Shown here: one piece after another, positions 1 through 64,000 of the stretch
Layout: each line of letters opens with the position of its first letter
Numbering within the stretch: the first letter of the stretch is position 1
From: a virus
IMG/VR virus record: IMGVR_UViG_3300009514_000013
Coordinates: 1 to 64,000 of that record
DNA: 64,000 bases
Direction: 5' to 3' (one strand)
Translations under genes and position numbers: made by a program
Notes under the pieces: model-generated
Seen by the model: only the letters and a program-made list of their open reading frames with translations
What the model was told of the DNA's origin: nothing
Databases searched by the model: none

Positions 1-1
1 T

Positions 2-1330
2 TTGGACCAAAAGAACAAATCAATGCAGGCGTTCATCTACTGCACTCCTGAGAATGGAAGCAGTGGTGTTCTGGGCGAGGCAATTGTTCTCAACGGAACA
101 ACCCCTACAAATCTAGCCTTTTCCAACTTGAGTAATGTTGCGAATGTCAATTCAGCTCCAGATGTCCAAGGGACTGATTTTGCTGAAACCACCGATTACA
201 CAGTTGATCTTGTACTTGGTACGGTAACTCGTGTTGGAGGTGGAGCAATTGGAGATGGTGCAACTGTTTATGTCACCTACAATAGAACCGATATGGTGGC
301 AGCGGCTAGCACATGCGATGTCTTGTTGAAGAATTGTACAGTCCAAGGTCAGCGCTTTGTCGAAAATGGAATTACATACAACGATGTTGAAATTGGATTG
401 ATGGTTGAACCTTCTAGAGGTATTTCAGTAGCACCAAATTCATTCTCTGCAGGTGGTTGGTTTCATTATCGAGACGTTCCGGAATTGTTGGATCTTAGAT
501 ACGATCTAAATCTCGGTATTCCTATGCAGCATCTCAATGGGGTTGTAAGGATTGAGGATTGTGAATTCAAAGATCTGACTTTTGCATGGGATACTGAAGG
601 GCTTGAAGGTGTTTCCGCTACTCCTGGTGGACATACTTATCCGGCAGGTTCCGTGGATCGAAGTTTGTTTATGGCTAAGAGAGTCAAAATGGAACGTATC
701 GGGATTGATAATTTGACTCTCTGGTCGTGTATTCACGGCATCAATAGCGGTCTGGATATTGTCTATGATGATTGTGTCTGGCAGACAAACGGAGCAGTTT
801 TCCAAATGAATTCTTCAGCTGAAGATTCAAGTAGTGCTCATTTGGCCGGATGGGTCGGAGAGTCAAATTCACTAAATATGACCAATTGTCGAGCTCTAGA
901 TATTAAGGCTCCTCCTGGTCAATTTGGTATTTTCAATTTTCAACCTGTATTAATATTTGGCTTCGGAGGTTCAATTCCTAATAGGGCTAGTTCAATAAGT
1001 GGTTGTGAATTTGAATTCACAGGTCCTTTGGTCGACTTCTGGGAAATCATCATTTTTAGTCCTGTGAGTGAACTGTCGTTCAATAACAACAAGATTCGAA
1101 CTAGCCGAGGACATCGAGTGGAGCAAGCTCCTGTTCGTGTGAACGATGGAACTGTGTCTCTCATGGGGAATGATTTCTCAGATTGTCAGATTAATCCTGG
1201 TCATTCAGCTATCCGAATCGGTGGAGGTGGTGTTGATTGCACCATCCACGCTGAGCCGAACGACATGATTGAGGATCAGGGGACTGGTACTAAGATCACC
1301 GGTGGGACGCTGAGCACGACCCTACACTAG
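2..1330 (+). CDS. 5'-partial virion/tail-fibre-like protein with probable right-handed beta-helix C-terminal part
   Basis: DYTVDLVLGTVTRVGGGAIGDGATVYVTY virion-protein-type motif; repeated IEDCEF/YDDCVW/ISGCEF/FNNNKI beta-helix-like turns; lies upstream of lysis genes. Confidence 0.5.
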   Translation: MDQKNKSMQAFIYCTPENGSSGVLGEAIVLNGTTPTNLAFSNLSNVANVNSAPDVQGTDFAETTDYTVDLVLGTVTRVGGGAIGDGATVYVTYNRTDMVAAASTCDVLLKNCTVQGQRFVENGITYNDVEIGLMVEPSRGISVAPNSFSAGGWFHYRDVPELLDLRYDLNLGIPMQHLNGVVRIEDCEFKDLTFAWDTEGLEGVSATPGGHTYPAGSVDRSLFMAKRVKMERIGIDNLTLWSCIHGINSGLDIVYDDCVWQTNGAVFQMNSSAEDSSSAHLAGWVGESNSLNMTNCRALDIKAPPGQFGIFNFQPVLIFGFGGSIPNRASSISGCEFEFTGPLVDFWEIIIFSPVSELSFNNNKIRTSRGHRVEQAPVRVNDGTVSLMGNDFSDCQINPGHSAIRIGGGGVDCTIHAEPNDMIEDQGTGTKITGGTLSTTLH

Positions 1331-1347
1331 GTCAGAAGGAGTAATTC

Positions 1348-1920
1348 ATGACTGTTACATTGATTCTCCAGAACCAAGCATCAGCAGACACAACTGCTAC
1401 GGATGCGGCTGCTTCAGCAGAAGAGACATCGGCTGGCTTGGCAGCACTTCAGGCTGAGACCTCTGAAAGTCTTGCTCGGTTGAGCGAAGACGTGGAAGTC
1501 TTGAAAGATCAGGATGACATCAGAGCTGCCATTGTTGGAGCTGCTGAACTTTCTTTGGACTCAGCTGCTGAGGACATCACAGAAGGCGAGTTGAATGGAG
1601 GAGCAGCAGGCACTGTCCGCCGTACCTTCCAAGCATTCTTACGTCGTTCAGGTGGAGTTTCTCTTGGACTTGGTGGAGCACCTACAGTCACAACTGCTGA
1701 GAATGTTGTCGATGTAGATGTACTTGCTCCGACTGTGAATAGGAATGTCAGCTTCAATAAAGATGGAGTCATGGAAATTGAAATCATCTTTGATACAGAT
1801 GCAGGGGCGACTAAAACCTACGCAGCCGGAGATGATGTAAGTGTAACTCTGTCTTTCAACGGTATGGGTGCTTACGATGGTATTCCTGACGTTACCAAGA
1901 CTTACAACGTTATTACCTAA
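1348..1920 (+). CDS. hypothetical virion structural protein
   Basis: GAAGGAG RBS; Ala/Thr/Asp-rich with short coiled coil and beta-rich C-terminus; position in structural cluster. Confidence 0.45.
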   Translation: MTVTLILQNQASADTTATDAAASAEETSAGLAALQAETSESLARLSEDVEVLKDQDDIRAAIVGAAELSLDSAAEDITEGELNGGAAGTVRRTFQAFLRRSGGVSLGLGGAPTVTTAENVVDVDVLAPTVNRNVSFNKDGVMEIEIIFDTDAGATKTYAAGDDVSVTLSFNGMGAYDGIPDVTKTYNVIT

Positions 1921-1934
1921 GAAGGGATTTGAAT

Positions 1935-2141
1935 ATGGCAACGCAAGCTAACCGCGATTCTCTATCAACCGCTCTCTCTGCTAAGAACCAAGCTGACATC
2001 AAAAAGTATGGTTCTGCTCTCCTCGGTGAATTGAGGAATGGAGATCCGAAACCTACTGGTGGTGAGTTGGATATGTGTGATTCGACCGACGCATGCGCTC
2101 GGATGATTCACGCGATCAACTGGTATCTACGTCAACCGTAA
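1935..2141 (+). CDS. hypothetical protein
   Basis: ORF fills gap between neighbours; GAAGGGA upstream. Confidence 0.5.
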   Translation: MATQANRDSLSTALSAKNQADIKKYGSALLGELRNGDPKPTGGELDMCDSTDACARMIHAINWYLRQP

Positions 2142-2170
2142 AACGTTTTACCACGTGATGCTTTTGGGTC

Positions 2171-2809
2171 ATGACATGGCTAGTTCCAAAAGAACGCAGG
2201 TTCGAAACACCTGATCGTTATTGGTTTCGATACAAGCCAGAGAAAATCCAAGACATCGAAGCTATCATCATTCACTACACAGGTAGTCGAAAAGCCAAAC
2301 CAACTCGCAATTGGTTGACTCGTAAAGACGGGTCTTACGTGTCAGCGCACTTCCTCATCCATAGAGATGGAACTGTGGATCAACTAGCGTCTTTAGACGA
2401 CAGGTGTTTCCACGCTGGTGGTCGTACATCAAAACTCTTCGGAAAAGGGAATGTTAACGGAAGAACGATTGGGATCGAGTTGATGAACGTTGGTCCAATC
2501 ATTCCGCGTGCTGGTGATTCTTGGATGGATACCAATGGGAATCTGTTCAAAGGAGCTGGCATCAGTGCGGGTGGCAAGCGTCCAGGCCGAAGTGATGATT
2601 ACAAGTACATAAACTGGGAAGCATATCCGCCAGAGCAACTAGACGCTCTCCAGGATTTGCTTCGTAAGTTGATCAAAGAATTCCCATCTGTTGGAGAAGA
2701 TCTCAAAAACAGATTGATAGGTCATGAAGAAGTAGATCCGAAACGAAAGATGGATCCGGGTCCGGCGTTTCCTTGGGAAATCATCAGGAATGGAGTTGCC
2801 TGTGGATAG
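2171..2809 (+). CDS. endolysin, N-acetylmuramoyl-L-alanine amidase (Amidase_2/AmpD-like)
   Basis: IIIHYT, VSAHFLIHRDG, FHAG, IGIEL and GHEEV..RKMDPG zinc-amidase motifs. Confidence 0.9.
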   Translation: MTWLVPKERRFETPDRYWFRYKPEKIQDIEAIIIHYTGSRKAKPTRNWLTRKDGSYVSAHFLIHRDGTVDQLASLDDRCFHAGGRTSKLFGKGNVNGRTIGIELMNVGPIIPRAGDSWMDTNGNLFKGAGISAGGKRPGRSDDYKYINWEAYPPEQLDALQDLLRKLIKEFPSVGEDLKNRLIGHEEVDPKRKMDPGPAFPWEIIRNGVACG

Positions 2810-3128
2810 TCAAATTCAAGAACTCATTGCGATAGGGTTCGACAAATGGACTCTGCTGACAGCAGGTGGAATCTTCATTCTTCTAAGAGCATTGCAAAAG
2901 ACTGCCTTAGCGAAGTGGAATTGGTATCGAAGATCATTACCTATCATTCCGGAGTGTTTAGGGATCGCATCTGCGATTTTTGGAGGTCTTCCTGTTTTAG
3001 AAGGACAATCCGTTGTTCTGAAGATTGCGGCAGGTCTCTGGTGTGGATATCTCTCTCAACGCTTCCACAAGGTTTTGGGTCAAACCATATTAGGTGATGA
3101 CAAATCAATCACATCAAAAGAGGACTAA
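2802..3128 (+). CDS. putative holin
   Basis: small protein with 2-3 hydrophobic segments overlapping the endolysin stop. Confidence 0.55.
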   Translation: MDSQIQELIAIGFDKWTLLTAGGIFILLRALQKTALAKWNWYRRSLPIIPECLGIASAIFGGLPVLEGQSVVLKIAAGLWCGYLSQRFHKVLGQTILGDDKSITSKED

Positions 3129-3130
3129 AA

Positions 3131-3484
3131 ATGATGATCGAGAAGATGAAATGGTTATTCGCAGCTTCACTTGCAGCTGTCTTTGGGATTCTGGCTTTGC
3201 TTTATGGGAAAAAGACAAAATCTGTTCTGAGAGCAGAAGTTCGAGCTCATAATCAAAGAGGTCGAGTTCTGAACAATGAGATCAACGTTTTAGCTCACAA
3301 GGTTGAAGTTGAGAAAAACGGTAAGTTGAAGACCAGTCACATAGAAAAGGCTCAACACCTCTCCATGAAGCGTGCTAAGAACGAAGAAAAACGCCTTCGT
3401 TTGATAAAGACGGCGAATGGAGAGATGTCAGATGCTGACCTTGCTGATCACGACAACCACCCTACTCACAACGCAGCCAGTTAA
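3131..3484 (+). CDS. membrane-anchored protein, possible spanin subunit
   Basis: N-terminal TM (WLFAASLAAVFGILALLY), basic coiled-coil, in lysis cassette. Confidence 0.4.
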   Translation: MMIEKMKWLFAASLAAVFGILALLYGKKTKSVLRAEVRAHNQRGRVLNNEINVLAHKVEVEKNGKLKTSHIEKAQHLSMKRAKNEEKRLRLIKTANGEMSDADLADHDNHPTHNAAS

Positions 3485-3920
3485 TTGCTCCTTACAAGAA
3501 GGGGCTATTTGGAACACGGGAGATCAACAAGTTTCTGCTGTTGTTTGTGAAGGTCGAACAGGATTCTTTGTCCCATCTGCTCTGTATCGACGTCTTCGAA
3601 ATCCAGAGAACAGTCATGTCTACAAGTTACTACATGAAGAGTTGAAACTTGCTGACAAAGAGATCGTCCACCTGAAGAAAGCTCTCGAAGCATCATCAAA
3701 AGAATCCCAAAGTTACAAACGTATGGTTGATCAATATCGCCTGGACTGGACCCAATCAGAAGAAGCTTTGAGAGAAGCAAACAAGGACGTCAGATCTTTG
3801 GCATCGGTTTCATTCTTTGAACACCCAGTCTTGTGGTTCACACTGGGTGTGGTTGCTACGGTTGTGATTGTGAATACTCTTCAAGAAGATTCAGGTGCTA
3901 CTGTCGTGGTTCCGAAGTGA
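3426..3920 (+). CDS. exported coiled-coil protein with C-terminal TM, possible spanin-like
   Basis: signal-like N-terminus, coiled coil, C-terminal WFTLGVVATVVIV; overlaps previous gene as Rz/Rz1-type pairs do. Confidence 0.35.
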   Translation, partial: CQMLTLLITTTTLLTTQPVNCSLQEGAIWNTGDQQVSAVVCEGRTGFFVPSALYRRLRNPENSHVYKLLHEELKLADKEIVHLKKALEASSKESQSYKRMVDQYRLDWTQSEEALREANKDVRSLASVSFFEHPVLWFTLGVVATVVIVNTLQEDSGATVVVPK

Positions 3921-4109
3921 TGGTTTCAACTCATTTCTAAGCGAGTCCTCAAGCGAGTCCTCAAGCGAGGACCTAAGCGAGGAGCCAAGCGAGGGCCAAA
4001 GTGAGGTCTCAAGCGAGGAGCCAAGCGAGGAGCCAAGCGAGGAGCCAAGCGAGTCCTCAAGCGAGAACTCAAGCGAGGACCAAAGTGACTTCATTTCAAT
4101 CTTTTTCAT
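3891..4109 (-). CDS. SLxx tetrapeptide-repeat microprotein 1 (about 13 x 12-bp units)
   Basis: MKKIEMK-(SLxx)n-ELK; ATG overlaps TGA of upstream gene (TGATG). Confidence 0.7.
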   Translation of the reverse strand: MKKIEMKSLWSSLEFSLEDSLGSSLGSSLGSSLETSLWPSLGSSLRSSLEDSLEDSLRNELKPSLRNHDSST

Positions 4110-4594
4110 CAATCCAATCCTTTCCAAAACATGATTGGCAGTTCAACCAAATGAACACCAGCTACATCTCTTGCGTATTCCTCGACACCGATCAAGAAAT
4201 CTTGAAAGACATCTAGCGTTGGAGAACCGAGAAGAGCTTCACACCCATCAACTGACCAATGAAGAAACAATGGTTGACCCTCCCACTTGAGAACAGACCA
4301 GATGTCATCTCCCCAGTTGTATGGCCATTCTCTTTCTTCTACCTTCACCTCTTTGTTCTGATCTTTGAGAGAACGATCATATGGAACATACGGACCATCA
4401 TCTCTACCCCAGAACAGTTGTGGTCCCATAGCAGCCCACGTCTTGATCGGTTGAGCGTTTGTCAAGAAAGCTTTGAGAGTCACAGGTTGCAGCATTGTGT
4501 AGAGGGTACCTCTGAGAACAAGAGGTAGAGTTGGATCCCCTAATGGATGCTCCCAGGATGGGAAAGGTTGTCTATGAAGATTGTTGAAGTTCAT
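4109..4594 (-). CDS. hypothetical protein
   Basis: 161-aa ORF tiling the leftward operon. Confidence 0.6.
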   Translation of the reverse strand: MNFNNLHRQPFPSWEHPLGDPTLPLVLRGTLYTMLQPVTLKAFLTNAQPIKTWAAMGPQLFWGRDDGPYVPYDRSLKDQNKEVKVEEREWPYNWGDDIWSVLKWEGQPLFLHWSVDGCEALLGSPTLDVFQDFLIGVEEYARDVAGVHLVELPIMFWKGLD

Positions 4595-4799
4595 CTTCTA
4601 TCCGTCTCAAAGACCAAAGCGAGTCCTCAAGCGAGAACTCAAGCGAGTCCTCAAGCGAGAACTCAAGCGAGGAGCCAAGCGAGGACCTAAGCGAGGAGCC
4701 AAGCGAGGACCAAAGCGAGGAGCCAAGCGAGGACCAAAGCGAGGAGCCAAGCGAGGACCTAAGCGAGGAGTCAATATGTTTCATTTCAAATTCCTTCAT
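4572..4799 (-). CDS. SLxx repeat microprotein 2 (about 13 units)
   Basis: MKEFEMK...(SLxx)n...DEL; starts 1 nt after the RuvC stop. Confidence 0.7.
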   Translation of the reverse strand: MKEFEMKHIDSSLRSSLGSSLWSSLGSSLWSSLGSSLRSSLGSSLEFSLEDSLEFSLEDSLWSLRRIEDELQQSS

Positions 4800-4800
4800 T

Positions 4801-5331
4801 TCATCCACCAACTTTCTTCAAAACTTCTTTCTCTTGTTTGGTACCTTCTTCGAATCCAGCAAGTACCTTCGCCATCTCCATCAAGCCGTATGCATCAGCT
4901 TCATCATCAGTCTTCAACACCAGATTGTATTTGGAAGCGATCGTAGAGACCATCTGAGTTTTGTTTGCATTACCTTTACCAGTGACAAACTTCTTCAGGG
5001 TTGTAGGAGCAACCTCAACCAAGTGATCTGTCATTGGCAACAGACACTTCCGCAGTATTCCACCGAGTTCTCCTAGGTACACTCCAGCTGTATTGGCTCC
5101 ATATGCGTAACCTTCAATCACAATTACTTTCGGACGAATCTCTTGGATGACTTTAAGAGCATTCAAGACCAAATCATCGATACGTCTCATCCGTGCTTCA
5201 ACAGGAGCTTTCTTCCCAGGTGATTTGCTTTTGAACACGTGGACGTCTGTGAACCACTCCCTTTTTCGCAGTACTGATCTCGCTAGTGCAAAGCTCGTAA
5301 GTGATGGATCAATTCCAATAACACACTTCAT
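4801..5331 (-). CDS. ruvC: Holliday junction resolvase, RuvC-like
   Basis: IGIDPS, VIVIEG, KKFVTGKGNANK, DEADAYG catalytic motifs. Confidence 0.9.
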   Translation of the reverse strand: MKCVIGIDPSLTSFALARSVLRKREWFTDVHVFKSKSPGKKAPVEARMRRIDDLVLNALKVIQEIRPKVIVIEGYAYGANTAGVYLGELGGILRKCLLPMTDHLVEVAPTTLKKFVTGKGNANKTQMVSTIASKYNLVLKTDDEADAYGLMEMAKVLAGFEEGTKQEKEVLKKVGG

Positions 5332-5723
5332 TGTAGGTCCTCTGGATCAGGCTCCGAATGTACTGGGCATTGATTGACAGCAACACATAGCGGACATGCT
5401 ACCTTTTGATGTGCATGACATCGGCAAGCACACGAGTCGTTAAGATGTTCTAACCAGTATTCGAAGGCTTCTCTTCTACCTTCGTTCTTCACTTCTTCCA
5501 TTAGACTCACCAAGACTCTTCGATACAGATCGAGATCTGGACTCCTTTCGAAAGTGAAACCTCGAATAAACTTTTTCTTGTCTGATAGAAGTTCTTCTTC
5601 GAACTCATCGAGAACTTCTTTAATGAGCTTCTCATGATCAGGAAGTTCCTCCCATGGATCTTTGCGGCCTGTCTGGATGAGATCCTCATAGGCTTTCTTC
5701 AATATTTTCTTCAAGTTCGTCAT
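5328..5723 (-). CDS. hypothetical protein with C-terminal Cys/His cluster
   Basis: CACRCH..CPLC..CPVH; overlaps neighbours. Confidence 0.6.
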   Translation of the reverse strand: MTNLKKILKKAYEDLIQTGRKDPWEELPDHEKLIKEVLDEFEEELLSDKKKFIRGFTFERSPDLDLYRRVLVSLMEEVKNEGRREAFEYWLEHLNDSCACRCHAHQKVACPLCVAVNQCPVHSEPDPEDLQ

Positions 5724-5952
5724 TTGAACGCCATCTCAAGGAGCCAAGCGAGTCCTCAAGCGAGGAGCCAAGCGAGGAGCCAAGCGAGTACCTAAGCGAG
5801 TCCTCAAGCGAGGACCTAAGCGAGGACCAAAGCGAGTCCTCAAGCGAGTCCTCAAGCGAGTCCTCAAGCGAGAACTCAAGCGAGGACCAAAGCGAGTCCT
5901 CAAGCGAGAACTCAAGCGAGGACCAAAGTGACTTCATTTCAACCTTCTTCAT
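5686..5952 (-). CDS. SLxx repeat microprotein 3 (about 16 units)
   Basis: MKKVEMK-(SLxx)n. Confidence 0.7.
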   Translation of the reverse strand: MKKVEMKSLWSSLEFSLEDSLWSSLEFSLEDSLEDSLEDSLWSSLRSSLEDSLRYSLGSSLGSSLEDSLGSLRWRSNDELEENIEESL

Positions 5953-6577
5953 CAGAAATATCCGTTCCTTCAAACTCGATATCGAACGACAACACATCGT
6001 CGAAATCATCAACTTCAACTGTCTTGAGAATACGCCTCAATAGTTCTCTTTTTGCTCGTTGATACAACTGTTTGTTCTCAAGCCTTACTGTGCATCGAAG
6101 AGGCATTACAAACGTCTCTTCTTCAGGTTCCTTCATCTCTTTTCCGCAACCTTTGCAAGTTGCTCGGAACCCGTTGAATGCTAGACATGATGAGCACTGC
6201 CCTTCTGCAATTCGAAACCTCGTCTTGCGGATGCTTACCTTCTTGTCTGTAAACGAATCAGAGTGCTCATGGGTGAAGAACTCGTCATGTAGATCATTTC
6301 CAAGATCAACACCATCAGGCCACCAGTTTTGTTGTGTTTCTCGCCGTTCAGCTTCAATTCCTTTGTTCGTTTTTGTTACCAGTTTGAAAGCAGGAGTCAT
6401 CTGAGGAGCAAAGCCATCAAACAGAACCAACATCGAATGAGCAAAACCAGCCAGTTTGGCTTGATATGTCACTGCTTCTTTCCGTTCGACCCAAAAGTTG
6501 ATGAGTGACCAAATTGTTTGGAAGAGCTTTTCTCGCATCTCTTCTTGGTTCATTTCTCGATTTACAGGTTTCTTCAT
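5939..6577 (-). CDS. hypothetical protein with zinc ribbon
   Basis: CSSC...CKGC. Confidence 0.6.
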   Translation of the reverse strand: MKKPVNREMNQEEMREKLFQTIWSLINFWVERKEAVTYQAKLAGFAHSMLVLFDGFAPQMTPAFKLVTKTNKGIEAERRETQQNWWPDGVDLGNDLHDEFFTHEHSDSFTDKKVSIRKTRFRIAEGQCSSCLAFNGFRATCKGCGKEMKEPEEETFVMPLRCTVRLENKQLYQRAKRELLRRILKTVEVDDFDDVLSFDIEFEGTDISDEEG

Positions 6578-7416
6578 GAGTGTACTCCTACAACAATCAA
6601 CTCTTTCAGTTTTCGTTTTCGACCTTCCGATCGGCAGCTGATTGATCGATTCATGTCTACTTCGACGATCTTGAAATCTTCAAAAGTATTTCGAGTCCAT
6701 TCAGCATCGCTGCTAGACAGCATCACGTGAACACCTTTGTCATGTAGATCTTTATAAAGACCAGCCAATCGTTCATGATCATCCATGGTGAATCGGTTTC
6801 TGGTATACGAAGTGAACGAGGATGTCTTCGACACAGGGATGTAGGGTGGATCGAAATAGACAAAGTCTCCAGGAAGACAACTTTCACAAATTGTTTCAAA
6901 GTCTAATCTGAGAATCGTCGCTGTCTTTCTGAGTGTCTTGGCAACAGCTCTCAAGTTCTCCTCATCTAGGATCTTTGGGTTCTTGAACTTTCCATATGGG
7001 ACATTGAATTCACCCGATCGGTTCAAACGAAACAGGCCGTTGTAGCATGTCTTGTTTAGGTAGATCGTGCGAGCAGCTGCTTCTGTTGCTGTTAGCTCGA
7101 TTGGTTGCTGTTGTCGAAGTTCTAGGAAGAAATTCTTCTCTCGTTTCTGATGTTCCGACTGAAAAACTTCAAGGATTTTAATAACCCCATCACAGTCTGA
7201 AGCTAAAGAGTGATAGGTATTGATCAATTCTGAATTGAGATCACTGAGACTTGCTCCCAAGTTCAATCGAGAGTTTCTAGCTAGTGAGAAGTACAGTGCT
7301 CCACCACCAAGGAATGGTTCGTAGTACCTACCAAAGGTTTTGGGGATGTACTCCATCAAGTTGGGAAGAAGCCGTTTCTTTCCACCGGCGTATTTCAGAA
7401 ACGGTTTAGGAATCAC
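6574..7416 (-). CDS. dam: DNA adenine methyltransferase, Dam/D12 class
   Basis: KYAGGK, EPFLGGGA, NGLFRLN..GEFNVPYG, DPPY. Confidence 0.92.
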   Translation of the reverse strand: MIPKPFLKYAGGKKRLLPNLMEYIPKTFGRYYEPFLGGGALYFSLARNSRLNLGASLSDLNSELINTYHSLASDCDGVIKILEVFQSEHQKREKNFFLELRQQQPIELTATEAAARTIYLNKTCYNGLFRLNRSGEFNVPYGKFKNPKILDEENLRAVAKTLRKTATILRLDFETICESCLPGDFVYFDPPYIPVSKTSSFTSYTRNRFTMDDHERLAGLYKDLHDKGVHVMLSSSDAEWTRNTFEDFKIVEVDMNRSISCRSEGRKRKLKELIVVGVHS

Positions 7417-7733
7417 TGTTTCAACTCCTCTCTAAGCGAGGACCAAAGCGAGGACCTAAGCGAGTCCTCAAGCGAGTACCTAAGCGAGTCCTCAAGCGAG
7501 GTCTCAAGCGAGGACCTAAGCGAGGAGTAAAGCGAGGAGCCAAGCGAGTCCTCAAGCGAGGAGCCAAGCGAGAACCAAAGCGAGGACCAAAGCGAGAACC
7601 TAAACGAGTACCTAAGCGAGTCCTCAAGCGAGTCCTCAAGCGAGAACTCAAGCGAGTCCTCAAGCGAGGAGCCAAGCGAGGACCTAAGCGAGGTCTCAAG
7701 CGATTTCAATTTGATTTTCTCATCCATGAACAT
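7413..7733 (-). CDS. SLxx repeat microprotein 4 (about 23 units), first gene of leftward operon
   Basis: (SLxx)n-ELKQ; stop overlaps Dam start. Confidence 0.7.
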   Translation of the reverse strand: MFMDEKIKLKSLETSLRSSLGSSLEDSLEFSLEDSLEDSLRYSFRFSLWSSLWFSLGSSLEDSLGSSLYSSLRSSLETSLEDSLRYSLEDSLRSSLWSSLREELKQ

Positions 7734-7748
7734 GGTGTATCACATATA

Positions 7749-7778
7749 TTGACTAGTGTCATTAGGTTCTTTTAGAGT
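7749..7778 (+). promoter_or_regulatory. sigma70-type promoter TTGACT-N18-TAGAGT, probably leaderless transcript
   Basis: in the divergent intergenic gap; ATG 8 nt after the -10 box, no SD. Confidence 0.55.
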
Positions 7779-7786
7779 CTTAAGTT

Positions 7787-8032
7787 ATGAAACCAAATCC
7801 AAAGCTTGATCAGAAAATGATGGCCAATGGATACGTGTCTGTGCACGAAGCTTCGAAGAGAACAGGCATTTCCAAACCACAGATCTACGATGGGATCAAC
7901 ACCGGTAGTATCGAGTCTGTAATGGTTGTCAACCGCAAGTATTTAGAAATCGAAAGCTTTCTTGAGTTTGCAGGAGACGGCGGAAGAGTTCTTTGGGAAC
8001 GATACGAATCTGAAGAAACACAAAGCTCATAG
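7787..8032 (+). CDS. excisionase-like HTH DNA-binding protein
   Basis: VSVHEASKRTGISKPQIYDGIN HTH pattern. Confidence 0.65.
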   Translation: MKPNPKLDQKMMANGYVSVHEASKRTGISKPQIYDGINTGSIESVMVVNRKYLEIESFLEFAGDGGRVLWERYESEETQSS

Positions 8033-8050
8033 AGCACGAGAGGAAGATCC

Positions 8051-9484
8051 GTGGAGTTGACCTTTCGCGTCCACCGTGGACTTGAACTAAAGACAGAAGG
8101 TGTTGATGGAGACCTCCTCAAAGGTCTCAAAAAAGCGTTCACCTATTCCAATCCAGAATTCCACAAGAAAGAAAGGTTTAACGTTTCTACTTGGAACACA
8201 CCTAGGTTTTTGTGTTCATATGAAGATGTTGGAGATACCATCCTTTTCCCACGAGGTGGTATCGGGAAACTCAGGAAAGTTCTTGATGAATTTGGAATCA
8301 CAAATTGCAAGTTCATAGACGATCGTCTTGAGTTGGACACTGTTGAGTTTGAGCTCAGTGAAAGAGCTCAACCCGTTACTCTGAGACCAGACCAAGAAAA
8401 GCTCAAAGCCGCTATTATTCAGCGTGAAAACTGTCTTATCCGATCGGCTACAGGTTCTGGAAAAACAGAACTGATCATCGATCTCATTCGAGAAATCGGC
8501 CAACCGTCTCTAGTTGTTGTTTGGTCATCGGGTCTACTCAAACAATGGGTTGAACGTATCAAACTCAGATGGGGTTGGGATGAAAATGATATTGGAATCG
8601 TGGGTGGTGGGAAGAAACGAATCCGACCTCTTACTATTGCAATGCAACAAACGCTTTGGAAGAACGCTCATGAAATTGCTCCTCATTTTGGTTTGATCGT
8701 CGGTGATGAAATCCAGCGTTGGAGCTCCAGAACATTCCAAGAAACCATTTCTCAGTTTCCAGCTAGATACAGAATCGGAGTATCGGCCGATGAACGTCGT
8801 AAGGATCGCCTTGAGGTACTTACCCACGATGCCTTTGGTCAGGTAGTGGCGGAAATCTCACGAGAGGAACTCATAGCCCAAGGAAAGCTATGCGAAGTAG
8901 AGATCCTTGTTGTCCCAACGGAAAACCGAATCGTTGAACTAGACCAAGCTCCTCCCCAGGATCGGGGTCAAATCCTGGCAAAATTGTATACCAAGATCAT
9001 CGGTCACCTGGTCCAAGACCGATACCGGAACAACATCATTTCTCAGATAGCTGGCCATGAGGCTCACGAAAAGGGCCGTAGCATCATCATCTTCACCGAC
9101 CGAGTGAATCATGCCCGGGAGCTCTCAAAGCTCATCACAGGGGCTGAGAGCGTACCCTGTGGCATGTGCATAGGTGGTCCTGAAAACAGAGAGTTGTTTG
9201 AAGAGACTACCGAACTGCTTAACAACGGTACGATCAAATGCGCTGTTGGTACCTCAGCAGTGTATCAAGGGATTGATATTCCGAGACTCACAGTGGGGAT
9301 CGTCGGGACTCCAACCGGCAACAACCAACAACTCCTTGAGCAACAGATCGGAAGGCTCCGAAGGAAGTTCCCGGGGAAGATCAGAGGCACCCTCTATTAC
9401 ATTTGGGATCGTCATATTTTCCCCAATCATCTACGTAACTTAGAACGTTGGTACGGACGAGACTTGGTCAGGGTGGTGGAGTGA
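8051..9484 (+). CDS. superfamily 2 helicase (DEAD/DEAH-like)
   Basis: SATGSGKT, IVGDE, GIDIPRL, QQIGRLRR. Confidence 0.88.
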   Translation: MELTFRVHRGLELKTEGVDGDLLKGLKKAFTYSNPEFHKKERFNVSTWNTPRFLCSYEDVGDTILFPRGGIGKLRKVLDEFGITNCKFIDDRLELDTVEFELSERAQPVTLRPDQEKLKAAIIQRENCLIRSATGSGKTELIIDLIREIGQPSLVVVWSSGLLKQWVERIKLRWGWDENDIGIVGGGKKRIRPLTIAMQQTLWKNAHEIAPHFGLIVGDEIQRWSSRTFQETISQFPARYRIGVSADERRKDRLEVLTHDAFGQVVAEISREELIAQGKLCEVEILVVPTENRIVELDQAPPQDRGQILAKLYTKIIGHLVQDRYRNNIISQIAGHEAHEKGRSIIIFTDRVNHARELSKLITGAESVPCGMCIGGPENRELFEETTELLNNGTIKCAVGTSAVYQGIDIPRLTVGIVGTPTGNNQQLLEQQIGRLRRKFPGKIRGTLYYIWDRHIFPNHLRNLERWYGRDLVRVVE

Positions 9485-10566
9485 AAGGTATCAACGAACT
9501 CATCCGCAGAGGTGCTATCGCCGAAGTCGGGCACATTCCTTTTTCGGTCTACCTAGTTCTTCGTAATTTCGTCTGGAGAAGTACCAGTAAAGGTGTACCT
9601 GCTCTGCGTAAAGCTCGTGCTAAAGGGCAGGTGATCAGCAAGATCTCCTATCCGAAAATACAGGAGTTGACCTCACTCTCCATTGGTTCAGTACGTAAGG
9701 CAATTACTACATTGGTTGATCGTGGTTGGGTTCAAATTGAGAGCTCTGGAGGTCGGGGTACTTCCTACCTCCTAGGTGTGATCGAAAATCACTCAGAGAC
9801 CTTCTTTGCTGATGATGAGACTGTCACCAGAGATCACTCTCAAAAATCCGAGACTGTCACCAGAGATCAGTCTCAAGTCGGGATCGGGTGTCACGAGAGA
9901 TCAGTCTCAAAATCCGAGACTGTCACCAGAGATCAGTTGAGACTGTCACGTGGTGACACCATAATACATAAAGAATCTGTAAAAGAAGAAAATTACATAA
10001 CCGCGAAGAAGACTAGAAAACGATCTACCAACTCTTCGCGGTACTCTGATCCGAAACAGGAGTCTCGTAACAATGATCGGCGCACCTGGGTAAACCTTGA
10101 TCCACCTGAACCTGCCAGGGTTTCTCGTAAAAAAAGCTCAGTTGTCGATGAAGAAAGTAATCGACGGATTTCCCCCGATGAGCTACGACATCTGAACTCA
10201 GCCCGAGTGAAGAAGCGAGCTGGTCGAATCGGTGATTACACAGGAGACGAAATGGTGGCTGCTTGGCGGTTGATGTTCTCAAAGGCATTTCGAATCGAAG
10301 ACTCGACGTTGGACACTGCGAAGGCTCGAAAGAGAGCAGCGCAAATGATCATCGCTCGAGCCACCGACTGGCACAGCGGAAATCGTGCTCAGCTTTTCGA
10401 TTACCTCCGAAGTCAAATTGGTCTCTGGGCGAACAAGGAACCAGGTGCCAAGTTCCCGGCTGGTTCATTTCCGAAGTTGAACATGTTGCTCAAGCAAGAC
10501 CACAACGGTCGCTCGTGGTGGTGGGACGAGTGGGCTTCAAAAAAGAAGCGTGGGATCAAGGCGTAA
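9481..10566 (+). CDS. replication initiator with N-terminal winged helix
   Basis: SYPKIQELTSLSIGSVRKAITTLVDRGWV wHTH; internal iterons; directly upstream of DnaB, as lambda O/P. Confidence 0.7.
   Translation: MKGINELIRRGAIAEVGHIPFSVYLVLRNFVWRSTSKGVPALRKARAKGQVISKISYPKIQELTSLSIGSVRKAITTLVDRGWVQIESSGGRGTSYLLGVIENHSETFFADDETVTRDHSQKSETVTRDQSQVGIGCHERSVSKSETVTRDQLRLSRGDTIIHKESVKEENYITAKKTRKRSTNSSRYSDPKQESRNNDRRTWVNLDPPEPARVSRKKSSVVDEESNRRISPDELRHLNSARVKKRAGRIGDYTGDEMVAAWRLMFSKAFRIEDSTLDTAKARKRAAQMIIARATDWHSGNRAQLFDYLRSQIGLWANKEPGAKFPAGSFPKLNMLLKQDHNGRSWWWDEWASKKKRGIKA
9817..9958. repeat. iterons of probable replication origin
   Basis: GAGACTGTCACCAGAGATCA at 9817, 9850, 9916 plus a degenerate copy near 9883 (33-bp period) and a partial copy near 9939; AT-rich tract 9961-10000 follows. 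Confidence 0.75.
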
Positions 10567-10578
10567 AATCGCTTTAAC
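10563..10578. promoter_or_regulatory. 16-bp palindromic site variant GTAAAA-TCGC-TTTAAC
   Basis: one mismatch to the motif found at five other gene junctions. Confidence 0.55.
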
Positions 10579-10595
10579 GTGGATGGGGGTTAACG

Positions 10596-11978
10596 ATGGG
10601 TGAGCGTGTTGTTGATGTCGATCTGGCCAACGAGCGAGTCATTTTGGCCACGATGATCCACGACCCCGAGAGACGACGTCAGCTCGCTCTCAGGCTGCGT
10701 TCGGATGACTTCGGGGACCCGAGGCACCAGGTCATGTTTAGAGCCCTGAGTGGCCTCTCAAGGGCTTCTCTCACGTGGTCAGAAGATACCTTCGCTGAAT
10801 TTGCCAAGGGCGAGGACTTCGGATCGTGGAAATATCTAAGAGAAATCGTTGACAAATACGAGGCAAATACCAACCTCGATTACCATATAGATCGGCTCCG
10901 TTTGGACCGTGTGAAACTGGAGTTGATAAGGGATGACCTTCAGGATTTGTCCCGAGCATGTGAGGATCCAAGTGCTCCACCAGAACGAATCAGGAGCGTC
11001 CTGAAGAGCGCTCTGACTCGTATCGATCGCATGGGGCACAAGTTCACCTCCGGTGGAGATCTCCTCGTAGACGGCTATTACGAGACCCTGAAGATGAGGG
11101 CCATTGTTGGTGATGTTGTTGAGGGAACAGGGTTCGAGATCCTTGATTCAGTCCTTGCTCGTGGCTTCGTCCCAGGGACTCTATCAGTCATTGCAGCCAG
11201 ACCCGGTTTTGGAAAGACTACGTTCCTTGCCAACTTCATAAGGCATCGGGTCCACAACAAAAAAGGCATCTACGTCTGCGGATGGGAGATGCTTCCTGAA
11301 GATTACCTAGACATGATGATCTCAGCTGAGACAGGTATCCCCGAAAATGACTTGGTTCGTAGGGTCAAATCGTTTTCAAAGGAACAAAACCGAGCCATCA
11401 TCGAAGCAGCGGAACTCTATCGAAATCGAAATCTGATTGAGTTCGAGGCGAACCCTTTTCCTCATCTCGAAAAGACTCCGAAGAAGTGGGACACCAACGA
11501 TCGCAACCTTGATTTTTTTGAATCGTCAGTTCAAAGAGCTTCAAGAACAAAGACCGTTGTTGCTCTTGATGTTGTTGGCAAGATGTTCTCCGATCGACGT
11601 CCGGATTCAGTGACCGAAGCACTCGTCCGAATCCGTGGAATGGCTCAAGCCTATGGCGTTCACATCATGCTTCTTCACCACATCAACCGAGCTGGTGCAG
11701 AAGGTCGGCCAGCACTTGAACACATCAAGAACTCAGGTGCTTTCGAAGAAGAAGCTGATCTCATTTTTGGTCTTGATCGTCCACGTCTCAGAGCGGGAAT
11801 AGAGAAGCGATCGAAGATGAAAGACACCTTGGACATTCACGTTCTCAAGCAACGCAAAGGTCCAGCACCGGCATGTGTACGCTATACCTTCGACGGTACG
11901 CGGTATGCACTTTCCAATGAAGTTGAGGTTGATCTCAGCATGTTGGAAACAAATGATGAAGAAGATTGGGATATGTGA
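10596..11978 (+). CDS. dnaB: replicative DNA helicase, DnaB-like
   Basis: AARPGFGKTT Walker A, WEM, IKNSGAFEEEADLIFGL, KQRKGP. Confidence 0.88.
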   Translation: MGERVVDVDLANERVILATMIHDPERRRQLALRLRSDDFGDPRHQVMFRALSGLSRASLTWSEDTFAEFAKGEDFGSWKYLREIVDKYEANTNLDYHIDRLRLDRVKLELIRDDLQDLSRACEDPSAPPERIRSVLKSALTRIDRMGHKFTSGGDLLVDGYYETLKMRAIVGDVVEGTGFEILDSVLARGFVPGTLSVIAARPGFGKTTFLANFIRHRVHNKKGIYVCGWEMLPEDYLDMMISAETGIPENDLVRRVKSFSKEQNRAIIEAAELYRNRNLIEFEANPFPHLEKTPKKWDTNDRNLDFFESSVQRASRTKTVVALDVVGKMFSDRRPDSVTEALVRIRGMAQAYGVHIMLLHHINRAGAEGRPALEHIKNSGAFEEEADLIFGLDRPRLRAGIEKRSKMKDTLDIHVLKQRKGPAPACVRYTFDGTRYALSNEVEVDLSMLETNDEEDWDM

Positions 11979-12023
11979 TCACCGTCATTTCGGTAATGAT
12001 TTTCATTTGTTATGGTTTGGATA

Positions 12024-12238
12024 TGGATGAGGGTACAACGAAAACAACAGAGGTAGTTGGTAGGCTTGTAGATACAGGTCACGCGATTTGGTTTGAGAGT
12101 GACAAAGGCGAAGCGTTCGATTTGCCTCCTAGTCTACTCCCTCATTTGATGCGTGATGAGATCCATCGTGGCAACACCGTGGAAGGTTCTATGGGAACTC
12201 TGACCGTAACGGTCGAATGGAAGAAAGGTGAATTGTGA
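12024..12238 (+). CDS. hypothetical protein (start uncertain)
   Basis: ORF tiles operon. Confidence 0.45.
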
Positions 12239-12489
12239 TTAATGAAGTCGAGGTGGTGTGCAACCACATGCAACAAGAGAGTGAATATCATTCCATCGTG
12301 GAAATGGCGCAAGAAGGAGTCCTACAAGGGATGGAGATGCGGGGTATTGTTGATGAGATCGAATCTCATCTTAAACGTCGCATGTTCCCAAATGAAGTTC
12401 TCATTTTGGGTGATGAGATGGACAAAGCAGAACGTTTGATTGAACGAGATGAGCAAGACTACAGGGACATGGTGCGATGGACGATCTGA
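12235..12489 (+). CDS. hypothetical protein
   Basis: AAAGGTG RBS; overlaps upstream stop. Confidence 0.5.
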   Translation: MINEVEVVCNHMQQESEYHSIVEMAQEGVLQGMEMRGIVDEIESHLKRRMFPNEVLILGDEMDKAERLIERDEQDYRDMVRWTI

Positions 12490-12704
12490 AGGAAATGAAG
12501 CCACTTAGGTTCTCGCTTGGCTCCTCGCTTAGGTCCTCGCTTTGGTCCTCGCTTGGCTCCTCGCTTTGGTCCTCGCTTAGGTCCTCGCTTGAGGACTCGC
12601 TTAGGTACTCGCTTGGCTCCTCGCTTGGCTCCTCGCTTGAGGACTCGCTTGGGTACTCGCTTTGGTCCTCGCTTTGGTTCTCGCTTAGAGATGAGTTGGA
12701 TTAA
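12477..12704 (+). CDS. SLxx repeat microprotein 5 (about 16 units)
   Basis: KEMK-PLRF-(SLxx)n-ELD; end overlaps primase start. Confidence 0.7.
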   Translation: MDDLKEMKPLRFSLGSSLRSSLWSSLGSSLWSSLRSSLEDSLRYSLGSSLGSSLEDSLGYSLWSSLWFSLRDELD

Positions 12705-13701
12705 TCTAGACGTCATAGAACTTCTTCAAGTTCTGAAGATCGAAGTTCACAAGTCGGGAACCGAGTTTCGTGGCCACTGTCCTGATCCGGATCATAAGAA
12801 GCGTCCAGGTCCAGGATCTTGGCAAATCAAGCCGAGAGGGAAGAAGGCTGGTCAACATTACTGCTACGCCTGTGGATTTGGTGGTGGTCCGTTTAATCTC
12901 GTTCAGACGGTCCTCGGACTTTCGAAGCAAGAAACTTGGAAATGGCTTTCGGACTTCTGTGGGAACACAATCCCCCAAGGAACTTCGATCGTCTCAAGTG
13001 TCAAAGAAGACGAGGATTCTATTTCTCTTCGATTTCCTAAAGGTACTCGTATTTTATGGGGTGATGTGAATGCATCGGTCCAAGAAGCTAGAGAGTATTT
13101 GGAATCCAGAGGTGTGGTTGAAGAAGAGATTAAACGTTTCAAGATGGGTGCTGTCCCCGTCGATTCCCCTTCTTACGGTGGGCGGTTGATCATTCCGGTG
13201 ATCGTCAACGGTCACTTGGTGGATTATGTTGCGCGTCTATACGTAGATCGTCCGAGTAGTGTCCCTAAAGCACTGTCCGGTAGAAGGGACAGAGGGGCTC
13301 AAAAGGAACTGTCTCTATGGGCTTACGATTTTTTGGATCCAGATCTTGAGGTTGTGCACGTTGTTGAAGGTGTGTGGGGTGCTCTTGCATTGATGAGGGC
13401 TGGTGTCCCCAATGTTGTGGCCTCCTGTGGTTCGTCATGGAGTCCTGAACGCACTGAGTTGTTGGAGCCGTGGGTATCAATCATTCTGATACCCGATGGA
13501 GATGATGCGGGTTCAAAGTTTGAAGCTAGGGCTAGTTCTCTTCGGTTCGGTCATGATTACCGAGTTGTCGATTTACCTCACAAGATGCAACCGGATGACA
13601 TTCCACCGAATCAAATCCATGAGTTGATTGCTGGAGCTCGCCCAGCTCGATTAGCTGATGGTTGCCAAGTTCGATTACAAGAGTTTTCCGGGAAAGATTG
13701 A
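12691..13701 (+). CDS. DNA primase (CHC2 zinc finger + TOPRIM)
   Basis: CPDPDH...CYAC, VVEGVW, PDGDDAG; true start likely MSWINL at 12691. Confidence 0.85.
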   Translation: MSWINLDVIELLQVLKIEVHKSGTEFRGHCPDPDHKKRPGPGSWQIKPRGKKAGQHYCYACGFGGGPFNLVQTVLGLSKQETWKWLSDFCGNTIPQGTSIVSSVKEDEDSISLRFPKGTRILWGDVNASVQEAREYLESRGVVEEEIKRFKMGAVPVDSPSYGGRLIIPVIVNGHLVDYVARLYVDRPSSVPKALSGRRDRGAQKELSLWAYDFLDPDLEVVHVVEGVWGALALMRAGVPNVVASCGSSWSPERTELLEPWVSIILIPDGDDAGSKFEARASSLRFGHDYRVVDLPHKMQPDDIPPNQIHELIAGARPARLADGCQVRLQEFSGKD

Positions 13702-13766
13702 TCTGTTGACTCGTTGATGCGTTGGGTCTATCCAGATGAGACCCAACGCACAATGAGGAGCATTTC

Positions 13767-14414
13767 ATGACTACAGGGACAGCAACCGTCACACCAATCT
13801 CAGAAGCTAAAAATCCCAATATGGAAAAATCAGTCAAACGGCTGAAAGAACTTGAAAAGTCTATCGACAATCTCAAAGAGCAGGTGACCAAGTTGGAGTG
13901 GGACATCGGTAAGAACTTGTCGAACATCAAAGACAAAGCCCTTTGGCAAGTGGCTGGTCATCATAAGAGTTTTGGTGAGTACGTCCAGACCAGATTCGGA
14001 TTCACACGACAAACAGCTTGGAGTTACATCGAAATCGCAACCAAGCTGTCACGAGAAGATGCAGAAGAACTCCCCATCACCTACCAAAGGCAAGTAGTTA
14101 AGATTCCTGATCCTGAAGAACGGCAAAAGCTGATCGAAGAAGTCAAGAAAGAAAAGCCAACCACCCGAGAACTGGCTAAGACCGTTGATGCAAAGAGAAA
14201 AGAAATTGGTCTCAAAACGGAACGGGTTGGGTTTGAAGGAACTGTAATGCTCAACCAACGTCTCAAACCCGGAGTAGTCGCAGAAGGTACATGGGAAGAA
14301 AGTGGTGAAGCTTGGGTTGCCAGATTAGAACTAGGTGGGCAAGTCTTTGAGTTCAAGGATTACGGTCAGGATGTAGATCCAAACTGGACACTGACTTTGC
14401 TTGAAGATGAATAA
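13767..14414 (+). CDS. coiled-coil/HTH protein (DUF3102-like)
   Basis: WDIGKNLSNIK...FGEYVQTRFGFTRQTAWSYIEIA; GAGGAG RBS. Confidence 0.5.
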   Translation: MTTGTATVTPISEAKNPNMEKSVKRLKELEKSIDNLKEQVTKLEWDIGKNLSNIKDKALWQVAGHHKSFGEYVQTRFGFTRQTAWSYIEIATKLSREDAEELPITYQRQVVKIPDPEERQKLIEEVKKEKPTTRELAKTVDAKRKEIGLKTERVGFEGTVMLNQRLKPGVVAEGTWEESGEAWVARLELGGQVFEFKDYGQDVDPNWTLTLLEDE

Positions 14415-16941
14415 AGACACTCTCGTTCATGCCCTGATGGGCTCTCATGACAGCATCCGTTTGATAGGCCGTTCTGGTGAATTCGAAGTTGATTGTGAAG
14501 ATGTCTTCTACGTCAGCCTTGAAGATGCCAGACGACTTCCGGGTTCTTGGAGACAATTTCTGTCTGAACCGAAAAACGGATTTGTACGGGTCAAGTGGCC
14601 TGAGCCTGTTCGAGACAAGGGAAATAGAAAAGGGCGTCTTTCATACTTCACACGCAAATATTTCGAACCTCGTAGGGTCAAGCCTTTAGAAGCTGACATC
14701 GAACCAGTTCAACGGTTCCTGATCGAACATCCGCGGATTGATTTCACTCGTGATTGGCGGAAGCTCTGGTATGACATCGAAGCTGAACGAATCGACAACT
14801 GGGATAAGCCGTGGGAGTCCCGGATACTATCAATCTCGTGGAAATCTTCGAACGGTAAGAGTGGACACCTAAGAGCCAAAGAACTGGACGACAACAGTGA
14901 GCAACGAATCCTACAAGCATTCATCAAGATCGCTAATAAACATGACATCATTCTTGCTTGGAATGGTTCTCGGTTCGACGATCGTATTTTTGCTGGCCGC
15001 TGTGAGTTGCTAGACATTCCATTCGATTCCACTCTCTACCACTGGTTGGATCATCTGAAGATCTTCAAGAAGTACTACCTTCGAAGCGAGGATGGCGCAG
15101 TCACGTCATCGTTTGCTCTTGATGCAATCTCGGAGAAGTTTCTAGGTGAAGAGAAGAAAGTTCCAATCACAAGCCTAGCCATAGAACAAGGGTGGGATCA
15201 GACCGGAGATCTTTTCACTTGGGTCTGGAAGAACTCTCCAGAACTCTTGAAAGAGTACAACGATCAAGACGTTGATCTGATGGTGAAGCTTGAAGAAAAG
15301 ACTGGGTTTATTGATCTGCATCTCTCGTTGTGTCGTCTGTGTAGAGTCTTACCTGGTTCAAGGTCTCTTTTTCCTACGACTTTGGTTGATGGTCGCATGC
15401 TTCAGATAGGTCACAAAAAGAGCTATCACTTTCCAACGAAACGGTATCACTTTAATGATGACGGAGAGCAGGCTAAGGGAGCGTTCGTCCCTGAAGCTGT
15501 CACGGGTCTGCATAGATCAGTTGCTGTTCTCGACTACGCCAAGATGTACCCAAGTATCATCCGCACCTTCAATATGAGCCTTGATACCATTTGTTCCGAT
15601 GGAGATTTGAAAGTTCCCGACACCGACGAACAAGGCAAACCGACTGGTGAGTACGTAGCTAGATTCAAGAGTGATCACGAAGGTCATTTACCATCAGCAC
15701 TACGTGGCATCCTCGTTGCGCGTTCTCAGTACTCAAAGATGCAAAGTGAAGCCGAAGTTGGCAGTCCTGAATTCCATGACGCAGCTCGCCTTTCAACTGC
15801 TTGTAAGGTTCTGGCCAATACATTCTACGGAGTTATCCTCTCACCGAGATCTCGTTACTATCGGAAAGAGATTGGTGAGTCTGTAACGTCTGTTGGGCGG
15901 TACCTGTTGTCTACAACTCTGGCCACTACACAGAAGCATGGCTACAAGTTTGTCTTCGGTGACACTGATTCAGTTGCGTTTGTTGCTACTGATGAACAGG
16001 CACAAGGTATCAAAGATGAAATGAATGGCGAAGTGATACCTGCTCTTCTCGAACCTCTTGGAGTCACCTCGAGTGAGATCATGATCGACTATGAGAAGAG
16101 GTATGATCGTGTTGTTGTCACAGCTTCCAAGAAATATGCAGGAAAGTTTGCTCTCTACAAAGGAAAGGTTGCTGGTGATGATGTTGCATTCGACATCAAA
16201 GGTTTGGAGATAGTTCGCTCTGATGTGTCGATTGCTGCTAGGAACCTCCAGAAGTTCATCATCAACGAGCTTTTGTCTGGTTCTCCTTCCAGCAAGATTT
16301 GGATGGATGTTGAGTCGTTCCGCGATTCACACATGAGTGGTCGGACTGATGTGAAAGATTTGGTATTGTCCAAGGCCATTTCCAAGGATTTGAAAGACTA
16401 CTCAAGCAAACCTCCTCAAGTTCGAGTTGCCGAATGGATGAAGAGTGAAGGTCGAGAGGTTGGAGAGGGTACCAAAGTACCTTTCCTCTTTGTGGATGGA
16501 GACGTGATTCACCCGGACCAACTTGAATCGTCAGAGGATCTGGATCGAGTTTACTACTGGAATAAGTACATCTACCCACCATCACAACGAGTCTTGGAGA
16601 AAGCGTTTCCATCGGAGCAATGGGAGAGCCTTCTGTTTCCAAAGAACTTCGGAAAAGATCAGCTTGACATGTTCATATCAACTGGTCCTTCCCAGAAGAA
16701 GGTACGTCGAACGAGAAAGGTTCCCAAGATCATCATTCATGTTGATCATGAATCCACGAAGGTAAAACAGTTGCGTAAGATGTTTGAGAGTTTCTCTGGC
16801 GATCACCCGGTGAGGGTTGATGTTGAGAGTCCCAAAGAGGTTGTGGAGATGATTTGTCAACAGAAAATTCAGAATCCTCAAACCTGTTCAAAGTTTGGAA
16901 CTGCTTTGCGTACCATCGGAATGTCTTGGTCTCTTGAGTGA
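14407..16941 (+). CDS. family B DNA polymerase with 3'-5' exonuclease
   Basis: YDIE, WNGSRFD, YNDQD exo motifs; DYAKMYPSII, KVLANTFYG, FGDTDS, KKYAG, IKGLE. Confidence 0.95.
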   Translation: MNKDTLVHALMGSHDSIRLIGRSGEFEVDCEDVFYVSLEDARRLPGSWRQFLSEPKNGFVRVKWPEPVRDKGNRKGRLSYFTRKYFEPRRVKPLEADIEPVQRFLIEHPRIDFTRDWRKLWYDIEAERIDNWDKPWESRILSISWKSSNGKSGHLRAKELDDNSEQRILQAFIKIANKHDIILAWNGSRFDDRIFAGRCELLDIPFDSTLYHWLDHLKIFKKYYLRSEDGAVTSSFALDAISEKFLGEEKKVPITSLAIEQGWDQTGDLFTWVWKNSPELLKEYNDQDVDLMVKLEEKTGFIDLHLSLCRLCRVLPGSRSLFPTTLVDGRMLQIGHKKSYHFPTKRYHFNDDGEQAKGAFVPEAVTGLHRSVAVLDYAKMYPSIIRTFNMSLDTICSDGDLKVPDTDEQGKPTGEYVARFKSDHEGHLPSALRGILVARSQYSKMQSEAEVGSPEFHDAARLSTACKVLANTFYGVILSPRSRYYRKEIGESVTSVGRYLLSTTLATTQKHGYKFVFGDTDSVAFVATDEQAQGIKDEMNGEVIPALLEPLGVTSSEIMIDYEKRYDRVVVTASKKYAGKFALYKGKVAGDDVAFDIKGLEIVRSDVSIAARNLQKFIINELLSGSPSSKIWMDVESFRDSHMSGRTDVKDLVLSKAISKDLKDYSSKPPQVRVAEWMKSEGREVGEGTKVPFLFVDGDVIHPDQLESSEDLDRVYYWNKYIYPPSQRVLEKAFPSEQWESLLFPKNFGKDQLDMFISTGPSQKKVRRTRKVPKIIIHVDHESTKVKQLRKMFESFSGDHPVRVDVESPKEVVEMICQQKIQNPQTCSKFGTALRTIGMSWSLE

Positions 16942-16989
16942 TTTTTCAGTTGACCATTTTTTGATGATCCCTTCACCCTGACTAACAGG

Positions 16990-17172
16990 ATGAGATTGGG
17001 AAAGTTCAAAACTCAAAGTGGTAAGCAGCAGTGGTTCCAGTTCATGGAGCTCGAGGAGCCGATCTTTCTTCAAAGAGAGATGGAAGAGCCGTTGAGGAAT
17101 GTTGTTCTATCCTTTTTGAGTTTGTTGGCACTGGTCGCTTGTGTTGTGGCTGCTATGGTTTCGGTGTGGTGA
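16990..17172 (+). CDS. small membrane protein
   Basis: C-terminal TM; TTGACC-N18-CACCCT at 16950-16979 upstream. Confidence 0.45.
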   Translation: MRLGKFKTQSGKQQWFQFMELEEPIFLQREMEEPLRNVVLSFLSLLALVACVVAAMVSVW

Positions 17173-17351
17173 TGAAGAAAGTTGAAATGAAACCTCTTAG
17201 GTCCTCGCTTTACTACTCGCTTTGGTTCTCGCTTGGCTCCTCGCTTTGGTTCTCGCTTTACTCCTCGCTTGAGGACTCGCTTGAGACCTCGCTTAGGTCC
17301 TCGCTTGGCTCCTCGCTTTGGTTCTCGCTTAGAAATGAGTTGAAACAATGA
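17172..17351 (+). CDS. SLxx repeat microprotein 6 (about 12 units)
   Basis: MKKVEMK-PLRS-(SLxx)n-ELKQ; TGATG and ATGA overlaps at both ends. Confidence 0.72.
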   Translation: MKKVEMKPLRSSLYYSLWFSLGSSLWFSLYSSLEDSLETSLRSSLGSSLWFSLRNELKQ

Positions 17352-17947
17352 ACCAAAGACCAGTCAGACGATCAAAACGTAAGGAGACGGAGCTACAAGA
17401 CGCTGAGAGCTTTGTTGATAACTGGGCTTCTGTTATTGATGGTATCGTTGAACTCGATCCAAATGAAGTACACTCTCGCCTTGAACGAGAACTCAAGATA
17501 AAAGGTCTGATGAGTGGTAGTCACTTGTTGTCTGCACTCGCATCAGTCAACTCAAATTATGTTGAAGCATGTCGGTTGAAGAATCGAGCCAGGCGAGAAT
17601 ATGAACTGTACAAAGTGGAGTGGGACACTTGGTTGGAAGAAAAGAAAACAGCCGCTCGCCAAGCTCTTGAGGAAGAGAAAGCTCAGAAAAAGTTCAAGAA
17701 ACAGATTGACATAGCGATGGTGAACGATCAGGTTCGTGTGACTTGGCCACAGGATTATCGGAGTAGATACTCGCGTTGCAAAGATTTCCAAGCGGCGGTT
17801 CATACACTTGAAGATCTGGCTGAAGCGTGGAAGTCACAATCTCGGACACTGGCAGCAATGAAAGATCTGGTGCTAGGGATGGGTGCTGCGAGTGGCAATA
17901 CATTCGAAGAACTATTTGCGAATTTGAAAGGAAAGAACGATGGGTAG
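17348..17947 (+). CDS. helical protein, possible UvsY-like recombination mediator
   Basis: all-helical, next to SSB-like and RecA-like genes; assignment mainly from context. Confidence 0.35.
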   Translation: MNQRPVRRSKRKETELQDAESFVDNWASVIDGIVELDPNEVHSRLERELKIKGLMSGSHLLSALASVNSNYVEACRLKNRARREYELYKVEWDTWLEEKKTAARQALEEEKAQKKFKKQIDIAMVNDQVRVTWPQDYRSRYSRCKDFQAAVHTLEDLAEAWKSQSRTLAAMKDLVLGMGAASGNTFEELFANLKGKNDG

Positions 17948-19130
17948 ACGTTTAAATTCTTACATGGATATGGATACAGCCAGTGGTAATTGGCTGAAGG
18001 CTTGGAAGGATAAGGGCTTTCTGAGAGTTTGGTTGCACCCAAGCCCACCTTGGGTTCGCCATCTCCACAACTTCAAGAAGATCGTGATTGATGAAGATAG
18101 TGGTACACCGAAGAAAAAGATTGGGTGGCTACCGTTCGTATGTTGGGAACCTGATGAATACCACAGACAGAGAAAGTGGGATGACGCTAGCCCTGCTTCA
18201 CTCTGTCCTTTTGACAAGGTCATAGAACACATAGTGAATAGAGATGATCTCTCTGATGATGAAATCATTTTCTCATTCAGAACAAAGAGCGAATCGCATG
18301 AGATTATGAAAGTGGATTTCATCGGAGAAGGTGAGACTGGGAACAGTTGGAAATTCAATGGGGTTGCTCGTATTGAATATGTGATTGGCGTGATCCCCAA
18401 CGATTCTCCAGATGGTGTTTATCTAACCAACGAGCCGTTCTCGATCGGTCAAGGTTTGGTTTCAAGGATCAAAAAAGACATCATGCGAAAGGGTGAAGAG
18501 TTCAATCCAATGGCCAGACCCATTTGCTATACCTTTGAATATGACAAAGATGAAGCTCCTCAAAAACGATACAACGTGACTAGAGATCCTGAGGCTGAAC
18601 TCACCGATGAGATCCAAGAGCTTTGGGAGCAAGAGAGTCCTGATGCTTCTAAGTTCGTTGCTAGAGGAAATCCGGAAACATTACTAGAGTCGATGCAGGC
18701 TGCTGCTCAAGTTGAGATTCCATTCGATGAACTCTTTGCTGATGCGCTAGCTGAATGGTCAAAGAATGAACTTGAAGATGAGATGGAGTTTCCTCCCAGG
18801 GAGAAAGCAACCAAGACCAAGAAGACTAAAGCCCGAGCAACAAAGACAAAAGCCAAAAAGACCAGAGCGAAAGCTAAGACTGAGCCGGTGGAGGCTAAGG
18901 AAGAAGAAGAGAAGCCAAAGCGTCCTGTTCGAAAAGCTGCACCGAAGCCTAAAGAGACGATCTATGAGTGTGACTCATGTGGAGGTGATTGGCCTGAGAG
19001 CCTCGATGCATGCCCGAGTTGCGGTAATGAGGCTGATGATTCCATAGCCAAGTCTGCTCAAGAAGCAGGTGAAAAGAAGCGAAGCAGTATCCCATGGGAC
19101 TTGAGTGAGGATGAGGAAGCCAGAGCATGA
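17940..19130 (+). CDS. putative ssDNA-binding protein (gp32-like) with Lys-rich linker, zinc ribbon and acidic tail
   Basis: HNF, CPFD, KRYNV pattern; CDSC..CPSC; IPWD acidic C-terminus; context. Confidence 0.5.
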   Translation: MGRRLNSYMDMDTASGNWLKAWKDKGFLRVWLHPSPPWVRHLHNFKKIVIDEDSGTPKKKIGWLPFVCWEPDEYHRQRKWDDASPASLCPFDKVIEHIVNRDDLSDDEIIFSFRTKSESHEIMKVDFIGEGETGNSWKFNGVARIEYVIGVIPNDSPDGVYLTNEPFSIGQGLVSRIKKDIMRKGEEFNPMARPICYTFEYDKDEAPQKRYNVTRDPEAELTDEIQELWEQESPDASKFVARGNPETLLESMQAAAQVEIPFDELFADALAEWSKNELEDEMEFPPREKATKTKKTKARATKTKAKKTRAKAKTEPVEAKEEEEKPKRPVRKAAPKPKETIYECDSCGGDWPESLDACPSCGNEADDSIAKSAQEAGEKKRSSIPWDLSEDEEARA

Positions 19131-19411
19131 GTGATGGTTTAAGTGATGCTATAGGCTACTGTCGATCTAAATACGATCATGAACATTCTGGTTCTAAAGA
19201 AGATTGGTATGAAAAAGGGATCCAGGTAGGTCGCAAGCAAGGCTTTTTAGATGCTTTTTCTTCAACCAGATTCACAGAAGAATGTAACAAGTCATTTGTT
19301 GCCGGTTGGGAAAATTGCTTGGAAGATCTTCTTGCAAGAGCTGCCGAGTTAGACCTTGAAACGATCCGAGTGTTGAAAGAAGAGTTGCGTATACACAGGT
19401 CTAAAAAATGA
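19127..19411 (+). CDS. hypothetical protein
   Basis: ATGA-coupled at both ends. Confidence 0.55.
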   Translation: MSDGLSDAIGYCRSKYDHEHSGSKEDWYEKGIQVGRKQGFLDAFSSTRFTEECNKSFVAGWENCLEDLLARAAELDLETIRVLKEELRIHRSKK

Positions 19412-20556
19412 AAAGAAAGCCTAGAAAAAAGACTCCTGCTCACGAGAAAACGCAAGACATGTTCACAGCACTTGCTGGAAACTCACGTCTTGCTAGGTCT
19501 ATGGCTGAGGTTGAAGAGTTCAGATCTGTTCCTACGATCTTCACTTCTTTCAATCGTGCAAGTCAGGTTGCTGGAGCTCCATTATCGTGTCTGTGGTTGG
19601 TTCATGGCCCTCCAGGAGGAGGCAAGACCGCGTTTCTTTGTGGTCTGATTCGTTCCTTTCAAAAGGTTAACGGTCTTGCCTCCTTCATTGACGCAGAGCT
19701 AGCAGCTGACACCAAGAATTGGTTTCGTAGTCTAGGAGTTGATCCATCTAGGTGTTTGTATCTCGGCCGTACTGGTAGTGAAGAAGAGAAAAAAGCTCTG
19801 ACGTATGAGGACATTGTGAAGGAGTCTGATCAGCTGATCGATCGATACCAGGTTGGTAAACGTGATGGAAGCATTCCTATGGGCACTCCGTACATCAACA
19901 TTGTTGATTCGATATCCAAGATGGTTCCTGAGGAGCTCTTCAAGAAGTTGGACAAGGAAGGTGGATCTGCTCTTCGTTCTGGAGCTGGAAGGCTCCAAGC
20001 TCTTCTGAACACAGCTTGGATGATGGAACTAGGTCCAAAAGTTGGTGATGACGATATTCTCTTTGCGATCATTTCTCACGAAATGGAGTCACAGGACGCT
20101 AGCAAGTGGACACCTGATTTCAAAGTTCGAGGTGGTCAAGCTTTGATTTACGATGCCATGGTTCAGATTCGAGTGTCATTCGCAGGACAGGTTAAAGACT
20201 ACTCAGCTGATGGATCTCCGATGGTGGGAAAGAGACATCGGGTTCGAATTCTGAAGAACAAGCATGGTCCTGCTTATGGAGAAGCAATCTTCTACACGAG
20301 CAACGGAAACGGAATGGCTCCAATGGGGTTTGATCGGCCTAGGGAAGTGGTCCATGAAGGCTTACGAAGAGGTCACCTCCAAGGACCAAAGGCTGATGGG
20401 AATCTCAAGCTAACAGCCGGCACATCGATCACTTGGGGCGATGAGAAGTTTCAGCTCAAAAAGCTGTATACACCCGAAGGTCTAGAGCTGGTTGAGAAAA
20501 TCGCTCAAAGGCTCGATTCCGAATTACTGGAGGAAGATCGAGATGCTATCAATTGA
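19408..20556 (+). CDS. RecA/UvsX-like recombinase
   Basis: GPPGGGKT, FIDAE, IVDSI, GGQAL, KNKHGP. Confidence 0.85.
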   Translation: MKRKPRKKTPAHEKTQDMFTALAGNSRLARSMAEVEEFRSVPTIFTSFNRASQVAGAPLSCLWLVHGPPGGGKTAFLCGLIRSFQKVNGLASFIDAELAADTKNWFRSLGVDPSRCLYLGRTGSEEEKKALTYEDIVKESDQLIDRYQVGKRDGSIPMGTPYINIVDSISKMVPEELFKKLDKEGGSALRSGAGRLQALLNTAWMMELGPKVGDDDILFAIISHEMESQDASKWTPDFKVRGGQALIYDAMVQIRVSFAGQVKDYSADGSPMVGKRHRVRILKNKHGPAYGEAIFYTSNGNGMAPMGFDRPREVVHEGLRRGHLQGPKADGNLKLTAGTSITWGDEKFQLKKLYTPEGLELVEKIAQRLDSELLEEDRDAIN

Positions 20557-20591
20557 TGGTCTAGTTAGATTGCCCATGATACGTTTTCAAC

Positions 20592-20903
20592 ATGACATCG
20601 AAGAAAACCCGATCTCGACGAATCGAGAAGAGGACGGCTCAACCTCTGTCCGAGCTGATGGATCTTCCGGAAAAGCCCAAGGAAGAACTGAAGCCAGAAG
20701 TAGCATCGTCAAAACCAAATCGAGATGTTCTGACTGCTCTAGCCGAACTTCCAATGGGAGCTCTTGTTCATCAGATCTCTTCGAGAGCAGGGTTGTCGAA
20801 ATTGGATGCCTACGAATCTCTCAACCTGCTCTGCCAGCAAGGTTACTCAAGAAGAACAGGGAAGGTTTACCAAATCACCCAAAAGGGAAGCAAAGCTTTG
20901 TAA
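20592..20903 (+). CDS. small winged-helix protein
   Basis: VHQISSRAGLSKLDAYESLNLLCQQGY..GKVYQITQKG. Confidence 0.6.
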   Translation: MTSKKTRSRRIEKRTAQPLSELMDLPEKPKEELKPEVASSKPNRDVLTALAELPMGALVHQISSRAGLSKLDAYESLNLLCQQGYSRRTGKVYQITQKGSKAL

Positions 20904-20919
20904 TCTTCCGAGGTGCCTT

Positions 20920-22008
20920 ATGAGTAAGGTTGCCTTCGTTGCCGATGTTCATCTTGGCAACCATCAACGGTACGGTGGAGCTATCGAACTTGGGATGAAC
21001 CGTCGTTGTCGTGAAGTTCTTGAAACTCTGAAAGTAGCTGTAGCTGAAGCTGATGAGTGCGAATCTTTCGGAGTACTTGGTGATCTCTTTGATGTTACTA
21101 AGCCAATTCCACAGATGGTGAAAGCTGTTCAGGACATCCTAGAACCATCACCATCTCCATTCGTCATGATGGGAAATCATGATCAAGTCTCTTCAAGATC
21201 TGGAGATCATGCTCTAGGTCCTCTGGAGCCTGTCTCGGAAGTTATCGAAACGCCTAACCTCATCCACCTAGATGACTGTGACCTGGTTGTTTTACCTTTC
21301 CGGCCAGGTGTCGCCGATGATTGGGTTCCAGAGGACCTAGATTCCTTGTTTTCAAACAGGAGAATTCGTCCAGGTTCTGTTCTCTGTTTGCACCTAGGGA
21401 TCAAAGATTCTGAAACACCTAGCTATCTGACCGGTTCTCATGACTGCATCGACGTTGATCATGTAGCTGAGCTGATGCAGCGATATGACATCATCGCGAC
21501 AGTTGCGGGTAACTGGCATGAGTTGAAGAGTTGGAAGCGTGGTAAAAGTCAGATTCTTCAGATAGGCACTCTTGCTCCAACCGGCTGGGACAATCCGGGC
21601 CTTGATGATTACGGCCATATGGCTATCTGGGATTCGAAGACGATGACGTTTGATGTTCTCGAGATTCCAGGTCCACGCTTCTTGAAGATACGAGATCGAG
21701 AAGAGTTGAAAGCATTACCTCCTGGAGATGAATACGAGATCTACCTTGAGTGGACTGTATCAGATCCGAATGACTTGGTGAGTGCAAACCAAGAGATTGA
21801 GGAGATGATCAGTAAAGGTCGTATCGTCGCTGGTGGTGCATTCCTAGACAAGAAAGAGCAAGAGAAGAAAGCGAGAGTGTCAGCCAAAGCAGCTGCATCA
21901 AGTGAGACTTTGGAAGATGCACTATCGGCTTACATCAACACCATGGAGCTGGATGAACGAGTGACAACAGATCGGCTGATTGGTCTCACCAAGAGGTACT
22001 TGGGATGA
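20920..22008 (+). CDS. SbcD/Mre11-like nuclease
   Basis: ADVHLG, GDLFD, GNHD, GNWH; paired with SbcC-like gene. Confidence 0.88.
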   Translation: MSKVAFVADVHLGNHQRYGGAIELGMNRRCREVLETLKVAVAEADECESFGVLGDLFDVTKPIPQMVKAVQDILEPSPSPFVMMGNHDQVSSRSGDHALGPLEPVSEVIETPNLIHLDDCDLVVLPFRPGVADDWVPEDLDSLFSNRRIRPGSVLCLHLGIKDSETPSYLTGSHDCIDVDHVAELMQRYDIIATVAGNWHELKSWKRGKSQILQIGTLAPTGWDNPGLDDYGHMAIWDSKTMTFDVLEIPGPRFLKIRDREELKALPPGDEYEIYLEWTVSDPNDLVSANQEIEEMISKGRIVAGGAFLDKKEQEKKARVSAKAAASSETLEDALSAYINTMELDERVTTDRLIGLTKRYLG

Positions 22009-22232
22009 ATCAAATTCGCTTTTTGAAGGGCTATTCGCTTAGGGACTCGCTTAACATTTCGTTTATTTGGTCGGTTGACTCTCCACTGAGGTTCTCGCCA
22101 GATGATTCATTTTTAGGTTACTTGCACTGGTCTTTGAGTGACTATCTTGGTGGTCAAATTGCTAATTCCGTGAAAGATGTGTTGAAACAATGGCTGAAAT
22201 CTCAGACGACATCCTTCGAAAATTCGAAATAG
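22005..22232 (+). CDS. degenerate SLxx-like microprotein
   Basis: YSLRDSLNISF..SPLRFSPDDS..WSLSD; retains TCGCTTAGGGACTCGCTT. Confidence 0.55.
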   Translation: MNQIRFLKGYSLRDSLNISFIWSVDSPLRFSPDDSFLGYLHWSLSDYLGGQIANSVKDVLKQWLKSQTTSFENSK

Positions 22233-22564
22233 CTGCTAAGCACTATTGGGATGAGACTTCCAAAGAGTGTTGTGTTTGCCAATGCCAGTTTAGAACTGGT
22301 GATGTCTGCCTAGTGTATGGAGACTTCGATAACCCGATTGAGAGACAGTTCTTCTACTGTGTTCCTGATGGCTACAAGCGAATACTTGCGGGTCAGTTTC
22401 CGTCAGCGTCTTCTCTTTTCGTTTCAGATGAGCACAGATTCAGCCGGATGAAGGATCTTCCGGAAGAACTACAACAGTATGTGATTGAAGGTTTCGAATG
22501 TATCGAAAAGCTCCACCTCGGAATGGAAGAGTTCATCAAAAAGGTCAAGGAGTCTATGCATTGA
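22190..22564 (+). CDS. hypothetical Cys-containing protein
   Basis: 124-aa ORF in operon. Confidence 0.55.
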   Translation: MAEISDDILRKFEIAAKHYWDETSKECCVCQCQFRTGDVCLVYGDFDNPIERQFFYCVPDGYKRILAGQFPSASSLFVSDEHRFSRMKDLPEELQQYVIEGFECIEKLHLGMEEFIKKVKESMH

Positions 22565-22740
22565 ATTCTAGGATTCATACGATTCGGATCGATCTAAAAA
22601 ATCAACTTTGTTGGGCAATAGATGATCAGGTAGAAACGAGTCTACGGTGGTCTAGAGGAGATAGTCTTTGGGACTTTTGGGACTCTCTTCAAGTATCGCA
22701 CGCTTCTTTTTTCACTTGTTGTAAAAATGAGGGCTTATGA
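22561..22740 (+). CDS. degenerate SLxx-like microprotein (start uncertain)
   Basis: ETSLRWSRGDSLWDFWDSL; stop overlaps SbcC start. Confidence 0.4.
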   Translation: MNSRIHTIRIDLKNQLCWAIDDQVETSLRWSRGDSLWDFWDSLQVSHASFFTCCKNEGL

Positions 22741-24398
22741 AGATACGTAGAGTCAGTGGAAAGAACTTCATGCTTTGCAAGGAGTTCGAAATTGAATTCC
22801 CCGACAGGGGATTGATCGTCATCTCCGGACCCAACGGAAGTGGAAAGTCCACGTTCGCTGAATTCAATGCTTTTGGTCTCTTCGGAAAGACTCTTCGTGG
22901 TGCATCTCCATGGCGAAGTGGTGAAGCTGGAGAACTCACGGTCCAAACTGATGGAGTCCAAGTAACTCGGAAATCTACCAAAGGTGGAAGTCAGAAGCTT
23001 GAATGGTCTGAAAGTCAGAGCGATGATGAAGGACCTGTCTATGGTTCGTCTAGCAAAGCCAAAGAACCTCTCATGGAACTACTCGGATCATTCGAGAACT
23101 GGAGGAAGTGTTCAGTCTTCTCATCATCAGACGCAGCTCTCTTCTCCATGGCTACGGACAAGATCCGCAAAGAACTTTTGGAAGACCTACTAGGGATCGA
23201 TAAATTCGATTCAGCTCTGAAGAAGTGTCGTGAAGATCTGAGCCAGGTTGGTTCGAAATACCAGACTCTTGAGATGGAGATTAGACACACTCAGGTTCTT
23301 CTAGAGGAGAAGAAAAACCAACTCCGGCAAGCTTCAGAAGCTATTGAGGAATGGGTGGACCTTAAGCCAGTCCGATCAACCTCATCAAAACTAACCACGA
23401 AGCTTGATGAGATCCGTAAGCAACAGCGCGACGTCGGTAAACAAATCCGGCATCTTGGCTCTCAAGGCGCTGAGGAAAAAGCCACCCTCCGACAGATTCA
23501 AAAACAGCTGTCATGCATTGACGTGGGCCAGTGTCCAACTTGCGGACAAGACGTGGGAGACGATGTGCTCGATCCTTTGAAAGGTGAGGTATCGAAGATT
23601 GAAGCACAACTGGAGAAGTCTCATCTTGAAGTTACCAAACAAATTGATGAGTTGGAGACTCGACTGGATGAACTCCAAACCGCTGGTGATTCCCTCGACA
23701 AAAAGATCTCCGATTCAAAACTCAAACAACGTGAGTTCGAACAGGCGAAGCATGTGAAGGAGAAGTTCGCCAACATCATTGATAATGCTCAGGAAGAGGC
23801 CAACGAACTGTCGGAGAAGATCAACGGTTTAGCATCAGAACTTGAGACGATCTCGTTTGAGAGACTTGAACTCCAATACGTAGAAAAGATCCTTGGGATG
23901 AAAGGCGTACGTGCTCATATTCTCGGGAAGTCACTTGATGGTCTCGAATGTGTGGCCAATTCATACCTCAACCGGATGACTGATGAGAACGCTACTCTGA
24001 AGCTGAAGCCTTACACGGAGAAGAAGACGGGTGGTGTCTCAGATTCGATCTCTATGGAAATAGGTGAATATGGTGGAGGGCTCGGATACAAGGCGTGCTC
24101 AGCTGGCCAGAGACGCCGAGTAGACTTAGCTCTTCTTCTTGGACTAGCTGTGGTCTCAGATGCTTCGAAAGGTAGTTCTCCTGGGATGTTGTGGTTTGAT
24201 GAGGTCTTCGATGCTCTAGACGATCAAGGAGTTCAGGCGGTATCAGAGATTCTTCACGAGATCTCAAAGGAGCGTCCTGTAGTGGTCATCTCTCATCACC
24301 CAGCCATTCTTGGCTACCTCGATCCTGTGGCGAAGTTGAGAATATGGACGGAAAGGGGTTCAGATGGTTTCTCGAAAATCAAAACCCAAAGCAGATGA
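22737..24398 (+). CDS. SbcC/Rad50-like SMC ATPase
   Basis: GPNGSGKST, coiled coils, CPTC zinc hook, SAGQ signature, WFDEVFD, ISHH. Confidence 0.92.
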   Translation: MKIRRVSGKNFMLCKEFEIEFPDRGLIVISGPNGSGKSTFAEFNAFGLFGKTLRGASPWRSGEAGELTVQTDGVQVTRKSTKGGSQKLEWSESQSDDEGPVYGSSSKAKEPLMELLGSFENWRKCSVFSSSDAALFSMATDKIRKELLEDLLGIDKFDSALKKCREDLSQVGSKYQTLEMEIRHTQVLLEEKKNQLRQASEAIEEWVDLKPVRSTSSKLTTKLDEIRKQQRDVGKQIRHLGSQGAEEKATLRQIQKQLSCIDVGQCPTCGQDVGDDVLDPLKGEVSKIEAQLEKSHLEVTKQIDELETRLDELQTAGDSLDKKISDSKLKQREFEQAKHVKEKFANIIDNAQEEANELSEKINGLASELETISFERLELQYVEKILGMKGVRAHILGKSLDGLECVANSYLNRMTDENATLKLKPYTEKKTGGVSDSISMEIGEYGGGLGYKACSAGQRRRVDLALLLGLAVVSDASKGSSPGMLWFDEVFDALDDQGVQAVSEILHEISKERPVVVISHHPAILGYLDPVAKLRIWTERGSDGFSKIKTQSR

Positions 24399-24648
24399 GA
24401 ACCGTTCCCTAGAAGACGGTACTCCGCTTCTTGCTCTCGAGGTTGATACAAATAGAGAGCGTCGACCAAAAACCAAACCTAAGACTCCACTTGAAGAGAA
24501 GTTCAAAGAGCAAAAGAGGATCCTTCAGGTGTACGTGATGAGACAACTTCAGTGGGGTGAGGTCGAGGGTTTCAAACCTATTGAAGTTTCTCTGTTGAAG
24601 GAAGCTTTGGAGGTGCTCGGATGGCTACCAACAGACTTGAAATTGTGA
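24364..24648 (+). CDS. hypothetical protein
   Basis: ORF after SbcC with GAAAGGGG upstream. Confidence 0.45.
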   Translation: MVSRKSKPKADENRSLEDGTPLLALEVDTNRERRPKTKPKTPLEEKFKEQKRILQVYVMRQLQWGEVEGFKPIEVSLLKEALEVLGWLPTDLKL

Positions 24649-24747
24649 ATTTCGTTGCTCCAGAACTTGAAATTCCTGCGAGGTATTCTCTTTTTTTCAT
24701 TGGTATTTCTACATCAATCGAATTTTCTCTACTCGACTCATTAATAA

Positions 24748-26010
24748 ATGAGTTACAATTTCTCTATGGCTACAAGTCAGAAACGACCTAGAGCAAATCA
24801 ACTCGCCCATATCCTTTCTGATCTCAGAAAACTCGCTGTCCCAATCGAATCCCTCAATCCAGATCCAGAAAACACCAGACGTCACTCGGAATCTGATCTG
24901 AACGTCATCAAGTCTTCTCTTGATGAACTCGGCCAGCACCGACCACTTGTTGTCCAGAAGGAAGGTCGGATCATCCGCGTTGGTAATGGTACTTGGACAG
25001 CTGCAAAGGAATTAGGGTGGAAATGGATAGCCGCGGTTGTTGTTGACGAAGACCGTATGACTGCCACAAGACGATCAATCCTCGATAACCGAACTGCTGA
25101 ACTCTCTGAGTGGGATACTGATCAGCTCGTAAAGCGCCTTGATGAAGCCAAGGAAGACGATTGGGAACTAGAAGACTTCGGCTGGGATGATGAAGAACTT
25201 GCTAGGTTGACTGCTTCTGAGGTTGAAGATGAAGAGGTAGATTTTGAAGAGGTTGTCGAGGATGAAGTTCCGGAGCCTCCCAAGAAAGCAGTTTCGAAGC
25301 TAGGTGATGTTTGGAAACTGGGTGATCATATATTGGTTTGTGGCGATTCTCGCGATTCGCAATCTTATTCATCTTTTGATTCTTCGTTTCATATGGTTCT
25401 GACAGATCCTCCTTATGGAGTTGGGTATGTAGGTGGTACTGGTTTGACCATCCAAAATGATACTGAAGATGGGTTGGAAGAAATGTTGACGAATGTTTTT
25501 GGCAATGTTTTGGAAAAGTGTGAAAAAGGATCTATGTGGTACGTTTTTGGACCACCCGGTCCACTTGGAATAATATTTGGGAGAGTTTTATTATCGTTTG
25601 GTGTATTGAGACAGATTCTCATATGGGTGAAAGACCGATTGGTTTTAGGAAGATCTCATTTCCATTACCGCAACGAGCCGATTTTTTATGGATGGAGTGG
25701 AACAAGTTCCAGACATCCTCCTCCAAACAGAAAGCAGGATTCTGTTTGGGAGTTTGATCGACCACATGCCAACAAAGAACATCCTACGATGAAACCTCTG
25801 AATCTACTTCAGCATGCGATCGTGATGGGATCTTCGAAAGGTGATTTTATAGTTGATCCGTTTTCTGGTTCTGGATCTACACTAATAGCATCTGAGGCTA
25901 CCGAAAGAATTTGTTGTTCTGTTGAAATCGATCCTAGATACTCAGATGTCATCATCGAACGTTGGGAGAACTTCACTGGTAAGAAGGCAAAGAGAATCAA
26001 GAAAGGTTAG
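24748..26010 (+). CDS. ParB-like N-terminal domain fused to N4C/N6A DNA methyltransferase
   Basis: LNPDPENTRRH..GNGT..DNRTAELSEWD ParB-N; TDPPYG, HPTMKP, DPFSGSGST. Confidence 0.88.
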   Translation: MSYNFSMATSQKRPRANQLAHILSDLRKLAVPIESLNPDPENTRRHSESDLNVIKSSLDELGQHRPLVVQKEGRIIRVGNGTWTAAKELGWKWIAAVVVDEDRMTATRRSILDNRTAELSEWDTDQLVKRLDEAKEDDWELEDFGWDDEELARLTASEVEDEEVDFEEVVEDEVPEPPKKAVSKLGDVWKLGDHILVCGDSRDSQSYSSFDSSFHMVLTDPPYGVGYVGGTGLTIQNDTEDGLEEMLTNVFGNVLEKCEKGSMWYVFGPPGPLGIIFGRVLLSFGVLRQILIWVKDRLVLGRSHFHYRNEPIFYGWSGTSSRHPPPNRKQDSVWEFDRPHANKEHPTMKPLNLLQHAIVMGSSKGDFIVDPFSGSGSTLIASEATERICCSVEIDPRYSDVIIERWENFTGKKAKRIKKG

Positions 26011-27152
26011 CAACCCGGCCAGAGAATCTCTGAGATGAATACTGGGATCTGATTGGTATGGATCGGAAACAACCTTCCATCGGTTTCGTTTGCAATGTCA
26101 TCAAAAAATGCTTGTAGCTCAACAAATCCGTAGAATGTGATACCTCTCGCTTTCAACTCGTTTGCCACATCTTGCTCTGTTAACCCTCTTGCACTTTGAC
26201 CATGTTCATCAGCAAACAAGAAGATGAATCGATTTGCTCCTGGTCTCCAATGTACGAACCTTCCCTTAGCCGCATCACTGATGATGTCGTATGACAGTTC
26301 GCTACTTCCAAATGTCCTGGTCATAGAAGCCAGGTTGTTCGGGTCAGGGCATGGTCCAACTGGAAATGTCATGCCTAGCGAATAGCATTCTCTATTTGGA
26401 GAAGCTGTTGAGGTGGTGTTCCCACCAGGCATGTCGATTGGGAACATAGCCACATCAGTGGAATCGTCTTGAGTCTGTCGATTCCAGTAGTCAGCCAGCG
26501 AATCTCCAACAACAGAGACACGAGTTCCCATTGAACAACTACGGTCGATAATCACTACGATGTCGATTTTGACTACGTCCCCTGTGTTTGGAACGTCATC
26601 CACAACTCCATTACAATCGTTATCGATCTGGTCACATCGTTCGGCGAATGGAAGAACCTGACCTTCACAAATCCACTTTCCATAATCACAATAAGAAAGT
26701 CCTATTTTGCATGGTGGGTGTGTAGCTTTCCAAAACTCAGCATCGAAGCACCAGTCTCTGGCGATCCCGTCATCAACCAACCCGTTGCAGTCGTTGTCTG
26801 AACCGTCACATTCTTCTGGTTGTTTCTTGTAATCGGTTGAACAGACGATCTCTTCCCCGTTGCAGACAGTCCGTCCCCCTCGACAGATGCCCAACCCACA
26901 TGATTCTCCGACCCCACCGATCCGGTCGTCGACTTCACCATTGCAGTCATTGTCAATACCGTCACAAATCTCATCGCTTGGAAGAATGTCACCGACACAT
27001 GAGACACCTATCGATGATGTTTCAGTGGTTCCAGGCCGACATTGCCCAACTCCCGAAGTTCCACTTGGTCCCGAATAGCAAGAACCGTAGTGACTCACGA
27101 GTGGTTCTTCACACGCATATAGAAGTACCAAGAGGATTGAAAGGCTTCTCAT
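26007..27152 (-). CDS. lipoprotein with three ExCDGxDNDCNG (MopE-like putative metal-binding) repeats and a vWA domain
   Basis: LLVLLYAC lipobox; CDGIDNDC, CDGSDNDC, CDQIDNDC; IVVIIDRSCS MIDAS, FADE. Confidence 0.8.
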   Translation of the reverse strand: MRSLSILLVLLYACEEPLVSHYGSCYSGPSGTSGVGQCRPGTTETSSIGVSCVGDILPSDEICDGIDNDCNGEVDDRIGGVGESCGLGICRGGRTVCNGEEIVCSTDYKKQPEECDGSDNDCNGLVDDGIARDWCFDAEFWKATHPPCKIGLSYCDYGKWICEGQVLPFAERCDQIDNDCNGVVDDVPNTGDVVKIDIVVIIDRSCSMGTRVSVVGDSLADYWNRQTQDDSTDVAMFPIDMPGGNTTSTASPNRECYSLGMTFPVGPCPDPNNLASMTRTFGSSELSYDIISDAAKGRFVHWRPGANRFIFLFADEHGQSARGLTEQDVANELKARGITFYGFVELQAFFDDIANETDGRLFPIHTNQIPVFISEILWPGC

Positions 27153-27634
27153 CTTTCTCTCTCCCTCACTTGCTTCGTGTCAGATGCAAGTCTACGAAGA
27201 TCGTTTTCTACCAGGTTGAAATCAACATCGTGCAACTCAGCTGCTTTGAGCCCATCTTCCATGTGACGAACTCTGTGAGCTAGCTCATGTGGTAGGCATC
27301 CATCCATGGTCAGTTCTCCAAACACTCGTGCAGTGATCCTAGCTTCATGTTGATAGTACCAGCATGGGCACCCAGGCTTGCGAATTACTCTCCATGGAGC
27401 ATTGAGTTGGATATGGATTTCCCAAGTTTCTGGGACCGTTTCGTAACTCTGCATGGATTCTAGGGCTTCTGGAAGATCTGGCCACGTCCACGAAAATGCT
27501 TCCTCTGTGACGATCACTGTGGTATCACCTACGACTATATCTGACCCACAACCACCTGAAAACATTGAAAAGAATATGTTGACTAGTGCCATAAAGGTGC
27601 TTACCGTATTGGTATGGATGAGAGACAAAGCCAA
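27149..27634 (-). CDS. putative exported zinc metallopeptidase
   Basis: hydrophobic N-terminus ending SGGC; HELAH motif with downstream H. Confidence 0.45.
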   Translation of the reverse strand: MALSLIHTNTVSTFMALVNIFFSMFSGGCGSDIVVGDTTVIVTEEAFSWTWPDLPEALESMQSYETVPETWEIHIQLNAPWRVIRKPGCPCWYYQHEARITARVFGELTMDGCLPHELAHRVRHMEDGLKAAELHDVDFNLVENDLRRLASDTKQVRERER

Positions 27635-28027
27635 ATGACTATAACAGACCGCTATTTACCCCCGACACACATCGGGTCCAGAACAGCTGCACTAATTGAG
27701 AATATCGAGGCTATCGATATTCGACAGGAAGAAGATGGATACTTTGATGCTGACACAGTTGTTGCCATCAAACGAAAATCCATTCACAAAGGACTCAAGG
27801 TGGCTCGGGATGCTGGTCGCAACGAGAACGAGTTTCGGATTCGTGAGCTTGAAATGGAAGTAGAGATGTTGAAGTCTCAAGTCGAACGGCTGATCTCCAC
27901 ATTGGAGTTGCACCAGAAAACATCATCGGCTGAATCAAAGATGCTCAAGGATGCCCTTGCTCAAAATCACCTGATGCTGACTTCTCTCTGGAAATCCTTT
28001 GAGCTGAAAAAGGCGGGAAAGAAATGA
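27635..28027 (+). CDS. coiled-coil hypothetical protein
   Basis: heptad pattern; stop overlaps next start. Confidence 0.5.
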   Translation: MTITDRYLPPTHIGSRTAALIENIEAIDIRQEEDGYFDADTVVAIKRKSIHKGLKVARDAGRNENEFRIRELEMEVEMLKSQVERLISTLELHQKTSSAESKMLKDALAQNHLMLTSLWKSFELKKAGKK

Positions 28028-29172
28028 AATACGTCATTGATACGGAACTGGAACCCATAGCAGTTGTGGTCCACTCCAAGGATCAGTCTCACTATGTCTC
28101 GTTTGAACCACATGAAGAGGAGATCATCTCGGCGGATGAGAACGAACCTGAGCCAGATCCTGTGGTGGAACCAGATCCAATCATCGAGGTGCAACCTGAT
28201 CCAGAACCAGAGCCTACACCTGTCACTGAACCTGAACTACCGTTTGAGGTGAACAAACCGGTGCTTCCGAATTCAACAATCTCACGTGGTCATCGTGAAG
28301 GTCTGATCTATGATCCGGGTGTTTATACCTTAAATGGTGATGTTGGAAATCTTGTATTGGCAATTGATGATGTGACGATTGATTTCAATGGGCACTCGGC
28401 AGCTTCTGTGATTATTGCGAGTGGAGTAGGCAACGTTGCTATCAAAAATGGACGAGCTGATCATGTTGTATGCGAGTTCAATTATCGAGACAATCTTGGG
28501 AATGTGAATCAGGTGTACGATAGAGTTGGTAGCCATGATCTCTTTTTCGAAGACATGGTCATTCACTCGGACACGCAATCAGCTCTCAGTCTACGTGGTC
28601 AGAGAGTACACATGTTGAGGTGCAATTTGTTTTCTCGTGACAAGTACGCTGTTTGGGGTGGTGGTATTTCCAACCAAGAAGACTTTCTGTTCGAACAGTG
28701 TGAATTTCGTTCAGGTGGACCGCAAGCTGTGTTCCGTATACATGACGCGTATCGATCACTAGCTTACAATTGTCTGTTCAGGAGTGGTGACCTGGGAGAT
28801 GCCAAGCACGCGTTCCGCTATCATTGTAGTGATAGAAATTCTAGACACTTCGAGACTGGAGATCTTCAGTGGCCGAACCGTCCTGAAGAGCTTCCTGCAC
28901 ATGATCTTGCAATGGTGAAGTGCACTGTGACTGGTTCAGGTAACGGGATCATGTTGGCGAAGACTTCCTCTGAACGAGGTATTGAGGATGTACACTTGAT
29001 CGAGTCAACGTTTGAGGCATCTGGTGTTGATCGATTCAACTTGAATGTTCCGATGATGAGAAGAGTCACGGTGACTGGGAACAATGTTGAGACTCATGGT
29101 GGTGGGGATCCTTACGGACCATATCGGAATCTTCCACAAGATTGGACTTGGGAACGTAACACATGGACCTGA
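28024..29172 (+). CDS. protein with Pro/Glu linker and right-handed beta-helix (pectin-lyase-like) domain
   Basis: EPEPDP linker; PGVYTL..DDVTIDFNGH..NVAIKNG motif and repeated beta-helix turns. Confidence 0.6.
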   Translation: MKYVIDTELEPIAVVVHSKDQSHYVSFEPHEEEIISADENEPEPDPVVEPDPIIEVQPDPEPEPTPVTEPELPFEVNKPVLPNSTISRGHREGLIYDPGVYTLNGDVGNLVLAIDDVTIDFNGHSAASVIIASGVGNVAIKNGRADHVVCEFNYRDNLGNVNQVYDRVGSHDLFFEDMVIHSDTQSALSLRGQRVHMLRCNLFSRDKYAVWGGGISNQEDFLFEQCEFRSGGPQAVFRIHDAYRSLAYNCLFRSGDLGDAKHAFRYHCSDRNSRHFETGDLQWPNRPEELPAHDLAMVKCTVTGSGNGIMLAKTSSERGIEDVHLIESTFEASGVDRFNLNVPMMRRVTVTGNNVETHGGGDPYGPYRNLPQDWTWERNTWT

Positions 29173-29229
29173 GTCATCACTCATTGGTAGGTAGGATTCA
29201 AAGACCGATACATGAAAGGATAAGATGGG

Positions 29230-29517
29230 GTGCTTTCGTTCGATTCAAAAAATATTTCGATTTTAATACGTTTGTTGTTGCTATTGATGCTGAGTGCTTG
29301 CGGCAACTACGTAGAGGAGCAGCCGACAATTCAGTTGACATGCGAGAATCATCTGGTGCGTTGTGAGAACAACAGTTTAGATGAGACTGCTTTGATGAAC
29401 TGTGCTTCGGTTCATGCACATTGTATATGGAAGCGTGGTTCGGGTTGTGATGATTGTGAAGTAACAGCTTACCAAGAGACCTGTCGAGATAGGTGTGGTG
29501 AGCTCAATGAAAACTAG
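29230..29517 (+). CDS. small Cys-rich lipoprotein (start uncertain)
   Basis: LLLLMLSAC lipobox; many Cys. Confidence 0.55.
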   Translation: MLSFDSKNISILIRLLLLLMLSACGNYVEEQPTIQLTCENHLVRCENNSLDETALMNCASVHAHCIWKRGSGCDDCEVTAYQETCRDRCGELNEN

Positions 29518-29530
29518 AAGGAGATAGACA

Positions 29531-29917
29531 ATGTATAGACAAGGCGATGTGTTCATTTTTCCAGTGAAGGATCCTGGTTCTGAGAATGTTGGTCCAGAAG
29601 TGAAGCGAGACAACGGTCGAGTGGTGCTTCAATACGGTGAGGTGACTGGTCATGCTCATGCAATTCATGAATCACCTGTTCATTTGTTTGATTTCAGCGA
29701 TGACTTTCTGAAATCGAATGAGTCATTTCGAAAGAACGTTGAAGATGTCATTGGAGCGCCATTGGATCCTCAAATCGATCGGTTGTTGACGGTTGGTGAA
29801 ATGTCGGCACTAGTTCACGAAGAGCACGATACAATTCCGATTCCTCCAGGAACGTACATTGCAAGGAGGCAGCATGAGTACAGCGATCGTGAGCGTGAAC
29901 GATACGTTGAGGATTAA
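29531..29917 (+). CDS. conserved RQGDV-motif protein, habitual neighbour of DUF6745 genes
   Basis: YRQGDV, GEVTGHAH, LVHEEHDTI, PPGTY..RRQHEY; AGGAG RBS. Confidence 0.75.
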   Translation: MYRQGDVFIFPVKDPGSENVGPEVKRDNGRVVLQYGEVTGHAHAIHESPVHLFDFSDDFLKSNESFRKNVEDVIGAPLDPQIDRLLTVGEMSALVHEEHDTIPIPPGTYIARRQHEYSDRERERYVED

Positions 29918-30077
29918 GAGGGATCTTTATAGGTACACACCGAATTCACTACGTTGGGATCTCATGCATGGTGTCGCTCACCCTTTGGGAGATGCATTAC
30001 GCTTGTCTTTGATTCTCAAGGTTGAGGCAGAACTAGAAAGGTATAAAAATGGAGAAAATCAAAGAACTAACACCTGA
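29907..30077 (+). CDS. degenerate SLxx-like microprotein (start uncertain)
   Basis: DLYR..NSLRWDLMH..HPLGDALRLSL..ELE 4-residue Leu periodicity. Confidence 0.4.
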   Translation: MRIKRDLYRYTPNSLRWDLMHGVAHPLGDALRLSLILKVEAELERYKNGENQRTNT

Positions 30078-31002
30078 ACAGAAAGCCGAGATGGTTGTCT
30101 GGCGAAAGCGATGGTTTGACATTGGGTCATGTTGCGATCCAGCTGACAAGCCAAAAGCAGAAGCAGCCATCTCGAAGATGTACGAGCTCATCGGTCAGAC
30201 TGCACCAAAGTTCATTTGGTGCAAGAGTCCACTTGATGCAAATCGAGAGATTCACCGCTACTCAAAAGGGTTACCGGCTGATCATTCTCTCGAAGGTGAA
30301 GACATCGAAATCCAGGGGGCATACCAATGGGGGCAGATGGACTCCTACTGGATTTCTTTCTACCTCTTCTGTCGGGATGTAGTTGGTGTTGAGTACTCTG
30401 AGAAAGATTCAGAGACGTTGGACCTATGGTCTGAGATTGCTCAGTCTTGTGGTTGGTGGTGGCCTTATGAAGGTGTGTGTTTTGTGTCTGACCGCCCTCT
30501 TGCGGTTCATTGGGAAGACGATCGGGATCCTCCTAGGATTCACAATCCGAATGGACCAGCTGTGGAGTACCGTGATGGATTCAAGGTCTACGCTATTCGG
30601 GACATCCGGGTAGAGCCAAGGATTATCGAGAATCCAGAAACCATCACGTTCGAGGAGATACTCAGAGAGCGAAACGCTGAGATCCGTAGAGTCCTACTCA
30701 GGCAATACGGTGAAGAGCGATTTGTGAATGATTCGCGAGTGAAGATGTTTGCCCAAGATGAAGAAGGTATCCTCTATTCGATTGATGGTGAGGACATCGA
30801 CTTCATGTTGCTCAAGGTCATCAATTCAACGCCTGAACCAGATGGTAGCCTTAAGCCGTATTTTCTCACGACGTTCACTAGTACTGAGACGACGAGAGAG
30901 AATACTGGTATCGACTACCACGGACCATGGACACCTCACGCAGCTAGAGCGATCAGCTTCAAGATTCATCCAGACAAGTTCAATTGTTTGATGGAGACCT
31001 AG
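30049..31002 (+). CDS. DUF6745-domain protein
   Basis: IKELTPEQ, WCKSP, WGQMDSYW, SCGWWWPYEGVCFVSDRP, IHNPNGPAVEYRDG, ERNAEIRRV, VINSTPEPDGS..YFL. Confidence 0.8.
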   Translation: MEKIKELTPEQKAEMVVWRKRWFDIGSCCDPADKPKAEAAISKMYELIGQTAPKFIWCKSPLDANREIHRYSKGLPADHSLEGEDIEIQGAYQWGQMDSYWISFYLFCRDVVGVEYSEKDSETLDLWSEIAQSCGWWWPYEGVCFVSDRPLAVHWEDDRDPPRIHNPNGPAVEYRDGFKVYAIRDIRVEPRIIENPETITFEEILRERNAEIRRVLLRQYGEERFVNDSRVKMFAQDEEGILYSIDGEDIDFMLLKVINSTPEPDGSLKPYFLTTFTSTETTRENTGIDYHGPWTPHAARAISFKIHPDKFNCLMET

Positions 31003-31003
31003 G

Positions 31004-31189
31004 ATGAAGAAAGTTGAAATGAAACCTCTTAGCTCCTCGCTTAGGTCCTCGTTTAGCTCCTCGCTTTGGTCCTCGCTTGGCTCCTCGCTTTGGTCCTCGC
31101 TTGGCTCCTCGCTTAGGTCCTCGCTTGGCTCCTCGCTTGGCTCCTCGCTTAGGTCCTCGCTTGAGGAAGAGTTGAGGTCTCGACGTTAA
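31004..31189 (+). CDS. SLxx repeat microprotein 7 (about 12 units)
   Basis: MKKVEMK-PLSS-(SLxx)n-EEL; starts 1 nt after the DUF6745 stop. Confidence 0.72.
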   Translation: MKKVEMKPLSSSLRSSFSSSLWSSLGSSLWSSLGSSLRSSLGSSLGSSLRSSLEEELRSRR

Positions 31190-31200
31190 AGCGATTTAAC
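31185..31200. promoter_or_regulatory. 16-bp palindromic site GTTAAA-GCGA-TTTAAC
   Basis: contains stop codon of upstream gene; ATG 4 nt downstream. Confidence 0.65.
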
Positions 31201-31374
31201 CGCCATGAACTTCCTCCTAGCCACATCAGTTCCCCCTAAGCAACCTCCTGAACTGGAAGAAAACCCCCCTCTCCCGGTTCAGGAGGTTGTACCCAACACC
31301 CCACCAACCTACTCAGAAGCTGTCGAAGATACCCTCTCAGATGAAGAGGATTACGTACCATTCGAAAGGAATTC

Positions 31375-31647
31375 GTGGTGATCGCATTACGCCTTGTTAT
31401 TGTTAGCCTTTTCCTGTGCTTTGTGGCCTTCGTCTACGGTTTCGTGATAGCTCGGAATTCTATGGATGGAAACGTTGACCACATCAGATGCGAAGCATGG
31501 TGCGACCAGGTCAAAGCTACTGACTACAAGTTGATCGACTCTGGTTGCTGGTGTGAGCACTCAAATGTCTGGTTCAGACAAGCTGATTTCGAAACTGGAG
31601 TTGTTCGAACTTGTGACCAATCTGTTGAATCCGAGGTGGTGAGGTAA
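31375..31647 (+). CDS. membrane-anchored Cys-containing protein
   Basis: N-terminal TM, CEAWC, GCWC. Confidence 0.5.
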   Translation: MVIALRLVIVSLFLCFVAFVYGFVIARNSMDGNVDHIRCEAWCDQVKATDYKLIDSGCWCEHSNVWFRQADFETGVVRTCDQSVESEVVR

Positions 31648-31860
31648 TCCCATTCGTTCATCTGGTTGGTGATCCCATCTTTTTAGAACGACCTTTGTCA
31701 TGGAACGTTGAACTTGAGGTAAGGGAATGTTTGAAGACCTTGTTTGGAAAAGTCCGATTAACTTGGGAGAGATATCCAAATTCCGAGGAATGGTCATTTG
31801 ATTTGAAACGAATTTCATCATTGACTCAACCACCGACGATCATTGATGATTAATTCCCTC

Positions 31861-32595
31861 ATGGCAAAAGCACGAATATCCGAAAAGAAATACAACCTCC
31901 TCCTAGAAGCATTTCGCGAAGTCCCTGGAAGGACATGGAAGGCATCTGAGATCGCCGGAGTGCAGCCTAAAACCGCACAAAGAGCTTGGGAACGCGGTTG
32001 GGATGATCCGATATGGGCTCGAACTCCGATCAGAGAAATCGTCGAGAAAGAACAGATTGCAGCTAGAGCAGAGCTTCAACGCCAAGGTGAAAAAGAGAAA
32101 GCCAAAGACACGGCTGATCGCGAGAAAGCTAAACTCGACATTGTCCAACAACGAACCAAAGAAGCAGCCGGTATCAGGAACTCCACCACCAACGTTCTCG
32201 CCATCATTCAGAACCAAGGGAAATTCCTACAGAGTACCCAACGCATCAACGATCATCTCCTGGTCAAGTTTGAAGAAGATGTCAAAGCAAACAAGATCTC
32301 GGTGAAGGAGTACACTCAGATTATCAACAGCCTGGCCAATGCTGTGACGAGAGCTGTTCAAGGTCTGAAGACCGGAATGGAAGCAGCAAGACTCTACCTT
32401 GGAGAACCTGAGCAGATCGTTGGTTTCGTCCAACCTCAGGTGAACTATCAACTCGACTACAACAAAGCAGAAGCTACATTCGGAGCTGAGTTCATCAAGA
32501 AGGTCATGAGAGACTTGGCGGAAGAGAGGATGACTGCAGAGGTCGATCGCTTCTTCGAATGGGAACATGAGCAAAGGAACATGGAGTTGAACTGA
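31861..32595 (+). CDS. probable terminase small subunit
   Basis: N-terminal HTH (KASEIAGVQPKTAQRAW), helical body, upstream of TerL ATPase gene. Confidence 0.5.
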   Translation: MAKARISEKKYNLLLEAFREVPGRTWKASEIAGVQPKTAQRAWERGWDDPIWARTPIREIVEKEQIAARAELQRQGEKEKAKDTADREKAKLDIVQQRTKEAAGIRNSTTNVLAIIQNQGKFLQSTQRINDHLLVKFEEDVKANKISVKEYTQIINSLANAVTRAVQGLKTGMEAARLYLGEPEQIVGFVQPQVNYQLDYNKAEATFGAEFIKKVMRDLAEERMTAEVDRFFEWEHEQRNMELN

Positions 32596-32771
32596 TGAAG
32601 CAGTTGGAGATGAAAAATGTCAGGCGTGATCTTGATAAGACTCTTGGTTCCTCCATTGTCATGAGACTCGATGCGTTCATTACGTCATCTATTTTTCATC
32701 CACTCATGGATTCGCTTCATCAGTCACTTGTAGGCTCAGTACGTCGTGAAGAGAGAAGAGAGTTGAAGTGA
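32595..32771 (+). CDS. degenerate SLxx-like microprotein (58 aa, below ORF-track cutoff)
   Basis: my translation MKQLEMKNVRRDLDKTLGSSIVMRLDAFITSSIFHPLMDSLHQSLVGSVRREERRELK shares MKxxEMK start and ELK end. Confidence 0.6.
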   Translation: MKQLEMKNVRRDLDKTLGSSIVMRLDAFITSSIFHPLMDSLHQSLVGSVRREERRELK

Positions 32772-32956
32772 TGGAGCCGCTTATGAATGAAGTGAATTCA
32801 AAGCTCAAGCATCCGCTCATGGATCGACTCTATACATTGCTTTCATTTCAACCTCATATTCTACACCCGCTCGATGTTTCTCTTTGGGGATCACTAGGAA
32901 GATCATTCCTAGTAGGAGTTCGTACATGTTTGAACGAAAAGACGAGTTCGAAATGA
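32768..32956 (+). CDS. degenerate SLxx-like microprotein
   Basis: HPLMDRLY..HPLDVSLWGSLGRSF; coupled. Confidence 0.5.
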   Translation: MMEPLMNEVNSKLKHPLMDRLYTLLSFQPHILHPLDVSLWGSLGRSFLVGVRTCLNEKTSSK

Positions 32957-33096
32957 AATTCAGGTCTTTGAATGAGACCTTGGCAGAGTCGCTTGAGTAC
33001 TCCATCGAGGGCGCTCTCAGATTTTCACTTGAGAAACCGCTTAGGGATTCTCTTATCCGGTCGCTGGTGATGCATCTTTCCATGAAGAGTGAATAA
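32953..33096 (+). CDS. degenerate SLxx-like microprotein
   Basis: MKFRSLNETLAESLEYSIEGALRFSLEKPLRDSLIRSL. Confidence 0.55.
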   Translation: MKFRSLNETLAESLEYSIEGALRFSLEKPLRDSLIRSLVMHLSMKSE

Positions 33097-33461
33097 TGGA
33101 CTGGCTCCTTTCTTCAACAACTGGTGTTGTTCTACTCCTGCTGCTATTTCCGGCATTGGTTGGTCTGGTCATAAAACTGTTGCAAAAGCATGAACAGAAG
33201 GTGGAGCCTAGAAACAGCTATGAGTGTTGGATCAGGAAGAGGAAGATGAGAGTTGAAGTAGTCGAGATGATGTGTGACCCGGAGTCGATGAGTGAGTTCA
33301 CGGCTACCGTGTGGCGAGTTGATGAGAACAACAAAAGTCATATCGAACGATACGAATCGTGGTTAGGTGCGCAATGGAGACAAGGTCTAGATTTGGTGGA
33401 TCCAGAAACCAACGACCTACTGAAAACGGAGTTTGAACGATGGGTGAACAAGACAAAGTAG
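33096..33461 (+). CDS. membrane-anchored hypothetical protein
   Basis: N-terminal TM; TAATG coupling. Confidence 0.55.
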   Translation: MDWLLSSTTGVVLLLLLFPALVGLVIKLLQKHEQKVEPRNSYECWIRKRKMRVEVVEMMCDPESMSEFTATVWRVDENNKSHIERYESWLGAQWRQGLDLVDPETNDLLKTEFERWVNKTK

Positions 33462-33624
33462 TTTCCGACGAAGAGCTAGCACAAGTCTTTCATCAGAAGG
33501 CTATGGATGCTCTTGGTGTTTCTGGAGAGGTTGCACTGCAGATGTATCGAGATGGCAATACAGACAACAATCGATTCTGGGATGACATGCGTGTGCTTTT
33601 GCACATGTTCGACAGGGGTGAATA

Positions 33625-33942
33625 ATGAATGTAAATGACTTCGCCAAAAAGCTTGGATGGCCACCACCTACTGACGATCCAGCTTTCCGGACAATTGCGT
33701 TGATCTTCAAGCGATACGTCGTCCATTACATTAAGCTCTTCTTCATCTGGACTGTCCCGATGTTCGCACTTGGCGGTCTTCTCTCCCTTTGGGCTTACCT
33801 AGGCATCAGGACCTCTCTTTGGATCTGGACCCCTGATTCTTACATCATGTACCTAGCCTGGGTTTGGGGCTTCAATTCGATGTTGACCTTTCCAGTACTC
33901 GTACCGTTTGCTTTGTGGGTGGCAGACAAGGTTGGGTTGTGA
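33625..33942 (+). CDS. membrane protein
   Basis: two hydrophobic segments. Confidence 0.55.
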   Translation: MNVNDFAKKLGWPPPTDDPAFRTIALIFKRYVVHYIKLFFIWTVPMFALGGLLSLWAYLGIRTSLWIWTPDSYIMYLAWVWGFNSMLTFPVLVPFALWVADKVGL

Positions 33943-33944
33943 AG

Positions 33945-34316
33945 ATGTCGTCAATCCGATTGGATATTTATTCCTTTTTGGAAGAGCTACCTAAACTAGC
34001 AATGATGGATACAGTACTGGATCTGCCATGTAGTGCTCGGCTTGACCTCTATGAGGGTCTTGATACTCCATTAAGGGAGTCGCTCAACTTTTCAATGCAA
34101 AAGACGATTGAGTTCGAGGTTGGGTGAATGGCGAAATTGAAGCTATGTGGTACGTTCTCCCTACGGGATCATCTCCAAATTGAGCTTGAAGATGTCGTTG
34201 AAAAGAGCTTGTCTGAACCAGTACACGATATCATCATCGGTGAAATCTATGACATCCACAAATCGCTTAATACCTCTCTGTGGCGACACACTCACGTAAC
34301 CTTATATGAGCGTTAA
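33945..34316 (+). CDS. two small ORFs (33945-34127 and 34128-34316), highly degenerate SLxx-like
   Basis: GLDTPLRESLNFSM; FSLRDHLQIELED..KSLNTSLW. Confidence 0.4.
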
Positions 34317-34327
34317 ATCGCTTTAAC
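34312..34327. promoter_or_regulatory. 16-bp palindromic site GTTAAA-TCGC-TTTAAC
   Basis: contains upstream stop; TerL ATG 4 nt downstream. Confidence 0.65.
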
Positions 34328-34331
34328 ACCC

Positions 34332-36317
34332 ATGGCTGAACACTCTCTCCTCCACATCCGCAACCGAGCGATCCAGAAAGCCAGAGGCAACTACAACCAC
34401 TACGCCGAGTTCGCTCTTCGCAACAACTTAGGAGACCACATCAGGCAGGGAGTCCTTCACCGCATCTGGCAGGTTCACATCCAGCACTGTTGGAAGCATG
34501 GGTACGATCCAGCAATCCTGGCCCCATTTGCTCACGGAAAGTGCCAGCCCAAAGGTTCGTTGGTCCAAATGGCCGATGGGTCGAGAGTTCCTATTGAGAG
34601 GATCAACGGTGAACAAGTCATTGGTTTCGATGAAGAGGAATACTCGTTCTCTCCATCTTCTGCCCGGTCATTCCCAAACGGAGTCAAGCGAGTCCTCAGG
34701 TTGAATCTATGGTCTGGTCGTTCTGTTGAAGTAACCGAAAATCACCCACTCCTGACGGCCGATGGGTGGTCTCCAGCTACCAAATTGGAAGTGGGTGATC
34801 ATGTAGCTGTGTCTCGTAAAATTCCAGACGTTGGTCGTACTCGTCTACGTGAAGGTGAGGCGCGACTAATTGGGTATTTCATTGGGGATGGGGGGACAAC
34901 TACACGTCCGATTTTCACAGTAGCCGATGAAGTGATTGAGCAATCCTTTTGTGAGACTGCGAGGGGGCTTGGGTTTGATCCCAATTCTCACTGTTACCAA
35001 AAGACAGCGAAGACGGTATATGTCAAAGGTGCTAGGAAGTGGCTTCGTAGCATAGGCCTTCTTGGTTGCAACTCGCACACAAAGCGCATCCCGGAGAGCA
35101 TCTTCAAGGCACCTCTAGATCAGGTATCCGAGTGTCTCGCTGCTTATTTTGAATGCGATGGTAACGTCTCCACACAACGTACAGGGTCCGCTGAATACTA
35201 TTCGGTTAATCGAGATTTGCTTTCCGATGTCCAATCTCTCCTCCTGCGGTTCTCAATCAGATCTCAACTCAGACGAAAACGAGGTCGTTACAATGGTGAA
35301 GTTCACGAGTCTTGGCGCCTGACGATCACAGGGAGTGATAACCTCGAATTGTTCAGAGATCAGATTCCTGTGATCGGTTCGAAGCGGGAGAAGCTAAAGT
35401 CGATTCAATTGGTCAAGGCAAATGCGAATGACGATGGGGTACCTCTAGTGTACCGTGAGTACCTGTATCAAACTCCTTATTGGCATAAGAGGAATACCGG
35501 TGTTTCTCTCGACCAAATGTCAAAAAGGACTACCAACCGAGAGACTGTTCGGAAAGCAGCCTTAGCTGAAGGAAACAAGTATCTGATGAACTTGGTTTCG
35601 GATTGGGTGTCGTGGGATCGAATCGTATCGATTGAAGACATGGGTGAATTGGAGACCTTTGGGTTGGAAGTCGATCGTCTTCACACGTACATCACTAATG
35701 ACGTCATCGTTCACAACACGATTCAGCTAGTCGTTGGTTTCCCAACATTCCTACTCGGACAAGATCCAAACCAACGCATCAAGGTCATCTGTCAGAATGA
35801 CGTCAGAGCCATGGAGCGCGTCATGGGTATCTCTGCAATCATCAGATCAGCTCCTTACCAGGTCCTGTTCCCAAACGTCAGAGAGGTACCAAGAGAGCTC
35901 GCTAGGAAGAAAGGTCTACAGTCCAAATGGACTTCTCACGAGATCTTCTTACACAGAGAAGGCTTCGCCATTGACCCATCCGTTCAAGCAGCAGGCGTCC
36001 TCTCAGGCGGTACTGGTGGCCGTTGCGATCTCCTCATCTTTGACGATGTTGTTGACCAGAAGAACGCCATTGACCAACCAGAACTCAGACAGAAGGTGAT
36101 CGACAACGTAGACAACGTCTGGTCTCAAAGGCTCGAGCCGACAGGTAGAAAGCTCTTTGTAGGAACTCCATGGCATCAGGCCGATCTGACCCACAAACTC
36201 ATGGAGAGGCCATCCTGGTCGGTCTTACGCAACTGGATATCCGAAGACTTCAAACGGATTGAGATGGAGGTCTACAATCCACCACCTGGCTATCCGATTC
36301 CTGTGCTTCAGGAGTGA
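34332..36317 (+). CDS. terminase large subunit, N-terminal ATPase half, with intein
   Basis: APFAHGK/T Walker A split by intein; TGGRCDLLIFDD Walker B; GTPWHQADL motif III; no nuclease domain. Confidence 0.88.
   Translation: MAEHSLLHIRNRAIQKARGNYNHYAEFALRNNLGDHIRQGVLHRIWQVHIQHCWKHGYDPAILAPFAHGKCQPKGSLVQMADGSRVPIERINGEQVIGFDEEEYSFSPSSARSFPNGVKRVLRLNLWSGRSVEVTENHPLLTADGWSPATKLEVGDHVAVSRKIPDVGRTRLREGEARLIGYFIGDGGTTTRPIFTVADEVIEQSFCETARGLGFDPNSHCYQKTAKTVYVKGARKWLRSIGLLGCNSHTKRIPESIFKAPLDQVSECLAAYFECDGNVSTQRTGSAEYYSVNRDLLSDVQSLLLRFSIRSQLRRKRGRYNGEVHESWRLTITGSDNLELFRDQIPVIGSKREKLKSIQLVKANANDDGVPLVYREYLYQTPYWHKRNTGVSLDQMSKRTTNRETVRKAALAEGNKYLMNLVSDWVSWDRIVSIEDMGELETFGLEVDRLHTYITNDVIVHNTIQLVVGFPTFLLGQDPNQRIKVICQNDVRAMERVMGISAIIRSAPYQVLFPNVREVPRELARKKGLQSKWTSHEIFLHREGFAIDPSVQAAGVLSGGTGGRCDLLIFDDVVDQKNAIDQPELRQKVIDNVDNVWSQRLEPTGRKLFVGTPWHQADLTHKLMERPSWSVLRNWISEDFKRIEMEVYNPPPGYPIPVLQE
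34542..35717 (+). mobile_element. intein with LAGLIDADG homing endonuclease (392 aa)
   Basis: CQPKGS N-terminus, TENHPLL block B, LIGYFIGDG and LAAYFECDG, IVHN/T C-terminal junction. Confidence 0.93.
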
Positions 36318-36444
36318 TCAAGATCATGGACATTGCTGCCATCATAAGTTTGGTGCTGCTTCTGTCTGCAGTTCGAGGTTGGAATGATGAGGAGTAGACG
36401 GAAGTGAGCTTCGTCACAAGTCCTTGAAATCAGTTCTTTTTTGT

Positions 36445-36474
36445 TTGACCTCTCCGACCAGGTGTTTAAACTAT
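36445..36474 (+). promoter_or_regulatory. sigma70-type promoter TTGACC with TAAACT (N16) or AACTAT (N18)
   Basis: T-rich upstream element; ATG at 36481 without SD; heads DUF932 operon. Confidence 0.55.
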
Positions 36475-36480
36475 TTGTAC

Positions 36481-36948
36481 ATGAACAACACGGCAAGCAT
36501 CGAAGTGAAATCCACCAGCAAAAAACACACTACTCGCGACGATCGTGGGCGATTCGCTGCTGAGTGCATCACTTGCGGCGAAGCGAAATCAGACCCCATG
36601 AATGAAAAATGCGACGACTGCAACGCGCATGACTATGGACAATTTTAGGAGTAAGGAACGATGAAACTTTTCATTCGAAGCATTCCCGAAAACGTAACAT
36701 GGAACGAACTATTCGACCTGTGTGATAACGCTAGCAAAATGTCGGCCCTACTCGATGAACAGAACACTATCCGCAAGCGCGAGGGTCGTTCTACGCTACT
36801 TAGGACTGTGGTGCGACATAACCAGGTCGTTCGCCATCTGATGGATGTTGTCGGTCATGAAAGCTTCCCAGCATTCGCACATGCGAACGACTGCACTCCT
36901 GGCGACATGGCATTTGTACGATTTGCGTCACATCCGAAATATCTTTAG
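36481..36948 (+). CDS. two small hypothetical ORFs (36481-36648 with CxxC pairs; 36661-36948)
   Basis: follow the promoter; AGGAG/AAGGA RBS before 36661. Confidence 0.5.
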
Positions 36949-36983
36949 TGAAACCAACACAAGGAAAAGGAAAGGTAACAACA

Positions 36984-37859
36984 ATGAAACTGAACACAAT
37001 CGAAGCACTCGACAAGTACAACATCAACTTTGACGTCCGAAAGGTTCCCGTGACTCTCGCATCTGGAACACCAGTTCCAAACGTCAACGCAATGGTCCGG
37101 ACTGACACTCTCCAGCCATTTGAAGGAGTCTCGGTCTCCGATACCTACGAGGTAGTTCAGACCCGAGACTTCGCTGACATCATTGAGAGGGTCACTGGTA
37201 GATTCCAAGCAGATTTCATCAATGGTGGTTCGTTCAAAGAAGGTCGGGTTGTACATCTCCAATGCAAGCTACCTGACACGATTAGAGTCTTGGATACGGA
37301 TGACGTGATTGAGAAGTATCTGACCTTCGTCAATTCGTTTGACGGCTCATCACGGTTTCTCATCCTTCCAACATCGATTCGGATCTTCTGCCAGAACCAG
37401 ATGCCAGCACTGAACGCTGATGCTCGAGATCGAGGATTGAGGTTCAGTCACACTCGTTCGGTACGACAGCGGATTAAGCAAGCTGATGAAGCAATCCTTT
37501 CGGCTATGAACGCCTACAGGAAGACTGAGGAGACTATTAACCAGTTGGCATCGACTCAGTTCACCGATCAACAGTTCGAACAAGTCAACCGGATGATCTT
37601 CGGAGTTAAGGATGATGTAGAAGAGATTCCAACTCGAACGAAGAATGCAATGGACAAAACCCGAGATCTCTTTGAATCTGGTATTGGGTTGGATCGATGG
37701 AGGGGTACAGCGTGGGCTGCTTACAACGCAGCAACAGAGTATAGCGATCACCATCGATCGCTGAGAGCAACCACTAACAAGTTGGAATCTCAGTTGATGG
37801 GTTCTGGACTTCTCTTCAAGCAAAAGGCTCTTGGGGCGATCATGAACGTGGCTGCGTAG
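36984..37859 (+). CDS. DUF932-family protein
   Basis: YEVVQ, NSFDGS, TSIRIFCQN, RFSHT, GTAWAAYNAATEYSDH. Confidence 0.85.
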   Translation: MKLNTIEALDKYNINFDVRKVPVTLASGTPVPNVNAMVRTDTLQPFEGVSVSDTYEVVQTRDFADIIERVTGRFQADFINGGSFKEGRVVHLQCKLPDTIRVLDTDDVIEKYLTFVNSFDGSSRFLILPTSIRIFCQNQMPALNADARDRGLRFSHTRSVRQRIKQADEAILSAMNAYRKTEETINQLASTQFTDQQFEQVNRMIFGVKDDVEEIPTRTKNAMDKTRDLFESGIGLDRWRGTAWAAYNAATEYSDHHRSLRATTNKLESQLMGSGLLFKQKALGAIMNVAA

Positions 37860-37960
37860 GAAAGGTAGAATGGGATCATTATTTCGGGCGTATGGCCGGT
37901 AGATCTTCAAAAGAGAATGAGATCATGCGTGCTATGGGTACAATTCGTGGTTGGTGATCA

Positions 37961-38239
37961 ATGACTTGGGACTTCACAGGACTCAAACATGAGTACAGGT
38001 GCAATTCATGCGGATATTCAATCTACACTGAACCGGGAAAGAAACCTTCAGTTCTCTGTCCAGCGTGCAATCCGATCATTCTTCCTGGTCTAATGTTTGG
38101 AGACGATGACACTCTCCCAGGCTATCCTGTTGAACCTCCTGATGAAGAGTTGACTGAAGATGAACAAGCGAAGAAGAAGTTGGACAAGTTCTTTCACGAC
38201 CCAAAAGATCCGAAGAACAAGTGGTGGCCTGATGAGTAA
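37961..38239 (+). CDS. small zinc-ribbon protein
   Basis: CNSC, CPAC. Confidence 0.55.
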   Translation: MTWDFTGLKHEYRCNSCGYSIYTEPGKKPSVLCPACNPIILPGLMFGDDDTLPGYPVEPPDEELTEDEQAKKKLDKFFHDPKDPKNKWWPDE

Positions 38240-38299
38240 GTCATCAAAAGTGATGGGTTAAGCGTGTATGAGTACGCATCTCATCAAAAGTGAGGAGAT

Positions 38300-38878
38300 A
38301 TGACTACCTGGTTCACATCAGATCTACATCTTGGTCATAAACGGATGCTGGACTTCAGAAGAGATCCACTCGACCGACCATTCAACTCTGTTCAAGAGCA
38401 TGATGAGCACATCATTAGCCTATGGAACTCCAACGTTGACCCAAAGGACAACGTGTACATCCTGGGTGATCTGTCCTTCCTTCCGAAAGGCGAGCTGCTT
38501 GGAGCTCTGTATCGGATGAACGGTAACAAGCATCTGGTGCTCGGCAATCACGACAAGAGGAACCTGAACAACGAAGTGAAGAAGAGGTTCTGTTGGGTCA
38601 AGGACTACTATGAGCTGAAGTACGAAGGTCAACACATCGTGATGTCTCACTATCCAATGCTGGTCTGGAACAAGCACTACCGAGGTTCTTGGATGCTTCA
38701 TGGTCATTCTCATGGGCATCTCAAAGAGGACCCGTTGGCGAAGCGCATGGATGTCGGCCTAGATGCAGCGAAAAACCTATTGCCTAGTAAGGAGATGCGA
38801 CCACTCTCGTTCGAAGAGGTAAAGAAAGTGATGGACAATCGGGGATTCAAGGCGTTGGATCATCATGGGGCGCAATGA
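38300..38878 (+). CDS. calcineurin-like metallophosphoesterase
   Basis: SDLHLGH, LGD, GNHD, SHYP, HGHSH. Confidence 0.9.
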   Translation: MTTWFTSDLHLGHKRMLDFRRDPLDRPFNSVQEHDEHIISLWNSNVDPKDNVYILGDLSFLPKGELLGALYRMNGNKHLVLGNHDKRNLNNEVKKRFCWVKDYYELKYEGQHIVMSHYPMLVWNKHYRGSWMLHGHSHGHLKEDPLAKRMDVGLDAAKNLLPSKEMRPLSFEEVKKVMDNRGFKALDHHGAQ

Positions 38879-39762
38879 AAGGAAGGGCGATGAAACAATT
38901 GTATGACTTCTCGAATGATCGGAAGAGCGAATCCTTGATTGAGACAGTCAAGAAAGAATTTGAAGTGAAGAAACCAATCCTCGACCCACAAAAAGCTGCC
39001 GAGTATGCGAATGAGCACGGATTGCCTGTGCCGGGGCGGCGCAAACGACATGGTGGAACATTAGATGGATCGCCGTTCTTGATTCGGGAAATGAGGAACG
39101 GGAAGTTGTCCGACCGCAAATGGGTCAGTTGTAGTTCGTATGGGTATGGACATGCTTTTATGTTAGTCCCAACCGGAGAAACACGAAAATTGATGGAGCA
39201 AGAAGATGAGCCCAAAAACAAAGATACAAATCGCTCACGACATCAAGGAGGCAGCAGAAAGGCTGAAGAGTGCTTTGGTGAGTCTTCCAGCGAACAGTTT
39301 AGCGGTGGAGACCATAGAGGAACTAGTGCTAGCTGTGATTACAGCCAACCTAAAACTGCTCAAGCGTGCGACCAAACCTCAGCCCACGGAGTCAAGCCAA
39401 GAGGAGGATGGCGATGGTTAGAACTTGGTGAGTCATTGTCTGAACATGATCAACGTCGATGGTCAGCACAGAATCCAAACAAATGGGCTATGAAGAAAAA
39501 ACTCGACATGTTTGCGGATGAGTCTAGATGGCGCCGTCCCATCTTCGAAGGCAAAACAGATGTGGAACGCGCTATACTTGGTGAGATTCCAGACAAAAGG
39601 CGCCATAGGCCTGAATTAGCGGGTGTAGAGAGATGGTCTTGTCTCCGTCATGACAAGAGAGATGAAGACCATTGGCTTGCTTCAAATATCCCAGGAGCAC
39701 GTTCTGATTTCGATACAGCCGTTGGCTACGATTGTATGTACGGTGAAGAGTTCGAGGAATGA
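38875..39762 (+). CDS. hypothetical protein with nested alternative-frame ORF 39206-39421
   Basis: 295-aa ORF; middle third looks like the shadow of the nested ORF. Confidence 0.4.
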   Translation: MKGRAMKQLYDFSNDRKSESLIETVKKEFEVKKPILDPQKAAEYANEHGLPVPGRRKRHGGTLDGSPFLIREMRNGKLSDRKWVSCSSYGYGHAFMLVPTGETRKLMEQEDEPKNKDTNRSRHQGGSRKAEECFGESSSEQFSGGDHRGTSASCDYSQPKTAQACDQTSAHGVKPRGGWRWLELGESLSEHDQRRWSAQNPNKWAMKKKLDMFADESRWRRPIFEGKTDVERAILGEIPDKRRHRPELAGVERWSCLRHDKRDEDHWLASNIPGARSDFDTAVGYDCMYGEEFEE

Positions 39763-39852
39763 GAAGTATTGTGAAATTCGAATGGCTTGATGGTGATTGT
39801 TTTGGTCCGCGAACGATTATCCTTCGAGCTGGCAGCTCGAGGTCGAGGGTGA

Positions 39853-40047
39853 ATGATGGCTAAAAAGAAAAAGAAAAAGAACCACAAAGGCAAACAGAGC
39901 GTCTACCTTCCCGAACCGATTCTCAACGAGATCCGTTCCGAATCAGCAAGACAAGAGCGATCCATGTCATGGCTCATCCAGAAGTCTTGGGAGCTATCAA
40001 GGAAGAAGCTCATGTCACTGCAGGATATAGAGGTCCTGACGAAGTGA
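39853..40047 (+). CDS. ribbon-helix-helix protein, CdbA/CdbB-like (MXAN_4361/4362, TIGR04563 family)
   Basis: KQSVYLPE..LNEIRSESARQERSMSWLIQKSW matches remembered family pattern KQSLYFPE..L.EI..EA.RQDRSLSW.VQ.AW. Confidence 0.78.
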   Translation: MMAKKKKKKNHKGKQSVYLPEPILNEIRSESARQERSMSWLIQKSWELSRKKLMSLQDIEVLTK

Positions 40048-40314
40048 TCGGTCGTCTCCTCAGACTGAATGTCTTCATAGCTGCTATTTGGGTACCTTGG
40101 ATTGTTGGGAAAGTGGCGATTGAACACACTGGTTTGGATGTGACGAAGTTTCCATTTCCTGTACCTCAGACATGGGCTGTTGGCTTCGTATTCGTCGCTG
40201 GTACATTCTTAGTTGGATACCTTGTGTTGCGAATTATCGAATGGGTCTGGTACGGGGATATTCTTTGACACTTTTCTCCTTCACTTTCCCCGATCAATCA
40301 CTCACCATTTCTGA

Positions 40315-41340
40315 ATGAAGAAAATCCTAGTCCTAGGTGGTGGTCATCAAGGCAAGATCATCGCAAAAGAACTCGCACCTGATTTCGAAGTAATGGTTGG
40401 TGACATTTACGAGACCGTCTTACCAAACGTGGATCCTATATATCTTGATGTTACAGACACTGAGATGCTCAAGGACGAAGTCCTCGGATACGATCTCGTC
40501 ATTGGTGCTCTCCCATCGAAGTTCGGATACCAAGCTGTTAGAGCCGTCCTAGAGGTCGGTGTTCCAATGATAGACCTCTCGTTCTGTCCAGAAGATTTGA
40601 TGGAGTTAAATGGTCTAGCCAAAAAGAATGGCACCTTCCTCATTTCAGATTGTGGTCTCGCTCCAGGTCTCTCCAATCTCATTGTTGGCTACGAATTCAG
40701 CAAGAGAGAAGTAGAGAACATCAAGATCATGGTTGGTGGAGTGGCCAAAGACATCGATGCACCGTATGGGTACAAGGTCAGCTGGTCTGTTGATGACCTC
40801 TTAGAGGAATACACTAGACCTGCAAGGATTCGTATTGATGGAGAGAATGTCCAGATCCCAACGCTCACCAACTACGAGGTTGTAAACATCCCAGGAGTTG
40901 GAATCATGGAAGCGTTCTGCACCGACGGTCTCCGATCACTACTGCGAATTCACGGCCCTAAGAACCTCGTTGAGAAGACTCTCAGGTGGAGAGGTCATGT
41001 TGACCAGATCAAGCCACTGATACGTGATGGAACGTTCGTAGAGACCATCACAAGAGAATGCCAGAATGGTGAGGATCTCGTGGTGATGAGGATCGAGATG
41101 GATGATGATGTCATTCAGACAGTCATCAAGGCATCTGATGGAATCTCCGCTATGTCTCGTGGAACAGCTCTCACTACAGCGATGACAGCTAGGTTGGTTC
41201 TGGAAGATGATGTGTTTGTGAATTCGAAAGGAGTCTACTTCATGGAAGACTTCTTACCAGAAGAGTCGATGAAGTTGTTAGAGATGTTGGAGACTCGAGC
41301 TGGGGTAGCGTTCAATTGGTTCAAGAAAGGAGAAGAGTAA
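40315..41340 (+). CDS. saccharopine dehydrogenase / lysine 6-dehydrogenase-like oxidoreductase
   Basis: LVLGGGHQG Rossmann, DCGLAPGLSN, WSVDDLLEEY, EKTLRWRGH, AMSRGT. Confidence 0.85.
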   Translation: MKKILVLGGGHQGKIIAKELAPDFEVMVGDIYETVLPNVDPIYLDVTDTEMLKDEVLGYDLVIGALPSKFGYQAVRAVLEVGVPMIDLSFCPEDLMELNGLAKKNGTFLISDCGLAPGLSNLIVGYEFSKREVENIKIMVGGVAKDIDAPYGYKVSWSVDDLLEEYTRPARIRIDGENVQIPTLTNYEVVNIPGVGIMEAFCTDGLRSLLRIHGPKNLVEKTLRWRGHVDQIKPLIRDGTFVETITRECQNGEDLVVMRIEMDDDVIQTVIKASDGISAMSRGTALTTAMTARLVLEDDVFVNSKGVYFMEDFLPEESMKLLEMLETRAGVAFNWFKKGEE

Positions 41341-41388
41341 TCGCGACAAAACACTGTCACGATTCTGTCGCGATTCTGTCACGATTCT
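41339..41388. repeat. three tandem 11-bp repeats CTGTCRCGATT plus one inverted copy
   Basis: copies at 41354, 41365, 41376; inverted AATCGCGACA at 41339. Confidence 0.8.
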
Positions 41389-41423
41389 AGTCAATCGGCT
41401 GGGTTAAGAAAGGAGAGGGGTGA

Positions 41424-41654
41424 GTGAAAAAGGCATGGAATGTTATCGTAAGAAACGTGGTAGGTGGTCTGGTTGGCTACGGAGCACTCTCAGCATCAAA
41501 TGACTTCATGGGTATCTTCTTCCCGAAAGTGGAGTCGAGGACTTTCGCTTATGTGGTTGGGGTTGGTATCGGTTTGGTCTTTTTCGTCATATGTATGAAA
41601 CCGATCGTGGATTTGGAAGCTAATCAATCCACATCGGATCCAAGTAGAGAGTGA
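41424..41654 (+). CDS. small membrane protein
   Basis: two TM segments; AGGAG RBS. Confidence 0.55.
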   Translation: MKKAWNVIVRNVVGGLVGYGALSASNDFMGIFFPKVESRTFAYVVGVGIGLVFFVICMKPIVDLEANQSTSDPSRE

Positions 41655-41895
41655 GTTCATCGACGTTCAGCTTGCTCACTGGTTTCCCATCTCGAATCTC
41701 TTCGTTCTGAAACTTCTCTTGAATGAACTGACGAGCTGCTTCCAAGATCTCGTCACACTTCGGTGGTTCTTCCCAGATATTCAGGCACTTCTTGCACAGT
41801 GGAGTAATCACTTTTGACTTGTCGAGAGTGTAGGTCCCAAGAGAGGTCTGGCATTGCATGCATTCGATTTCGATGAGTGGTTGTGTGTGACTCAT
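41620..41895 (-). CDS. small zinc-finger protein, lone leftward gene
   Basis: CMQC, CKKC. Confidence 0.5.
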   Translation of the reverse strand: MSHTQPLIEIECMQCQTSLGTYTLDKSKVITPLCKKCLNIWEEPPKCDEILEAARQFIQEKFQNEEIRDGKPVSKLNVDELTLYLDPMWID

Positions 41896-41916
41896 GCGGT
41901 GAGTATACGCCAGTAC

Positions 41917-41932
41917 GTTAAAGTGCTTTAAC
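41917..41932. promoter_or_regulatory. 16-bp palindromic site GTTAAA-GTGC-TTTAAC
   Basis: in a divergent intergenic gap. Confidence 0.6.
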
Positions 41933-42005
41933 ACAGGGAATGCCCTCTTCAGATTTCTGTTGACCTCTGTTGAACGGGTGGATCATGCTTTCGAGTGTGG
42001 GTGAA

Positions 42006-42212
42006 ATGAAGAAATTGAAATCGCTTAGGTACTCGCTTGGCTCCTCGCTTTACTACTCGCTTTACTCCTCGCTTGAGGACTCGCTTAGGCACTCGCCTAG
42101 GTACTCGCCTTGGTCCTCGTTTAGCTCCTCGCTTTACTCCCCGCTTTGGTTCTCGCTTTGGTCCTCGCTTAGGTTCTCGCTTTGGTCCCAAATGTGTTTA
42201 ACAAAGGAATAA
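42006..42212 (+). CDS. SLxx repeat microprotein 8 (about 14 units, several variant)
   Basis: MKKLK-(SLxx)n; TTGACC-N18-CATGCT at 41960-41989 upstream. Confidence 0.68.
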   Translation: MKKLKSLRYSLGSSLYYSLYSSLEDSLRHSPRYSPWSSFSSSLYSPLWFSLWSSLRFSLWSQMCLTKE

Positions 42213-42216
42213 ACCA

Positions 42217-42561
42217 ATGACAGAAGGAACAGAACTGTTTGAAAGCGTAATCCATCACTTCTCAGAGCAAGTGAATGAGCTTGCTAAGGAGAAAGGTTGG
42301 TGGGAAGAAGATCGCAACGACGGAGAGATGATTGCTCTCATCCATAGCGAATTGTCAGAAGCTCTTGAAGCTCTCAGGCATGGCAACCCACCAAGTGAGA
42401 AGATTCCAGAGTTCAGCCAAGTCGAAGAAGAACTCGCTGATGTTCTCATCCGCATCTTTGATTTCGCCTACACCCGTGGATGGAACCTAGGTGAAGCTGT
42501 TGTGGCCAAGCATGACTACAACCAGAGTCGGCCATACAAACATGGCGGAAAGAAGTTCTAG
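42217..42561 (+). CDS. MazG-like nucleotide pyrophosphohydrolase
   Basis: LIHSELSEALE, EEELADVLIR, N..RPYKHG. Confidence 0.85.
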   Translation: MTEGTELFESVIHHFSEQVNELAKEKGWWEEDRNDGEMIALIHSELSEALEALRHGNPPSEKIPEFSQVEEELADVLIRIFDFAYTRGWNLGEAVVAKHDYNQSRPYKHGGKKF

Positions 42562-42712
42562 ATGAAACTGGTAAAGATTTCGACTCAAGGTTGGTCGGTG
42601 AAAACGGAACTACCGGTAAAGATCCGATCTCTAGCTTCTTTTCTAAGACATTCGATAGCGTGGTCATTTGGATTCAACGAAGAAGATGAGTTAGTCGAAA
42701 GAGGTAGGATCA

Positions 42713-42916
42713 GTGAGTGAAACAACAACGGTGTTTGAAGTCGAATGCATAGCTGAGACTGAGAAAGCAATCCTAGTCACTGACAATGCAGGTTTTGAAG
42801 AATGGATTCCAAAGAGCCAGATTCATGATGATTCTGAAGTGTACAAAGAAGGCACCTCAGGAGATCTCGTGGTCAAGACTTGGATGGCGAAGAAACTCGG
42901 ATTGGATACGGAATGA
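42713..42916 (+). CDS. small conserved phage protein
   Basis: ETEKAILV..WIPKSQI motif. Confidence 0.6.
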   Translation: MSETTTVFEVECIAETEKAILVTDNAGFEEWIPKSQIHDDSEVYKEGTSGDLVVKTWMAKKLGLDTE

Positions 42917-43122
42917 GAATGATCGAGTTCAGTCCGAATCGCATGTACTCTGCGCCAAAAGCTTCTCTTCGATACAGGTTACAAACCGAAGTTATAAACT
43001 TCTTTTGGCCTTACTCGCCTTTAGAGTTTGAACCTATTCAACTTGGGCTGATCTCTTCTCTAACTTCAATTACACATTGCGTAAGACAAGAGCTTGAAGT
43101 AAGGAGCACCCATGACAAGTGA
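42913..43122 (+). CDS. small ORF, possibly degenerate SLxx-like
   Basis: ASLRYRL..SPLEF..SSL..QELE; ATGA coupling. Confidence 0.35.
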   Translation: MRMIEFSPNRMYSAPKASLRYRLQTEVINFFWPYSPLEFEPIQLGLISSLTSITHCVRQELEVRSTHDK

Positions 43123-43645
43123 CAGAAGTTGGTTCCAGACCTACACTGCAAAAGTATTCAGGCCCAAGGAACCCGAATCAGAACTTGTGTGTATCGAAGA
43201 CATCGCCCATCACCTATCGAATATTTGCCGCTACAACGGAGCATGCCGATCGTTCTACTCAGTAGCTCAGCACTCAGTTCTCGTCTCAAGGATTGTTCCG
43301 AGAGAAGATGCACTTTGGGGATTGCTTCATGATGCAGGTGAAGCTTACATAGGTGACATGGTCCGGCCTCTGAAGATCCACATGCTGGAGTTCCAGAAAG
43401 TAGAAGAAGGAGTCATGAAAGCTGTGTGTGAACGCTTTGGACTCAATCCAAAGCAACCTGCATCGGTGACCAAAGCTGACATGACTATCCTTGCAACAGA
43501 AAAGAGAGATCTCTGTAGAGAAGCTCCGATTCCATGGGGTATTGAGCACATCGCTCCAATCACAACAACGATCAGTCCATGGCCACCGCAGAAAGCAAAA
43601 GAGATCTTTTTAGAAGAGTTCCGGAATCTATTTGAGGGAGAGTGA
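43112..43645 (+). CDS. HD-domain phosphohydrolase (5'-deoxynucleotidase-like)
   Basis: IEDIAHHLS..CRYNG, YSVAQHS, LLHDAGEAY..D. Confidence 0.87.
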   Translation: MTSDRSWFQTYTAKVFRPKEPESELVCIEDIAHHLSNICRYNGACRSFYSVAQHSVLVSRIVPREDALWGLLHDAGEAYIGDMVRPLKIHMLEFQKVEEGVMKAVCERFGLNPKQPASVTKADMTILATEKRDLCREAPIPWGIEHIAPITTTISPWPPQKAKEIFLEEFRNLFEGE

Positions 43646-44070
43646 TGACATTGGTAATGGGAAGTCGAACAACACCTGGTCTGCTTGAAGAAGTGAAAGA
43701 GAAGAAGTCTGAACGGAAGTGGGAGAAGCCATCCGGCGAACAAGCTGTTCAGTATGATGAGGGAAAACTTCGGTATGATCTGATTTCTCGATTTGCTCTC
43801 CGTGAAGTTGTCAGAGGAGCTACGTTTGGAGCAAACAGCAAGTATGACGACTGGAATTTCCTTAAAGGAAAAGGGTTGTCAGTCTCAGCTCAGTTGGCTT
43901 CTATCGAACGCCATTTCAACAAAATCATGATGGGAAATGACATCGATGAAGAGTCTAAGGTTCACCATCTTGGGCTGATTGCGCTGCGGGCGATGATGGC
44001 TTACGAGACTCTGATGTTTCACCCAGAACAAGATGATCGCTTCTACAAGAACAACAAGCCGAAGAAATGA
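43642..44070 (+). CDS. DUF5664 / dATP-dGTP diphosphohydrolase-like protein
   Basis: YDEGKLRYDLI, FGA..KY..WN, D.DEESKVHHL. Confidence 0.78.
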   Translation: MMTLVMGSRTTPGLLEEVKEKKSERKWEKPSGEQAVQYDEGKLRYDLISRFALREVVRGATFGANSKYDDWNFLKGKGLSVSAQLASIERHFNKIMMGNDIDEESKVHHLGLIALRAMMAYETLMFHPEQDDRFYKNNKPKK

Positions 44071-44104
44071 ACGCCATCCAACAACTGCTCTTTAGTCAAG
44101 TAGA

Positions 44105-45970
44105 ATGTCGAATGCACAAGAACTATTTGAGAATCTCATCCTCACCGAAACTGATCTCTCTGGATTAGCCGCAACCATCGCTGTCCTCGCTTCTCCTAGC
44201 GATCGAGGTTCTGCACTTACTCGCATCTATATTGGTGTCGACTACTGCAACAAGCTCCTCAATCAACTTCTCCAATTGACAGATCAAGAGCTTCCATTCC
44301 GAGACAAGTTCTTGAAACTTAGTGATGTGTACCAACGGCGTTTGAGTGCTCTTGAAGAGATCGGAAATCAAAGTCGTATACCTACGGTTGGAGCTATGAC
44401 TACCGTTTCTTGGGTTGTTGAACTGGTTGATGAACCACTCCGTGAGATTGTTGATGGGTTGAAGACACTGGCAGCGATTTCATCAATCGAGAACTTCTTG
44501 CGTTGGTGTCTGCTCAGAGTGTGATAAGTTCGAAATTGAAATGACCAAGTGCGTTGGCTGCGAATGGCCATCAGGTTGTAAAGCTCAATTCAACCCACCC
44601 AAAATCATGATCCGGAATCGTTATCGGTACTTGTGCAAAGCTCATGTTCAGATAGCCGAAAGAGATCCGATCTCAACAGCAGAAACTTTCTGGGCGCTCG
44701 ACAATTGGAAACCGAAAGATATGGTTTGTCCGCTCTGTGATGGTCCGTTGATGACTACTGGCGTCTGTGTGAGTTGTGACGAACTCCTAGTCAGACGGGA
44801 AATAGCTGGTCTTTTTGACAAGTTGGTGACTGAAGAGGTTCCTGATGAGGACGACGAATCCTCAGAAGCTGCCTAGGTTAAAGCGATTTAACACATGGAG
44901 AACACCGACGAGATTCGTATCCATCTCACCACCCTGGTGCAGAACGCTGCGAGAGCCTGCAAAATAGCCGGTCTCGAGCATGAATTCAGAAAGCTGTCCC
45001 AAGTCCAGGTAGATTTCAAAACCCGCCTAGCGTGCGTTTTCAAAGCTGTCAGGCTGGTGGAGACTTCCATCTTGGTGAATTGGGGTAAATCGCTCATGAC
45101 CCCAGGTTTTTCTGGCCTAGCCGCGGAATCTATTGCTATCGTTCGATTAGGGGCTATCACTGCTCTCACGGAGGCTGATGTAGATGTCAAAAGGAAATGG
45201 ATCCAAGAACTGGTCAACCGTTCCGACTGTAAAGTTCTCTCCTACTCGAAAGAAGGAACTTGAGAAGCTATTCGAAGAACGTGTCGAACAGTACCTGGGT
45301 GATCCGACGATCAAAGAATTGGTGCAACGATACAGAAAGAAGATCGATCTACAAGAAGAGATCTTCGCATCTCCAATTGATGTTCATGAAGCTTTCGACG
45401 CGGTAGTTGTTGCCCACTGCTTCGCAGATCACGAACCAGTTGACCTAGCGAAGAAGGTTGAAAGTAACCTAGTTATGGTTCGTGCGATGTGTCGCCACTA
45501 CAAGAAACTTGCTGACATCTGGAAAGAGAACTGTGATGCTCTTTGCGAATTGGTGAAAAATGACGACGTTTGAAGAGAAGTACCCAAATGTGAAACCAGC
45601 TCCTCTTCTTTCGGATAGCGATCGAAATAGGTGGATCGTAGAAAAAGAACCACAGAAGGTAGAGACAGAAGATCTCGTTGTAGAGGAGAAAAAGGCTGAA
45701 CCTGTTGTTGATCGATGGGCGAAGATTGGCAAACTCTCTCTCAATCTCGACGGGATCGGTGGTACAGTTCCAGAACTTCTCTTGCTCCTCATTGCAGAAG
45801 TTAGAGAGTTGGTGATGCAACCAAAACAAGAAACAGTTGCTTCAGTGGTTCAATCCAGACCGGATTTGCAGAATGCTTTGAAAGACAGCATCGGAGAGAT
45901 TCAAAAGATGATGGGTGCTCTCAACCGAGGTAAGCCAGGAACTCCATTGAAGAAGGTGAATGGAGAATGA
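44105..45970 (+). CDS. run of five hypothetical ORFs (44105-44524, 44541-44876, 44895-45263, about 45184-45573, 45560-45970)
   Basis: tile the strand with short gaps or overlaps; 44541 has CxxC pairs. Confidence 0.5.
44877..44892. promoter_or_regulatory. 16-bp palindromic site GTTAAA-GCGA-TTTAAC
   Basis: fills the gap between a TAG and the ATG at 44895. Confidence 0.65.
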
Positions 45971-46167
45971 AGAAGGTTGAAATGAAACCTCTTGGCTCCT
46001 CGCTTTGGTTCTCGCTTGAGGACTCGCTTGAGGACTCGCTTGAGTTCTCGCTTGAGGACTCGCTTGAGGACTCGCTTAAGGACTCGCTTTGGTCCTCGCT
46101 TGGCTCCTCGCTTTACTCCTCGCTTGGCTCCTCGCTTTGGTTCTCGCTTAGAGAGGAGTTGAAGTAG
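45967..46167 (+). CDS. SLxx repeat microprotein 9 (about 14 units)
   Basis: MKKVEMK-PLGS-(SLxx)n-ELK; GGAG RBS, ATGA overlap. Confidence 0.72.
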   Translation: MKKVEMKPLGSSLWFSLEDSLEDSLEFSLEDSLEDSLKDSLWSSLGSSLYSSLGSSLWFSLREELK

Positions 46168-46621
46168 TGATTCCTAAACCATCTCCATGGTCCAAGTGGG
46201 TTGTTAAATCTCTACAGATTGTAGGTGGAACCTTCTTGGGGTCTCTCATAAGCATGTTGGCAAGCAACTTCTTCCCTATATCACCGGGATTTCTACTTCT
46301 TTTGTATGGTCTCTCATGCTCCTGGGGTGTCGTCTTCATCACCGACCTCATGATTTTCTGGTCAAAACGTAAAAAGTCCTGATAAGGAAGAACGTAATGA
46401 AAAATGAACACCAAGCTGTCGTACTAGCAATGGCTCAGCACATTTACAAAGATCTTGTCGCCAAGAACATCACTAGTGAAGTGATGACGGATCCACCAGA
46501 AGGAGAAAAAGCTGACCAACTTGCCGACGCTCTAGGCAACGCAGCTGTCTTCTCAATCCAGGCTGCTGAGATCTTCCTCGCATCAGCAGAAGGTTGGTTT
46601 GGTGACGAAGAGGGTAAGTAA
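46167..46621 (+). CDS. two small ORFs (46167-46382 membrane protein; 46397-46621 hypothetical)
   Basis: hydrophobic segments; coupling; AAGGA RBS. Confidence 0.5.
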
Positions 46622-47421
46622 TGGCTGTTGCTCTCATTAAAGAAGACATTGATCGTTGGTTCGAATATGGAGTCTACCCGCGAACAAGGACGATCTACTT
46701 AGGTGGTATTCATGGATACGATCATGGTGAAGATGAAGACCATTTGGGTGAGTCTGGGATCTATTGGAACACCGCACGACGGATGATTCAGAGCCTACAC
46801 TTACTTGATAGCAACATTGATCAACCTATTACTGTTGTGATGAATAGCGTTGGTGGTGACTGGCAGCATGGAATGGCAATCTACGATGCGATTCGTTTGT
46901 CAAAATGTCATATAACGATCATTAACATGTCTCATGCTCGTTCCATGACGAGTTTGATTTTCCAAGCAGCCGATCTGCGCATCATTGCACCGAACGGCTA
47001 TTACATGATTCACGATGGGACCAGTGGATTTGGAGGTATCCCAAGATCAGCTATCAACTGGATACAGTACGAAAAAGATGTGATCTTGCCAAAGATGTAC
47101 AGTATTTATTTGGAACGTATCAAAGAGGTGGATGGTAAAGGGGAGTACAAAGTTGACATCCACGAAGCAGCTGAGATTTTGAATTCGAAAATCCCAGATG
47201 GTTCAAAGCGAATTCTTCCATCGAGAGGGATTGAAGGTATCAAACTCTCTCATATTCAAGCTCTTTGTTCTCAAGATACGATCTTCACACCTACGGAAAT
47301 GATCCGACTTAACTTTGTTGATCGGATGATGGAAACTGGTGATCTTGTGGGGGCTTATGTGAATCCGAAGATGCATGGTCTTCCGACAGGATTGGAGAGT
47401 CTTCAAGATGAAGACGAATAG
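46621..47421 (+). CDS. ClpP-like protease
   Basis: RTIYL, MNSVGG, AIYD, ARSMTSLI, YMIHD. Confidence 0.8.
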   Translation: MAVALIKEDIDRWFEYGVYPRTRTIYLGGIHGYDHGEDEDHLGESGIYWNTARRMIQSLHLLDSNIDQPITVVMNSVGGDWQHGMAIYDAIRLSKCHITIINMSHARSMTSLIFQAADLRIIAPNGYYMIHDGTSGFGGIPRSAINWIQYEKDVILPKMYSIYLERIKEVDGKGEYKVDIHEAAEILNSKIPDGSKRILPSRGIEGIKLSHIQALCSQDTIFTPTEMIRLNFVDRMMETGDLVGAYVNPKMHGLPTGLESLQDEDE

Positions 47422-47429
47422 GACTGCTT

Positions 47430-48578
47430 ATGAAACGGAAAAAATGCGGCAAATGCGGCAAAGTCAGACAGATGGCTTTGAACGGAAAAAGAAAAGATGG
47501 GGCTCAGAAATATAGAAACGTATGTAATTCTTGCAAAGGTAAATCTCCTAATAATCGTCGAAAAGTTGAACGTCCCATCAAGACAAAGATTCCAGATGAA
47601 GCTCCGACCAAAAACCCACAAATACTGAAACTGTGGCAGCTGGCTTCAACACGACCTCAAGCATTCGAAGAACTCTGCGATCGTATGGATGTGTCACCGA
47701 AGATCATGCGGAAACTGATCCAAGAAGCTAGGGATGGTGGTTTAAGCATTCATGTAGAAAACGATCATGTTGGTGCTCGAGTCCAATCTATTGATGACGA
47801 ACAAAATCTTTTCCACAAGAACGATATTTCTCCTGTGGTCGGTAAAGAAGTTGTTGTAGGTGTTATTTCCGATACCCACTACGGATCGAAGTACTGCCTT
47901 CGTGGTCACATCAAAGACGCAGTGAAGAAGATGTACGAAGCTGGTGCTCGAATCATTCTTCATCCTGGAGATGTGATCGATGGTTGTTATCGACACGGTG
48001 AGTTCGAACTCACTCATTACGGTTTAGAGGATCAAGTTCGTGACCTTTTCAAGAATCTACCCAAACACAAGGGTTTATCGTATCACTGCATCACTGGCAA
48101 TCATGACGACACGTTCTGGGACCGGACCGGAGTCAATGTTGGTCACTATATCGAAGGGACCTTTAGGCGTCGTGGACGAAACGATATTCACTTCTACGGC
48201 CAACGAGGAGCTTTCCTCAATATATACGGCGTTCGAGTACATTTGTGGCACCCACGAGGTGGAGGGAGTTACGCTCGAAGTTATGCCCTCCAGAAAAAAC
48301 TAGAAGGGTACATGCCGGGTGAGAAGCCAAAGATCATGGTGGCTGGCCACTGGCATCAGTACTGTCATATTCACGAGAGAGGTATCCACGCATTTATGTG
48401 CCCGACCTTCCAAGGGGGAGGATCTGCGTTTGGTCGCTCGATGAGAGGTTCTCCGAATATCGGTGGATTGTTGTTTAGATGGCGTCTTGCGGAAAACGGA
48501 ACCCTCCGACAATTCAATTCCGAGAAATTCACCTATTACGAGAGAGAAGTTGTCCACGAGGTTGGAGAATCTGAGTAG
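47430..48578 (+). CDS. metallophosphoesterase with N-terminal zinc ribbon and HTH
   Basis: CGKC..CNSC; SDTHYGS, GDVIDG, GNHD, GHWH. Confidence 0.85.
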   Translation: MKRKKCGKCGKVRQMALNGKRKDGAQKYRNVCNSCKGKSPNNRRKVERPIKTKIPDEAPTKNPQILKLWQLASTRPQAFEELCDRMDVSPKIMRKLIQEARDGGLSIHVENDHVGARVQSIDDEQNLFHKNDISPVVGKEVVVGVISDTHYGSKYCLRGHIKDAVKKMYEAGARIILHPGDVIDGCYRHGEFELTHYGLEDQVRDLFKNLPKHKGLSYHCITGNHDDTFWDRTGVNVGHYIEGTFRRRGRNDIHFYGQRGAFLNIYGVRVHLWHPRGGGSYARSYALQKKLEGYMPGEKPKIMVAGHWHQYCHIHERGIHAFMCPTFQGGGSAFGRSMRGSPNIGGLLFRWRLAENGTLRQFNSEKFTYYEREVVHEVGESE

Positions 48579-48660
48579 TTTGGCAGGAACCTAGCTCCTG
48601 ACGTATCTTCAATCTAGAGACTTACTTGGATCTGTTCTAAGGGGTTCTCCGGAATGAGAT

Positions 48661-49023
48661 ATGAAAAGTTTCCTGTTAGCAATCGCCCTATTCCTCGTAC
48701 CTGCCATGGCATCGGCCGATTGTCGCGTTGTTCGTTCAGCTACTAAGAAAAGTAAAGAGTTCGTAACAACCATCTCATGCACGATCGAAGGTCAGTTGGT
48801 GGACCTCCTCCTCATCCGCCAACACCTGGCTGCGGTGAAAATCCAAAACAAAGATTCTGGTTCGTTGATAACGGTGCATGAGGATGATCTCATCTTGAAT
48901 GTTGAAGCATGGTCATGGGCGATCATCCGCCTCCAGAACATCATCCATGAACAAGGTAAAGTGATTCAGAAGCTACAAAAGTCTTGTCGGAAGCATTGTT
49001 TTACGACTAAAGATAAGAAGTGA
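48661..49023 (+). CDS. secreted hypothetical protein
   Basis: signal peptide ending ASA-D. Confidence 0.55.
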   Translation: MKSFLLAIALFLVPAMASADCRVVRSATKKSKEFVTTISCTIEGQLVDLLLIRQHLAAVKIQNKDSGSLITVHEDDLILNVEAWSWAIIRLQNIIHEQGKVIQKLQKSCRKHCFTTKDKK

Positions 49024-49331
49024 CTTCAGACAAGACTCCTCCTGAAGAATGGCTGTTCGAGCAACCGGATCCGGTCAAACAATATGCGAATCGACTACGA
49101 GATGAGTGGTATCGGGAAGACATTAAACTTCTCAGATCGAGAATTCGTGACCTCGAACAGCAGAAAGTAGAAGTTGGAAAAGAACGTGATCGATGGGCGA
49201 AGCGTATGAAGCTCCTTGAAGCTCGAATCAGACACGCAGCTGAAACTCTCGATGGTGGCTTCAGTCCACCCGAGATCAATGAAATCCGCAAAACCAGAGG
49301 TCTACCAATCATCAAACAACTGGAGGACTAG
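49020..49331 (+). CDS. coiled-coil hypothetical protein
   Basis: ORF abuts the TerL C-half start. Confidence 0.5.
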   Translation: MTSDKTPPEEWLFEQPDPVKQYANRLRDEWYREDIKLLRSRIRDLEQQKVEVGKERDRWAKRMKLLEARIRHAAETLDGGFSPPEINEIRKTRGLPIIKQLED

Positions 49332-50105
49332 GTGTCAATTCCAATCCGTCTCAAGTCGATTCCTCTATGGGTTGAACACTGGTCAGAAGAATCACTCCGG
49401 AAGAGATACTCCCAAGAACCAAGAGCATTCGAACGCGGATTCAGACTCAAGGCATTCTCTGATGATGAAGCAACATTCCCGAGCTTCTCCCAATGCGAAG
49501 TCCCTGGGATCACTCTTGGAGAGATTCAACGATCGAACTGGCCCAAGTTCACAGGAGTCGACCTCTCATCTAAGAAGCGTCCTGGTAACACCATTGCCAC
49601 GGTTGCAGTCGATCCGAAGACAAGACGTCGATATCCCATAGACATTCGATATGGTGCCTGGAGGTCATCTGAGACGGCTGAGCAAATCCGTATTGTTGAT
49701 GAACTCTTCAGCCCGATGGTTATCATGGTTGAAGACAACGCTTACCAAGAGGCTCTCCTGGATTGGATCTCTGATGACAAGTCTCGGTTTCCGTATTGGG
49801 TTAAGATCGAAGCCACTACCACTACAGGTGGTAGAAAGTCGGATCTAGAGAAAGGTCTCCCCGGACTTGAGGTCGAATTCTCGAAAAAGGGTTGGGCGTT
49901 TCCCCTATCCGAGTATGAGAATGTGACTCCTGATGAGGCACCACCAGCTGGCCACTGGGCGCGTTTAGCCCAAGAACTTCGCCATCACCCCATTGCAGCT
50001 ACATCGGACGGTGTAATGGCTTTGTGGTTCGCCAGGCAAGGTATTGAACTCTACGGCGGAATGGCTTTCCACGATGTCCAAATTGGAGACTTGACAGTCC
50101 GCTAA
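49332..50105 (+). CDS. terminase large subunit, C-terminal RNase H-like nuclease half
   Basis: PLW.E.W linker, FTGVDLS, VEDNAYQ, SDGVMALWFA; GGAGG RBS before GTG. Confidence 0.82.
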   Translation: MSIPIRLKSIPLWVEHWSEESLRKRYSQEPRAFERGFRLKAFSDDEATFPSFSQCEVPGITLGEIQRSNWPKFTGVDLSSKKRPGNTIATVAVDPKTRRRYPIDIRYGAWRSSETAEQIRIVDELFSPMVIMVEDNAYQEALLDWISDDKSRFPYWVKIEATTTTGGRKSDLEKGLPGLEVEFSKKGWAFPLSEYENVTPDEAPPAGHWARLAQELRHHPIAATSDGVMALWFARQGIELYGGMAFHDVQIGDLTVR

Positions 50106-50120
50106 CACTAATTTGATCTT
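50091..50120 (+). promoter_or_regulatory. candidate promoter TTGACA-N18-GATCTT for downstream ncRNA
   Basis: perfect -35; same N18 xAxxxT geometry as other candidate promoters here. Confidence 0.45.
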
Positions 50121-50129
50121 TTATAGGTT

Positions 50130-50316
50130 GTGCACGCAAACGTGACGGAGGGTCGTAAAAGGAGTACTGGTGGTCCGGGTTGCGACGGAGAAGCCTGCGA
50201 GACTGGCGTATACAGGGGGATGAGACACATGCTGAAGCCCCGATACCAGTCAGGTGGCATTGTGGTTCCGACTGCGATGTTCATCAGTTGTGTGACGATC
50301 GGGAGAGACCGATATC
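50130..50316 (+). ncRNA. candidate structured RNA or leader upstream of the tmRNA-like element
   Basis: nested stems GTCGTAA/TTGCGAC, GACTGG/CCAGTC, GCATTGTGGT/ACTGCGATGT, ATCGG/CCGAT; no convincing ORF. Confidence 0.45.
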
Positions 50317-50396
50317 GGGGATGAGAAGGGTTCGACAGTCTGATGAAATCCTGAAAGGGACCAGGCTGGACCAGCGTTCGATTCGCTGCATCTCCA
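50317..50396 (+). ncRNA. tmRNA tRNA-like-domain-only RNA (mini-ssrA-like)
   Basis: acceptor GGGGATG/CATCTCC-A with G3.U70; GGTTCGAC D-loop analogue; helix CAGTCTG/CAGGCTG; GAC; T arm CAGCG-TTCGATT-CGCTG. Confidence 0.78.
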
Positions 50397-50433
50397 TTGA
50401 AACCAGGTGGGCAAATGAGCCTAGCTTTATTGG

Positions 50434-50631
50434 ATGCGTATGAACTCGGTAAGAAAACATGCTCTCAAAGCGGGAATGGCCAACTCCATGTGGACCCCTG
50501 AAGATATCCGTGAAATTCGCAAGTTGAGGGAAGAGGGTTCCTCTTACAAGGAAATCCTTTACATGTACCCGATGTCCAAATCCACACTTTCCTACATTGT
50601 GAATTACAAAACCCATGTATCATCTCTCTAG
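50434..50631 (+). CDS. small HTH protein
   Basis: WTPEDIREIRKL..SYKEI..MSKSTLSYIV. Confidence 0.6.
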   Translation: MRMNSVRKHALKAGMANSMWTPEDIREIRKLREEGSSYKEILYMYPMSKSTLSYIVNYKTHVSSL

Positions 50632-50639
50632 AGAAAGAG

Positions 50640-53160
50640 ATGGACTCATACTCCAAATCGGATTTCGAACTTCTTGTTTTTGAGAGTGGGATAGCATTCT
50701 CCATCCGAGAAAAAGGCGGTAGCAAAGCAAGATTTGAGAACGTGTCGATAGATGCTATTGGCATTTCAACAAGTGGTTTTCTTTATGGATATTGGTACCC
50801 GATAGATGCGGATTTCCCGACTCGCATCACTGGAGTTTCTTTCAAAGCGGTGTGCGAATTCTGCGAAAGCGAGATGGTTGTCCGTCGCATTACGAAGAAA
50901 CCTGCTCAGTTCAGTGTGTCTTGCAAAGAGTGTAAAAGAATTCTGAATGTTCCGAATCGTCCTCCGCTACGTCTGGTGATCAACAACAAAAAATGATGTA
51001 GGTGTTGATCAATGAGTGATTACGTCCGTGGAGACATCGTTAATCTAAACCGTGCTCAAAGTTCTCAAGTTGAGATTTTGACTGTCCCGACAACCGAAGA
51101 TGAACCGTACACAATAACACTTCCGATCAACGAAGAATATAAGTCTTTCACATACTTAGCATCGGTTGATGATTCGCTATCAGATGTTGCGTTTGGCCTC
51201 GAAGATGTTCTAGAGAAAGAACAAACCAAGTTCTCAGTTGCTGTGAATGACGATCAGGATGCTGTTGTCATCGTTGGACCGTTGGGTCTGTCATTTGAAG
51301 GCACTACCTCAACCAATCTTCGGTACTCGCTCATTGAAGACGCAGTTCGAGCCATTCGTCACGATACTGGTGAAAAGATTGGAAACTGCCGTGTCCTCGC
51401 TTCGGAGAATTCTTTGGAGAAGCTTCGGGAATACGCTACAAGAGATCGTGATGGTACTGTTCGGATTGTGAATCAGATCCGGTTACGAGAATTGAATTCG
51501 GCTAATGTTTTCGAAGTGGAAGCTGATGAGATCCTCACAGTCATCGAAAGAGAAGGAACCGCATGATGGAGAAGACGTGTGTGAACTGTGGGGATGAGTT
51601 CGAGACAGATAACGAGGACTGCCATTGGTGTTCTGAGTCTTGTTGGGGAGAAATAGAAAACCTTCAACTACAGACACACGATTCGTACCACGAAGAAATC
51701 GGTGTTTCAGAAGCAGACAAGGCCCGAACAGCATTATCGTCTCCTATGGAAACAGAGATTTCAGAAGACGTAGAAAAACCATGGACGCGGGATTTGGCGG
51801 TAGCTGAACGACTTGTTGAGAGTGCAGAAATTGCCAACGATCCAAATGACGTTTCCTTTTTGATCGATCTTGCTTCTAGCTATCTGCAACGTGCTCGAGA
51901 TAGCGTCCAACCATTTGTAAATCAAAGGGCTAGCTGATGTTTCAGATTAAAACGTTCGATTTGCCGGTCACTTACAACGAAGTAGGTAATCGGGAAGTGC
52001 TAGAAGACTTCGCCAGAACCAGACTTCGGAGTGACATGAAAAAGATGGGGTATGAAATTATTCCTTCCTCTTTTCGTGTGGTTTGGTATGAATCATCTCG
52101 CGGTGTGGCTACTGCCAATGGCCTTCCGATCAAAGGAGTTAGTTGATGAAGTATGAGCTTGAATTGGATGACACCGGCAATCGGTACTGGTTGTGTACGC
52201 TAGATGACGGTACGCAAGAAGCGATTCCGCCAGGATGGAAATTGGAACTAGGTTCGGGTTCCTGGACTGTCGAAGGTACAAACCACGGGCTTCCGATTGG
52301 AACTGTGGTCGCGGTCGAATTTCCTGAGAATCCAGAAGAGAGGAAGAAAGAATCTCTCTTGAAGCTATTACGACGCTCTCTGCAGAAGTCTTTCAAAGCT
52401 GAAGGATTGGAACTGTCTGACGAAGAAGCTGACGAGAAGATCCAACAGACGATTGATGAGATTCTCGAGAAAACCAAGAACCCCGATGTCTTAAGAGCGA
52501 AATCGTCACTTGAAATTCCTGAGCCACCGCAAATCCTACCTGGTGAACAGAAGATTGTTGATCAGTTGATAGGGGCAGGTTTCGGACGACATGGCTGAAT
52601 CGAAATCACAGACTTCTGAAGCACCTCTAGTAAGACGTTCGGATGTAGAAGTCTTGGATGATCCTCGTCAGATTCGACTGACTCCCAAACAACGGGAGGA
52701 GATGGATCGGAAAATCTACAAGACTTGGAGAGCTGTTCAAGATGGAATTCCAGAACAGAGGCACACTCCTCGAATTGATCCCTACGATGTTGCTCAGATC
52801 GAACAAGACCAGATGCAGGAAGCTGCTAAGAAACCTGAGGTCTGGAAAAAGATCATGGAATATTATGGTTTCACCTGGTATTCAGCTTCTGATCTCGATG
52901 CTCATCCCATGGTAGGACCAGCTCGCTACCGAACTAGAGATCAGAGAATCTTTTTGAAACCTCAGCCTTGTGGTCAATGGAGAAATGACTTGGAGATCCA
53001 AGAAGGTTTTTCTAATCCTCCAGAACGCTTGAAAATGGCTTTCACCTTGAAGGACCTCATCCTTGGATTTCGAACACCTGAGCAATTCGACAAATGGATG
53101 AAGAAACAGATTTCCGCAGTGATTTCGACCCAAATGCGAATGAGCCGAAATTCCGTATAG
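50640..53160 (+). CDS. run of six hypothetical ORFs (50640-50996, 51012-51566, 51563-51937, 51937-52146, 52143-52598, 52591-53160)
   Basis: tile the strand with overlaps; two carry CxxC pairs. Confidence 0.55.
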
Positions 53161-53336
53161 TATTGGCTCTATGCCTGCCAAGTCGAAAGCTCAACTTCGC
53201 TTTCTATTCTCCAAAGGAGCCAAGAAAAAAGGCATCACCGAAGAACAAGTTCGAGAGTGGGCAAGATCTACTCCGAACATCTCTAAACTACCTGAACGTG
53301 TAGGCAAAAAATCTAAGAAGAAGTAGGGTCAAGACA

Positions 53337-55055
53337 ATGGCTGGAATCGATATGTCTTTTGGTGGTCAAGAATTTCCGAGAGCGTTGGAGGTTCGCCAAT
53401 ACCTCTACAACAATGCGATCTTAGGGCAAACGACTAGGCTCCGAACTTTGGATCGATTGGATGCTTTCTACAAAGGTCTTGAATATGCTCACCACCAAAC
53501 CGGATGGGATGGATTCTCCGCAGATCAATTAGAGACGATTTCTCCTGATGCCACTAAACCGTTAGGTTTCACCAAACCAGCCGACAAGACCATGGTTGGT
53601 CAAAAGCGACCAACAGCACCTCTTCGTTTGACCGGAACGGTTGTGGATCGGTTCACAGGCCTCCTCTTCTCGAAGAAGCGTCTACCCAAAGTCACGATTG
53701 AAGATGATCAAGAATCCAACGACTTCGTCCAAGCCGTATTCAAGAAGACACGGTTTTGGAGAACTATGTACAACTCCCGAACCTATGGCGGTTCGATGGG
53801 CTCTTCTTTGATCACAGTTCAGTTGAGGAATGGTCGTTTCTCGTTCAAAGCTCATAGTCCCAAGACGATTCAAGACATCGTTTGGGAAGATCCAGATCTC
53901 AAGATACCTGCTGGAGTTCTCATCCAGTACATCTATTACGTGGAAAAGGATGAAGTAGATCCGAAGACAGGTGCTCCGACTGGAACAATGAAGAACTGTC
54001 CTTATCTCTATCGAAGGATTATAGATGCTGAGTGTGACGTCATTTTCAAACCGGCTGAGATTGTGAACAACAAACTTCCTGAGATGGAGATTGATGAACA
54101 CCAAAGCTACCAGCATAGATTGGGAGAATTCCCTGGAGTCTGGATTCAGAACCTTCCATGTGAAGAAGAAATCGATGGCGTTGCCGATTGCGAAGGTGTC
54201 TATCAGATCTTCGACACAATCGATCGGCAACTGGCTCAATCGAACAAGGGGTTGTTAGCCAATCAGGATCCTACAGTTGTCCTTTCGATTGATAAGAAAC
54301 TCATGTCGGCAGGAGTTCCTATCCACAAAGGATCTGAAAATTCTTTGAATGTTGGAATGGGTGGATCAGCCAACTACTTGGAGATATCTGCATCGGGAAT
54401 CACAGCAGCAAGAGAATTCGTCAAAGACTTGAAACAAGCTGCAATGGATCGAGCTCAGGTTGTTCTTGCTGATCCTCAGACGATGGCTGGTTCAGCACAG
54501 TCTGCTTTAGCAATTGAGTTTCTTTATCAACCGATGCTCGAGAAAGCTGACAGGTTACGAGAGCAGTATGGTCAAGCGATTGAGGTTCTTGTTGACCTAC
54601 TGTTGAAGTTGGGTCGGATTTGGTCGGATCCGCTTCGATATGAAGGAAATGCGAAACCTAAGTTTGATTTGCCTCCGAAGATTGTTGAGATGGATTCAGA
54701 TCCCGAGAATCCAGAAGCTGAGATGGGTGTTCAAAAGCTCAAAGTGTTTCCAGTACCCGGAGAAGGTTCTCAGGTAGCATTGTCTTGGGGTCCTTACTTC
54801 TCGCCTACTCCTACAGATGTTCAGACGCAAATTGGTGTTGTTGCTACAGCTTATGGAGCTGGATTGATTGACCTGGACACGGCAGTCAGCAAAGTAGCTC
54901 ACATCCTGGATATTGAAGATGAAGAAGGTCTGTTACGGCGAGTGAAGGAAGAAAGCAAAAAGCGCAAAGCTGATGTGATGGCTAATTTAGAAGAAGCTGG
55001 AATGGGATGGCCTACCTCTCCAATTCCACGTCCAGAAGGTGAGGAACTCATATGA
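53337..55055 (+). CDS. portal protein (SPP1 gp6-like)
   Basis: 572 aa; H.LGEFPGV, SALAIEFLYQPML.KA..LR..YG pattern; precedes minor head, scaffold and capsid genes. Confidence 0.8.
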   Translation: MAGIDMSFGGQEFPRALEVRQYLYNNAILGQTTRLRTLDRLDAFYKGLEYAHHQTGWDGFSADQLETISPDATKPLGFTKPADKTMVGQKRPTAPLRLTGTVVDRFTGLLFSKKRLPKVTIEDDQESNDFVQAVFKKTRFWRTMYNSRTYGGSMGSSLITVQLRNGRFSFKAHSPKTIQDIVWEDPDLKIPAGVLIQYIYYVEKDEVDPKTGAPTGTMKNCPYLYRRIIDAECDVIFKPAEIVNNKLPEMEIDEHQSYQHRLGEFPGVWIQNLPCEEEIDGVADCEGVYQIFDTIDRQLAQSNKGLLANQDPTVVLSIDKKLMSAGVPIHKGSENSLNVGMGGSANYLEISASGITAAREFVKDLKQAAMDRAQVVLADPQTMAGSAQSALAIEFLYQPMLEKADRLREQYGQAIEVLVDLLLKLGRIWSDPLRYEGNAKPKFDLPPKIVEMDSDPENPEAEMGVQKLKVFPVPGEGSQVALSWGPYFSPTPTDVQTQIGVVATAYGAGLIDLDTAVSKVAHILDIEDEEGLLRRVKEESKKRKADVMANLEEAGMGWPTSPIPRPEGEELI

Positions 55056-55555
55056 ACAAATTCAAATCATGGGCTGTTGAAGAACAAGAAGAAGATTTCG
55101 ACTTCACAGAAGTGAGGAGAAACGAAGAACCTGTTCAACCACAGCAACAAGTTCAACCGACATACCAACAGCCAGTTCCACAAGCACAACCACAAGGAGC
55201 TGTGTTCTATTCTCCACCTCCACAACCAATGATGATTCAACAATCGACTGGCTTTGTCGGCAATTACCATCCAGCACCTCAACCAATAGAACCGATTCCT
55301 CGAACTTGTTGTTTGGTGAAAGCTGATCCTGATGGGGATCCGTATGAACGAATGATGGCGCAGATTCCAGATTCGGCTAAAGAAGCAGGGATTGATAAAT
55401 CAAACGGTGTTGATGCGATGTCTCTCTCGGCTGAATCTATTGATGATCACATTCACCGAGTTCATTCGACACCGTCAGGAATGGTACGCCAACAAGGAAG
55501 ACCGAGCCGAATCAGTACTAAAGGAAACTCCTCAGGTGGTCCAGTTGGATTGTGA
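55052..55555 (+). CDS. Gln/Pro-rich hypothetical protein
   Basis: GAGGA RBS, coupling to portal. Confidence 0.55.
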   Translation: MNKFKSWAVEEQEEDFDFTEVRRNEEPVQPQQQVQPTYQQPVPQAQPQGAVFYSPPPQPMMIQQSTGFVGNYHPAPQPIEPIPRTCCLVKADPDGDPYERMMAQIPDSAKEAGIDKSNGVDAMSLSAESIDDHIHRVHSTPSGMVRQQGRPSRISTKGNSSGGPVGL

Positions 55556-55556
55556 T

Positions 55557-55572
55557 GTTAAATCGCTTTAAC
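55557..55572. promoter_or_regulatory. 16-bp palindromic site GTTAAA-TCGC-TTTAAC
   Basis: between stop at 55555 and ATG at 55577. Confidence 0.65.
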
Positions 55573-55576
55573 ACCA

Positions 55577-56557
55577 ATGGCTGATCCTTTTACCAAGAGG
55601 TTATTTGAACTTCATCTGAATCAACTCCAGAGACACGTTCGAAAGAATGGTGTTAAAGGCCTGGAATCTTTGTATAAAGAAGCTAAAGCTGACTTGTATG
55701 ATCGTCTCCTCCAGGCTGGTGGTAGTTCTGCAACAACGCCAACAGCACTCCAATTGAGAGCGATGATTGCCCAAGTAGATGCGGTTACAGAATCTCTTGG
55801 AAAGAATTTGAATAGTCATCTCAAAGACATATCAAAGTCTGCTTCTGAAATGGGTGCTCGACACGGAATTGATGAGTTCAAGAAGTTGGAGAAACATTTC
55901 ACGGGGAACGTTCCAGTCCTTCAAATTGAAACTGCTGCTCAACTTAAAGGTCTTGTGAAAGATACAACTTCGTCGCTACTCCGTCGCTATAGTCTTGCTT
56001 CGTCTGTTTGGAGTAATCAGGCCATTCAGGACATCGAGCAAGCTATGTCTGTTGGTTCAATGGCTGGTAAGCCAACCAATGACATCATCCAGGAAGTGAT
56101 GGGGAAAACCGGCATCCTGGAACAAGAAAGATGGAGAGCTGAGAGAATTGTTCGGACCGAAACAGCATTTGCTCATGGCCGGTCAAAATACGATGCGATG
56201 AAGCGAACCTCGGAAGAGCTTGGAGAGAAGAAACTCTACAAACGATTGATCGAGACTTTAGACAATCGAACTGGTGATGACTCTTTTGTTCTCCATGGTC
56301 AGACAGTTCCAATCGATGAACCGTTTCGGTGGAAGCACAAACGAGCTGGTTCTTGGGTCGTGACAGAATACCAACATCCTCCAAACAGACCGAATGACAG
56401 AGCTGTTGTGATTCCGTGGGATCCATCATGGGAAGAAACTTCTGGTGAGCGCCCATTGACGCGAGCCGAACTCAATACAGCACCTCCCACAAGATGGCGA
56501 AAGAAAGCAGGAGTTGAGATCCCACCTGGCCATCGTCCTGGTAAACCGGCTAGATAG
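55577..56557 (+). CDS. minor head morphogenesis protein (SPP1 gp7 / Mu F-like)
   Basis: RAERIVRTE, D.RT, LHGQTVPIDEPF, PPNRPNDR. Confidence 0.85.
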   Translation: MADPFTKRLFELHLNQLQRHVRKNGVKGLESLYKEAKADLYDRLLQAGGSSATTPTALQLRAMIAQVDAVTESLGKNLNSHLKDISKSASEMGARHGIDEFKKLEKHFTGNVPVLQIETAAQLKGLVKDTTSSLLRRYSLASSVWSNQAIQDIEQAMSVGSMAGKPTNDIIQEVMGKTGILEQERWRAERIVRTETAFAHGRSKYDAMKRTSEELGEKKLYKRLIETLDNRTGDDSFVLHGQTVPIDEPFRWKHKRAGSWVVTEYQHPPNRPNDRAVVIPWDPSWEETSGERPLTRAELNTAPPTRWRKKAGVEIPPGHRPGKPAR

Positions 56558-56562
56558 AACTT

Positions 56563-56772
56563 ATGGAACAACCAGCCGACAACCCTTCTCTCGATGAGAT
56601 CGAGCTGTGGGTGCGAGCAGCTGCACGTCAGATCCGCGCATGTGCAAAAAACAATATTTACGGGACTCTGAGATTTGAATTCTTCAATGGTCGAATCACA
56701 AGAAGTTTGATCGAGAAATCTGTGAAGGATCCATCAACTCTTGCGCCAGGCTTCGAATCGTCTGTAGATTAG
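56563..56772 (+). CDS. small protein, DUF2292-like
   Basis: YGTLRFEFFNGRIT..EKSVK. Confidence 0.4.
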   Translation: MEQPADNPSLDEIELWVRAAARQIRACAKNNIYGTLRFEFFNGRITRSLIEKSVKDPSTLAPGFESSVD

Positions 56773-56811
56773 CGAAGGTATCAGCAGTCTTAGCTATCAG
56801 GGAGAAATAAA

Positions 56812-59234
56812 ATGCCAATGCCACCAAATGTTCTTCGAAATTGGGCAAACGGAGCCACCCAAAACGCCATGACTCCAGAAGAGGAAAACCCGGGCGAAGA
56901 GAATCTCATGGAGGAAGAATCCGAAGGAGAAGAAGTCGAGGGTAAAAACCGACTTTGGAATGATGGGATCGAAGAAGGTGAAGAAGTAGAGCCAGAGGAA
57001 TTGGAAGAACTCTCCGGATGGCTTGAAGAAAATGAACCTGAGATCGCTGCTGCAGTGAATGAACTCGGAGAAGCAGTTTCTCTGGAAGACGCTGCAATGA
57101 TCGATAGGGCAAAGGTTTCTCTCCAAGAAGCAACTCAGTATCTGAATCCTGAATATCCCGAACTCTCCGAAGGTCAAAAGGAAAAAGCTGAGAAGACTAT
57201 CTCTAAGCACATGCGTGAAAAGGGTCACCCGGCTGCTGGTACTCCAGAACATAAGCAAGCTGTTGCCATCGGACTGGCAGAAGCCCGTAAAGGCGAATCA
57301 AATCCAGGTCCTGAAGATGAAGAAGAGCTAGCCGAAGAAGAGATGGATATGGGTGAAATCTAATGACGCTTCCAGCACGCGATACTCCGGGGACTCTCGG
57401 TACTCTCGGATTCACAGGAGCTGGCTCGGACGAATTCCGAGATTATCGCCCGAGAGATGGTCACACAGTTTCGGTGTATTTCGTCCGAGCCACTGTCAAC
57501 GGAAATGCTGATTTCATTCGAGTTGCCCAAGATGGTAGCGAACAAGTAATTGCTCCTGGAGTTGCGGTAACGGCTGGGACTGAATTGATTCAACAAATTC
57601 AACATCCTGTGAATCAAATTCGTGTTCGATACACCGCAGTGGGAGTAGGCACAGCAACGTGTGAAGCGTTGGATGGTGGCATGGCGTAACTATCCAGTGA
57701 TACGTTCTAAAAATGGATCAACCGAAAAAGAGTTCAACTCCTATTCCTGACACACCTTTTGAGTCTGAAAACGTCATGGCTGAAGACGCGGCCCGTGTGT
57801 TGAAACAACAGAGAGAACAGTCCGGTGGACTTGAAGACGCATCCAATGAAGGCGATGCACGAGTTTCAGATTCAAAACCTTACAAGAATCTGAAATAGCT
57901 CGGGACTTGTAACGAATTCCGTTCGACTGGTAGAACCTTAACTATGCCAACCCCGAGAGATGCTGCGATGAAACATAACGCACCTGGTTCGATGCCTTCT
58001 TATTGTGGTCAGTGTGGTGGACCTGGCTCCATGTGTACTTGTGCAAGTTACAAAGAGCATGGGGCAAACGCCACAAATGCTGGTTCAGCCTCTGCTGACA
58101 ATGGTCCGGAGATCAAAGAGACAAAATCTAATGGGCCCGGCAATGGTTCAGAAAAGAAAGAGAACGGTTCGGAAGAAAAGAAAAACGGAAACCCGTACTA
58201 AGAGGAAACGACATGGCTCAAGACAACACTCAGAATAAGCCCACTCAGCAAGATTCCGAACGAAAAGATGAATACCTTGGCGGTTACAAAGATGGATCGG
58301 AAGGCCTCTCGGAAGCACAGAAGTTCGGAACAGATCAGATTCCTGTGACCCACGATGCTCTTCCTGCGAAAAACCTCCAAAAAGCCGGTGGATAGATGTC
58401 GGTTCCGAAACAAGTAAAGATTTCGGGTGCGATGACCATCGGGCCTATTCAACCAACCACCGCACCTTTCCCAAGTGGTGAAGGTGTTGTGAGTTTGAAT
58501 TTGCTTCACACAAGTCAGGTTGACACAGGTCCCAGATCAAGAATGATCAACTCACCAGCTTCTTTTGAAGATCTCCTTGCTGGTACAGGGATTACCAACC
58601 TTCGTTGGCTGTATCTTCGACCTCGTAATGCAACATTGACGTTCCGTCTGACATCTCCAGCTGGCGTCGATCAAGTCTTAACAATCTCTGAAATGTTGGT
58701 GATGTCTTGCCCATCACCTGGTTCTGAATGGACCTCTCTTGGTGTTCAAGGGGCTGGTGATCTTGAAATGATGCTGGCCGGAGATTAGAAATCCTATTGG
58801 AAGGAAAATAGAAAATGTCTGCAGAAAATCCTACTGTTCGAGAAACTCTTAACAATGGCGTTGTCATGCGCATGTCTGATGCGAGTCGTGAGCTTTGCAT
58901 GGGGGATGTTCTTGCTCGCTTGGTATCAGGTACAGCAGCGGATGAAACCGCTCTGGATCCCGACGGCGCTGGAAACACTTTGAATTTGGCCTCTGCTCCA
59001 TCTTGCTTGTTGGATCTTGTAGCTAACGCGGGAACTTTCACCGGCCGTCTTGAATTGGTGATTGATGCTCGTGACACATCAGCTCCTCGATCTGGTCAAG
59101 CGATGTGGGATGGTCCCGGATCAACCAGGCTTCGATTCAATGCATCTGATGCAATTACTGATCTTGATGCTTGGTATGCCCAATCAACTGACACCTTGAG
59201 CGCTCTTGATCGTGTTCTTGGTCAACGTGACTAA
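56812..59234 (+). CDS. cluster of small late or virion proteins (56812-57363, 57363-57689, 57713-57898, 57944-58201, 58213-58395, 58396-58788, 58815-59234)
   Basis: tile the strand between minor head and scaffold genes; several with RBS. Confidence 0.55.
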
Positions 59235-59248
59235 AATCAAAGGAGAAT

Positions 59249-60196
59249 TTGATGTTTGAAAACGGAAAACCCGTCGAAGGTCAAGTTCAGATTGTCGCTT
59301 CCGATTCTCAGGAACCTCCTAAGGATCCTATGGTTTCGGCTGAACCTCCAAAAGAGGCAGAAGCTCAACCAGTAACCCCGGAAGCGAAATCTTCTGAAGA
59401 AAAGCCAGAAGCCAAAGAAGAGAAAAAGCCCACGTCTGTGAAAGCGAAGAGGACCAACATGGCCCAGCCACCGAAGAAAAAGACATCTCAGCGTAAACGA
59501 TCCATTGAAGATCAAATCGTTTCTCGAGCTCGTCGAGAGTTTCGAAAAAAGATGAAGCCTGTTGCTGAAGCTTTAGGAATTGATCCCAATGACGATGAAG
59601 CTTTCAACGCAAAAATCGACGAAATGTTGAAAGTTCAAGAAGAATCGAAATCTGTGAGTGAGCGTCTGGAAGGTCGGTCGAAAGCTCTTGAAGAAAAAAA
59701 TGGTGAATTGAACGCCAAGATCCACCAACTGCAGACAGAGCTTACGAAATCTCGTCGTGAACTTGTTTCTGAACAAAGAAGCTTTCAGAACCTTCAGATT
59801 GAATATGAAATCAGGACTGAAGCGACGAAAGCTGGTCTCAGAGATCATGACTACGCGGTACATCTCTTCAAACAATTTGTGAAAAGTTCTCCAGAAGATG
59901 CGGAAATTGATCCGGGTTCTTATTTCGAAGGCTTGAAAAAGGATTCTTCGAATCGTCATTTGTTTGTCGAAGAATCCGTATCGGCTGGACCAAAGCCAGT
60001 TTCAGATCAGGTTCAAAATCAAGAAGCAGTAGGAAATAACCAAAACCAAGCCCAGAATCTTCCTCCCCAGGGTGCACCTAAGCCTGTGGATCCAGGGACA
60101 AACACACAGGAAGCTCCTGATGCGCTAACCATGAATCAGCGTGATTTTAACAAACACACGCAAGACAAATATGGGTTCAGAGCTGGGCTGGCTTGA
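59249..60196 (+). CDS. capsid scaffolding protein
   Basis: charged, coiled coil, disordered ends, directly upstream of capsid gene; AAGGAG RBS. Confidence 0.7.
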   Translation: MMFENGKPVEGQVQIVASDSQEPPKDPMVSAEPPKEAEAQPVTPEAKSSEEKPEAKEEKKPTSVKAKRTNMAQPPKKKTSQRKRSIEDQIVSRARREFRKKMKPVAEALGIDPNDDEAFNAKIDEMLKVQEESKSVSERLEGRSKALEEKNGELNAKIHQLQTELTKSRRELVSEQRSFQNLQIEYEIRTEATKAGLRDHDYAVHLFKQFVKSSPEDAEIDPGSYFEGLKKDSSNRHLFVEESVSAGPKPVSDQVQNQEAVGNNQNQAQNLPPQGAPKPVDPGTNTQEAPDALTMNQRDFNKHTQDKYGFRAGLA

Positions 60197-60243
60197 ACCA
60201 AATACGGTGCTTTGTGTAAGTTGCCGTGTAGAGGGAGATTGAA

Positions 60244-61635
60244 ATGGCCGAGTCAACTGTCGGTGCTAACTTTGTTGTAGCGTTTAACCCAACCGTCGTG
60301 AGTGCGATCCAAGACCGTACTCTCGTGCGTGTCTTCCGTGATGCGCTCTTTCCACGCCTCCTGTATCGAGGCGAAGCAGCACCTGAAATGTGGCCGGTCA
60401 ATCTCGGTGCAAATCAGACCTTTACTCGTACTGGTTTGATGCGTCCGACCACTCGGCCTCTTGATCAGAATCAAGATCCTACTCCGAGTGGTTATGACAT
60501 TGAGCAATGGGAAGCAGAAGCCAAGCAATATGGTTCTGCTATCGATACCCACATGCCGACCAGCTATGTTTCGTTGGCTTCAGTCTATTTGCGAAACATG
60601 CATCAACTTGGCCTCCACTCTGGCCAATCTCTCAACCGAACAGTTCGTGACAAAGTGTTCAACGCCTATACGGCTGGAAATACTGTTGTTGATGGTGCTG
60701 TTGGTGGTGGAGTCGCTGTTCCTGTTGTTTCTCTGAATGGTTTCGCCCGAGTCATCTCTGGTGGACGGCCAGTCCCGGTCTCAGCAGCTGCTCCTCTCCA
60801 GGTCACGATTATCTCTGGTGGTGTTCCGATTACACGAAATGTAATCGCTGCAACTCCTACGACTGCTGGTGATGAAATTCACGGTGGTACTCTGACCCTG
60901 GATGTGGCCCATGCGGGTCTCGCAGATCGAGACATCGTTCTTGCTGGGAATCGTTCTCAGGTCATCAACTCAGGCGGTTCAGTTTCGATTGACGGTATCG
61001 CTAGCTCGGATCAGTTCACCATGGCTGACATTCGTGCTTCGATTGCTCAGTTGAGGCGAAACAATGTTCCGGCTCACGAGGATGGCACCTATCACTGCCA
61101 CTTGGATCCGACTTCCGAAAGTCAGATCTTTGGTGACAACGAGTTCCAACGTCTGAACCAATCGATTCCTGATTACGTTCACTATCGTGACTTCGCCCTT
61201 GCTTCTATTGCAGGAACCACGTTCTACAGGAACACCGAAGCTCCTTTGAGTGCGACAGTCGATCAGGATCCTCAGTTCGGAAACACCTTTGCTCCGGAGA
61301 TCTTCAACACTCCAGCTGCTGGGTCTGCAGTTGAGATCCACCGACCTCTCTTCACCGGAACTGGTTACCTGGAAGAGAAATACCTCGATGAGAGCAAATA
61401 CATCTCTGAAGCTGGAATCATCGGTAAAATCGGCGAGTTCGCTGTTGTGAACAACGGCATCCAGATCATGACGGAGCGAATTCGTCTCATCCTTCGTGCT
61501 CCGTTGGATCGGCTCCAGCAACAGACTTCGGCTGCTTGGTCGTTCTCTGGTGACTGGCCTCTGCCTACGGATTCAACTGTCTTGACCTCACCAGCTGACT
61601 ACAAACGAGCTGTTGTCGTTCAACACGGTTCTTAA
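60244..61635 (+). CDS. major capsid protein (N4 gp56-like)
   Basis: 463 aa; KQYG, LRRNNVP..GTYHCHLDP, DRLQQ..AW pattern; position. Confidence 0.8.
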   Translation: MAESTVGANFVVAFNPTVVSAIQDRTLVRVFRDALFPRLLYRGEAAPEMWPVNLGANQTFTRTGLMRPTTRPLDQNQDPTPSGYDIEQWEAEAKQYGSAIDTHMPTSYVSLASVYLRNMHQLGLHSGQSLNRTVRDKVFNAYTAGNTVVDGAVGGGVAVPVVSLNGFARVISGGRPVPVSAAAPLQVTIISGGVPITRNVIAATPTTAGDEIHGGTLTLDVAHAGLADRDIVLAGNRSQVINSGGSVSIDGIASSDQFTMADIRASIAQLRRNNVPAHEDGTYHCHLDPTSESQIFGDNEFQRLNQSIPDYVHYRDFALASIAGTTFYRNTEAPLSATVDQDPQFGNTFAPEIFNTPAAGSAVEIHRPLFTGTGYLEEKYLDESKYISEAGIIGKIGEFAVVNNGIQIMTERIRLILRAPLDRLQQQTSAAWSFSGDWPLPTDSTVLTSPADYKRAVVVQHGS

Positions 61636-61640
61636 TCTTT

Positions 61641-61862
61641 CGGACTCAGGTCCGATTGCACCTCCCAATATGGGAGGTTTCGGGAGTTCGCTCCCACCTA
61701 CGCCTTCGTGCGGTACTAGGGACTCAGGTCTCTAGGTTTACGAGGGTCCGGGATATTGGTTCTTATCCTTTTGTGGATCCCTCCTGCGGGGTTATAGCTG
61801 TGTGCGTTATGAACGCTTTATCAAACCCGGGCCCTCAATTCTTTTTCCAACCGGAAAACCGG
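61641..61862 (+). ncRNA. candidate structured RNA downstream of capsid gene
   Basis: at least eight stems incl. two GAC-TCAG-GTC hairpins, a UUCG-capped hairpin and an 11-bp closing helix 61742-61752/61826-61836. Confidence 0.55.
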
Positions 61863-61870
61863 AGAATCAA

Positions 61871-62347
61871 ATGACAGAAGAAACGCCAAAACGTCGTCGT
61901 GGACGTCCAAAGAAGAATCAATCTCTTTCTGAACCAAAAGGTAGCCAAGTTGTAAAAGCACCACCTGAGAAACCAGAAGAACTGGATGGTGTAGTTTTTG
62001 TTGATGACAAAGGCGATCCAAGAGAGCTGAACGCTCAGGTTGAAGAAACAAAAGAGAGAACTGTAGCTAGTGACAGTGCGAATCAGGAAGCAGCTAAGAA
62101 GGTGGTTGAGCGGCTTCGATATGAAGTTCCACAAATCAAAAAGGTGACAGTCGATGTCCCGAAAGCGACTGATGAGGAGCAACAGAAGGCAAAACCAACT
62201 GTGTACAGAGTTATCAGTTCACCAGGCCCACTAGCTCGAGGTGCTTCAACTTTCGAACTGAAGCGAGGCAAGTTGATCACCAACCGCGACTACGACATTG
62301 AAGGTCTCATAGCTCAGGGCGTACAGTTGGAAGAGTTCCGAGTCTAG
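61871..62347 (+). CDS. hypothetical head-associated protein
   Basis: GGAGA RBS; KRRRGRPKK motif. Confidence 0.6.
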   Translation: MTEETPKRRRGRPKKNQSLSEPKGSQVVKAPPEKPEELDGVVFVDDKGDPRELNAQVEETKERTVASDSANQEAAKKVVERLRYEVPQIKKVTVDVPKATDEEQQKAKPTVYRVISSPGPLARGASTFELKRGKLITNRDYDIEGLIAQGVQLEEFRV

Positions 62348-62374
62348 AGTTTCCCTGGCTCGGGGGAGGAAAAC

Positions 62375-62809
62375 ATGGCAGTTCGTCTGTCCGAGCCAGA
62401 TCGTTGTAGGGTTCGACACCATCTCGGGTACTTGAATACCGAACCTGTAAGTTCAATTGCACTTGGTTTTCCAGGAGCTGGACAAGCTCAATTCTTGGTT
62501 GAAACAGCTATGGACCGGCTCATCCCGGAAGCAGTCGGAAAGATTCTCAAGTATCTAGCGATCTTAGATTCGATTGAAGCTCAGATGGTTGATGCTCTCA
62601 AACGTCTAAAGGTGCAGAAACTAGGAGAGATCACTCTTCGAAACAGCAACGAGGAACCTGTTGAACAAGACCTTCTGGAGAAGGAATACAACCGCTGGGC
62701 GAAACGTCTAGCTGATGATCTCGGTGTTCCGATCAACAAGTTCTCAGAGAGATTCCAAAGCGGTTTCTTCGGTGGTCCTGGAATCAACATTCCTGTAGCA
62801 GGTCCCTAA
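62375..62809 (+). CDS. probable head-tail adaptor
   Basis: RVRHHLG N-terminal motif, size and position. Confidence 0.55.
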   Translation: MAVRLSEPDRCRVRHHLGYLNTEPVSSIALGFPGAGQAQFLVETAMDRLIPEAVGKILKYLAILDSIEAQMVDALKRLKVQKLGEITLRNSNEEPVEQDLLEKEYNRWAKRLADDLGVPINKFSERFQSGFFGGPGINIPVAGP

Positions 62810-63544
62810 ATGGCAAAAACAAATCTCCGACCGTTGGGTGACATGTCTTTGGTGGACTGTCTCACCGAGTGTGTAGATGATGCTCGTCAGCTCTACACCG
62901 ACTTCGGACTTCGTCCTTACAGGGTAAAGCTTGTTTGGATCGGTTGGTCTGTTGATGAAAACGAAGATGGGATGGTGCAAGAAAACGTCTGGGCCGATGT
63001 CAACGAAACCGATCTTGAAACCGTAACTAGAGATCCAGACATCATTGACCCCCACACTGGCCAGCCTGCTCACCTTGCGTCTGTTGGCGTTGGTAGACCC
63101 TTCTTAGCTAGAGAAATAGAACTCCTTCCTACGCCTCGTGTAGGAGCTCTAACAGGGATAGGGAAAAACCAAGATTCGGTTGGTCTAACAGAACGAGGAA
63201 CACTTTCTGTTGATCAGATCTCATCTCGTCTCTCTGAAGATCTTTTGATGGGTCTGGAGTTTCCATTTCGAGATCTTGATCAGCCAGACAATCTGAAACG
63301 AGGAATTGAGTTCTTCTGGGAAGTCCAAGAAGACCGAAAGTCTGGATATGTCACTCCTGGTTTTGAAGGTTGTGAAGAACCACAAGAACTTCGATCAGTT
63401 CGGCATCGGTACCATGTGTCGAGTAAGCCATATCGAAAAGCTGATGCATTTCAATGGAGTGTGAATCTCAATCGTGCGGATGGTGAACGAGGGCGAGAAG
63501 GTGATACGTCAGTCATCGGATCAGGTGGTGATGTAGATGGTTGA
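62810..63544 (+). CDS. probable head closure/neck protein
   Basis: position after adaptor; beta-rich. Confidence 0.4.
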   Translation: MAKTNLRPLGDMSLVDCLTECVDDARQLYTDFGLRPYRVKLVWIGWSVDENEDGMVQENVWADVNETDLETVTRDPDIIDPHTGQPAHLASVGVGRPFLAREIELLPTPRVGALTGIGKNQDSVGLTERGTLSVDQISSRLSEDLLMGLEFPFRDLDQPDNLKRGIEFFWEVQEDRKSGYVTPGFEGCEEPQELRSVRHRYHVSSKPYRKADAFQWSVNLNRADGERGREGDTSVIGSGGDVDG

Positions 63545-64000
63545 GAAAGTCATTGCTTTTAAAGACATCCCGGCGGAACTCCGAAAGGTTGCTGAGAAAG
63601 ATCGTAAAGCTGCAATGAGGGCTGTTCGACGTACACTCGAAGTCGATGCTCAACGTTGGATCCAATGGTCGATTCGTGGAGGTAACTCATCTGGCAATTA
63701 CAGAACTCCGATCAATACTGGTGCTTATGCGAATTCTTGGAAGCACGAAATGACTTCAGATGGTGGAATCTTCTACTCAACTGATGGAGTCAAAGCAGCG
63801 GTTATCGAAGACGGAAGGCGCGAAGCACCAATTCCGATTGTACCATTGGTACATTGGATTCGTCAGAAACTTGGAGAGACTGATGTTAAGAAGGCTACAA
63901 GAATCGCTTTTGCTATCTCAAAGACAGCAGCGGAGAAAGCCCGAGAAGGATTGAAAGTTCTCGATCGGGCTCATCCAAAGATCTTTGATGCGTATGTAAA
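63537..64000 (+). CDS. 3'-partial neck/tail-completion protein (HK97 gp10-like)
   Basis: my translation MVEKVIAFKD...TPINTGAYANSW...IEDGRR; frame open to window end. Confidence 0.55.
   Translation, partial: MVEKVIAFKDIPAELRKVAEKDRKAAMRAVRRTLEVDAQRWIQWSIRGGNSSGNYRTPINTGAYANSWKHEMTSDGGIFYSTDGVKAAVIEDGRREAPIPIVPLVHWIRQKLGETDVKKATRIAFAISKTAAEKAREGLKVLDRAHPKIFDAYV

Follow-up and report, generated by a model that had tools for sequence, protein, structure and literature searches.

What would a phage gain from a tmRNA that has no room for a message? The question is raised by an 80-nt piece of unannotated intergenic sequence in the window (the whole stretch of DNA analysed, 64,000 nucleotides of a virus record of 84,362 bases that carries portal, head protease and terminase genes). 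This piece, at positions 50317–50396 on the plus strand, reads as a mini-tmRNA gene that holds a tRNA-like domain (TLD) only, and all parts described below lie on the same strand. The acceptor stem has seven base pairs, formed by GGGGAUG (50317–50323) and CAUCUCC (50389–50395), and its 3′ strand runs on into the discriminator A (50396), the last base of the gene. The third pair is a G·U, G3:U70, with G3 at 50319 and U70 at 50393. A stemless D-loop analogue follows the first acceptor strand (50324–50335; AGAAGGGTTCGA, equal to AGAAGGGUUCGA) and aligns to the tmRNA consensus GGaUUCGAC of the Rfam tmRNA alignment. Helix P2 is made of CAGUCUG (50336–50342) and CAGGCUG (50362–50368), seven pairs of which one is a G·U. 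A GAC linker (50369–50371) joins P2 to a perfect T arm, CAGCG-UUCGAUU-CGCUG (50372–50388). Between the two strands of P2 there are only 19 nt (50343–50361), namely AUGAAA as the A-rich 5′ side of an internal loop (50343–50348; family consensus A-A-A-R), an inner hairpin UCCU-GAAA-GGGA seen in both sequence and fold (50349–50360), and an unpaired C (50361). Because these 19 nt leave no room, the element lacks both the mRNA-like domain, with its resume codon and tag frame, and the pseudoknots (PK1–PK4 or a reduced set). CCA is not encoded, the discriminator being followed by TTG. An earlier note on this DNA, made from the letters alone, had described the same acceptor, D-loop analogue, helix, linker, T arm and 19-nt hairpin segment and the missing CCA, and each part lies where it had been placed.

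The immediate surroundings were inspected for signals of expression. Three nucleotides upstream of the 5′ end of the gene there is a small hairpin, AUCGG-GAGAGA-CCGAU (50298–50313, plus strand), which is present in the MFE and centroid folds of a 236-nt context, and no known RNA was found in the 211-nt upstream spacer. A weak terminator-like hairpin with a T-rich run (50408–50433, plus strand) stands 12 nt past the gene and is not significant, with 1 found versus 0.6 expected in shuffles. Sigma-70-like promoters between 49900 and 50700 numbered 0 versus 0.8 expected. The folding energy is unremarkable (z = −1.29, with 20 of 200 shuffles folding equally well), and a second value (z = −0.42) is no better than that of shuffles. 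Two direct repeats were also noted nearby: GGGGATGAGA occurs at 50216 and again at 50317, CGATGTCCAAAT at 50072 and again at 50570.

As to the kind of RNA, the Rfam tmRNA model (RF00023) matches the element with 47.4 bits (E = 5.6e-18), barely over its gathering score of 47; the match spans model positions 1–374, both ends included, with 8 nt standing in for 296 model positions. An Rfam tmRNA search of the phage's own genome gave 56 bits, above the cut-off. Nothing was listed in a whole-window Rfam run at gathering thresholds; the filters account for this, as the element passes with that model in the other two runs. The mt-tmRNA family of Rfam was not listed at the site, where overlapping matches of the same clan are hidden. 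A covariance model (R1) was built from 15 other viral copies, leaving out the window copy and the element of mycobacteriophage DS6A, and gave 68.0 bits for the former and 61.5 bits for the latter; real tRNAs reached at most 22.4 bits and pieces of real tmRNA genes 36–38 bits. Positions 50317–50396 are the sole R1 match in the 64-kb window and in the 84-kb genome, with no second copy. A canonical tRNA, the competitor that the earlier note had named, fits less well than a tmRNA: ARAGORN found 0 tRNA, 0 tmRNA and no tag peptide over the window, the best Rfam match inside the tRNA/tmRNA clan is tmRNA, and the features of a tRNA-Ala (a cloverleaf with a D stem, an anticodon arm with an alanine anticodon) are not there. 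A protein-coding reading was rejected as well; the four ORFs that overlap the element have no PHROG match, and the covariation of its stems is unlike what a coding constraint yields. These scores confirm that 50317–50396 is a phage-borne tmRNA tRNA-like domain without a tag-coding domain, as had been proposed from the letters.

Two pattern scans place the window copy in a family of at least 161 unique copies (itself counted in) that are 63–87 nt long and include natural short forms of 63–67 nt. The scans fix some positions. The copies are related, so that the cells counted here are not independent events. Among the matches listed, 94 unique copies have paired bases in 657 of 658 acceptor cells (permuted mean 0.842), in all 470 T-arm cells (0.625) and in 631 of 658 P2 cells (0.516). 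Alignment A5 was fitted to the structure of the model. Of the cells in 70 distinct rows aligned to the model, 96.2% are paired versus 65.3% after shuffling, a level that 0 of 500 shuffles reach, and at most 48.3% are paired when the rows are slid; both sides have changed in 18 of the 23 pairs. The inner helix of the family is 93.2% paired, with both-side changes in 3/3 pairs. It follows from these comparisons that the window copy belongs to a virus-borne family with four covarying helices. Ahead of the CC hairpin, the A-A-A-R motif has A in 55/65, 63/67 and 56/67 copies of the family alignment, and the resulting inner module, AAAR-CC...GG-A, is common to the long form and DS6A. GG-N-UUCGA is near-invariant, in part because the scan patterns impose it, and the GAC linker never varies in the family alignment, though here too the patterns fix it. 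The class is virus-enriched, with at least 119 stretches in viral contigs versus 16 in a set of 185,579 species with a single genome apiece. ARAGORN calls were made for 2 of 94 copies among the matches listed, both odd and spanning flanks, and its "tmRNA" calls at the viral loci L047 and L120 were set aside as spurious extensions of the short element. The inner module may be a P2a/P2b junction retained from tmRNA; the one genuine full-length tmRNA among the loci, L135, is without the motif. The idea that a stop codon (UAA, UAG or UGA) opens the internal loop as a release signal was dropped, since on inspection many copies have none, for example those of the GGAAAGCC and CAAGGCC types.

The G3:U70 pair is described as the AlaRS determinant, and alanylation as enhanced by SmpB (PMC3985003). 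We examined the acceptor with a pattern that does not impose it, which gave 81 loci among the matches listed; of the 67 unique copies, 64 satisfied the filters on T arm and P2. G3:U70 is present in 63 of these 64 copies and G1:C72 in every one, and the discriminator, never imposed, is A in 64/64 copies here and in 94/94 of the other set. Pair 4:69, by contrast, takes five pair types across the same 64 copies. Since G3:U70 and A73 are kept when not imposed, charging with alanine is favoured, and their near-invariance argues for it over a passive binding of SmpB.

On both sides the gene has neighbours on its own strand. Its upstream neighbour is the nuclease half of a split large terminase (49332–50105, plus strand; PHROG 38 positions 485–699, E = 4.4e-8), whose ATPase half (PHROG 38 positions 324–479) lies at 34332–36317. 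Downstream is a gene for a 65-aa helix-turn-helix protein (50434–50631, plus strand; PHROG 11376, E = 3.4e-7), which also matches weakly an HNH-endonuclease-associated family and HTH_7. Elsewhere in the family, the genes for the prohead protease and the major capsid protein flank it in 25 of 203 loci, and in 20 of 122 it lies within 300 nt of a tRNA gene, on the same strand in 20/20 (both among the matches listed). The 84-kb record holds no SmpB, RF-1/ArfB domain, Pth or CCA-adding enzyme. Megablast and blastn against isolate phages returned no match for this phage, and the terminase nuclease-half protein as query found no relative locus; among the 122 element-bearing loci listed there are only scattered matches of 22–36% identity, and the portal shares 27.8% identity with those of Ralstonia phages. 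A copy in a Myxococcales MAG (L133) gives no link to a host: it is no near relative of the window copy, and its locus has no gene in common with the window.

With moderate confidence, and reading from sequence, we propose that the element works as a phage gene for a tmRNA reduced to its TLD, of the class first seen in mycobacteriophage DS6A, and that its alanine-charged form in complex with SmpB (Ala-TLD·SmpB) competes with the host tmRNA and blunts tagging. The mini-tmRNA would be transcribed together with the packaging and head genes, trimmed by host RNase P and 3′ enzymes, and given its CCA by the host CCA-adding enzyme. Host AlaRS would then charge it with alanine and host SmpB would bind it, and the complex would be a rival of host tmRNA, both for SmpB and for stalled ribosomes with an empty A site. 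There, Ala-TLD would accept the nascent chain but offer neither a resume codon nor a tag; because it offers neither, proteins from broken messages would escape the ssrA degradation tag, and the tagging and decay pathway of the host would be blunted late in infection. Against this reading stands that a TLD-only RNA is unable to release the ribosome on its own.

The proposed competition has to be weighed against a passive SmpB sponge, in which the RNA, charged or not, would soak up host SmpB and switch trans-translation off without having to enter the ribosome. The D-loop analogue and the T loop, which we take to be the SmpB contact regions, are near-invariant in the family, though the patterns partly impose them, as a sponge would have it. 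A sponge, however, needs neither a fragile G·U wobble nor A73, yet these are kept in 63/64 and 64/64 copies, and the alanine elements persist next to a pair, 4:69, that varies over five types; we therefore consider the sponge unlikely. A molecule similar to the DS6A form is described as inhibiting tmRNA strongly, perhaps by titrating SmpB (PMC4131195, citing Mao et al. 2009), and the DS6A form as inhibiting endogenous tmRNA in E. coli (PMC11915505, citing the same work). As PMC4131195 describes it, the model molecule did not have to be chargeable in order to inhibit, and so titration alone could suffice and the alanine identity might serve otherwise.

Another rival is a productive, tag-free rescue, in which the benefit to the phage would be the recycling of ribosomes stalled on broken late messages and the loss of tagging a side effect. 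Ala-TLD·SmpB would take the chain, and ArfA/RF2, ArfB or drop-off plus Pth would finish the job. The conserved alanine identity and the position of the gene in late structural operons are consistent with this, as are a report of peptidyl transfer to a TLD-only RNA (PMC3895274) and the view that mitochondrial forms without a CDS, found together with SmpB, continue to aid incomplete mRNAs (PMC11915505). The mini-tmRNA, however, has no release signal, the phage encodes neither an RF-1/ArfB-type domain nor Pth, and the published experiment, as described in PMC4131195 and PMC11915505, is one of inhibition and not of rescue. Such a rescue appears improbable. A bolder version holds that the long form is a purpose-built, alanine-charged late RNA of viral origin, with AAAR-CC...GG-A as a functional site for tag-free rescue. 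That module would position the RNA on the ribosome or recruit a release or hydrolysis factor, and stalled ribosomes would be freed once alanine alone had been added. We regard this version as decidedly doubtful; if true, it would amount to a third, tag-free and virus-derived mode of SmpB-dependent ribosome rescue.

By analogy, the RNA may instead be a decoy against host defence, a tmRNA or tRNA mimic that occupies or misleads a host nuclease or sensor, candidate targets being RNase R, anticodon nucleases and defence proteins with SmpB-like domains. A phage anti-defence precedent is described for t(m)RNA fragments bound to AcrIIIA1, which bind RNase R (PMC11662646), and CoCoNuT systems are described as having SmpB-like domains with predicted tmRNA binding (PMC11090510). 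The window, however, holds no linked defence or anti-defence gene, and a decoy leaves the strict alanine identity unexplained, which makes this role very unlikely. A little less credible still is a cis-acting processing signal, an RNase P or RNase Z cut site that would separate the messages of a late operon. The copies do lie inside operons on the coding strand, in the protease–capsid gap at 25/203 of the loci listed, and the window copy has the terminase nuclease half before it and further genes after it. Any tRNA-like fold would serve that purpose, though, and the tmRNA-specific D-loop analogue, the AAAR-CC module and the alanine identity would go unexplained; moreover, 20 of 122 copies among the matches listed lie in tRNA arrays and not between protein genes. 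Finally, an inert remnant, either an ssrA attachment-site leftover or a decaying tmRNA gene without function, can practically be dismissed, for although phage attachment sites are described as often overlapping the 3′ end of tRNA and tmRNA genes (PMC10865867), the TLD is complete in its two halves, which pair perfectly, the family-wide covariation and the inner module common with DS6A speak against decay, and neither an adjacent integrase nor any tyrosine or serine recombinase (Phage_integrase or Resolvase domain) was found in the 84-kb record, which is about 90% complete so that absence is no proof. The non-conserved remnant that the earlier note had held out as fatal to its reading is thus not what is seen; the element is conserved as a family.

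The competition with host tmRNA that we favour bears on trans-translation, a drug target and the principal route by which bacteria rescue ribosomes and control quality. If it holds, a tag-less viral RNA that engages AlaRS and SmpB would show how phages handle broken late messages, and the element would be an 80-nt natural probe or inhibitor of trans-translation. The mini-tmRNA class is common in phages. It was overlooked by ARAGORN and by the whole-window Rfam run, and even the published record of DS6A carries no annotation of it, so phage genome annotation probably under-reports it in a systematic way. Phage tmRNAs were counted with ARAGORN in the Melnitz paper, and in the literature searched no paper describes TLD-only RNAs as widespread in phages, beyond the DS6A case.

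The class itself has been published, and the window copy is a further member of it and no new kind of element. The earlier note had known tag-less tmRNAs only from protist mitochondria, which was mistaken: the form of mycobacteriophage DS6A was reported in 2009/2014, as "TLD only" in PMC4131195 and as "Phage__Mycobacterium.9" in PMC11915505, and CDS-less plastid forms of ~65 bp in 2025 (PMC4131195, PMC11915505). What is added here is the conservation of the alanine identity, the module common with DS6A and the location between protease and capsid genes. The DS6A element (JN698994.1, 28478–28557) is, like the window copy, phage-borne, ~80 nt long, intergenic and unannotated, with no tag frame and no encoded CCA. 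In each, a 7-bp acceptor carries G3:U70 and is followed by the discriminator A, the D-loop analogue has no stem, P2 leads into an A-rich internal loop and then a CC...GG hairpin, and the T arm has the loop UUCGAUU. They differ in that DS6A has GGUGGUCGA and a CAC linker where the window copy has GGGUUCGA and GAC, and with the Rfam tmRNA model DS6A stays under the cut-off at 34.7 bits, where the window copy has 47.4. In DS6A, an M. tuberculosis actinophage of 60.6 kb, the element precedes a DNA polymerase III gene, whereas the window comes from an unrelated 84-kb uncultured phage in which the element follows the terminase nuclease half.

Compared with full-length tmRNA (ssrA, RF00023), the window copy is alike in its D-loop analogue, the start of P2, the GGAC linker, the T arm and the alanine acceptor, but has 8 nt where the former has pseudoknots, resume codon and tag frame (~296 model positions). 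Full-length tmRNAs are also described as phage-borne, in mycobacteriophage Bxz1 and Bacillus phage G (PMC4131195). The mitochondrial tmRNAs of jakobids and oomycetes and the ~65-bp plastid tmRNAs of Mallomonadaceae, as described in PMC11915505, resemble the window copy in keeping the TLD with the tag frame apparently absent; these organellar CDS-less forms use a nucleus-encoded, imported SmpB, whereas the phage gene must use that of its host. The same design, a TLD with a capped P2, is found in laboratory constructs, among them the T. thermophilus TLD (5′ 25 nt and 3′ 34 nt joined via UUCG) that was crystallised with SmpB, and the TLD-only substrate of Shimizu and Ueda (2006); such constructs bind SmpB and reportedly accept peptide on the ribosome (PMC3985003, PMC3895274). 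They are near in size to the natural 63–67-nt forms, and they are man-made, whereas the window copy is a natural long form with an additional conserved internal loop and hairpin.

The 80-nt mini-tmRNA at 50317-50396 (+) is composed, in sequence order, of the 5′ strand of a 7-bp acceptor stem (GGGGAUG), a 12-nt D-loop analogue without a D stem (AGAAGGGUUCGA), the 5′ strand of the 7-bp helix P2 (CAGUCUG), a 19-nt insert (AUGAAA, the 4-bp hairpin UCCU-GAAA-GGGA and C), the 3′ strand of P2 (CAGGCUG), the linker GAC, a T arm with a perfect 5-bp stem and a 7-nt loop (CAGCG-UUCGAUU-CGCUG), and the 3′ acceptor strand CAUCUCC, which leaves a G.U as the third acceptor pair and is followed by discriminator A. 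tmRNA's tRNA-like domain (TLD) is complete and the tag domain absent; CCA is not encoded, as TTG lies directly 3′ of the discriminator. Re-reading these elements in the window sequence bore out everything the earlier note had described there. The first 10 nt (GGGGATGAGA, 50317-50326) are a perfect direct repeat of 50216-50225, 101 nt upstream, and a 14-nt inverted repeat (86%; 50238-50251 and 50307-50320) joins the upstream spacer with the 5′ end; the two may represent a structured leader or a trace of recombination.

ARAGORN listed no tRNA or tmRNA gene in the window, and Rfam at gathering thresholds gave no match anywhere in it. The local Rfam search proposed in the earlier note did return one strong match at the element, to tmRNA RF00023 (47.4 bits, E 5.6e-18; gathering score 47), with an alignment spanning model positions 1-374 in which 296 internal positions are replaced by 8 nt; in a search of its own genome the element scored 56 bits, above the cut-off. 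Its folding energy was not special relative to shuffles (z -1.29), and in a 236-nt context (z -0.42) the domain still folds by itself in both MFE and centroid structures. Decisive evidence that the element exceeds chance comes from comparative data. A covariance model trained on 15 other family members, excluding the window and the RNA of mycobacteriophage DS6A, gave the window copy 68.0 bits as its sole match on both strands of the 64 kb (and one copy in the full 84-kb genome), and the DS6A RNA 61.5 bits, whereas real tRNAs in an array reached at most 22.4 bits and fragments from genuine tmRNA genes 36-38 bits. The element is thus very probably a TLD-only tmRNA of the DS6A class.

A strict layout pattern matched 11 further viral contigs, a relaxed pattern at least 119 viral stretches and a pattern with the acceptor stem left free at least 120, which together with the window yield at least 161 unique sequences. 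The class is virus-enriched: one genome from each of 185,579 prokaryote species gave only 16 stretches with the relaxed pattern. Fifteen prokaryote-genome loci were scored with the covariance model, and 12 reached at least 55 bits, mostly on MAG contigs; two of the others are the tmRNA gene pieces at 36-38 bits and one had no match. Among the matches listed, the sequence nearest to the window copy has 80% identity (median 69%). By length the copies divide into a short form (63-67 nt), where P2 is a plain hairpin, and a long form (74-81 nt), to which the window copy belongs, with one copy of 87 nt. Two copies occur far apart in IMGVR_UViG_3300027749_000047 (135,953 bases; loci L181 and L202), at 5-81 and 1317-1392 of another viral locus (L190), and at 6146-6221 and 6308-6370 within an array of 22 tRNAs on a contig that was binned into an archaeal MAG (L126).

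Pairs were counted at anchored positions in 94 unique copies among the matches listed, with partners permuted among sequences as control. The acceptor was paired in 657/658 cells (permuted mean 0.842), the T arm in 470/470 (0.625) and P2, at its seven outermost positions, in 631/658 (0.516, with a maximum of 0.579 over 1000 permutations). When 84 matches (70 distinct rows) were aligned with the model, 96.2% of cells were paired; shuffling gave 65.3% ± 0.9, with 0/500 shuffles attaining the observed level, and slid partners gave 48.3% or less. Both sides changed in 18 of 23 pairs, including all three of the inner hairpin. This second alignment is a fit to the model, and both counts describe related sequences, with some columns fixed by the scan patterns. 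ARAGORN called two of the 94 copies tRNAs, both odd and spanning flanks. At two loci (L047, 5905-6228; L120, 11650-11973) it reported "tmRNA" genes of 324 nt encoding a tag peptide; both are artefactual extensions in which the 3′ end of a short element is used again, a trap for automated annotation.

Because the initial patterns fixed GGGG...TCC, a rescan was anchored only on the D-loop analogue, linker and T loop, and gave at least 81 new loci and at least 67 unique copies, of which 64 passed filters of 5/5 T-arm and at least 5/6 P2 pairs. With the acceptor not imposed, and among the matches listed, G3:U70 was present in 63/64, the lone exception looking like a register problem; discriminator A and G1:C72 were each present in 64/64, and pair 4:69 occurs in five forms. 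G3:U70 is described as the AlaRS determinant in the sections of PMC3985003 consulted. Since a G.U wobble lies one substitution from a stronger pair and is nevertheless strictly kept, its retention points to selection for AlaRS recognition. The long form also carries an inner module: 3′ of P2, the matches listed read A 55/65, A 63/67, A 56/67 and R 56/66, followed by C 64/66 and C 57/65 and, past a short loop, by G 53/66, G 61/64 and A 37/60. Such conservation across the long form is not what a deletion scar would show.

The virus record comprises 84,362 bases (~90% complete), and no close relatives were present in the collections searched. A 328-nt gap houses the mini-tmRNA, between the nuclease half of the large terminase (49332-50105; PHROG 38 profile positions 485-699) and a 65-aa helix-turn-helix gene (50434-50631) weakly matching an HNH-endonuclease-associated family, all on the + strand, within a packaging and head module with head protease (46621-47421), portal (53337-55055) and head morphogenesis protein (55577-56557). 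From profile coverage the large terminase seems to be divided between two genes that lie 13 kb from each other, as 34332-36317 matches PHROG 38 positions 324-479; the gene at 34332-36317 also bears an intein (Intein_splicing 57.8 bits) and, within it, a LAGLIDADG domain (LAGLIDADG_3 68.4 bits). A DUF6745 protein is encoded at 30049-31002 (145.8 bits). A perfect 12-nt direct repeat (CGATGTCCAAAT, 50072-50083 and 50570-50581) encloses the mini-tmRNA with its spacer and the greater part of the helix-turn-helix gene; it might point to a mobile cassette or be coincidental. Searches of the ~90% complete record detected no tyrosine integrase or serine recombinase. No sigma-70-type promoter was predicted near the element; immediately downstream there is one terminator-like site, no more than chance would give. 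Among the matches listed, 25/203 loci place the element between Peptidase_S78 prohead protease and HK97-type major capsid genes, 19 of them with a portal gene farther upstream; these 25 hold 16 distinct element sequences and are therefore largely one phage clade. Its head operon can run, on one strand, portal, S78 protease, mini-tmRNA, major capsid, head-tail adaptor (L018, L160, L204), the element starting ~190 nt upstream of the capsid gene start. A tRNA gene lies within 300 nt in 20/122 loci among the matches listed, always on the same strand.

Searches of the phage record detected no SmpB, RF-1/ArfB-type domain, Pth or CCA-adding enzyme, and the mini-tmRNA depends on host partners. As described in parts of PMC3985003, SmpB both attaches to the TLD and promotes its alanylation. 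A peptide on the ribosome can pass to a TLD-only RNA (excerpts of PMC3895274, citing Shimizu and Ueda 2006). Excerpts of PMC4131195, citing Mao et al. 2009, state that a DS6A-like molecule is a strong inhibitor of tmRNA whether or not it can be charged, with SmpB titration as a possible cause. We lean towards a mechanism in which the RNA, made together with the late genes and matured by host enzymes, would receive alanine, associate with host SmpB and then compete with host tmRNA for SmpB and stalled ribosomes; lacking a resume codon or tag, it would prevent ssrA tagging of broken-message products. The ribosome's later fate might involve host ArfA/RF2 or ArfB, drop-off, or a further round. A passive sponge is unlikely, being weakened by the conserved alanine identity. 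It is about as unlikely that productive tag-free rescue is what the phage chiefly gains. An anti-defence decoy, suggested by analogy with parts of PMC11662646 and PMC11090510, would be improbable, a signal for processing in cis slightly more so, and an inert remnant is hardly credible.

Compared with known systems, the window contributes a further copy of a published class, not an element of a new kind. The earlier note rightly recognised a tag-less tmRNA TLD, as Rfam and the covariance model indicate, but its novelty falls away: "Mycobacterium phage DS6A (TLD only)" is an entry in a 2014 paper by Hudson, Lau and Williams (PMC4131195, in part), so the belief that such RNAs are known only from protist mitochondria is out of date. 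The relevant part of a 2025 database paper (PMC11915505) states that in E. coli the endogenous tmRNA is inhibited by the DS6A form, and lists CDS-less plastid (~65 bp) and mitochondrial forms. How broad the class is, how strictly it keeps the alanine identity and that its inner module is conserved appeared in no paper found in the literature searched; with these points, why phages carry a tag-less tmRNA becomes directly testable. We placed the DS6A RNA at JN698994.1 28478-28557, an unannotated GenBank gap between gp33 and gp34 (DNA polymerase III), where it scores 34.7 bits on Rfam tmRNA, under the cut-off. Both it and the window copy are long forms in which a CC...GG hairpin comes after an A-rich loop, AAAA-CC...GG-UA in DS6A and AAAU-CC...GG-GA in the window.
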